Below, in pieces: positions 1 through 36,169 of a stretch of DNA of 36,169 nt. The translations under genes were made by a program, and so were the position numbers. Origin of the DNA: Alphaproteobacteria bacterium. GTDB lineage: Bacteria; Pseudomonadota; Alphaproteobacteria; UBA7887. Under the pieces are notes generated by a model, which was not told where the DNA came from, did not search any database, and saw only the letters and a list, made by a program, of their open reading frames with translations. Numbering within the stretch: position 1 is the first letter of the stretch; every line of letters starts with the position of its first letter. The stretch lies in contig JANQOH010000447.1 of assembly GCA_028289725.1 (NCBI GenBank), positions 1 to 36,169 of the forward strand, read 5' to 3'.

Positions 1-881
1 TGTCCGCCAATCTTTTTTATGATTGCGGAATAATCGAGGCCATCATTGCCCGCCGCGCTAAACAATCCGTACAGAGCTGCGGCCTCGGCGCCGAGCGGCG
101 TCGCGACCCCGACATCTTGCGCGGCTTGCTGCGCCAACCGCAGATCTTTCAACATCATCGCCGTTGCGAAACCGGGTTTGAAATCGCGATTCGACGCCGC
201 CGTCTCGACGATCCCGGGAACCGGTAGGTGGTTCATCATTGCCCAGCACCCGCCCGATGCATTCGACGAAATATCAAAAAGTGTCTTCGGCTCCAGCCCC
301 AATTCCTCGCCCAGAGTGAAAGCCTCGCCCAGCGCAATCATCGAAATGCCGAGAATCATGTTGTTGCAAATTTTGGCTGCCTGACCATTGCCGCTGCCAC
401 CCGCGTGGACGATTTTGCGGCCCATTTTGGCGAGCAACGGCTCGGCGCGCGCGAAGGCGTCCGCATCGCCGCCGACCATGAAGGTCAAAGCCGCGCCCTC
501 CGCGCCGGCCACACCGCCGGATACCGGCGCGTCAAGCATCGGGACGCCCTTGTCCGCCGCGACGTCCGCCACCTCCCTGGCCGTGGTCACGTCGATCGTC
601 GAACAATCGATCAGCAAAGTCCCCGGTTTCACCGTGTCGATGACCCCGCCCTTTTCGCAGTAAACGGCACGTACATGAGCGCCGGCAGGCAACATGCTGA
701 TCACCGCTTCAGCGCTATCCGCCGCGGCGACCGCCGAGTCAGCCGCCTGGCCGCCGGCATCGACCACGGTCTTCACGGCGGCATCCGACAAGTCGAATGC
801 GGTGATCTCATGCCCGGCATTGAGCAGATTGCATGCCATCGGGCCGCCCATATTGCCAACCCCGATAAATCCGATCTTCAT
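1..881 (-). CDS. mmsB: 3-hydroxyisobutyrate dehydrogenase (3' end runs off the window)
   Basis: Not in the ORF track because it has no stop in the window. Manual translation from ATG at 881 gives MKIGFIGVGNMGGPMACNLL (Rossmann motif), later DAPVSGG and AAKICNNM, ending GLDYSAIIKKIGG at the edge. Lies downstream of two valine-catabolism genes. Confidence 0.92.
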   Translation of the reverse strand, partial: MKIGFIGVGNMGGPMACNLLNAGHEITAFDLSDAAVKTVVDAGGQAADSAVAAADSAEAVISMLPAGAHVRAVYCEKGGVIDTVKPGTLLIDCSTIDVTTAREVADVAADKGVPMLDAPVSGGVAGAEGAALTFMVGGDADAFARAEPLLAKMGRKIVHAGGSGNGQAAKICNNMILGISMIALGEAFTLGEELGLEPKTLFDISSNASGGCWAMMNHLPVPGIVETAASNRDFKPGFATAMMLKDLRLAQQAAQDVGVATPLGAEAAALYGLFSAAGNDGLDYSAIIKKIGG

Positions 882-916
882 TGCTTCATGCTCCCAGTGG
901 CCGTTTGCACGGACCA

Positions 917-1963
917 TCAATCGAACGTCAATTCTTCCCCGTTCAATGGCGCGAAATAGGCATCAACCATGGCGTCGGTCACGTCCTCAAGGCTCGCGGG
1001 CCGCCATTTCGGCGCGTTTTCCTTGTCGATCAAAAGCGCGCGGACGCCTTCGCGGAAATCGTGATCCGCAAAGAAGCGCCGGCAAAGCCGATACTCCATC
1101 GTCATATTGTCTTCAAAACTGAGGCCCACGGCTTCGTTGAGCTGGCGAAGGCCGACTTTCAGACTCATCGGCGACACGTGACGCATGTGCGCCGCCGCCT
1201 TCTTGGCCCACTCGCCCTCCTCCGCGTCAAGAGCCGCGAGAAACGCCTCGATCGAGTCTCCCGAGAAACACGTCTCGATGGCCGGCTCCACCGCCGCCAA
1301 GCGGCCGTCGGTCGGCCGACTGGAAAACTTGTCCAACAAGGTCTCTATCGGCGCGTCGCCGATCGCCGCCACGAATTCCGGCAGTCGGTCATCGGCGACA
1401 TAGTGCGTGGCGACACCCAGCTTGAGACAATCTTCAGCTTTCGCCCGAGCCCCGGCGAGCCCGAAATAGCGGCCGAGATTATCGGGGCAGTGCGCCAAAA
1501 AATATCCGCCTCCGACATCGGGAAAGAACCCGATCGTCATCTCTGGCATCGCAAACATCGTTCGCTCGGTGGCAACGCGATAGGTGCCATGAACCGAAAG
1601 TCCGACGCCCCCGCCCATGGTGATGCCATCGATCAGCGCGACGTAGGGTTTGGGATAGCGTTTGATCAGGCGGTTCAGGGTGTATTCGGCACGAAAAAAA
1701 TCGGCCGCATGCGCGAAGCGTTCATCGGGATCATCGCTGAATTCATGAAGTCCTTTGACGTCGCCGCCGGCGCAAAACGCGCGGTCACCTGTGCCCGTTA
1801 TCAACACTTCGCGAATGTTCGGATCCTCCGCCCATTCCCTTAACTGCGGGTCGATGAGGCTGACCATATTGGCGTTCAACGCGTTCAGAATGCGCGGTTG
1901 ATTGAGGGTGATGCGGCCGACCCCACGATCGACCGCGAACAGAACGTCAGGCTCCTCGCTCAT
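917..1963 (-). CDS. 3-hydroxyisobutyryl-CoA hydrolase-like enoyl-CoA hydratase/isomerase family protein
   Basis: Crotonase motifs [34 protein letters not shown] and C-terminal [13 protein letters not shown]. Start MSEEPDV at 1963 overlaps the upstream stop (ATGA). Confidence 0.9.
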
Positions 1964-3111
1964 AGCGGTGCGTTTCCGCTCAGCAGACGGCGGGCAATGA
2001 TCACGCGCATGATTTCGTTCGTCCCTTCCAAAATTTGATGCACCCGGAGATCGCGCAGAATCCGTTCGACCGGATAGTCGCGCAAGTATCCGTAACCGCC
2101 GTGAAGCTGCAGGGCCTCGTTGCACACGGTGAACCCGGTATCGGTGGCGAAGCGCTTTGCCATGGCGCAATAGGTCGTGGCGTCGGGTGCGCCGGCATCC
2201 AATTTCGCCGCCGCTTGGCGGACCATGAGACGTGCCGCTTCCAGCTCCGTCGCCATATCCGCCAGCTTGAACTGAAGGGCCTGAAATTCGGCCAATTTCT
2301 GGCCGAATTGTTCGCGCACAAGCATATGCTCGCGGGACGCCTCAAGCGCGGCGCGCGCACCGCCGATCGAACAGGCGCCGATGTTGATGCGGCCACCATC
2401 AAGACCCGCCATCGCAATCTTGAAGCCGTCACCTTCTTCGCCGACGCGATTGGCGACCGGCACCCGACAGTCTTCAAAATTCACGGCGGCTGTCGGCTGC
2501 GAATGCCAGCCAAGCTTCTTCTCCTGCTGGCCGAAGGACAGGCCCGGCGTTCCATCTTCCACCACCAGGCAGGATATGCCCTTCGGGCCATCATCGCCGG
2601 TGCGCACCATGCAGACATAAACATCCGAGGTCGAACCGCCGGAAATGAACGCCTTGGCGCCGTTCAAAACATAATCGTCTCCGTCCCGCTTGGCGCGCGT
2701 GCGGAGTGCCGCCGCGTCGGAACCAGCCCCCGGCTCGGTGAGGCAATAGGCCGCCATCGATTGCATGCTGGTCAGCGCCGGCAGCCATTTGGCGCGCTGA
2801 TCGTCATTGCCGAACCGGTCGATCATCCACGAAGCCATATTGTGAATCGAGATGTACGCGGCCGTGGAGGGGCAACCACCCGCCAACTCCTCGAAGATCA
2901 CCGCCGCGTCGAGCCGGCCAAGGCCGGCGCCTCCATGCGCTTCGCCACAGTAAATTCCCGCGAATCCTAACGCGGCGGCCTGGCGCAAAGTCTCGACCGG
3001 GAACACATTGTTCTCATCCCAGTCGGCGGCGTGGGGCGCCATTTGTTCGCTCGCAAAGGCGCGGGCGGCGTCCTGAAACGCGATCTGTTCGTCGCTGAGT
3101 TCGAAATCCAA
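1960..3111 (-). CDS. acyl-CoA dehydrogenase, isobutyryl-CoA dehydrogenase type
   Basis: Motifs [50 protein letters not shown]. Likely TTG start at 3111 (MDFELSDEQ) behind GAGG. Confidence 0.9.
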
Positions 3112-3136
3112 TTTCCGATCCTCGCCGGCTGGCTGA

Positions 3137-4282
<1,146 letters not shown>

Positions 4283-4335
4283 CGCCGACGCAACACACCT
4301 GCGATCAAACGATTCAATTCGTCAAAAGGTGCCGC

Positions 4336-4380
4336 GTCGCCCCAGCACCCCGGGGACTTCAACCGGGGTGCGGGGGCGAC
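4336..4380. terminator. strong hairpin between convergent hemB and peroxiredoxin; probable intrinsic terminator
   Basis: GTCGCCCCAGCACCCCGG (4336-4353) pairs with CCGGGGTGCGGGGGCGAC (4363-4380): 18-bp stem, one mismatch, 9-nt loop. On the minus strand it is followed by GCGGCACCTTTT. Confidence 0.7.
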
Positions 4381-4395
4381 TCCCGCTGCGCGGAC

Positions 4396-5055
4396 TCAGT
4401 GCGGCTGCGGAACGATGCGCAGATAAGGTTTCGGCGCGGTCCAACCGCCGGGGAACTTCTCTTTCGCGGCTTCGTCGGAAACCGCCGGAACGATGATGAC
4501 GTCTTCGCCCTGTTTCCAATTGACCGGCGTCGCGACCTGATGAACCGCAGTGAGCTGGCAAGAATCCAGCGTCCGAAGCACCTCATCAAAGTTGCGGCCG
4601 GTGCTCATCGGATAGGTCAGCATCAGCTTGATCTTCTTGTCCGGCCCAATCAGGAAGACGGAACGAACCGTTGCATTGTCTGCGGCGGTGCGTCCTTCGG
4701 ACGTGTCGCCGGCCTCGGCCGGAAGCATGTTGTAGAGCTTCGCCACGGATAGGTCGGGATCGCCGATCAGTGGGTACGTGACCGCGTGGCCTTGCGTTTC
4801 TTCAATGTCTTTCAGCCAGGCATGATGGTCACTCACCGGGTCGACGCTGAGCCCGATAATCTTGCAATTCCGCTTTTCAAACTCCGGTTTGAGTTTCGCC
4901 AGATAGCCCAGTTCGGTTGTGCAAACTGGTGTGAAGTCCTTTGGATGCGAAAAGATGATCGCCCATCCGTCGCCAATCCAGTCGTGGAAATTGATCATCC
5001 CTTCCGTCGTCTCAGCCGTGAAGTTCGGTGCTTCATCATTGATCCTGAGAGCCAT
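4396..5055 (-). CDS. 1-Cys peroxiredoxin (Prx6 subfamily)
   Basis: FSHPKDFTPVCTTELG active-site motif, GRNFDEVLR, C-terminal PYLRIVPQP. GGAGG RBS upstream. Confidence 0.95.
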   Translation of the reverse strand: MALRINDEAPNFTAETTEGMINFHDWIGDGWAIIFSHPKDFTPVCTTELGYLAKLKPEFEKRNCKIIGLSVDPVSDHHAWLKDIEETQGHAVTYPLIGDPDLSVAKLYNMLPAEAGDTSEGRTAADNATVRSVFLIGPDKKIKLMLTYPMSTGRNFDEVLRTLDSCQLTAVHQVATPVNWKQGEDVIIVPAVSDEAAKEKFPGGWTAPKPYLRIVPQPH

Positions 5056-5222
5056 GTTTTACCTCCGCTGGTGATTTTGCCCCGCTTGGTGCATGCACCG
5101 AATGAACGAACGTCCAGGTGCCAGATGACTACAATCGGACAATAACGCTGCAAAGCGGAGCACTTTGTGAACTACTTCACTCGGAATTGAAAAATCGGGG
5201 AAGTCGGAAAATGCGTGCCGCT

Positions 5223-6290
5223 TCAAGGTGTCGGCGCAATTGCTTGTAGCAACACTTGGGCGCACCGGTCATGCCACGCGACCCGTGTGCTTTGGTCGTG
5301 AAAACCAACATGTCCGCCGCGCCGCGGCAAGATTGCGCGCACATGCGGCACGGTGCGCCAATCAAACGTATCAAGGGCCCGACTTGGTATCCAAGGATCG
5401 TCCCGCGCATGCAAAACGAGCGTGGGAATGCGGATGCGTGCAAGAAACCGAATTGCAGAACAGCGTTCGTAATAGTCGACCGCGCCGGCATATCCGTGGC
5501 GCGGCGCGATGAAACGGTCGTCGAATTCGTAGACCGTGCGTGCATGCGTAATGGATTTCTGTTCCTCGTTGGTGACGCGCGCGCCCTCGGCCAAGGCATC
5601 CTGCTTCATGCGCGCCAAAAGCCACCGGTGATACACCGCGTTGCGCGGTCGCAAGAAAGTCCGTGATGCCGCCATAAGGTCGACCGGCGCCGATACGGAG
5701 ATCGCGGCGCGCACGCTTTTCACGACCTCCCCGCCCTCGCCCAGGCATTTCAACATTTGGTTGCCACCGAGCGAATATCCCATGAGCGCGATACCATTTT
5801 GCGTCCATTGCGCCGGTAGGCCGGCAACGACCGCCCGCAAATCTTCGCTGCGGCCCGCGTGATAGTGATATTGGCACGATGCACGCGAAGGACCGGCGCC
5901 GCGCATATTGGTGCGCAGTGTGCGCCAACCCAATTTGAGAAAATGCCGGGCCGTCGCTTGCAGATAGACGCTGTCCTCGCACCCGGTTAGGCCATGAACC
6001 AGGACCAGCAGCGGGCGGGCGCGATCAACCCGCGGATGATTGAGCGCGCCTTGCAAGCGGTCGCCCGAGCCGTCATTCGCGTCAAAAAACAGCCGTTCCG
6101 CTTCGAATTCAGACAGGTCTACCGTCGCGCGCGTCACAAAATTCCGAAGTGTTTGAAGATCGCCGCCCCACCATGGCGACCGTGGTTTGAACGCCGGGAA
6201 ATCGATCTCGGAGATCGCAGTGGCTTGATCGGTGCGGCCAAATTCGTCGCTATCGGACAGCGCCCTTTTCTCCGTAAATGTCAAAGTCAT
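5223..6290 (-). CDS. YheT-family alpha/beta hydrolase
   Basis: GGDLQTL, VLVHGLTGCEDS, nucleophile elbow GYSLGG, HARDDPWI, GGHVGF. Confidence 0.88.
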   Translation of the reverse strand: MTLTFTEKRALSDSDEFGRTDQATAISEIDFPAFKPRSPWWGGDLQTLRNFVTRATVDLSEFEAERLFFDANDGSGDRLQGALNHPRVDRARPLLVLVHGLTGCEDSVYLQATARHFLKLGWRTLRTNMRGAGPSRASCQYHYHAGRSEDLRAVVAGLPAQWTQNGIALMGYSLGGNQMLKCLGEGGEVVKSVRAAISVSAPVDLMAASRTFLRPRNAVYHRWLLARMKQDALAEGARVTNEEQKSITHARTVYEFDDRFIAPRHGYAGAVDYYERCSAIRFLARIRIPTLVLHARDDPWIPSRALDTFDWRTVPHVRAILPRRGGHVGFHDQSTRVAWHDRCAQVLLQAIAPTP

Positions 6291-6374
6291 AAGTGTTCTT
6301 TCCCGCCGCCGCCCATGCTGTGACTTGCGCGAGAGCGGGCCCTGCGCTATCCGAACCGGTCGCTTACCGCATGG

Positions 6375-7547
6375 ATGCCCGCTATGACCAAGCCTAATCC
6401 CCCCGCCGGCCCGCTGAATGGCGTGACCGTGATCGACATGACACGTGTGCTCGCTGGTCCTTACTGCACGATGATCCTATCGGATCTCGGCGCGCGGGTA
6501 ATCAAGGTTGAGCCGCCGGGCGGCGATGACGCCCGTGCCTACGGCCCCTGGGTCGACGGCGAATCCGCCTATTTCATGTCTCTCAATCGGGGCAAGGAGA
6601 GTATTGCGGTCAATCTCAAAGACGACGCGGACCGCCGGCTCTTCGATCGCCTCTTGGAAACCGCCGATGTGCTGATCGAAAATTTCCGTCCGGGCACCAT
6701 GGCGAAACTGGGTTATGGCTGGGATGAACTGAAGCAGAAACACCCACAGTTGGTTTACGCTGCCTGTTCCGGCTTCGGTCAAACAGGCCCGCTTTCGCAA
6801 CGCCCTGCCTATGACATGGTGGTGCAAGGCATGGGCGGCATTATGAGCCTGACCGGCCATGACGGCGGACCACCCACGCGGGTCGGCACCGCGATCGGCG
6901 ACATCACGGCGGGAATGTTCGCAGCGATCGGCATCAACTCCGCATTGTATGAGCGCGCCCAAACCGGCCAGGGGCAGTTCATCGACATTGCCATGTTGGA
7001 TTGCCAGCTTGCGATTCTGGAGAATGCCATTGCGCGCTATTTCACAACCGGACAGAACCCGGGGCCCAGTGGCGCGCGCCATCCCGCCATCGCGCCTTTC
7101 GAATGCTATGAAAGCGGCGACGGCCACATCATTATGGCCGCCGGAAATGATGCTTTGTGGGTCAAACTGTGCGAAGCGCTCGGCGCCAATCATTTGGTCG
7201 AGGACACGCGGTTCAAAACCAACCCAGAACGCATGACCAATGTGGTTGCGCTGAAAGAGGCTCTCGAAGCCGTGTTGAAGACCAACACGACCAATCATTG
7301 GTTGGCAAAGCTCGAGGAAGCGGGCGTGCCATGCGGACCGCTGCACTCGGTTGGCCAGGTTGTTGACCACCCACAATCGCTGGCCCGCAATATGGTTGTC
7401 GGAATTGACGACGCCAAAGCCGGACCCCTGAAAATTGCCGGCAATCCGATTAAGCTGTCGAACCACGCGGACCCGGCGGTTCGTGGTGGTGTGCCGGCAC
7501 TAAACGAACACAGAGACGACATCGTGGCCGAACTGAACGGAAAGTGA
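6375..7547 (+). CDS. class III CoA-transferase (CaiB/BaiF family)
   Basis: GPLNGVTVIDMTRVLAGPYC, DLGARVIKVE, SLNRGKES, ENFRPG, catalytic-Asp region AIGDITAG. Start may be 6384. Confidence 0.92.
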   Translation: MPAMTKPNPPAGPLNGVTVIDMTRVLAGPYCTMILSDLGARVIKVEPPGGDDARAYGPWVDGESAYFMSLNRGKESIAVNLKDDADRRLFDRLLETADVLIENFRPGTMAKLGYGWDELKQKHPQLVYAACSGFGQTGPLSQRPAYDMVVQGMGGIMSLTGHDGGPPTRVGTAIGDITAGMFAAIGINSALYERAQTGQGQFIDIAMLDCQLAILENAIARYFTTGQNPGPSGARHPAIAPFECYESGDGHIIMAAGNDALWVKLCEALGANHLVEDTRFKTNPERMTNVVALKEALEAVLKTNTTNHWLAKLEEAGVPCGPLHSVGQVVDHPQSLARNMVVGIDDAKAGPLKIAGNPIKLSNHADPAVRGGVPALNEHRDDIVAELNGK

Positions 7548-7554
7548 GCACGCC

Positions 7555-9891
7555 ATGAAATGGCTTCGGCGTATCGTCGCCGCATTGGCCATCCTTGTTG
7601 TGGCAATTGTTGCAGCGGGCTGGTTGTGGCTTCGCGCGTCGCTGCCGGTTTTGGATGGCGAAATCACAGTCGCCGGTGCGAACGGTCCAATCGAAATCCT
7701 GCGCGACGCCCACGGTGTTCCGCACGTCTATGCGGAGAGCGAAGCCGATGCCTATTTCGGGCTTGGCTTCGTGCACGCGCAGGATCGTTTGTGGCAAATG
7801 GAACTCGCCCGCCGTGCAGCGGCCGGCCGCTTGGCAGAACTTTTTGGCCCACGTGCGATACCGCATGATCAGTATTTTCGGACGCTCGATTTTGCCGGGG
7901 TTGCCGAGCGCAATCTCAAACATGTCTTGGAAAGTGCGCAGTCGCTGATCGGCGCATATTCGGCGGGCGTCAATGCCGCGCTCGGCGTCTGGGACGGACC
8001 TTGGCCGATTGAAATCGCCTTGTTCGGTGCCGAGCCTGAACCTTGGCTGCCGCACCATTCGATCTTGGCGATCAAAATGATGGCGGTGCAGTTGTCCGGC
8101 AATGCGTCGGAGGAAGCCTTCCGCTGGGCCTTGAGCGACCGCTTAACACCGGAGCAGTTGGCAACGCTTTGGCCCGATAACGCCGATGGTGCGCCAAGGC
8201 CGGAGGGGCACGCGGCGGCGCCAAACGTGGAGCTTGCGGAACGGACACTGGCGGCGTTGCCGGTCCCGGCGCCGTCACATGTCGGGTCGAACAATTGGGT
8301 GGTCGCCGCGCACCGCTCCAAAACCGGCGCTCCGATCCTTGCCAACGATCCACACCTGGGCCTGACCGTGCCGGCGACTTGGTATTTGGCGCATCTGAGT
8401 GCGCCGGGTCTCGACGTGATCGGGGGAACGATCCCGGGAATCCCTGCCATCGTCGTTGGGCGCAACGCGCAGGTCGCGTGGGGTGTCACGAACACCGGTC
8501 CGGACGTTCAAGATCTGTTTGTCGTCACCGATGACGATGTGATCGAGGAACGCACGGTCCAAATCGCGATGAGAGGCGCGGAAAGCGTGGCGCACACGGT
8601 GCGGCGAACGCGTTACGGCCCGATCGTGTCCGACGCTGGCCTTCCCTACGATCGTATGGCCGCGCGCAGTGGACAAAGCATTGCCTTGTCTTGGACCGCG
8701 CTCGCCGACGACGACACTTCGATTGCCGCCGGTTTTGGTTTGGCGCGATCCGCGTCCCTTGATGACGCTGTCGAGGCCGCACGCGACTTCCATGGACCGC
8801 AACAAAACTTCGCAATGGCGGATGTCGCTGGGGCCATTGGTTTTGTTTCCGCCGGGCGGGTGCCTGTGCGCCGCGATCATGATGGCTGGCTCCCTGCTGA
8901 CGCATCGACCGGCAATGGCGATTGGACCGGTCACATTCCGTTCGAAGCTTTGCCGCAGGCGCGCGACCCGGCATCCGGCGCCATTATGACGGCCAATCAA
9001 CGCGTCACGCCGGAGGATTACGACTACTTCATCACGCGGGATTGGGATATCGGATATCGCGCGCAACGGATCGCCTATTTGCTGGGCGCCTCGGAAAAGC
9101 ACGATGTCGACGGTTTTGCCGCGATGCAAACGGACACGCTGTCAGCGATGGCGCGTGAGTTCTTGCCAATTATGCTGAAGGTCGAAGCGCCCGACGACCA
9201 AACCGCGGTATTGCATCAAATGCTCGCGGAGTGGGACGGCCACATGATCGCCCATCGTCCGGAGCCGCTGATCTTCCAGGCTTGGTACCGGGCGCTTGTG
9301 CGCCGGGTGCTGCAGGATGAATTGGGCGCAAACTTCCCGCGCTATTACGGCCGCCGTCCCGCCACTATGCGGCGCGTCCTCGGCGGCGAAACAACCTGGT
9401 GCGACGACCAATCCACTGAGACGGAAGAGTCCTGCGAACAACAAATCGGGGCCGCGTTAAGCGAAGCCAACACGTGGCTTGTCGAGACCTATGGCGACGA
9501 CCCAACGGCCTGGCGCTGGGGCACGGCGCATAAGGCGGTGAGCCGCCATGCGATATTTTCATCGACGCCTGTTGTGAAGCGGCTTTTCGAGATCGTGCGG
9601 GAACATGGCGGCGGCCCCTACACCGTCATGCAGGCCAATACGCGCATCGCGAACGAACGCGAACCATTTCGCGAAAGCCACGGCGCCAGTCTCCGGACGA
9701 TCTTTGATCTGAGAGATGCCGACTCAACGCGCGCGATCGTCCATACGGGTCAGTCCGGCCATGTGCTGTCCCCGTACTATGCCGATCTCGCCGACAAATG
9801 GGTTGTCGGCGAGTATCTGACATTGCCCATGACACGCGGCGCAGTCGAGACGCAGGCCGCGCACCGCCTCGTCCTCACGCCAACGCCATGA
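7555..9891 (+). CDS. penicillin/AHL acylase family Ntn-hydrolase (peptidase S45) with N-terminal membrane/signal segment
   Basis: RDAHGVPHVYA, AQDRLWQME, autoprocessing GSNNWVV, LANDPHL, C-terminal GQSGHVLSPYYAD. Hydrophobic N-terminus. Confidence 0.93.
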   Translation: MKWLRRIVAALAILVVAIVAAGWLWLRASLPVLDGEITVAGANGPIEILRDAHGVPHVYAESEADAYFGLGFVHAQDRLWQMELARRAAAGRLAELFGPRAIPHDQYFRTLDFAGVAERNLKHVLESAQSLIGAYSAGVNAALGVWDGPWPIEIALFGAEPEPWLPHHSILAIKMMAVQLSGNASEEAFRWALSDRLTPEQLATLWPDNADGAPRPEGHAAAPNVELAERTLAALPVPAPSHVGSNNWVVAAHRSKTGAPILANDPHLGLTVPATWYLAHLSAPGLDVIGGTIPGIPAIVVGRNAQVAWGVTNTGPDVQDLFVVTDDDVIEERTVQIAMRGAESVAHTVRRTRYGPIVSDAGLPYDRMAARSGQSIALSWTALADDDTSIAAGFGLARSASLDDAVEAARDFHGPQQNFAMADVAGAIGFVSAGRVPVRRDHDGWLPADASTGNGDWTGHIPFEALPQARDPASGAIMTANQRVTPEDYDYFITRDWDIGYRAQRIAYLLGASEKHDVDGFAAMQTDTLSAMAREFLPIMLKVEAPDDQTAVLHQMLAEWDGHMIAHRPEPLIFQAWYRALVRRVLQDELGANFPRYYGRRPATMRRVLGGETTWCDDQSTETEESCEQQIGAALSEANTWLVETYGDDPTAWRWGTAHKAVSRHAIFSSTPVVKRLFEIVREHGGGPYTVMQANTRIANEREPFRESHGASLRTIFDLRDADSTRAIVHTGQSGHVLSPYYADLADKWVVGEYLTLPMTRGAVETQAAHRLVLTPTP

Positions 9892-11111
9892 CACTGAGCG
9901 CCGACGATATTCACGCGGCGCGCGCGCGCATCGCCGACGCCGTCGAGGTCACACCGTGCCGCGAGTCACGCACCTTATCGGCGATTACCGGCGCGACAAC
10001 CGTGCTTAAATTCGAGAATCAACAGTTCACCGCATCCTTCAAAGAGCGCGGGGCTCTGAACCGGTTGTTGCAGCTATCGGACGCCGAAAAGCAGCGCGGT
10101 GTCATCGCGATGTCGGCCGGCAATCACGCGCAAGGCGTGGCCTACCATGCACAGCGCTTGGGCATACCGGCAACCATCGTTATGCCCCGTGCAACGCCAT
10201 TCATAAAGATCGAACAAACCAGCCACTTTGGCCCCCGTGTGATGCTCGAAGGCGAAAGGCTTCGCGAATCCGAGGGTTTCGCCCGCGCCCTTGCGGACAA
10301 AGAGGGGCTCACCTTCCTCCATCCATACGACGACGAAGCCGTGATCGCAGGGCAAGGAACCATCGCACTCGAAATGCTGGAAGCGCGGCCGGACATTGAC
10401 ACCTTGGTCATCCCGATCGGCGGCGGCGGATTGATCGCCGGCAATGCGATCGCCGCCAAATCAATCAATCCCGACATCGACATTGTTGGGGTGCAAACTG
10501 AGCTTTATCCGGCGATGTATCAGGCCCTGCGCGGCGAAGAGCCCGTGTCCGGTGGTTCGACAATCGCTGAGGGCATCGCGGTCGGCAGACCCGGAACACT
10601 CACTTTGCCGATCGTGAAAGACCTTGTTGCCGAGGTGATGTTGGTTGGCGAGGGCAATATCGAACGCGCGGTTCTGATGCTGCTCGAAGTGGAAAAAACC
10701 GTGGTCGAAGGCGCCGGTGCCGCGGGCCTCGCCGCCGTGTTGCGGGCGTCCAAACGATTTGCAGGGCGCACCGTGGGCCTTATTTTGTGCGGCGGCAATA
10801 TCGACACGCGGCTGCTTTCGTCCATTGTCATGCGCGGCCTGGTGCGCGAGGGTCGGCTTGCCCGGGTGATGATCGAATTGTCGGACCTACCTGGAAGCCT
10901 GGCGCGGGTGGCTGAGATCATTGGCGACCAGGGCGCCAATATTGTCGAGGTGTCGCACGAACGCGCGTTTACCCACATGCCGGTGAAGTCAGCGGCCCTG
11001 ATTGTGGTCATGGAAACCCGTAATCGGGACCATGCTGCATCCGTTCTCGGTGTGCTCAACGACGCCGGGTTCCCGTCGACCGAAATCGAGCATCCGGATC
11101 CCGCCGAATAA
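9888..11111 (+). CDS. PLP-dependent threonine/serine ammonia-lyase with C-terminal ACT domain
   Basis: LKFENQQFTASFKERGA, SAGNHAQG, PIGGGGL, CGGNID, ACT motif DLPGSLA. ATG at 9888 overlaps the acylase stop (ATGA). Confidence 0.92.
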   Translation: MTLSADDIHAARARIADAVEVTPCRESRTLSAITGATTVLKFENQQFTASFKERGALNRLLQLSDAEKQRGVIAMSAGNHAQGVAYHAQRLGIPATIVMPRATPFIKIEQTSHFGPRVMLEGERLRESEGFARALADKEGLTFLHPYDDEAVIAGQGTIALEMLEARPDIDTLVIPIGGGGLIAGNAIAAKSINPDIDIVGVQTELYPAMYQALRGEEPVSGGSTIAEGIAVGRPGTLTLPIVKDLVAEVMLVGEGNIERAVLMLLEVEKTVVEGAGAAGLAAVLRASKRFAGRTVGLILCGGNIDTRLLSSIVMRGLVREGRLARVMIELSDLPGSLARVAEIIGDQGANIVEVSHERAFTHMPVKSAALIVVMETRNRDHAASVLGVLNDAGFPSTEIEHPDPAE

Positions 11112-11122
11112 ACGCTGGTCCG

Positions 11123-11551
11123 TCAGCCGGTCGTTTTTAGGTAGGCCAGTATCTTCCGGCGAATTTCGCTGTCAGGCTGGCTGTAATACATCCGGGATCG
11201 CGGCGCCATGGCCTGGGCATCGGTCAGGAAGGCGTCCAATACGTCCTCGGTCCAAACCACGCCCTCGGTCGCCGCCGCAAAGTTCGCCGAGTACAAAAAA
11301 TTGGGATCCGAACCCGCCGCCCGCCCGACAATCCCGATCAGCTTCGGTCCGTAGGTCGCCATCATGACCGGTATTAGGCGCGCTTCGGGATTCGATCTGG
11401 TTTGAAGCGGCAACTCCGCGGCGAAATGACACGGCGCGCATTCCGTCTCATAGAGCACGCGCCCCTCTTCGACATCGCCGGCAAATGTCGTGGTTGCGCC
11501 AGCAAGCGCGCCCGCCATCGCGAAACTCAACGTCAGCCAATGTAACCGCAT
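11123..11551 (-). CDS. class I c-type cytochrome (cytochrome c2-like) with signal peptide
   Basis: Signal peptide ending TFA, then GDVEEG; heme motif CAPCH; GPKLIGIVGRAAG; PRSRM matching PGTKM (axial Met). Confidence 0.85.
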   Translation of the reverse strand: MRLHWLTLSFAMAGALAGATTTFAGDVEEGRVLYETECAPCHFAAELPLQTRSNPEARLIPVMMATYGPKLIGIVGRAAGSDPNFLYSANFAAATEGVVWTEDVLDAFLTDAQAMAPRSRMYYSQPDSEIRRKILAYLKTTG

Positions 11552-11660
11552 TCCAGACTCCTGCGGTGCAACGCGGCCCCTCTGGCCGTGTCATCGCATG
11601 AGAGCATAGCCGTTATCGCAAGACCAGGTCACCACGGTCAGTGCTACGCTGAGCGTTCCG

Positions 11661-12452
11661 GTGAGCCAAACGAGGGAGCCGAGCGTGGGACGGTTAGATG
11701 GCAGAGTTGCATTAATCACCGGCGCCGCCGGGGGCATTGGCGCCGCCACGGCGCACCTGTTCGCTTCGGAAGGCGCCACGCTGTGTCTCGTCGACCGCGA
11801 CCAGGCGGGGTTGGACGCGTTGGCCCAAAAACTCAATGCGCCGCGGACGATCGTTCAAACCGCGGACGTCTCCGCGTCAGAAGACATGCATGCCTGCGTT
11901 GATGCGGCGATCAATGCCTTTGGCGGGTTGGATATCGCGATCCTCAATGCCGGCATTGAAGGCGAATTGCTGCCCATCGGCGCGTACCCCGAGGACGATT
12001 TCGATCGGGTCATCGCGATCAATTTGAAAGGTGTTTGGCTCGGATTGAGATACGCCATGCCCGCGCTCGAGACACGCGGCGGTGGCAGCATCGTGATCAC
12101 ATCGTCGATTGCCGGCGTCCGCGGGCGCGCGGGCATGTGGGGCTATGTCGCCAGCAAACACGGTGTGGTCGGTCTGATGCGCACAGCGGCGCTCGAGGGA
12201 GCAGCATCGGGCATCCGCGTCAACAGCGTGCACCCCTCGCCGGTCGAGACGCGGATGATGCGGTCCCTGGAAAGCAAGATGAACCCGGACGATCCGGAAG
12301 GCGCGTACCGCGCCTATCGCAAGCGGTCACCGCTCGGACGCTACGCGGAGCCGGAGGAAGTCGCCAAAATGATGTTGTTTCTGGCCAGTGACGACAGCTC
12401 CCACTGCACAGGTTCGACCTTCATGATCGATGGTGGCCGGGGCGCTGGTTAG
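11661..12452 (+). CDS. short-chain dehydrogenase/reductase
   Basis: TGAAGGIG, NAG, YVASK catalytic motif, IRVNSVHP, DGG C-terminus. Start could be the GTG at 11685. Confidence 0.92.
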   Translation: MSQTREPSVGRLDGRVALITGAAGGIGAATAHLFASEGATLCLVDRDQAGLDALAQKLNAPRTIVQTADVSASEDMHACVDAAINAFGGLDIAILNAGIEGELLPIGAYPEDDFDRVIAINLKGVWLGLRYAMPALETRGGGSIVITSSIAGVRGRAGMWGYVASKHGVVGLMRTAALEGAASGIRVNSVHPSPVETRMMRSLESKMNPDDPEGAYRAYRKRSPLGRYAEPEEVAKMMLFLASDDSSHCTGSTFMIDGGRGAG

Positions 12453-13645
12453 GCCGCGATCAGCCCGCCGAACACCGCCAAGACAATGACCACGGCCCAA
12501 GACGGCACCCGCCATTGGTTGAGGGCCACAAATCCGGCGAGCGCGAGAGCGAAGTCGAGAGGGGTTGCCACCGCCGTCGTCCAAACCGGATCGTAAAGCG
12601 CCGCGCCGAGCAGGCCGACGACGGCCGCATTGACGCCGGTGAGTGCGGCGCGCACCGCCTTCTTCCCACGCAATGCGCCCCAAAACGGCAGCACTCCGAG
12701 CACCAAAAGAAACCCGGGAAGAAATATCGCGACCAAACAAGCAAAACCGAGCGCGAGCCCCGCTAAACCCGAAGCCATCGACGCGCCGAGGAACGCCGCA
12801 ATCGCGAAGATGGGACCGGGCAATGCTTGCGCGGCGCCGTAGCCAGCCACAAAGGTTTCCTGGTCGAGCCAACCCGGCGGCACGACGACCGCTTCGAGGA
12901 GCGGCAACACGACATGGCCGCCACCAAAGACCAGCGCCCCCGCCCGGTACAGTCCGTCGACGGCCCGCACCCATGGCACATCGGATAGCTGCGCTATCAG
13001 TGCGAGGGCGACCAAGACAATGACGAAGACACTCAGTAGCAGCGTACCGGCGCGTCGGCCGATGAGATCGGGCAGAGCGCCCCCTTCGTTCGGTGTCTCG
13101 GTGCGAAAGAGTGTGATGCCGGCCAGCACGCCAATAGCGATTGCGGCAAGCTGACCGAGAATTCCTGGCAGCAGGATGACGGTCGCCACGGCCGCCAGCG
13201 CGATGGTTGCCCGTTCGCGATCCGGCGCAAGCGTGCGCGCCATGCCTAAGACGGCATTCGCGACCACCGCCAACGCCGCCAATTTCAAACCCGCAAGCCA
13301 GCCCGCAGTCGACGCTTGTTCGAATGTCGCAATGCCAAAGGCAAAAGCGATCATTAGGACAGCCGATGGCATGCAAAAGCCGACCCATGCCGCCACCGCG
13401 CCAGGCACGCCGGCGCGCAAGGCCCCTATGGACATGGCGATTTGCGTCGAGGTTGGACCGGGCAATAGCTGCGCCACCGCCAGAAGATCGGCAAATGTCT
13501 GGTCTGTCAGCCACTGGCGGCGCTTAACGAATGCCTCCCGGTAGTAACCGATATGGGCGGTTGGGCCGCCGAAAGACGTGACACCCAAGCGCAGAAAGAT
13601 CAGCAAGATGCCGGACAGGCTAGTTTTTTGATTGGGGCCCGTCAT
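12449..13645 (-). CDS. chrA: chromate ion transporter (CHR family, long-chain)
   Basis: Two homologous halves: SFGGPTAH...QLLPGP and VFGGGHVVLP...QALPGP. Very hydrophobic. Confidence 0.9.
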   Translation of the reverse strand: MTGPNQKTSLSGILLIFLRLGVTSFGGPTAHIGYYREAFVKRRQWLTDQTFADLLAVAQLLPGPTSTQIAMSIGALRAGVPGAVAAWVGFCMPSAVLMIAFAFGIATFEQASTAGWLAGLKLAALAVVANAVLGMARTLAPDRERATIALAAVATVILLPGILGQLAAIAIGVLAGITLFRTETPNEGGALPDLIGRRAGTLLLSVFVIVLVALALIAQLSDVPWVRAVDGLYRAGALVFGGGHVVLPLLEAVVVPPGWLDQETFVAGYGAAQALPGPIFAIAAFLGASMASGLAGLALGFACLVAIFLPGFLLVLGVLPFWGALRGKKAVRAALTGVNAAVVGLLGAALYDPVWTTAVATPLDFALALAGFVALNQWRVPSWAVVIVLAVFGGLIAA

Positions 13646-14932
13646 TTAAAGCAAATCTTTGACCTTGAGCCAAAACAGTCCCAACCATGCCAATGGCGTC
13701 CGCAGCGCTGATCCGCCAGGAAACGCGCGATGGGGAATTCTCTGAAACACATCCAAGCCACGCTGGTCGCCCTTGATCGCGGCGGCGAGAATTTCGCCGA
13801 CGACCCCGCTTAGCGCCAAACCGTGACCGGAAAAACCGTGTGCATAATAAATGTCCGGTCCGAGTCGCCCAATGTCCGGAAAGCGATTCCGTGTCAATGC
13901 GATCTGGCCGCCCCAAACAGCGTCAATGGCGACATCGCCTAGCTGCGGGAAGACGCGCAGCATGCGGCGGCGTATCGACTGTTCCAAATTCGCCGGAGCG
14001 CCATTCCTGACCGACTCGCGGCCGCCAAAGAGCATGCGGCGGTCGGCGCTCAAACGAAAATAGTCGAGCACGTGCCGGTCATCGCAAACCGCGATATCGT
14101 GCGGGATGAGCGTTTGCGCTCGGCTTTCGTCCATTGGCTCCGTCGCACAAATAAAAGTGCCGACGGGGATAATTCGGCGGCCAATCTCCTTGGCGTCCGG
14201 CGCGGGAAACGCATTGCAAGCGAGCACCAATCGATCGGCGCGAATGACGCCCTGCGCCAAATGAATTGTTGGAATTGAGTCGCAAGTAACGCGCTCGACG
14301 CGGCTCGCTTCGTACAGTCGGGCACCCGCCGCTTGGGCCGCTTCGGCAAGGCCGAGGCAGTATTTGAGCGGATGCAAATGCAACGAGCCGGTATCCAGAA
14401 TGCCGCCATGGTACCGCTCAGAGGCGACCTCGCGCCGCACCGCGTCACGGTCGAGAAGTTGAAACTGCGTATAGCCGTATACCCGTGCCGCCCGTTCCAC
14501 CCATTCAGCGTGCGCGGCCATGTTGCGCGCCTTAGCCGCCGCCAACAGGTAGCCCTGTTTCAAGTCGCAATCGATCCGGTGACGACGGCATCGTTCGGTG
14601 ATGATATCGAGACCGCGGACCGTCATGTTCCACAAAGCGCGCGCGGTTTCGCTATCGACCAACTTTTCGAGATCTTCGATCTCGCCGCCGAATCCGGTTT
14701 GCGCTTGTCCGCCGTTGCGCCCCGACGCGCCCCAGCCGACTCTCTCCGCCTCAAGCAGCACCACATCAACGCCCGATTCCACCAAATTGAGCGCGGTCGA
14801 GACGCCGGTTAGGCCGCCGCCAATGACAGCGACCTCGCAACGTTCATCCCGGTCCAATTGCGGCCACGAGCGGATCGGGCCGGCCGATGTGGCGTAGTAG
14901 GATTCGATGTGCTGGGGGGCAGTCCCGTCCAT
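13646..14932 (-). CDS. FAD-dependent oxidoreductase, DAO family (PuuB/OrdL-like)
   Basis: SYYATS N-terminus, GGGLTG, GASGRNGGQ, HLHPLKY, LDYFRLSADRRMLFGG, GFSGHG. Confidence 0.88.
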   Translation of the reverse strand: MDGTAPQHIESYYATSAGPIRSWPQLDRDERCEVAVIGGGLTGVSTALNLVESGVDVVLLEAERVGWGASGRNGGQAQTGFGGEIEDLEKLVDSETARALWNMTVRGLDIITERCRRHRIDCDLKQGYLLAAAKARNMAAHAEWVERAARVYGYTQFQLLDRDAVRREVASERYHGGILDTGSLHLHPLKYCLGLAEAAQAAGARLYEASRVERVTCDSIPTIHLAQGVIRADRLVLACNAFPAPDAKEIGRRIIPVGTFICATEPMDESRAQTLIPHDIAVCDDRHVLDYFRLSADRRMLFGGRESVRNGAPANLEQSIRRRMLRVFPQLGDVAIDAVWGGQIALTRNRFPDIGRLGPDIYYAHGFSGHGLALSGVVGEILAAAIKGDQRGLDVFQRIPHRAFPGGSALRTPLAWLGLFWLKVKDLL

Positions 14933-15011
14933 GGCGTCAGGCTAGCGAGGCCCGGTCTCCGGTCAAGCACCGGGGCTTGGCAATCCGGTTGACGCCAATC
15001 ATGATGCGCGC

Positions 15012-15470
15012 ATGCCAGATAGCACCGATCGACCGACAGAGTGGCGGGACACGTTCGAGCTCAGCGACCACAGCGCCTACACTTTTTGGACGCGCGATAC
15101 ATTTCGCTGGGGCGACACGGACGGCATGGGCCACATCAACAATGTGCAATTCGCGCGGTATTGCGAATCCGGGCGGCTTGCGTTTCTCGGCGCCACAGGA
15201 TCCGGGCGCAAGCTGCCGGCCGACGATTTCATGATCGTGCACCTGTCGATCGACTTTCGCTCGCAAATGCACTATCCGGGCGAGGTGATGATCGGCACGC
15301 GCACCATGCGTATTGGCCGGACGTCGGTCAGGGTCGGTCAAGGTTTGTTTCAAGACAACCGATGCACCGCCACGGCTGAGGGGGTAGTGGTCATGGTGGA
15401 TACAGAGACGGATCGTCCGATTCCCATCCCCGATGACTTGCGTACGCGCTTGATCGATCCGCTGGCATAG
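15012..15470 (+). CDS. hotdog-fold acyl-CoA thioesterase (4HBT/YbgC-like)
   Basis: RWGDTDGMGHINNVQFARYCESGR and IGRTS motifs. Confidence 0.88.
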   Translation: MPDSTDRPTEWRDTFELSDHSAYTFWTRDTFRWGDTDGMGHINNVQFARYCESGRLAFLGATGSGRKLPADDFMIVHLSIDFRSQMHYPGEVMIGTRTMRIGRTSVRVGQGLFQDNRCTATAEGVVVMVDTETDRPIPIPDDLRTRLIDPLA

Positions 15471-15496
15471 TCTGTTGGTTTGACGCCGGGCGTCTG

Positions 15497-17377
15497 ATGG
15501 AAACTAGCGTCCTGATTGTCGGCCATAGCTGGCAGATGTGGGCTGTCCTCGGCCTGCTTGTCGCCGCCATTGCGGCCTTCATCTGGGAACGCACGCCGAT
15601 CGAGGTCACCGCGGCCGCGCTGCTTGCGGTCTTGTTGATCCTTTTCCAATTCGCGCCGGTGGTGGACGCTGGCGGCGTCAATCAACTCGGCCCCGCTCGT
15701 TTGTTGGCAGGCTTCGGCAATCCGGGCCTGATCACGGTGATCGCGCTTTTGGTCATTGGGCAGGCGCTGGTTCAGACCGGCGCGCTTGAAGGCGTGGCGA
15801 GCCTGCTTCACAGATTCAGCGGCGGCCGCTTGATGATCGCCCTTGGTATGAGCCTGATTCCGGTCGCGGTCTTGTCGAGCGTGCTCAACAACACCCCCGT
15901 GGTCGTGATCTTCATTCCGATCATGAGCGCACTGGCAGAGCGGCTCCACATCTCGGTGAGCCGGATTCTCATTCCGCTCAGCTTTGCCTCGGTTCTCGGC
16001 GGCATGACGACGCTCATCGGCTCGTCGACCAATCTGCTGGTGGCGGGGGTGGCCCGCGATTTGGGTCTGCCGCGCATCGGGTTCTTTGATTTCATCGTGC
16101 CCGGACTGGTGTTGGCGGGCGTCGGCCTCGTCTACGTCATGTTGATCATGCCGCGCGTCCTGCCCGACCGTGCGACGATGGCTGGTCGGTTGGCCGGCGA
16201 CGGCCGTCAATTCATCGCGCAAATCGAAGTTGGCGATGATTCCTCGCTTGTTGGCGAAACGGCGGTCGCGGGCATGTTCCGGAGCCTGCCGGACGTCACG
16301 GTCCGCATGATCCAGCGTGGCGAGCATGCCCTTTTGCCGCCGTTCGAGGAGACGGCACTTGAAGCGGGCGACGTGATTGTTCTCGCCGCGACGCGCAAAG
16401 CGCTCACCGATCATCTCGGCAAACACCAAAGCGCCCTTCATCCGAGCCTCACGCACCGTCAATATCGGCAAGCGGAGAACGAGGAGCCGGCCCCCTGGCA
16501 AGGCGGCGAACAGGCCTTGGCCGAGGTGATGATCACCCCGGCTTCGCGCATGATTGGGCAGACCCTTGAAGTGTTCGGATTTCGCCACCGGTTTCACTGC
16601 ATTGTGCTCGGCGTCCAGCGGCGGTCGCGCATGTTCCGGCAACGGGTGACGGACATTGTCTTGGCGGCTGGTGACGTCTTGCTCATTCAAGGCCGACCGG
16701 AGGACGTGCAGGCATTGCGTGCCAACCGCGATGTCATCTTGGTTGAATGGACGCAGGAAACCTTGCCCAACTATTTCCATGCGCGCCGCGCGGCGTTGAT
16801 ATTTGCCCTCGTGGTGCTGGTCGCGGCGACCGACCTTATCCCTATCGTCGTTGCGGCGGTCGGCGGCGCCGTGGCCATGTTGCTAACGGCATGTCTGACC
16901 GTGCGTCAGGCGGCACGCGCGATCGATCGCACGGTGGTCATGATGGTCGCGGCAACGCTTGCCCTCGGTGCGGCCCTCCAAGAAACCGGCGGCGCGGGCT
17001 TTCTTGCCGCGATATTGCTGCACGCAGTCGCGGATGCGGGTCCCGGGTGGGTCTTGTCCGCCCTGTTCCTGCTCATCGCCTTGCTTACCAATGTCTTGAG
17101 CAACAATGCCTCGGCGGTGCTGTTCACGCCGATCGCGGTCATCGTGGCGGCGCAGCTTGGCGTCGACCCGATGCCGTTTGTCTATGCGGTGATATTCGCG
17201 GCAAGCTGCTCGTTCGCCTCGCCGATCGGCTATCAAACGAATCTGCTGGTCATGGCGCCTGGTCATTATCGCTTTGTCGACTATGTCCGTGTAGGCACAC
17301 CATTGTTACTTCTGCTGTGGGTCTGTTTCACGCTCTTCGCCCCGTGGTACTATGGCCTGCCGATGACCTTGCCTTAA
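15497..17377 (+). CDS. SLC13/DASS-family permease with TrkA-C domains
   Basis: LNNTPVV, GGMTTLIGSSTNL, SNNASAVL, SPIGYQTNLLV, with two central soluble TrkA-C-like repeats. Confidence 0.9.
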   Translation: METSVLIVGHSWQMWAVLGLLVAAIAAFIWERTPIEVTAAALLAVLLILFQFAPVVDAGGVNQLGPARLLAGFGNPGLITVIALLVIGQALVQTGALEGVASLLHRFSGGRLMIALGMSLIPVAVLSSVLNNTPVVVIFIPIMSALAERLHISVSRILIPLSFASVLGGMTTLIGSSTNLLVAGVARDLGLPRIGFFDFIVPGLVLAGVGLVYVMLIMPRVLPDRATMAGRLAGDGRQFIAQIEVGDDSSLVGETAVAGMFRSLPDVTVRMIQRGEHALLPPFEETALEAGDVIVLAATRKALTDHLGKHQSALHPSLTHRQYRQAENEEPAPWQGGEQALAEVMITPASRMIGQTLEVFGFRHRFHCIVLGVQRRSRMFRQRVTDIVLAAGDVLLIQGRPEDVQALRANRDVILVEWTQETLPNYFHARRAALIFALVVLVAATDLIPIVVAAVGGAVAMLLTACLTVRQAARAIDRTVVMMVAATLALGAALQETGGAGFLAAILLHAVADAGPGWVLSALFLLIALLTNVLSNNASAVLFTPIAVIVAAQLGVDPMPFVYAVIFAASCSFASPIGYQTNLLVMAPGHYRFVDYVRVGTPLLLLLWVCFTLFAPWYYGLPMTLP

Positions 17378-17402
17378 TCGGTCCAATTGGTTTCAGTGCG
17401 GA

Positions 17403-18164
17403 ATGCTCGACACCGATCCGCGAAAGCTTCAGTTCTTTTACGGCACCGCCGCACAACCCTGCCCCTATATCGAGGGGCGGTCGGAATGTAAGGCTGTGAC
17501 GGAACTAACCGGCCCACACGCCCCGCATCTGCACGATATGCTGAGCCGCGCGGGCTTTCGGCGCAGCCATGGCATTGCCTATCGGCCGGCCTGTCGCGGG
17601 TGCCACGCATGTGTACCGGTTCGCGTCGTGGTGGATCAGTTTCGTGCGTCACGATCCATGCGTCGCGTCCTGAAGCGGAATGCCGACCTGACGCCCCGTG
17701 AACGACCGGCCATCGCCACGCTCGAGCAATACGACCTGTTCGAAGCCTATGAAGTGTCGCGCCACGGCGACGGCGACATGGCCATGATGGACTTCACCGA
17801 CTATCGCGCCATGGTCGAGGACTCGCCCGTCGATACACGGATTGTCGAATTTCGTGACCCGGAGGGCCGGTTGGCGGCCGTCACGCTGACCGATTGGCTG
17901 AGCGACGGACTGTCGGGGGTGTACAAGTTCTTTGCCGTGGACCGTGCACGGGCGAGTCCTGGTACCCACGTCATTCTTTGGCACATCGAACAGGCCCGCG
18001 CGCTCGGGCTGCCTTATGTTTATCTCGGCTATTGGATCGGCGAGAGCCCAAAGATGGCTTACAAAATGCGGTTCCAGCCCTTGCATGCCTTGCGCGGTGA
18101 ACAATGGGTGCCCTTTACGAGGCCCGAAACCGATGCGGCGCCGGCGAACTTGGCCGCTGTTTAA
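17403..18164 (+). CDS. bpt: bacterial ATE1-like aminoacyl-tRNA-protein transferase (Bpt, N-degron pathway)
   Basis: CPYIEGR, GFRRSHGIAYRPAC..CHAC, RHGDGDM, LPYVYLGYWI...KMAYK.RF.P. Confidence 0.9.
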   Translation: MLDTDPRKLQFFYGTAAQPCPYIEGRSECKAVTELTGPHAPHLHDMLSRAGFRRSHGIAYRPACRGCHACVPVRVVVDQFRASRSMRRVLKRNADLTPRERPAIATLEQYDLFEAYEVSRHGDGDMAMMDFTDYRAMVEDSPVDTRIVEFRDPEGRLAAVTLTDWLSDGLSGVYKFFAVDRARASPGTHVILWHIEQARALGLPYVYLGYWIGESPKMAYKMRFQPLHALRGEQWVPFTRPETDAAPANLAAV

Positions 18165-18231
18165 TCAGACCTGACCCAAGCCTATACTGAGCCCGCCAGG
18201 CGGCGCGGCCGCCGCGACGTGGGAGGGCTTG

Positions 18232-19383
18232 ATGAAACGTCGGGATTTCTTGACAGGCGCCGTGACCGGCGCGGTTGTTGCCGCCGGGGCAACTTACGCC
18301 GCAACGTCCAATCGTGCGCCGGCACCTATTGAACCGGGCACGCCTGATGATCCGGGCACGGCACCGGCCGTGTCCTCCGGCTTGCGCGAATGGAAAATGG
18401 TCACAACCTGGCCGAAGAACTTTCCGGGCGCGGGAACCGCGGCGCAGGAGCTAGCCGACAATATCACGGCCATGTCCGAAGGCCGGTTGGTGGTCAAATT
18501 GTTCGCCGCCGGCGAGGTGGTACCCGCGTTTGAATCTTTCGATGCCGTGCGGGAGGGCACCGCGGAATGTGCGCACGCGGCGCCGTATTATTGGGTCGCG
18601 AAGAACAAGAGCATTCCCTTTTTCTGCGCCGTCCCAGGTGGTTTGAGCGTGATCGAACACAATGCCTGGATCATGTATGGCGGTGGCCAAGAGCTGTGGG
18701 ACGAAATGTACGGCGAGTTTGGCGTGCGCGGTTTCTTGTCCGGCAACACCGGCACCCAGATGGGCGGCTGGTTTCAGCGCGAAATCAACTCACTCGACGA
18801 CTTCAAAGGTCTTAAAATCCGCATTCCAGGCTTGGCGGCCGAGGTGCTCAATCGGCTCGGCGCGACCGCGGTCAATATGCCGGCCGGTGAAATTATGCCG
18901 GCGCTGCAATCCGGCGTCATTGACGCGGCCGAGTGGGTCGGTCCTTGGGTCGATCTGACCATGGGCTTTTACAAAGTCGCCAAGAACTATTATGGCCCCG
19001 GCTTCCACGAAGGCAGTACGGCCAACGAACTCCTGGTCAACGAGCAAACGTGGCAGTCGCTGCCGAGCGACCTCCAAGCGATCGTTCGCACGGCCTGCCA
19101 TGAAGCCAACATGAAAGTCCCCGCGGAATATTTCGCCCGTAGCTCCGACGCACTGGCCACGCTGGTCAATGAACATGGCGTAACGCTCAAGACTTTCCCG
19201 GACGAGGTCTACGCGGAAGCCTATCGCATCTCTGAGGAGGTCAATGCGGAGACCGCGAACGAGGGCGATCTCAACCGACGAATCTATGAAAGTTGGAGCA
19301 AGTTCCGCAAACACGCCATGGACTATCAGCCCCTGTCCGATTTCGGATTTATCCAGAACCGGCGGCGCGCCATCGCGTCTTAG
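18232..19383 (+). CDS. dctP: TRAP substrate-binding protein, TakP/2-oxo-acid type, paralogue 1 (Tat signal)
   Basis: KRRDFL twin-arginine motif, WKMVTTWPKNFPG, GNTGTQMGGWF, RIPG, EWVGP. GGGAGG RBS. Confidence 0.92.
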   Translation: MKRRDFLTGAVTGAVVAAGATYAATSNRAPAPIEPGTPDDPGTAPAVSSGLREWKMVTTWPKNFPGAGTAAQELADNITAMSEGRLVVKLFAAGEVVPAFESFDAVREGTAECAHAAPYYWVAKNKSIPFFCAVPGGLSVIEHNAWIMYGGGQELWDEMYGEFGVRGFLSGNTGTQMGGWFQREINSLDDFKGLKIRIPGLAAEVLNRLGATAVNMPAGEIMPALQSGVIDAAEWVGPWVDLTMGFYKVAKNYYGPGFHEGSTANELLVNEQTWQSLPSDLQAIVRTACHEANMKVPAEYFARSSDALATLVNEHGVTLKTFPDEVYAEAYRISEEVNAETANEGDLNRRIYESWSKFRKHAMDYQPLSDFGFIQNRRRAIAS

Positions 19384-19419
19384 CTCTTGTCTAGGGCCAT
19401 ATTTTAGGAAATTGACATC

Positions 19420-20502
19420 GTGAAGACTCGCAAGCTCACCCGCCGCAATATCCTCGCGGCCGGCGGCGTCGCCGCCGCATCGACCTTGGCCGCGCCCGCG
19501 ATTGCGCAGAATCGGCTGAGTTGGAAAATGATCACGGCTTGGCCCAAGAATTTTCCGGGCCTGGGCACCGGTGCGCAACGCATCGCCGACGCCATCACCG
19601 AAATGTCCGAAGGCCAGCTCTCCATCAAGCTCTATGCTGCCGGCGAACTTGTTCCGCCGCTGGAGGTGTTCGACGCCGTCGCCCAAGGCACCGCCGAGAT
19701 GGGCCATTCAGCGCCGGCTTATTGGACCGGCAAGAACAAGAGCTTCGCATTTTTTGCGGTCGTGCCGGGCGGCTTAGTCGCGCAAGAACAGAATGCCTGG
19801 GTGGCCTATGGCGGCGGCCAGGAGCTCTGGGACGAAACCTATGGCGAATACGGTCTAAAGGCCTGGCCCGCTGGCAATACCGGCACCCAAATGGGCGGAT
19901 GGTTTAACAAAGAGATCAACAGCCCCGACGACTTGAACGGGTTGCGGATGCGCATTCCCGGCTTGGCGGGCGAGGTGATCAACCGTGCGGGCGGCTTGGC
20001 GGTCAACATTCCCGGCGGCGAAATCATGACCAGCATGCAGTCGGGCGTGGTCGACGCCGTGGAATTCGCGGGACCTTGGACCGACCTCGCCTTCGGCTTC
20101 CACAAAGTCGCGAAATACTATTACGGCCCTGGTTTTCAGGAGCCGGGCCCGAGTCTGGAGTTGATCATCAATCGCCGGCTTTGGGATGAGTTGCCGCGGC
20201 ACTTGCAGAAAATCGTCGAACACGCGTCCGCGTCCGAGAACCAGCGCATGTTGTCGGAGTTCACGGCGGGCAACGCGGCGTCGCTCGAAGTGCTGGTGCG
20301 CGACCACGGCATAACACCGCAAAAGATGCCCGATGACGTAATTCGGAAATTAAGAGCGATTAGCGAGGAGGTCCTCGAGGAGACGGCCGAGCTCGGCGAC
20401 TTAAACCGCCGCATCTATGAGAGCTGGTCCAAATTCCGCGCCCAAGCGGCGGCACTGGCGCCATTTACCGAGCAAGGCGCCCTCAACCAGCGTGACCTGT
20501 AA
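19420..20502 (+). CDS. dctP: TRAP substrate-binding protein, TakP type, paralogue 2 (Tat signal)
   Basis: TRRNIL...APAIA signal, WKMITAWPKNFPG, GNTGTQMGGWF, RIPG, EFAGP. GTG start. Confidence 0.92.
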   Translation: MKTRKLTRRNILAAGGVAAASTLAAPAIAQNRLSWKMITAWPKNFPGLGTGAQRIADAITEMSEGQLSIKLYAAGELVPPLEVFDAVAQGTAEMGHSAPAYWTGKNKSFAFFAVVPGGLVAQEQNAWVAYGGGQELWDETYGEYGLKAWPAGNTGTQMGGWFNKEINSPDDLNGLRMRIPGLAGEVINRAGGLAVNIPGGEIMTSMQSGVVDAVEFAGPWTDLAFGFHKVAKYYYGPGFQEPGPSLELIINRRLWDELPRHLQKIVEHASASENQRMLSEFTAGNAASLEVLVRDHGITPQKMPDDVIRKLRAISEEVLEETAELGDLNRRIYESWSKFRAQAAALAPFTEQGALNQRDL

Positions 20503-20594
20503 CGCATCGGCTGTTAGCTTTTTCGAGATTGAAAATTTCACAACCCGTCGTCCCAGCTCACGACGGGTCATCAAGTCATGGAAGTGAGAAAGAT

Positions 20595-21692
20595 ATGACC
20601 CGTAAATCCCCGTCCCGCCGTGGTTTCCTCAAGGGCGCGGCCGTCGGTGCCGTCGCTGCATCATCGCTGCCCGCGCCAGCAATCGCGCAAGGCAATGTGC
20701 AATGGAAGATGGTCACGACATGGCCGAAGAATTTTCCAGGACTTGGCACCGGCGCCCAACGAATCGCCGATCGCATTGACGCGCTGACCGACGGACGATT
20801 GAAGGTAAAACTGTTCGCGGCTGGCGAGTTGGTCCCCGCGTTCGAGGCGTTCGACGCGGTGCGCGATGGCATCGCGGAAATGACGCACGACGCCGCTTAT
20901 TATTGGGTAGCCAAGCACAAAAGCATGCCGTTCTTCTGCACGGTTCCGGGCGGCCTGACCCAACAGGAGCACATGGGATGGATCTACCATGGCGGCGGTC
21001 AAGCGCTCTGGGACGAACTTTATGCTGAGTTTGGATTGAAGGCGTTTCTTGCTGGTGGCACCGGTGTTCAGATGGGCGGCTGGTTCCAAAAGGAGATCAA
21101 CAGCCTCGACGACCTTCAAGGACTGAAAATGCGCATCCCGGGCCTCGGCGCGGAAGTCATCAACCGATTGGGCGGCACCGCCGTCAATATGCCAGGCGGC
21201 GAAATCATGCCGGCATTGCAGTCCGGCGTGATCGACGCGACCGAATGGGTCGGCCCTTGGAACGATCTCGCCTTCGGTTTCTACAAGATCGCCAAATACT
21301 ATTACGGCCCAGGCTTCCACGAGCCGAGTTCGGCTCTCGAAGTCATGGTGTCGAAGGACAAGTTCGAGGAGCTGCCGAGCGACTTGCAGGCGGCTGTCGA
21401 AAACGCGTGCATGGCCGAAAACGGATATATGCTGAGCGAGTTCACGGCCGGCAATAGCGCCGCACAAGCAACCCTGACCGGTGAACATGGCGTTTCGATC
21501 GGCAGTTTCCCCGACGATGTGGTGAAAGCCGCCTACGGCGCCGCGGTGGATGTCCTGCACGAAACCGCAGACGTCGACGATCTGGGCAAACGCATCTTCG
21601 ACAGTTGGTGGAAGTTCCGACAGGAAGCGATCGACCGCGCCCCATTCGCCGAACAGGGCTACATGAACAATCGCGGTCTTGCTAACGCTTAG
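20595..21692 (+). CDS. dctP: TRAP substrate-binding protein, TakP type, paralogue 3 (Tat signal)
   Basis: ATG at 20595, SRRGFL...APAIA signal, WKMVTTWPKNFPG, QMGGWF, RIPG, EWVGPWND, HEP. Confidence 0.92.
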   Translation: MTRKSPSRRGFLKGAAVGAVAASSLPAPAIAQGNVQWKMVTTWPKNFPGLGTGAQRIADRIDALTDGRLKVKLFAAGELVPAFEAFDAVRDGIAEMTHDAAYYWVAKHKSMPFFCTVPGGLTQQEHMGWIYHGGGQALWDELYAEFGLKAFLAGGTGVQMGGWFQKEINSLDDLQGLKMRIPGLGAEVINRLGGTAVNMPGGEIMPALQSGVIDATEWVGPWNDLAFGFYKIAKYYYGPGFHEPSSALEVMVSKDKFEELPSDLQAAVENACMAENGYMLSEFTAGNSAAQATLTGEHGVSIGSFPDDVVKAAYGAAVDVLHETADVDDLGKRIFDSWWKFRQEAIDRAPFAEQGYMNNRGLANA

Positions 21693-21862
21693 GCGCCTGC
21701 AACCAGAAAGGGAAAGCGCCAACGCCCTATTGCCAGACGCCCAACTTCCGATAAATGGAGTCTGGCGTAAGGTTGACGCAGACCCCTCGATCCCGGCTTC
21801 GATGACTGGATGGCCACGGCAGTGGTCGGGGTTCACGCGGCCAAAATGGATAACACCGGGGC

Positions 21863-22651
21863 ATGGCTGTGCTGATCCAAAGCGTTTCCAAGACCCACCT
21901 TGTCCTTGGCGACAAGGCGCTTGCCGCGCTTGAAGCAAAACCGACCGAAAGTGTCGAAGGCCGCGTCGGCGGACGCACGTTTCAGGCAAGAGTAGCCATT
22001 CCCCACTATGCAGAGAATGTTGCGCGACACTATGCCGACCTTGCACTCGCCGGATTAGAACAGATATGCAACGCTACCGAGGTTGCCCGGCCATTTCGCG
22101 ACTTTGGTTTGTTCTGTACTTTCGACGCTGCGACTGAACTACAGGTTCACGATTCCGACCTAAACCTGGATGAGAACATCCGAACGCTCATTCAGCGCTT
22201 CGGGCCGGTCGTGATCACGAATGCGTATTTGCCCGAACGTGATCGCAAAGCCGACCAAACAAACATATTTCCGCACTTGCAATTTCATTTCGATCGCGGA
22301 CGCAATCAGCCGACCCAGACATCGCTGTTCTATCGTGATCCTTTTGACCCTGTTCAGGCTGCGCCACGCGAGTCATCGACCGTTCACTGCGCAAACATCG
22401 TCGCCCACTTGCAACATGCCAAGGAAACCGGCCAGGCCGCTGAAAGCCTGGCATGGCGCGGCTTCTACAACATATTTGAGGACGAAGACCTAGATAGCCT
22501 TATCGGCAATATATTATTCGAACACCGCTGGGACGGGCCCCAAGGTACGGGCGAGATCGCGGTTTTGTTCAATGGGACCGTCTTGCACGCAAGTTACTAT
22601 CGACGCACAGCGTTGAGGGGATACCCAATCAGTGTGCGCTATCTCAGGTAG
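21863..22651 (+). CDS. hypothetical protein, probable divergent TauD/TfdA-like Fe(II)/2-oxoglutarate oxygenase
   Basis: 262 aa with protein-like composition. Ordered motifs FGPVVITN, FH142-F-D144, SST173V, HRW....GEIAVLFNGTVLH242A, C-terminal Arg. The CDS is fairly secure; the family call is motif-based inference. Confidence 0.65.
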   Translation: MAVLIQSVSKTHLVLGDKALAALEAKPTESVEGRVGGRTFQARVAIPHYAENVARHYADLALAGLEQICNATEVARPFRDFGLFCTFDAATELQVHDSDLNLDENIRTLIQRFGPVVITNAYLPERDRKADQTNIFPHLQFHFDRGRNQPTQTSLFYRDPFDPVQAAPRESSTVHCANIVAHLQHAKETGQAAESLAWRGFYNIFEDEDLDSLIGNILFEHRWDGPQGTGEIAVLFNGTVLHASYYRRTALRGYPISVRYLR

Positions 22652-22770
22652 AACGAAGCCGTTGGCCAGGTTGGCAGACTCGCCGAAATTCCCGGAAATC
22701 CTAGATTCTAAGCGTGGAATTGGTTCCGGAGAGCCGTGCCACCTCGTGCATAGAATTGGGTTACCGAAAT

Positions 22771-23382
22771 ATGCGTCTCTTTAGACGGCCATCGACTCCC
22801 GCCATAACGAACACTGCCCGAACGGAGGCGCGGACTGTCGTCGCGAGCAAAAATGACACCGGTCGCGTGTGCGGCGCACATTGCACCGTAAAGTGTCAGA
22901 AATGTGGATCGGTGGCGTGCCGTTGCGAGTGCACGCCTGACTGCGAACTAGCGTCGCGTGCGCTATCCAGCGAGCCTGACGCGTTTCCGGTTGAGCACCA
23001 TATCGTGCCGTTAGTATACGAACTGAAACGTCTCCGCTCATTCACACCATGTTGGTCGTGCGAAGGCCACAACGACAACACCGGCAAGCTGCACCGAGTA
23101 CCCAGCGTTTGGTTCTATTGCGAGTCCGTCGTTCAGGCGCGCCTTTTGTCAGAAGGCATCGAAAAACTGGCAATCCAAAAACGACTCAACGCGGGTTGGC
23201 ACGTGGTGATCGCCGTCGCCGAACCGGACAATCCGGATACCCTCTACAAGCTGGAACCGGCGATTGAGGTGGGTCGTGACATTAGTCTCGATCAATTGCG
23301 TGCCGACGTTCGAACGATCGCGGACAACTTAAACCACCATGTTCTTGACGCCGCGACAGCGCTGGCCGGACAGCCGGCCTGA
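22771..23382 (+). CDS. hypothetical protein with N-terminal 8-Cys cluster and TYW3/Taw3-like SCxGH motif
   Basis: Cx3Cx3Cx2Cx4CxCxCx3C at 22870-22944, then E..IVPLV..L.....TPCWSCEGH. Stop lies 4 bp from the dctM stop. Start 22771 (ATG) or 22714 (GTG). Confidence 0.6.
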   Translation: MRLFRRPSTPAITNTARTEARTVVASKNDTGRVCGAHCTVKCQKCGSVACRCECTPDCELASRALSSEPDAFPVEHHIVPLVYELKRLRSFTPCWSCEGHNDNTGKLHRVPSVWFYCESVVQARLLSEGIEKLAIQKRLNAGWHVVIAVAEPDNPDTLYKLEPAIEVGRDISLDQLRADVRTIADNLNHHVLDAATALAGQPA

Positions 23383-23386
23383 CCCG

Positions 23387-24778
23387 CTAACCGTAGAACA
23401 CTTTGGGGAGCCAGGTCGCCATTTCGGGAATGGCGGCAATGATGACCAGCATCAAGAGTTGCAACACGACGAACGGTGCGACGCCGCGATAGATGTCGGT
23501 TGTCTTGACGCTGTCGGGCGCCACGCCGCGCAAATAGAACAGCGCGAAACCGAACGGCGGCGTCAGATACGACGCCTGGATGTTGACGGCGATCATGATC
23601 GCGAACCAGACCGGACTGATCCCCTCATACATCAAAATCGCGGGCCCGACGATTGGCACCACGACGAAGACGATTTCAATGAAGTCGAGGAAGAAGCCGA
23701 GGACGAACATCAGCACCATGGTGAGCAACATGGCGCCGAAAACACCGCCCGGCAGATTTAGCAGGAACTCCGCAACGATTTCATCGCCCTCAAAACCGCG
23801 GAACACAAGGCTGAACAATTGCGCGCCAATCAGGATCACGAACACCATGGCCGAGACCTTGGCGGTCGAGCGCATGACGTCGATCAGATTTTCGCGCGTC
23901 AACTGCTTGCGGAACGCGGCGAGGACTAAGGCGCCCATGGCACCGACGCCAGCGGCTTCGGTCGGTGTCGCCAAACCAACCAAGATCGAGCCAAGGACCA
24001 GCACGATCAGCAACAGGGGAGGCAATAAGACCTTCAGCACGCGTCCTGTCATTTCGGCGGGTGGAATGGCCGCGCGCTCCTCCGCGGGAACCGAGGGCAT
24101 GCGTTCCGGGTAGATCGTCGCATAGATGAATTGCCAAAGAATGTAGAGCCCAACCAAGGCGAAACCCGGAATCAGCGCACCAACGAACAAATCAGCGACG
24201 CTGACCGGTTCGGGCGCGAAGTTCCCCGCCGCGAGTTGCGCTTGCTGATAGGCCGCTGAAATCTGGTCGCCAAGCAAGATCAGCACGATTGAAGGCGGAA
24301 TGATCTGGCCCAACGTGCCAGCGGCGCAAATCGATCCGCAGGAGATTGGCGCGGCGTATCCGCGCTTGAGCATGGTCGGGAGCGACAGCAGCCCCATTGT
24401 CACCACCGTCGCCCCGACAATACCTGTCGACGCGGCGAGCAAAGCACCGACAACGCTAACCGCAATGCCGAGGCCGCCGCGCACGCCACTCAAAACAAGC
24501 GCCATGGTGTCGAGCAGCGCCTCGGCGAGCTTCGAACGTTCGAGCATGACGCCCATGAACACGAACAACGGCACGGCGATCAGAAGATCGTTGGTCATGA
24601 TGCCGTAGATCCGGTTCGGCAGCGCCTGGACGAACACCATGTCGAAGACGCCGAACGACGCGCCCAGGAATGCAAAGAGCAACGCCACACCGGATAAGGT
24701 ATAGGCAACCGGAAAACCGAGTAGCAGCGCCCCACACAAAGTGAGGATCATCGCGATGATGTAGAGTTCGTAGGTCAC
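23387..24778 (-). CDS. dctM: TRAP transporter large permease
   Basis: AVPLFVFMG, ASTGIVGA, GTLGQIIPPS, ATPTEAA, LTPPFGFALFYL. GTG start with GGAGG. Confidence 0.95.
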   Translation of the reverse strand: MTYELYIIAMILTLCGALLLGFPVAYTLSGVALLFAFLGASFGVFDMVFVQALPNRIYGIMTNDLLIAVPLFVFMGVMLERSKLAEALLDTMALVLSGVRGGLGIAVSVVGALLAASTGIVGATVVTMGLLSLPTMLKRGYAAPISCGSICAAGTLGQIIPPSIVLILLGDQISAAYQQAQLAAGNFAPEPVSVADLFVGALIPGFALVGLYILWQFIYATIYPERMPSVPAEERAAIPPAEMTGRVLKVLLPPLLLIVLVLGSILVGLATPTEAAGVGAMGALVLAAFRKQLTRENLIDVMRSTAKVSAMVFVILIGAQLFSLVFRGFEGDEIVAEFLLNLPGGVFGAMLLTMVLMFVLGFFLDFIEIVFVVVPIVGPAILMYEGISPVWFAIMIAVNIQASYLTPPFGFALFYLRGVAPDSVKTTDIYRGVAPFVVLQLLMLVIIAAIPEMATWLPKVFYG

Positions 24779-24793
24779 GCCGCCCCTCCCCGG

Positions 24794-25336
24794 CTAAAGC
24801 GCGTGCTCGTGCTCTTCCGGCGGTTTGTGTTCGATACCGCGGAGGGTTGCGACGGAATGAATAATCAGCGAAATGCCCTGCAGAATCATCGTGCCCGCAA
24901 AGATCCAGATGCAGGTCTTGAGGATGTAGACAAAGTGCAGTCCGCGTTCCTCCAACGAACCTTCGAGCTGCTGCCAACTATTCAGCACATAGTCGAGCGA
25001 GAAATAGATGATGACCGCGCTGACCGGAATCAGGAACGCGATTGTCCCGAAGATATCGACCCACGCCTTCGCCCGTTCGCCCATCTTCAGATAGAAGACA
25101 TCGACCCGAACATGTTCGTTGTGGAGCAACGTATAGGCGGCGCAGAGCAGGAACACGAATGAGTGCATGAAGCGCACCGATTCCTGCATCCAAATGAAGC
25201 CGATGTTAAAGCCGTAGCGCAGCACGACGATGACCACCGTCACGACGACCATCACCAAAGTGAACCACGAAATCGCGCGGCCCAGCCGGTCGTTGAAGGC
25301 GTCAATGACGCGCGCCAACCCGAGCAGAAAAGTCAT
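24794..25336 (-). CDS. dctQ: TRAP transporter small permease
   Basis: Four hydrophobic segments, VVLRYGF, QES, EHVRVDVFY. Directly upstream of dctM. Confidence 0.93.
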   Translation of the reverse strand: MTFLLGLARVIDAFNDRLGRAISWFTLVMVVVTVVIVVLRYGFNIGFIWMQESVRFMHSFVFLLCAAYTLLHNEHVRVDVFYLKMGERAKAWVDIFGTIAFLIPVSAVIIYFSLDYVLNSWQQLEGSLEERGLHFVYILKTCIWIFAGTMILQGISLIIHSVATLRGIEHKPPEEHEHAL

Positions 25337-25541
25337 TGCTTAAGGGCCATCCGCAGAATCCCCCGCATCCCTTAACCACCACCGGCGTGCCCACCGGCTA
25401 TGTCCCCCTGAGCCCCGCCTCGCCTCAACCGTGCCATTATTCGGTCAGGTTGAAGTGAACGGCGCTCGCCGCCGAAGTTAGAGAATTCCCAAGCCAAGAC
25501 CAAGCGTTTCCCGCCGGGCACATCGAATTGCCGGCTCCAAT

Positions 25542-25682
25542 ACAAAAAAATTTCGCTCAAAGAACGATTTTTTTGTCGGGCGCCCACAGTCCACTTGGGC
25601 GCATAACTATTTGATATCACGTGATTTTTTGCTCCACTCACGCGACGATGTGAACAAGATTCTTTGACGTTGTGAAAAAGAT
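25542..25682. promoter_or_regulatory. AT-rich control region with inverted, palindromic and direct repeats
   Basis: ACAAAAAAAT (25542-25551) / ATTTTTTTGT (25567-25576); ATCACGTGAT (25616-25625); TGTGAACAAGAT (25649) and TGTGAAAAAGAT (25671), 22 bp apart. Confidence 0.5.
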
Positions 25683-25727
25683 CATCGGGCCTCGGTGAGA
25701 CCCTTCACAGCCCCGTGACCGCGGCCC

Positions 25728-25743
25728 TGGCATAACCGTTTCA
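25728..25743 (+). promoter_or_regulatory. possible sigma54 (-24/-12) promoter, imperfect
   Basis: TGGCATAACCGTTTCA versus consensus TGGCAC-N5-TTGCW. Spacing is right but it has TTTC instead of TTGC. Confidence 0.3.
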
Positions 25744-25802
25744 GCAGACAGACACCAAGGCGGCACAGAGGACGCGCCGCCGACAGAACCGAAAGAGACG
25801 AG

Positions 25803-25895
25803 ATGTTTCACCAGGTCAACACCAGCAAAACCCGGCGCTCTGTATGCCGACGCAGGGTGCGCCCAAGCCGCAAGGAGGGCCTCGTAGAATTATAG
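25803..25895 (+). CDS. candidate 30-aa Arg-rich small protein or leader peptide
   Basis: ATG...TAG, MFHQVNTSKTRRSVCRRRVRPSRKEGLVEL, preceded by purine-rich GAAAGAGACGAG. Too short for the ORF track. Confidence 0.3.
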   Translation: MFHQVNTSKTRRSVCRRRVRPSRKEGLVEL

Positions 25896-25899
25896 GTTT

Positions 25900-26077
25900 C
25901 GCCGGCGAATCCGCCGGACACGGAACTTCGTTGGGGCCGAACGGACTCCCCGCTCGCGCGGTCACTAACGAAGTCGATGCGATCTCCGGTCCGCAGCATC
26001 CCCAGCACCTGCACACCGCGAGCCGGGATCGTCCGCCGCCCCTCCGTCTTCCCAGCGGGGGGGCGGCACGTTTTCTC
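25900..26077 (+). ncRNA. candidate structured small RNA with CU-rich anti-SD loops (5' end uncertain)
   Basis: About 15-bp hairpin 25925-25974, GATGC/GCATC stem 25976-26000, three UCCC motifs, ending in a terminator. No convincing long ORF here. Confidence 0.45.
26035..26077 (+). terminator. intrinsic terminator
   Basis: GCCGCCCCTCCG / CGGGGGGGCGGC 12-bp stem (one G-U), 9-nt loop, followed by ACGTTTTCTC. Confidence 0.7.
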
Positions 26078-26175
26078 AAAAGCAGATTTCTGCTCAATTT
26101 CAGCGCAATGGATAGTTTTCACGCCTCAGACGTTTAGGTATAGTCGCGGCTTCGGACAGCCATGAGCAGAGGCCT

Positions 26176-26895
26176 ATGAGCCAAAGCGTCGACGCCGCCC
26201 TCAAGACTTTATGCAGCGATCCCACCTGTTGTCGGGAGCGCCTTCTCCACACCGCCGGAATTATTTACGCGGAACGCGGCTATGACGCGGCCTCGACGCG
26301 CGAGCTGACCAAGGCCGCCGGGGTCAATCTGGCAGCAATTGCCTATTATTTCGGCGGCAAAGATGGACTGCAGGCCGCCGTTATTGATCACGTGGTGGAA
26401 GAATGCCGCGAGCGCACCTGGGCGGTTTTTGAGCATTTGGACCGATCGATCGACGAAGCCCACGGTGACAAGGAGGCGCTGGCCACCGCTACGGCTTTGT
26501 TCGCCGAATCATTTCTCCGCGCCGCGCTGCCCGTGAACCGGGAAACCTGGTGGGTGACGATTCTGACGCGGGCCATGGGCAGTTTGCCCGAGCCAGAGGC
26601 GCCGCTGTATGAAACGGTCTTCTTGCCCGCACACAAAATACTGCGCCGCTTGGTGACCGCGGCGACTGGTGAGACCGACCCTGATCGCCAGGGAATCGTC
26701 ACCGAAGCGCTGGTCGGTGATTTCCTGACCTTTTGCAAGAACTATTCGGTCGTTCTTCGAAGCCTCGGGTGGGACGACTTCAGCGATCCCCATATCGACC
26801 AAATTGTCGCGGTTGTCGCCCGTCGGATGCAGGCGCGTCTCGGCCTGCCGCAGATACCGCTCGCAGAGCGGTCGGCGAAGCTCGCCGCCGAATAG
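26176..26895 (+). CDS. TetR-family transcriptional regulator, CecR/CerR-like C-terminal domain
   Basis: HTH RERLLHTAGIIYAERGYDAASTRELTKAAGVNLAAIAYYFGGKDGL. C-terminal domain ending LRSLGWDDF resembles the CecR type. Confidence 0.88.
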   Translation: MSQSVDAALKTLCSDPTCCRERLLHTAGIIYAERGYDAASTRELTKAAGVNLAAIAYYFGGKDGLQAAVIDHVVEECRERTWAVFEHLDRSIDEAHGDKEALATATALFAESFLRAALPVNRETWWVTILTRAMGSLPEPEAPLYETVFLPAHKILRRLVTAATGETDPDRQGIVTEALVGDFLTFCKNYSVVLRSLGWDDFSDPHIDQIVAVVARRMQARLGLPQIPLAERSAKLAAE

Positions 26896-26903
26896 AGATT
26901 CGC

Positions 26904-27125
26904 GTGGCCGATCGCCCGCGCCATCACAAACCATTGCCAAAAAGATTCGGCGTCGCCATGACGACCGAAGCTTATGCCAATCTACGGGAACTCGCGGACG
27001 AAAGTTGCCTAGGCAACAACTACGTGCTCACTGTGCTTCTGGAAAACATGGACACGATCATCGACCGCGACGCGTTTCGACGCGCGGTCGAGGACCTCAT
27101 CGAAACGCACCGCAAACCCGACTGA
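26904..27125 (+). CDS. small hypothetical protein (73 aa), ribbon-helix-helix-like
   Basis: GTG 8 bp after the TetR stop gives MADRPRHHKPLPKRFGVAMTTEAYANLRELADESCLGNNYVLTVLLEN...; fills the gap up to the parC stop. Alternative ATG at 26958. Confidence 0.6.
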   Translation: MADRPRHHKPLPKRFGVAMTTEAYANLRELADESCLGNNYVLTVLLENMDTIIDRDAFRRAVEDLIETHRKPD

Positions 27126-27133
27126 AACTCCTC

Positions 27134-29362
27134 CTATAGAAAGCGATTCTGTTTAGAGAAGCCTTTCGGGGCAAGCCGTCCAGCGTTTCCGCGCTTGCCG
27201 ACCCAATCCTCCAACTCGTCGCGCGTAAAGGTGCGAACACGCGACCCCTGTCGACAACTGACTCCGTCCTCAATCGCGAAAACGCGGGCGTCAGAGAGCC
27301 CGCCATCTTTGTATTTTTGGAGCATGACGCCGCGGCCCCGGGTCATCACCGGTAATTCGTCGGCGTTGAACACAAGCAATTTGTGATTGTCGCCGACCAC
27401 CGCGACGCGGTCGCCTTCACCGGGGACACACACCACGGCTTCGACGCCGGCGGCGACATTCAGGACCTGCTTGCCGCCGCGTTTTTGGGCCGTGACTTCG
27501 TCGGTATCCACCAAGAAACCGCGCCCGTCCGTCGCCGCGACCAACAATCTTTGTTTCGGTCGGTAGACCATCAGCGCGACCAAATCGTGTTCATTGCCGA
27601 GCTCGATCATCAGGCGCAAGGGTTCGCCGAAGCCGCGTCCCCCCGGCAAACGATCGCAGGTGATCGTGTAGAAACGGCCATTGGTCGCGAACACCAAAAG
27701 CTTGTCCGTCGATTGGGCGTGAAGCCGCCAGCGGAGGCGGTCCCCCTCTTTGAATTTAACCTCCGCGTCATCCGCAAGGTGGCCGCGTGCCGCGCGAATC
27801 CAGCCTTTTTCGGAACAAATCACGGTGACCGGCTCGCGCTCCACCATCGCTTCGAGCGGCACGATCTCGGCCGTGGGCGCCTCGCCAATTTCGGTGCGCC
27901 GCGCACCAAGTTCGGTCTCTTTGCCGAAGCGGGTACGGACGTCCCTAATCTCCTCCGAAATCCGCTGCCACTGAGCCTTCTCGTTCTTCAACAGCGCCTT
28001 GAGGGTTTTCCGCTCATCGGTCAGATCCGACAGTTCGCTGTGAATCTCGATTTCCTCGAGTTTGCGCAGATTGCGCAGCCGCATGTTGAGGATCGCTTCG
28101 GCCTGAACATCGGTCAGGTCCCAGCGCTTCATCATCACGGATTTCGGTTCATCCTCCTCGCGGATGATCCGGATCACCTCATCAATGTTGAGGTACGCGA
28201 CCAAATATCCGTTGAGAATCTCGAGCCTGCGCTCGATCTGATCGAGCCGATATTTGCTGCGGCGTAGCAGCACCTCGCGGCGATGGTCGAGGAACGCCTG
28301 CAACGCATCGCGCAACGACATCACGCGCGGCGTATTGTCCGCGTCGAGGACATTCAAATTCAACGGCACCCGAACTTCGAACTCGGACACGCGAAACAGC
28401 GACTCCATTAGAGCTTCGGCTTTAACGCTCCGCGAACGCGGCACCAAAACAATGCGAATATCTTCGGCCGATTCATCGACGATATCGGCGAGCCACGGGA
28501 CCTTCTTCGCCGCCATCAAATCCGCGACTTTTTCGATCAAGCGTGCTTTCGGGACTTGATACGGCAGCTCGGTGACCACGATCTGATACTGGCCGTGGCC
28601 GATCTTCTCGACTTGCCATTTTGCCCTAACCCGAAAGGCGCCACGGCCGGTCCGGTAGGCCTCGATCACGGCTTCCCGGGACTCGACCAAGATGCCGCCG
28701 GTCGGCAGGTCCGGCCCGGGCACCATCTCGACCAGCGTCTCAATCCGCGCATTCGGCTTCTTGATCAAGTGCAACGCGGCGTCGCACAGCTCATGCGCAT
28801 TGTGCGGCGGAATTGACGTCGCCATACCAACCGCGATGCCGCTTGCGCCGTTAGCAAGCAAATTCGGAAACGCCGCCGGCAGCACGACCGGCTCGGATTC
28901 TTCACCATCGTACGTGTCGCGGAAATCGACCGTGTCTTGGTCGATCCCTTCCAACAAGGCCTCAGCCACCTCGGTCAACCGCGCTTCTGTGTAGCGCATG
29001 GCCGCCGCGCCGTCGCCGTCGACATTGCCGAAATTGCCTTGGCCATCGACGAGCGGATAGCGCACAGCGAAATCCTGTGCGAGCCGGACCATGGCGTCGT
29101 AGACAGCCGCTTCACCGTGCGGGTGATATTTGCCGATGACGTCCCCGACCACGCGCGCGCATTTCTTGAAACCGGATCGCGGGTCTAGCCGGAGTTGGCG
29201 CATGGCGTACAGAAGGCGCCGGTGAACCGGTTTCAAGCCGTCGCGCACGTCCGGCAGCGACCGCGCCATGATGGTCGACAAGGCATAGGACAGGTATCGC
29301 TCGCTTAAGCTTTCGGCGAGCGGAACCGGGATGATTTCAGCGGCGTCTGATTTTCGTGACAT
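27134..29362 (-). CDS. parC: DNA topoisomerase IV subunit A
   Basis: [40 protein letters not shown] (catalytic Tyr). 742 aa with no GyrA box. Confidence 0.97.
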
Positions 29363-29390
29363 TTCGTTTAATTAGCATAGCTATTTCGCG

Positions 29391-30140
29391 TCAACCACCA
29401 GATATGGGGGTGCCGTTGGCAAATTTGGCGACCAGCCGATCGCGTGCCGCCGGCAACTCTCGATCGTCACGATGAACGCCATGCCGGGCTAGAAAATGAC
29501 CCGTCAACTTAAGGCCGTCGAAAATCGCGGCCCGATCCACATCGCCGCTGGCAATCAAGAAACTCGGCAAACGAAGCAGTTTGTCTCGGTATGGCTCGCC
29601 CGCCGATGCAGACACCGCGCGCCCCGTTTTCGGCGACACCCAACAGAGATTGTCGGTATGCCCCGTCACCGCGCACACGCTCAAGTCCAAACCAAATCCC
29701 AATTCACGCAACACGCCGATTTCCCAAGCCACGTAGGCAGCCCCCCAATCGGTGGCGAGTCGGTCTGGCTCGGCGAGCGTGTCCAGAAACGCGACCAAGC
29801 CGTGAAAGATGGCGGCGTGCGGTTCGCGCTCGAGCAGCACCGCATCGACGACCGCGCAGGCCGAACTCAACGCCGCCAACCGGCTCGCATCATCAAACAC
29901 CGCCGCCGCACGCGCCCGGACAAGCTCAGCGGTGAAGGTTCCGAGTTGTGTGGCGAGCCGGGCACGCCAGCGGCACATCAATTCATTGCCCGGCTGATAG
30001 AGCCCGCGCACTTTGCGCGACGCGCCGCCGGGCACCAAACCCGCGTGCCGGCCGTGCGTCTCCGTCATGACGTGCAGGAGCACGGCGCTCTCACCATGCC
30101 GCTTTACGGATAGGACGATCGCGCTATCGCGCCATTCCAT
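29391..30140 (-). CDS. recO: DNA repair protein RecO
   Basis: MEWRDSAIVL...HGE, LGFGLDLSVCAVTG, VSPKTGRAVS; follows era. Confidence 0.95.
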   Translation of the reverse strand: MEWRDSAIVLSVKRHGESAVLLHVMTETHGRHAGLVPGGASRKVRGLYQPGNELMCRWRARLATQLGTFTAELVRARAAAVFDDASRLAALSSACAVVDAVLLEREPHAAIFHGLVAFLDTLAEPDRLATDWGAAYVAWEIGVLRELGFGLDLSVCAVTGHTDNLCWVSPKTGRAVSASAGEPYRDKLLRLPSFLIASGDVDRAAIFDGLKLTGHFLARHGVHRDDRELPAARDRLVAKFANGTPISGG

Positions 30141-30160
30141 CGACCAACCATTTCACCGGA

Positions 30161-31099
30161 TCAAACGTTGTAATCGAGGCCCAGATCACGGTAGCGCTCC
30201 GGGTCATCCTGCCAACCCTCGCGCACTTTGACGTGCAGGAAAAGATGCACGCGCCGGTCGAGCAAGGCCTCCAATTCGGTTCGGGCGGCACTGCCGATTG
30301 CTTTGATCCGCCGCCCGGCCTTGCCGAGGACGATCATTTTCTGGCTGTCGCGCCGGACATACACGATTTGGTCGATCCGCACGCTGCCGTCGTCCCGTTC
30401 CGTCCACGCTTCGGTTTCCACGGCGGCGGCGTAGGGTAGTTCCTGCGATAGCTGAAGAAACACCTTCTCCCGCGTGATCTCCGCCGCAAGGAGACGCAAT
30501 GGCATGTCGGCGCTCTGATCCTCGGGATACAACCATGGCCCTTCCGGCATGCAATCCACCAGGAAGGCGCGTAAAGCATCCACACCATCGCCGCTCAGCG
30601 CTGAAATCATGAACGTGTCGGAGAACAGATCTTTGCCATTTTCGAGCGTCTCTTTCGCGCACTGCGCGGTCAAGCCGAGCAAGGAGTCGCGTTTAACCAG
30701 GTCTATCTTATTGAGCGCCAAAACCGCTTGCCGATTGTCGTGCCGAAGGCGATCGATGATCAGCTGCGTGTCTTTGTCGATGCCGCGCCGCGCGTCCACC
30801 AGGACGACCACGCGATCCGCATCCTGTGCTCCGCCCCATGCCGCCGACACCATTGCGCGCTCCAACCGCTTCTTTGGCGCGAATACGCCGGGTGTATCGA
30901 TAAACACGATTTGCGCCGCCTCAGCCATCGCGATGCCGAGAACGCGGGAGCGTGTGGTCTGTACCTTTGGTGAGACGATCGATACCTTGGATCCCACCAT
31001 ACGGTTGAGCAGTGTCGATTTGCCGGCGTTCGGCGCGCCGAGAAGCGCCACGAATCCACAGCGCCTCGCGGCGCCGTCTTGGCTTTGCCGCTCACTCAT
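30161..31099 (-). CDS. era: GTPase Era
   Basis: GAPNAGKST, QTTR, DTPG, NKID, KH-domain region ELPY...LGKAG. Confidence 0.97.
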   Translation of the reverse strand: MSERQSQDGAARRCGFVALLGAPNAGKSTLLNRMVGSKVSIVSPKVQTTRSRVLGIAMAEAAQIVFIDTPGVFAPKKRLERAMVSAAWGGAQDADRVVVLVDARRGIDKDTQLIIDRLRHDNRQAVLALNKIDLVKRDSLLGLTAQCAKETLENGKDLFSDTFMISALSGDGVDALRAFLVDCMPEGPWLYPEDQSADMPLRLLAAEITREKVFLQLSQELPYAAAVETEAWTERDDGSVRIDQIVYVRRDSQKMIVLGKAGRRIKAIGSAARTELEALLDRRVHLFLHVKVREGWQDDPERYRDLGLDYNV

Positions 31100-31796
31100 C
31101 CGGCCGCTCCAAAGTCACAAGCAATCGCTGAGCCGCAATCCTTTCGGCTTCGCGCTTTCCGCTGCCTTCACCGTTCGCGGAACCACATCCAGGTATTTCG
31201 ACTGTGACTTTGAAGCGCGGTTTGTGGTCTGGACCTTCGCTTCCGAGATGTCGGTAAATGGGCAGACCGTGCCCGCGCGCTTGGCTCCATTCTTGAAGCG
31301 CCGTTTTCGGATCTGTCGGCGGTACAACTTGTCCGGAAAACAATGGCGCCCACTGTCGTTCGATAAAATCTTGGGCCGCCGCCATCCCGCGGTCCAAGTA
31401 GACCGCGCCGATTAGGGCCTCGCACGCATCGGCCAAATTTGCTGGGTTCTCTCTGCCGCCAATGGCTTCCTCGCCGGGCGCCAGCAATAGAAATCGCCCG
31501 AGATCGAGCGCCCGGGCGACCTCGGACAACGCCTCGGCGCTGACCAATGCCGCGAACCGCCGGGCCAATTCGCCCTCGTCCTCTGTAGGATGCGCATCGA
31601 ACAAGGCGCGTGCGACCACTAAACCGAGAACCCGGTCACCAAGCCATTCCAAACGTTGGTTATCGTCTCGCGCCCCAACGTGGCCGCCGGTCAGGCTCCT
31701 GTGCGTCAGCGCGCGCCGCAGAAGAGCCGGATTGGTACAGGATATTCCAAGTTTGGATTCGATCTCAGGCGCAGGCATTGCGCCCGGATCGGTCAC
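31092..31796 (-). CDS. rnc: ribonuclease III
   Basis: ALTHRS, NQRLEWLGD, ADACEALIGA, dsRBD DPKTALQE...GPDH. GTG at 31796 overlaps the lepB stop; alternative ATG at 31778. Confidence 0.95.
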   Translation of the reverse strand: MTDPGAMPAPEIESKLGISCTNPALLRRALTHRSLTGGHVGARDDNQRLEWLGDRVLGLVVARALFDAHPTEDEGELARRFAALVSAEALSEVARALDLGRFLLLAPGEEAIGGRENPANLADACEALIGAVYLDRGMAAAQDFIERQWAPLFSGQVVPPTDPKTALQEWSQARGHGLPIYRHLGSEGPDHKPRFKVTVEIPGCGSANGEGSGKREAERIAAQRLLVTLERPDE

Positions 31797-32593
31797 AGTA
31801 GGTTGCCGAAGCGCGAGAACCGCATGGCAAAGGGCCATTTCCAGACTTCCCACAGCTCGGCGCTGCCGTCGGTGGAGTAGAACAATATCTCGGCGCGACC
31901 GACCAAGTTTTCCTCGGGGACGAAGCCGACCTCGGACAACACACGGCTGTCCAGTGACCCATCCCGGTTGTCGCCCATGAAGAAGTAGTGCCGGTCCGGC
32001 ACGGTATAGACCTCGGTGTTGTCGAGCGGACGCCCATAACCTTGATCAATAATTTGGTGGCTGTTTCCGTTTGTGAACGTCTCCAAATAATGACGGGTCG
32101 GGACCGTGCCGCCAATCCGGTCGTCGTAGGGGTAAGGATCCAACTGCTCGAGCTCGACGGGTTCGTCGTTGATGTGCAGGACACCTGAGATCACTTGGAT
32201 GCGGTCGCCCGGCAACCCAACCAATCGTTTGATGTAATCGGTCTTGTTGTCTTTCGGCAGTTTGAAGACCACCACATCGCCGCGTTCGGGTTCGCTGCCC
32301 CAAACCCGCCCATCGAAATCCGGGTTGATGAACGGAAAGGAGTACTTGCTGTAGCCGTAAGAGAATTTTGAAACGAACAAATAGTCGCCCACCAAAAGGG
32401 TGGGAATCATGGATCCGGACGGGATGTGGAAGGGTTCATAGGCGAATGTTCTGACGATAATCGCCAAAATGATGGCGTACGCCACCGTCTTGAACGTTTC
32501 AAACCAACCCGCAAGCCAACTCTGTTCGTCGCGGCGGTTGGCCGATTTACCGGCCTTGCCACGCCCACCCGGCGTCGAACCATTTTGCGTCAA
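31793..32593 (-). CDS. lepB: signal peptidase I
   Basis: IPSGSMIPTL, DYIKRLVGLPGD, GDNRDGSLDSR. Likely TTG start at 32593 after GGGAG. Confidence 0.95.
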   Translation of the reverse strand: MTQNGSTPGGRGKAGKSANRRDEQSWLAGWFETFKTVAYAIILAIIVRTFAYEPFHIPSGSMIPTLLVGDYLFVSKFSYGYSKYSFPFINPDFDGRVWGSEPERGDVVVFKLPKDNKTDYIKRLVGLPGDRIQVISGVLHINDEPVELEQLDPYPYDDRIGGTVPTRHYLETFTNGNSHQIIDQGYGRPLDNTEVYTVPDRHYFFMGDNRDGSLDSRVLSEVGFVPEENLVGRAEILFYSTDGSAELWEVWKWPFAMRFSRFGNLL

Positions 32594-32703
32594 AACGGGC
32601 TCCCACTTGCCTATCCCCACAAAGTCGCGGCACTTTACGGCGCTCGTGCGCCGATGCAACGTGAATTATCCGCCCGGCGGCGTTCCTTGGCCAATGCGGC
32701 GGT

Positions 32704-33123
32704 CTAGGCGAGGCCCTGCCCCAAGGCTGCCGGGACCGCGGTTATCAGGACGATCGCATAGGCCAAGTCCCGATCATCGGTCAGCGATACATCGATCCGG
32801 GCCCACATGCCGGCGGGCGTGAGTTCGTTCAATCGCACCAGCGCGCCGCCGGTCAATTCAAGAGTCGGCTTACCGCCCGGCAAGTTCACGACACCAATTG
32901 TTTTCAGATGCACGCCGCGCCGAAAGCCGGTGCCGAGCGCTTTCGAACAGGCTTCCTTTGCGGCAAAGCGACGCGCATAGGAATCCGCCCGTTTTTCCCG
33001 CCGGTCGCATTTCGCTCGCTCGATATCCGTGAAGGCCCGCTGCGTAAAACGCTCGCCAAACCGTTCAAGCGTGCGCGCGATCCGCGTCGCGTCGCAAACA
33101 TCGTGGCCGATGCCGATAATCAC
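32704..33123 (-). CDS. acpS: holo-ACP synthase
   Basis: [30 protein letters not shown]. Confidence 0.95.
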
Positions 33124-33875
33124 GCGCTGCGTTGGCCGCTGGCGTCGGCGCGCGCGTTATCCATCAAAGCCCGCATCCGGCGAATGCTGCTGTCAAGACC
33201 GCCGAAAATCGCTTCGCCGACCAAGAAATGACCGATGTTGAGTTCGGTCAGCTCCGGAATAGCCGCCACCGGCGCCACTGTATCGAAGCTGAGGCCGTGC
33301 CCGGCATGGCACTCGAGCGACCGGCCGACCGCTTCGGTCGCGGCGTCCTTAAGCCGCGCGAGCTGGCTATCGCGTCCGGCGTCCGAGACTTCGCAATAGG
33401 TTCCCGTGTGGAGCTCGACGCAATCGGCGCCAAGTGCCTCGGCCACCGCTACTTGCACGCGGTCGGGATCGATGAAGAGAGAGACCCGTATGCCGGCATC
33501 GCACAGGCGCCGAATGACCGGCGCGAGCAGATTGTGTTGGGCCGCCACATCGAGCCCACCTTCGGTGGTGAGTTCCGCCCGTTTCTCAGGCACCAGGCAA
33601 ACATGGTCCGGCTGGGTGGCCAGGGCGATCTCGATCATTTCCTCGGTCGCGGCCATCTCCAAATTCAACGGCAGCGCGATGTCCGATTTTAGTCGCCGGA
33701 TATCGTCATCGGAGATGTGACGCCGGTCTTCCCGCAAATGTGCGGTGATGCCGTCGGCACCGGATTCCGCGGCTAGGCGCGCCGCCCGTACGGGGTCGGG
33801 GTGAAGACCGCCGCGCGCGTTTCGAATGGTTGCCACATGATCAATGTTTACGCCCAGTCGCAGATAGCCAGTCAT
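33120..33875 (-). CDS. pdxJ: pyridoxine 5'-phosphate synthase
   Basis: [43 protein letters not shown]. Confidence 0.97.
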
Positions 33876-33881
33876 GGCCGC

Positions 33882-34481
33882 TCATCCTTGGTTCGATCGC
33901 CTTTCCAGCGGTGGTGCGGCGGCGACCTGACCGATTTGCTCGCTCATGCGCTTTTCAGCTCGGCGCCGAATCCGCGACAACCGCAGTTGCTGATAGCGCG
34001 CGACGGCGCGGCGAACAACCCAGAACGAAACAAACCAAGCGATTATGGCCATCGGTAGGCCACCGGCCATCATCGGTAAGAATACGGCCTCAGGATTATC
34101 CCGAATAAAGGCCATGGTGAGCCCGTCCGGCAGCGCTTCGCTCCCATTTGTGCCCAGGACCCAAGAACCGAGCCGGTAGCTCGCGATCCAGATAATGGGA
34201 AAAGTCCACGGATTGCCGACGACGGTGCCCAGCGCCGATGCGATCAAATTGCCGCCCATCAACCAAGCAGCCAATGTGGCCAAAAGGAAATGGGCTCCAA
34301 GCAGGGGCGTAAACGACACGGCCGCACCGCAGGCAAACCCTGCGGCAATGCTGTACGGCGACCCAGGCAACCGGCGCACGCGGTGGCCAAAATAGGCGCC
34401 AGCGCGACGCCACCCGGTGCGCGGCCAAAGAAAATGGCCAAATCGCGCTAGCTTGGGTCTGGGATCACGCCGTCGGAACAT
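33882..34481 (-). CDS. DUF2062-type membrane protein
   Basis: Start MFRRRDP at 34481; WPRTGWRRA, SPYSIAAGFACG, VGNPWTFP. Confidence 0.8.
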   Translation of the reverse strand: MFRRRDPRPKLARFGHFLWPRTGWRRAGAYFGHRVRRLPGSPYSIAAGFACGAAVSFTPLLGAHFLLATLAAWLMGGNLIASALGTVVGNPWTFPIIWIASYRLGSWVLGTNGSEALPDGLTMAFIRDNPEAVFLPMMAGGLPMAIIAWFVSFWVVRRAVARYQQLRLSRIRRRAEKRMSEQIGQVAAAPPLERRSNQG

Positions 34482-34497
34482 GCTCTTCTTGCCCGAC

Positions 34498-35103
34498 CTA
34501 TGCGATGTGCCGGCTGCCCGGCTTGACCGCTGGAATTTCCGCGAGTGCGGGCGGCAATTGGTCCGCCGGATAGGCCGGCGCCTCGATCGCAGCCAAGGAA
34601 ACCAGCCGAACGCCAAGATCCACCGTTCCATTGCTGCGGTCGATGAGCGAGGCTTCGCCCACCACCTCGGCGCCCAAGTCCGTCACGCAGGCAATGCACT
34701 CACGGCTCGATTTGCCCGTCGTCACCACATCTTCGACGACCAAGACGCGCGCGCCCTTCTCGATCTCGAAGCCGCGCCGCAGCGCGAAGGTCCCATCAAC
34801 GCGTTCGACGAAAACCGCGTCCAAGCCTAACTGGCGGCCCATTTCGTAACCAACCACGACACCGCCCATAGCGGGCGATACGACCAGGTCGATTTTGGTG
34901 TCGGTGAAACGGGCACGGACGGCGTTTGCGAGTGCTCGACAAAGTGTTTCGCCCCGCGCCGCGCTCATCATGACCCGCGCGCATTGGAGATAAACCGGGC
35001 TGTGTAGGCCCGACGTTAAAATGAAGTGGCCTTCGAGCAGCGCGCCCGCGGCGCGAAATTCATCAAGAACTTGGTCACGCGCCATCGCGCCGGTTTCAGC
35101 CAC
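34498..35103 (-). CDS. pyrE: orotate phosphoribosyltransferase
   Basis: [22 protein letters not shown] motif [18 protein letters not shown] end. Start 35103 (GTG) or 35085 (ATG). Confidence 0.96.
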
Positions 35104-36169
35104 GCGCGCGTTCCACTTGATATATCGCTGGGTTGGCCCGTAAGGCGGCGACGATATTGGTCAAATGGCGGACGTCCTGCACTTCAACGTCAACGACCAA
35201 TTCAAAGAACTCCGGCGATCGATAATTGATCTTCAAATTAGTGATGTTGCCGCGGCTGCGCGCGATTACCTCCGTCAAGGCATTCAGGCTGCCAGGCACA
35301 TTGTCGATCACGGTTACGATCCGGCCGGTGTGAAGCTCTTGCGCCGCAATTTCGGTCTGCCACGAGACATCGAGCCATCTCTCTGGAACGCTTGAAAAGC
35401 TCTCCAAGACCTCGCAATCAATGGTGTGGACGGTCACGCCTTTGCCTTCCGTCACGAGACCCACGATGCGATCACCGGGCAGCGGGTAGCAGCATTCCGC
35501 CATATGCACCGCCATGCCAGGCGTCAGCCCCTTGATCGGCACAGCGCCGTCCGAGGCCCGGCTACGCGCCAGGGGCACGACCTTCTGCGCGTCGACGGCG
35601 AGGTCGGGCCTGACCGCGCCAAGAACACCGTCCGGATCGATTTCGCCCCGTCCCACCGCCGCATACAGTTCCGACGGTCGGCGATGGCCGTATTTTTCGA
35701 TGGCTGGTTTTACCTGCTGATCGCCGAACAATTGATTTCGATTGGCAAATGTTTTTTCCAAAATAGCGCGCCCGAGACCAGCATATTCGGCGGTCTCACT
35801 TTGGCGCACGAACCGCCTAATACGGGCCCGCGCCTTCCCGGTGACCACGAAGCTCTCCCAATTTGGATCCGGCGCCGGAACGCTGGAGCGGAGAATTTCA
35901 ACCTGGTCGCCGTTCTTCAAAATAGTGCGCAACGGGGCAAGTCGACCGTTAATCTTCACACCGACGCACGTATCGCCAATGTCGGAATGCACGGCATAGG
36001 CGAAATCGACCGCCGTCGCCCCGTTTGGCAGACTGATCAGCTCGCCTTTCGGCGTAAAGCAAAACGCCTGATCGGCGAACATTTCGAGCTTGGTATGTTC
36101 CAGAAACTCCTCGGGGCCCGAGGCGTGATCGAGAATATCCAGGAGATGCCGGAGCCAGCCATATTGCCG
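35096..36169 (-). CDS. rsh: RelA/SpoT homologue, C-terminal part (TGS, Cys-containing and ACT domains); 5' end outside window
   Basis: Open from the window edge ([10 protein letters not shown]...FLEHTKLEM), TGS motif FTPKG...[23 protein letters not shown]...HTIDC, terminal ACT domain. Confidence 0.96.

Follow-up and report, generated by a model that had tools for sequence, protein, structure and literature searches.

The two genes ORF1 and ORF2, lodged between components of a TRAP transporter in a 36,169-nucleotide stretch of alphaproteobacterial DNA (hereafter, the window), form a genomic pair that is real and recurs in scattered marine-type bacteria. The pairing of these two families is undescribed, and we regard it as a good lead and not as a solved system. 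According to its structural model, ORF1 is a very divergent Fe(II)/2-oxoglutarate oxygenase of the TauD/CarC clan with a double-stranded beta-helix fold, and ORF2 joins a cysteine cluster to a domain whose model resembles that of TYW3/Taw3. The reading that we favour, and hold tentatively, is that the pair is a modification module of two enzymes, complete in itself and moved horizontally, and unrelated to the transporter that surrounds it. The genes and boundaries concerned are the following.

18229-21692, plus strand: three tandem DctP genes, upstream of ORF1
21681..21862, no strand assigned: left edge of the insertion, non-coding, upstream of ORF1, without counterpart in relatives
21863-22651, plus strand: ORF1, 262 aa, a listed open reading frame
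22714-23382, plus strand: ORF2 as the listed open reading frame, open from a GTG, 222 aa
22771-23382, plus strand: the likelier form of ORF2, 203 aa from the ATG at 22771
23387-24778, minus strand: DctM, convergent with ORF2
24794-25336, minus strand: DctQ, beyond DctM

Genomic pairing and insertion in the TRAP locus

The sequence-only reading of the window had pointed to two co-oriented genes devoid of standard annotation between the third dctP gene and dctM. Both open reading frames are indeed listed at these positions, and scans of the two proteins against the Pfam, NCBIfam and PADLOC families gave no match at E ≤ 0.05. Regarding ORF2, alignment with homologues beginning with MRIxRR favoured the start at the ATG; the public gene call (P0071) comprises only 125 aa and does not include the Cys cluster. 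No sigma-70-like promoter was found at 21681-21862, the three terminator-like sites were all on the minus strand and scored at the level of shuffled sequence, and an Rfam scan of 21000-26300 gave no match. As to expression, no RNA holder appeared among the 5 runs listed.

The association of both genes was quantified in genome samples at the class and phylum levels. In the even class sample of 401 genomes, ORF1 was present in 10, ORF2 in 18 and both in 9, in comparison with a chance expectation of 0.45 genomes for both, and the nine genomes were spread over eight families. In the phylum sample, where ORF1 was found in 3 of 401 genomes, two further ORF1 holders appeared, both with ORF2 adjacent. 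Altogether, ORF2 was also present in 11 of the 12 ORF1-holding genomes of the two samples, adjacent in 10 of them and in three gene arrangements, as the check proposed early on, for co-occurrence of the pair in unrelated contexts, would require. When counted by locus, the genes were adjacent in 11 of the 14 loci examined (ORF1 preceding ORF2 in 3, ORF2 preceding ORF1 in 7, and divergent in 1), with the genes abutting or overlapping in several loci of the ORF2-first form. The genes neighbouring the pair were different in every locus examined. A locus search with a hand-picked eight-row ORF1 alignment (the window sequence plus seven of the 69 other clusters) retrieved only three genome and two metagenome loci, the former corresponding to contigs of G103, G260 and G263.

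ORF2 alone also occurs in some genomes. As for ORF1, an intact copy was found with no ORF2 in G121 (92% complete), the two genes were on separate contigs in G308, and an 8.3-kb metagenome contig (L006) contained ORF1 without ORF2; from these three cases without adjacent ORF2 it follows that ORF1 may work alone. No fused or longer forms of ORF1 were detected among proteins of 460-2000 aa, which is weak evidence, and none of the 150 listed of the 308 ORF2 representatives contained an ORF1-like part, the few long ones having low-complexity tails. Prediction of an ORF1-ORF2 complex gave a score of 0.00 in two runs without controls, a result that counts neither way.

Both genes are under purifying selection in the congeneric pair of loci L018 and L020, where the values for ORF1 were pN 0.179, pS 0.724 and dN/dS 0.08, and those for ORF2 were pN 0.136 and pS 0.792, the latter being saturated.

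Comparison with close relatives shows the cassette to be an insertion. In blastn comparisons with the syntenic loci of four relatives (G001, G003, G006 and G007), the match ends at about 21673-21680 and restarts at 23388-23391. Three of them (G001, G006 and G007) show the same dctP-dctM arrangement with the cassette absent and an intergenic gap of 46-370 bp, and G003 carries a Phd/YefM-ParE toxin-antitoxin pair in the same slot. ORF1 was found in none of the 40 nearest relatives. No flanking repeats marking an insertion scar were found around the cassette. The composition of the two genes also sets them apart: GC and GC3 were 0.545 and 0.593 for ORF1, and 0.580 and 0.632 for ORF2, and the other 28 genes of the window had a mean GC3 of 0.718 (sd 0.033, minimum 0.654). 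ORF1 and ORF2 have the two lowest GC3 values of the 30 window genes, and the low GC that had been estimated from a small hand count is therefore borne out. The insertion relative to close relatives and the deviant GC3 likewise uphold the initial description of an acquired cassette, and horizontal acquisition of a mobile gene pair is the best reading of its history.

The alternative first put forward has the two proteins acting on an organic acid that the TRAP transporter around them imports. The placement of the pair between dctP3 and dctM is in line with this idea, and the arginine-rich pocket of ORF1 (see below) would suit an anionic substrate. On the contrary, the relatives G001, G006 and G007 keep the TRAP locus without the cassette, G003 holds a toxin-antitoxin pair instead, and DctP, DctQ or DctM genes were found beside ORF1 in none of the 13 other ORF1 loci. 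We consider this explanation largely refuted, with very little probability left to it. In locus L021, a TctA/TctB gene lies about 2 kb away. The cassette is an example of how a position within a transporter locus can mislead: the slot here is a site of variable insertion.

ORF1, a predicted TauD-clan oxygenase

Homologues of ORF1 were grouped in 70 clusters, every one of them unnamed or annotated as 'hypothetical', and precomputed PF02668 assignments were available for 3 of the 70. The AF2 model of the protein (pLDDT 93.2, pTM 0.91) matched 73 PDB chains in Foldseek at E ≤ 0.001, and the best 27 of these 73 were all dioxygenases of the TauD/AtsK/PvcB type. VIA comparison of the same model gave CarC as the nearest structure (Z 9.9), along with PvcB (9.6), AtsK (9.2) and TauD (9.0), the matches having Z values of 8-9.9 across about 155-180 aligned residues. 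In the model, residues about 17-262 adopt the beta-helix fold of the TauD/TfdA clan (TauD, AtsK, CarC, PvcB/IsnB/ScoE), with which ORF1 also has in common the HxD...H triad and, as a candidate, the C-terminal Arg. Solved members of the clan share 10-17% identity with it. Sequence searches gave a fainter signal: the Pfam TauD family was matched by 10 of 27 ORF1 family members at E ≤ 1 (best value, 2.4e-6), the ORF1 of the window itself had no Pfam TauD match at E ≤ 1, so the gathering threshold was not reached, and a profile search of PDB sequences with the ORF1 alignment recovered no TauD chain at E ≤ 10. A PHROGs scan of ORF1 found nothing. The residues of the predicted active site were located as follows.

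22286..22294, plus strand: ORF1 codons H142-F-D144, the HxD of the predicted iron triad, invariant in 27 sequences; strand 140-142 of the model
22586..22588, plus strand: ORF1 codon H242, the predicted distal triad His, within LHASYY, invariant in 27 sequences; strand 240-246
22637..22639, plus strand: ORF1 codon R259, candidate ligand of the 2-oxoglutarate C5 carboxylate, invariant; last strand, 256-261

The HxD...H triad and the TauD-like character that had been proposed from the window alone were thus recovered, the former in the invariant H142, D144 and H242, and the latter in the fold comparison. In the alignment of 27 sequences, R259 is placed 17 residues past H242. An Arg after the distal His is the usual ligand of the 2-oxoglutarate C5 carboxylate in TauD-type enzymes, and by analogy with this position R259 may play the same role. 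Three further arginines, R145, R158 and R169, are also invariant in the 27 sequences and suggest an anionic substrate for ORF1. We know of no characterised member of the TauD clan with a genomic partner like ORF2.

ORF2, its cysteine cluster and its TYW3/Taw3-like domain

A search among 1.84 billion proteins gave 308 representatives related to ORF2 at E ≤ 0.001. No Pfam family was matched at a meaningful score by any of 96 members of the family. Its features, in the numbering of the 203-aa form, are listed below.

22870..22944, plus strand: ORF2 residues 34-58, an eight-Cys cluster (CX3CX3CX2CX4CXCXCX3C), predicted metal site or sites
22957..23349, plus strand: ORF2 residues 63-193, TYW3/Taw3-like alpha/beta domain according to a fold search of 48,161 chains
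22993..22995, plus strand: ORF2 codon E75, candidate counterpart of the TYW3 invariant Asp, 96% conserved in 111 sequences
23047..23070, plus strand: ORF2 residues 93-100, PCWSCEGH, the family signature, invariant in 19 sequences

The eight clustered cysteines and the SCEGH motif noticed at first inspection correspond to residues 34-58 (C34, C38, C42, C45, C50, C52, C54 and C58) and 96-100, respectively. Among 111 family members, C34, C38, C54 and C58 are conserved in 95-98% and C42, C50 and C52 in about 70%. This cluster of four to eight cysteines most likely chelates a metal, either as Zn or as Fe-S. In the AF2 model (pLDDT 81.7, pTM 0.81) this region lacks regular secondary structure and has a pLDDT of about 70. 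The residues of the signature W95, S96, C97, E98, G99 and H100 are each conserved in 94-99% of the 111 sequences; for S96, C97, G99 and H100, together with E75, the range is 96-99%. A reading of 'PCxxC' as the motif of a cytidine deaminase was discarded, since no H/CxE motif is present upstream (P73-x-E75 is found there) and no deaminase fold appeared among the matches.

TYW3/Taw3 is the tRNA-yW N4-methyltransferase, a class IX SAM methyltransferase (1tlj, 2drv, 2qg3 and 2dvk), and its fold is the one matched by the ORF2 domain. In the VIA search of 48,161 chains, these four entries occupied the first four ranks: 2drv (Z 8.6, rmsd 3.7, 116 residues aligned), 2qg3 (Z 7.9, rmsd 4.0, 118 aligned), 2dvk (Z 7.7, rmsd 4.0, 107 aligned) and 1tlj (Z 7.6, rmsd 3.2, 110 aligned). 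The value dropped to Z 5.8 at rank 5; it has to be noted that Z values of 7.6-8.6 are 'middling' on the scale of the search tool itself. The TYW3/Taw3 entries were also first in Foldseek, although weakly (best E 8.5e-3), and in the ESM Atlas a TYW3 cluster appeared only at rank 22, with a score of 0.84. These comparisons indicate that the model of ORF2 has the TYW3/Taw3 fold, made up of an N-terminal extension and a RAGNYA domain with an SHS2-like insert, at a moderate Z. YbjN-like proteins were seen in Foldseek at E 0.04-0.14 and were absent from the best 50 matches of the wide VIA search.

The earlier description of ORF2 as TYW3-like holds for this fold and for part of the motif; by its sequence, on the other hand, ORF2 is not a member of the TYW3 family. 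Pfam PF02676 was not matched by ORF2 at E ≤ 1, nor by any of 96 family members, and a scan of the whole genome at E ≤ 10 gave no hit while control genomes responded. Similarly, profile searches of PDB sequences with ORF2 alignments did not find Taw3 chains at E ≤ 10. The TYW3 motif is written as (S/T)xSSCxGR or [ST]xSCxGR in PMC5311493 and PMC2034487, and the former gives the Sulfolobus solfataricus Taw3 residues as Asp25 and Ser47-Cys48-x-Gly50-Arg51, together with His73. On this basis, the ORF2 sequence P93-C-W-S-C-E-G-H100 keeps the Ser, Cys and Gly at the right spacing, but departs from the motif in having His in place of Arg, Trp in place of the first Ser, and Pro in place of S/T (or Cys, if the motif is taken in its shorter form). 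The motif Arg thus replaced is described as essential in yeast TYW3. An invariant His about 25 residues past the Cys in Taw3, His73 in the S. solfataricus protein as there reported, has no conserved ORF2 counterpart between residues 101 and 143, where the conserved residues are P111, V113, W114, F115 and Y116, as well as R124 in a 19-sequence alignment.

Regarding the acidic residue, E75 precedes C97 of ORF2 by 22 residues and the Asp25-Cys48 distance is 23 in the S. solfataricus enzyme, according to PMC5311493. The invariant Asp of TYW3 is described as contacting the sulfonium of SAM; its candidate counterpart in ORF2 keeps the charge and is a different residue. From the spacing and the aligned ranges, E75 and C97 are candidate counterparts of Asp25 and Cys48. 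ORF2 and TYW3 are both about 200 aa in length; ORF2 is bacterial and adds the N-terminal cluster of four to eight cysteines. ORF2 is not basic either: its family has a median pI of 6.3 and a C-domain net charge of -2, neutral to mildly acidic, and the large basic tRNA-binding patch described for Taw3 does not fit. Pfam PF08608 (Wyosine_form) was not found at E ≤ 0.01 in the genome of the window (G000, 84% complete), and was found in three archaeal control genomes. The genome shows no such TYW1 signature and a wyosine-type substrate is therefore unlikely.

Proteins of jumbo phages share the core of this domain, including a D/E ... (S/C)CEGH constellation. The 'CCEGH' of PhiPA3 gene 356 was aligned with the SCEGH of ORF2 by hhalign (probability 91.7, E 7.6e-7), the ORF2 domain matched a jumbo-phage protein in a Foldseek search of BFVD (E 9.9e-5), and PHROG 11112 (phrog_11112) was matched by 16 of 19 ORF2 family members at E ≤ 0.1. 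These phage proteins, of about 140-165 aa, lack the Cys cluster that ORF2 has, and PhiPA3 gene 356 has no oxygenase annotated beside it, unlike ORF2 with ORF1. The PhiPA3 protein is annotated as 'similar to gp290 of phiKZ', and in the library searched no paper names both gp290 and phiKZ. Pattern searches and tblastn detected no ORF2 relative in viral contigs, phage records or plasmid records.

A putative two-enzyme module and its alternatives

In the two-enzyme module that we tentatively favour, ORF2 would be the core component, with an N-terminal helix followed by the cluster of four to eight cysteines and by the TYW3/Taw3-fold domain. The pocket of this domain, as modelled, would keep the acidic E75 and the S96-C97-x-G99-H100 turn, and would bind a cofactor or substrate resembling a nucleotide, S-adenosylmethionine being the likeliest, with C97 acting as an essential nucleophile or relay in group transfer, as proposed for TYW3. 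ORF1, predicted to be active as an Fe(II)/2-oxoglutarate oxygenase through H142, D144, H242 and R259, would contribute an oxidative step that hydroxylates the transferred group or removes it by oxidation; this step would be directed at the ORF2 product or at the target of ORF2 itself. As ORF1 occurs almost only with ORF2, and ORF2 also alone, we infer that the step of ORF1 is an optional add-on. Candidate substrates are nucleotides, nucleic-acid bases and small anionic metabolites, a wyosine derivative being unlikely.

This arrangement has a parallel in the wybutosine pathway of some eukaryotes, in which TYW3 is tied to the TYW5 oxygenase, as ORF2 is to the double-stranded beta-helix protein ORF1, and in which TYW5 acts after TYW3. 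In chlorophyte algae, the yW hydroxylase is fused to TYW3 and TYW2, as stated in PMC2938197. TYW5 in eukaryotes, according to the same source, and ORF1 in the genomes sampled here would each be an optional Fe/2-oxoglutarate add-on, found in some but not all of the lineages with a TYW3-fold partner. Since TYW5 is a JmjC-superfamily protein and ORF1 falls in the TauD clan, the wybutosine parallel is one of analogy and not of homology.

An alternative to the module is that ORF2 is the protein partner or substrate of ORF1 instead of a co-enzyme, either hydroxylated, perhaps within or close to the Cys-rich loop, or serving as a metal or redox chaperone. Together the two proteins would make up a closed unit that modifies protein or senses, for instance, oxygen, iron or 2-oxoglutarate. 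The nesting of ORF1 among ORF2 holders fits a dependent enzyme equally well as a pathway, the abutting or overlapping genes of the ORF2-first form suggest coupled synthesis, the Cys cluster is conserved, and a neutral pI does not suggest nucleic-acid binding. Nevertheless, the structures nearest to ORF1 are small-molecule enzymes of the TauD clan and not protein hydroxylases, and the pocket-like constellation of E75, SCEGH, W143 and D179 in ORF2 is typical of an enzyme. Furthermore, CEGH is retained in the jumbo-phage relatives, which have no Cys cluster, and in PhiPA3 no oxygenase is annotated in the vicinity; the failure to find ORF1-ORF2 fusions points weakly in the same direction. We regard the partner or substrate relationship as unlikely.

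The features that identify the cassette as an insertion also bear on a possible role as a conflict module, for anti-phage defence or counter-defence, in which the target of a base- or nucleotide-modifying enzyme, working with an oxygenase, would be a signalling nucleotide or the nucleic acid of the phage or of the host. The patchy distribution of ORF1 (10/401 and 3/401 genomes, and 0/40 near relatives), the deviant composition, the variable slot with its toxin-antitoxin pair in G003 and the presence of the ORF2 core domain in proteins of many jumbo phages are all consistent with such a role. On the other hand, no family of PADLOC-DB 2.0 (library of 2023) matched either protein at E ≤ 1, no match came from plasmids or phages by tblastn or from viral contigs, and ORF2 often stands alone. 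Moreover, the surroundings of most loci are housekeeping genes, with neither integrases nor other defence genes, a phage-integrase fragment being found only near L018, about 2 kb away. A role in conflict seems to us distinctly improbable.

With respect to known systems, no characterised operon or family matched the pair, as the initial reading had anticipated. A description of this pair was not found among the papers listed in a literature search, nor one of bacterial TYW3-like proteins in the library searched, although the supplements of PMC2034487 and PMC2938197, which list members and neighbourhoods, might mention bacterial relatives. PMC5311493 and PMC2938197 treat TYW3-fold enzymes as specific to archaea and eukaryotes and linked to wybutosine, and leave the chemistry unsettled, above all what the conserved Cys does. 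With ORF2 this picture gains a family in bacteria, comprising about 300 sequence clusters, that combines the Cys-Gly core of TYW3 with a metal-type Cys cluster, has relatives in many jumbo phages and is linked in genomes to a highly divergent oxygenase of the TauD type. The pair thus offers a tractable two-gene system for approaching the roles of the TYW3 fold beyond wybutosine, the target of the oxygenase and the purpose of the phage proteins.

A bolder proposal, which we put forward as speculation with a minor share of probability, is that ORF2 and its jumbo-phage relatives are the first bacterial and viral branch of TYW3-fold (class IX) enzymes, which up to now are known from archaea and eukaryotes only. 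In this branch, the conserved Cys of (S/C)CEGH and, in bacteria, the metal cluster would serve to attach a group to a nucleotide or a base of nucleic acid, and the TauD-like partner would hydroxylate or remove it. If true, this would be an undescribed modification of RNA, DNA or a nucleotide, possibly for phage-host conflict or translational control.

A further comparison is provided by AMMECR1, which was absent from the matches of the ORF1 and ORF2 fold searches. As presented in PMC2034487, AMMECR1 is a RAGNYA-fold protein with a conserved catalytic Cys, a persistent link to a dioxygenase and a predicted role in base modification. AMMECR1 resembles ORF2 in its RAGNYA fold, its conserved Cys and its dioxygenase neighbour, and differs in the fold variant, in the family of the dioxygenase, which is of the ring-opening type, and in having an additional radical-SAM partner.

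The gene pair and its insertion slot

The gene of the TauD-like oxygenase (ORF1) and that of the Cys-cluster, TYW3-like protein (ORF2) lie in a gap between convergent TRAP transporter genes, since the DctP genes are on the forward strand and those for DctM and DctQ on the reverse strand. The dctM stop is only 4 bases from the end of ORF2.

Genes of the locus
18229-19383, +, DctP, first of three in tandem
19420-20502, +, DctP, second
20529-21692, +, DctP, third
21863-22651, +, ORF1, co-oriented with ORF2
22714-23382, +, ORF2, open frame; start taken as ATG 22771
23387-24778, -, DctM
24794-25336, -, DctQ

The start of ORF2 was placed at the internal ATG 22771, giving a protein of 203 aa, because MRIxRR, the N-terminus of its homologues, aligns there. 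In the public protein collection ORF2 is represented solely by a product of 125 aa (P0071), without the Cys cluster, and the public products of its three closest relatives (P0072, P0073 and P0077) are 125-144 aa long; more distant homologues have 194-223 aa, Cys cluster included. Judging from these sequences, a wrong start is probably behind the short calls.

The deviant composition that the sequence-only reading had ascribed to the cassette was confirmed, with GC3 values of 0.593 for ORF1 and 0.632 for ORF2, the two lowest among 30 window genes (mean 0.718, sd 0.033 and minimum 0.654 for the other 28). A DNA search revealed the same dctP-dctM arrangement in five relatives; homology to the window ends at ~21680 and restarts at 23388. 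The gap is without content in G001, of the same genus (370 bp), G007 (129 bp) and G006 (46 bp). In G003 it measures 1313 bp (L049, G003:C28, ~10715-12028, syntenic to window 21681-23387) and is occupied by genes for a Phd/YefM antitoxin (E 2.1e-11) and a ParE toxin (E 1.7e-15) as well as by an uncharacterised 206-aa ORF; in G004 the dctP and dctM matches are on separate contigs, hence without a gap size. The ORF1 family was found in 0 of the 40 nearest relatives, and no flanking repeats marking the insertion were seen around the cassette. These data indicate that the cassette, of 1.7 kb, was inserted in the window's genome and, because gap size and content differ among relatives and include a toxin-antitoxin pair, that the dctP-dctM gap takes up variable insertions in this bacterial family.

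Each of the three DctP paralogues (18229-21692) carries a twin-arginine-like motif at its N-terminus (RRDFL, RRNIL and RRGFL) and the single DctQ/DctM pair faces them from the opposite strand, which gives three candidate binding proteins for a single membrane unit; the multi-copy DctP layout is also found in relatives. Directly upstream of the TRAP genes is a gene (17403-18164) carrying the two arginine-tRNA-protein transferase domains, ATE_N and ATE_C.

Fold and family of the two proteins

ORF1 had no family match in Pfam, NCBIfam, PADLOC or PHROGs, and its 70 homologue clusters are all unnamed or 'hypothetical', with a precomputed TauD domain in three. Residues H142, D144, H242, R259, R145, R158 and R169 are invariant in an alignment of 27 sequences, made up of the window protein and 26 of the 69 remaining clusters, selected by hand to give a broad spread. 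Foldseek comparison of a confident structure model (pLDDT 93.2, pTM 0.91) gave 73 solved chains at E <= 0.001 (best E 2.2e-5), with low global TM-scores (0.33-0.40); the best 27 of the 73 are all TauD, AtsK, PvcB, IsnB or related putative dioxygenases. In the VIA comparison, where 127 of 998 chains reached Z >= 8, the values were 9.9 for CarC (rmsd 4.4, 172 aligned), 9.6 for PvcB, 9.3 for PlaO1, 9.2 for AtsK and 9.0 for TauD. Pfam TauD was matched at E <= 1 by 10 of the 27 aligned members (best 2.4e-6), and TauD clusters appeared in the Atlas at rank 12 (score 0.91) and rank 17 (score 0.90). On the strength of these four comparisons and the invariant residues, ORF1 is predicted to belong to the TauD clan as a highly diverged member whose iron site is intact, in agreement with the TauD-like fold originally proposed, and it differs in this from the JmjC-type hydroxylase TYW5.

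No match to Pfam, NCBIfam or PADLOC was obtained for ORF2, nor for 96 family members scanned one by one. A complete HMMER search of 1.84 billion representatives gave 308 relatives at E <= 0.001, mostly of 190-220 aa among the 150 listed. In an alignment of the window protein with 110 of these 150 (185-250 aa; 111 sequences), C34, C38, C54 and C58 are conserved at 95-98%, and C42, C50 and C52 at ~70%, so that the number of Cys before the motif ranges from four to eleven among members, with eight or nine the most frequent. Conservation reaches 96% for E75, 94-99% for W95-S96-C97-E98-G99-H100, 100% for P111 and W143, and 95% for D179. In the model (pLDDT 81.7), residues 10-28 form a helix, which is followed by a Cys-rich stretch without regular structure (pLDDT ~70) and, from residue ~63 on, by an alpha/beta domain. 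Foldseek matches were weak, none at E <= 0.001, and were led by the Taw3/TYW3 structures PH1069, SSO0622, APE0816 and AF_2059, with YbjN-type proteins also present; a Foldseek-independent search of 48,161 chains ranked the same four entries 1-4 (Z 8.6, 7.9, 7.7 and 7.6), the next chain having Z 5.8.

The available portions of two papers (PMC5311493, PMC2034487) define TYW3 by its fold, by a motif written (S/T)xSSCxGR or [ST]xSCxGR, and by two invariant residues, a His and, within the N-terminal extension, an Asp; Asp, Cys and Arg are essential in yeast, and the S. solfataricus Taw3 residues are Asp25, Ser47, Cys48, Gly50, Arg51 and His73 (PMC5311493). Compared with what those portions describe, ORF2 has E75 and S96-C97-E98-G99-H100 in place of Asp25 and Ser47-Cys48-x-Gly50-Arg51, with an acid-to-Cys spacing of 22 residues instead of 23; from the aligned ranges of model 63-188 and 1tlj chain 14-192, the two motifs are in register within one residue. 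However, the motif Arg is His in ORF2, the first Ser is Trp, and the conserved His after the motif is missing. The Pfam TYW3 model had no match in ORF2, the whole genome or the 96 family members, and a TYW1 signature was not found in the window's genome (84% complete). Because of these replacements and absences ORF2 is placed outside the TYW3 family proper, and it is probably a distant relative within the superfamily, with a target other than wyosine. The TYW3-like label of the sequence-only reading thus stands for the fold and part of the motif, and fails for the full motif and for membership by sequence profile.

PHROG 11112, of unknown function, was matched by 16 of 19 ORF2 family members at E <= 0.1 (best 2.9e-4) over the stretch from E75 to P111. 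Among predicted viral structures, the Foldseek matches of ORF2 were small uncharacterised jumbo-phage proteins, including PhiPA3 protein 356 (E 9.9e-5) and others from Vibrio VP4B, several Erwinia vB_EamM, RaK2, 201phi2-1 and Bacillus phage G. Profile comparison of a 96-row ORF2 alignment with PhiPA3 gene 356 (probability 91.7, E 7.6e-7) aligned the phage '...IDP...CCEGH' with '...VEH...SCEGH' of the family. The phage proteins lack the Cys cluster. The literature searched held nothing on phage proteins of this type. The distance of PhiPA3 gene 356 (HQ630627, L053, 27374-27868) to genes for tRNA-Thr and tRNA-Cys is ~1.8 kb; more tRNA genes lie in this region, and the protein neighbours are all hypothetical.

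Co-occurrence and possible role of the pair

In an even class-level sample of 401 genomes (profile thresholds E <= 1e-10 for ORF1 and E <= 1e-5 for ORF2), ORF1 was present in 10, ORF2 in 18 and both in 9, spread over eight families, against ~0.45 expected for independent genes, related genomes not being independent. Two more ORF1 holders came from a sample of 401 genomes of the phylum, and in both of them ORF2 adjoins ORF1. The genes are adjacent in 11 of 14 loci examined (12 genomes and two metagenome contigs): ORF1 precedes ORF2 in the window, G401 and G282 (the latter two of one genus); ORF2 precedes ORF1, abutting or overlapping in several, in G408, G303, G260, G263, G103, G784 and L005; and they diverge in G766. 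The exceptions are G308, with ORF2 on a different contig, G121 (92% complete), with ORF1 without ORF2, and L006, an 8.3-kb contig. Nine genomes carry ORF2 without ORF1, three of them doubtful (two stops in the gene in G284, a partial match in G372, a contig ending 129 bp past the gene in G386). No fusion was seen, either for ORF1 among proteins of 460-2000 aa or among the 150 listed ORF2 relatives, and both genes are under purifying selection. As the distribution of ORF1 is nested within that of ORF2, the data suggest that ORF2 is the core of the pair and that ORF1 is an add-on depending on it.

A scan of neighbours, which covered 11 loci (74 of their 117 called ORFs), the surroundings of solitary ORF2 (31 ORFs) and 6 further ORFs, showed that they differ from locus to locus and are unrelated, so the pair does recur in unrelated contexts. 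No DctP, DctQ or DctM gene was among the neighbours scanned at other loci and the dctP-dctM gap of relatives is without the cassette, which largely refutes a link to the TRAP transporter, including the earlier suggestion that an imported acid is the substrate.

The best-supported reading is a predicted two-enzyme module, in which ORF2 would be a metal-bearing, Cys-dependent transferase of TYW3 fold, probably using SAM, and ORF1 an Fe/2-oxoglutarate oxygenase that would oxidise the product of ORF2 or the same target. The charge of the ORF2 family is neutral (median pI 6.3), which argues against a tRNA-type basic surface; the candidate substrates that remain are nucleotides, small anionic metabolites and proteins. 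Two alternatives remain: ORF2 may be a protein substrate or chaperone of ORF1, or the pair may be a conflict system, as would be suggested by its patchy spread, by the toxin-antitoxin pair that occupies the variable slot in G003 and by the relatives of ORF2 in jumbo phages, although PADLOC matched neither protein. Both folds are already known; what is new, within the libraries and literature searched, is the ORF2 family, its association with a TauD-clan oxygenase and its relation to jumbo-phage proteins, and there is a real chance that the pair performs new chemistry.

A UbiD-UbiA slot in one family holds an intact ORF1 homologue alone in G121 (L016, G121:C23, 8190-11693) and, in G284 (L039, G284:C2, 1-3026), a lone ORF2 homologue interrupted by two stop codons, a TGA and a TAG; it looks as if an ancestral pair at this site had lost a different gene in each genome. 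Glutathione S-transferases, flavin reductases, glyoxalase-fold, DsbA/thioredoxin-like and carboxymuconolactone decarboxylase (CMD) family proteins recur near the pair or solitary ORF2 (L018 and L020, of one genus, L022, L006, L019, L021 and L038); all of these are common families.
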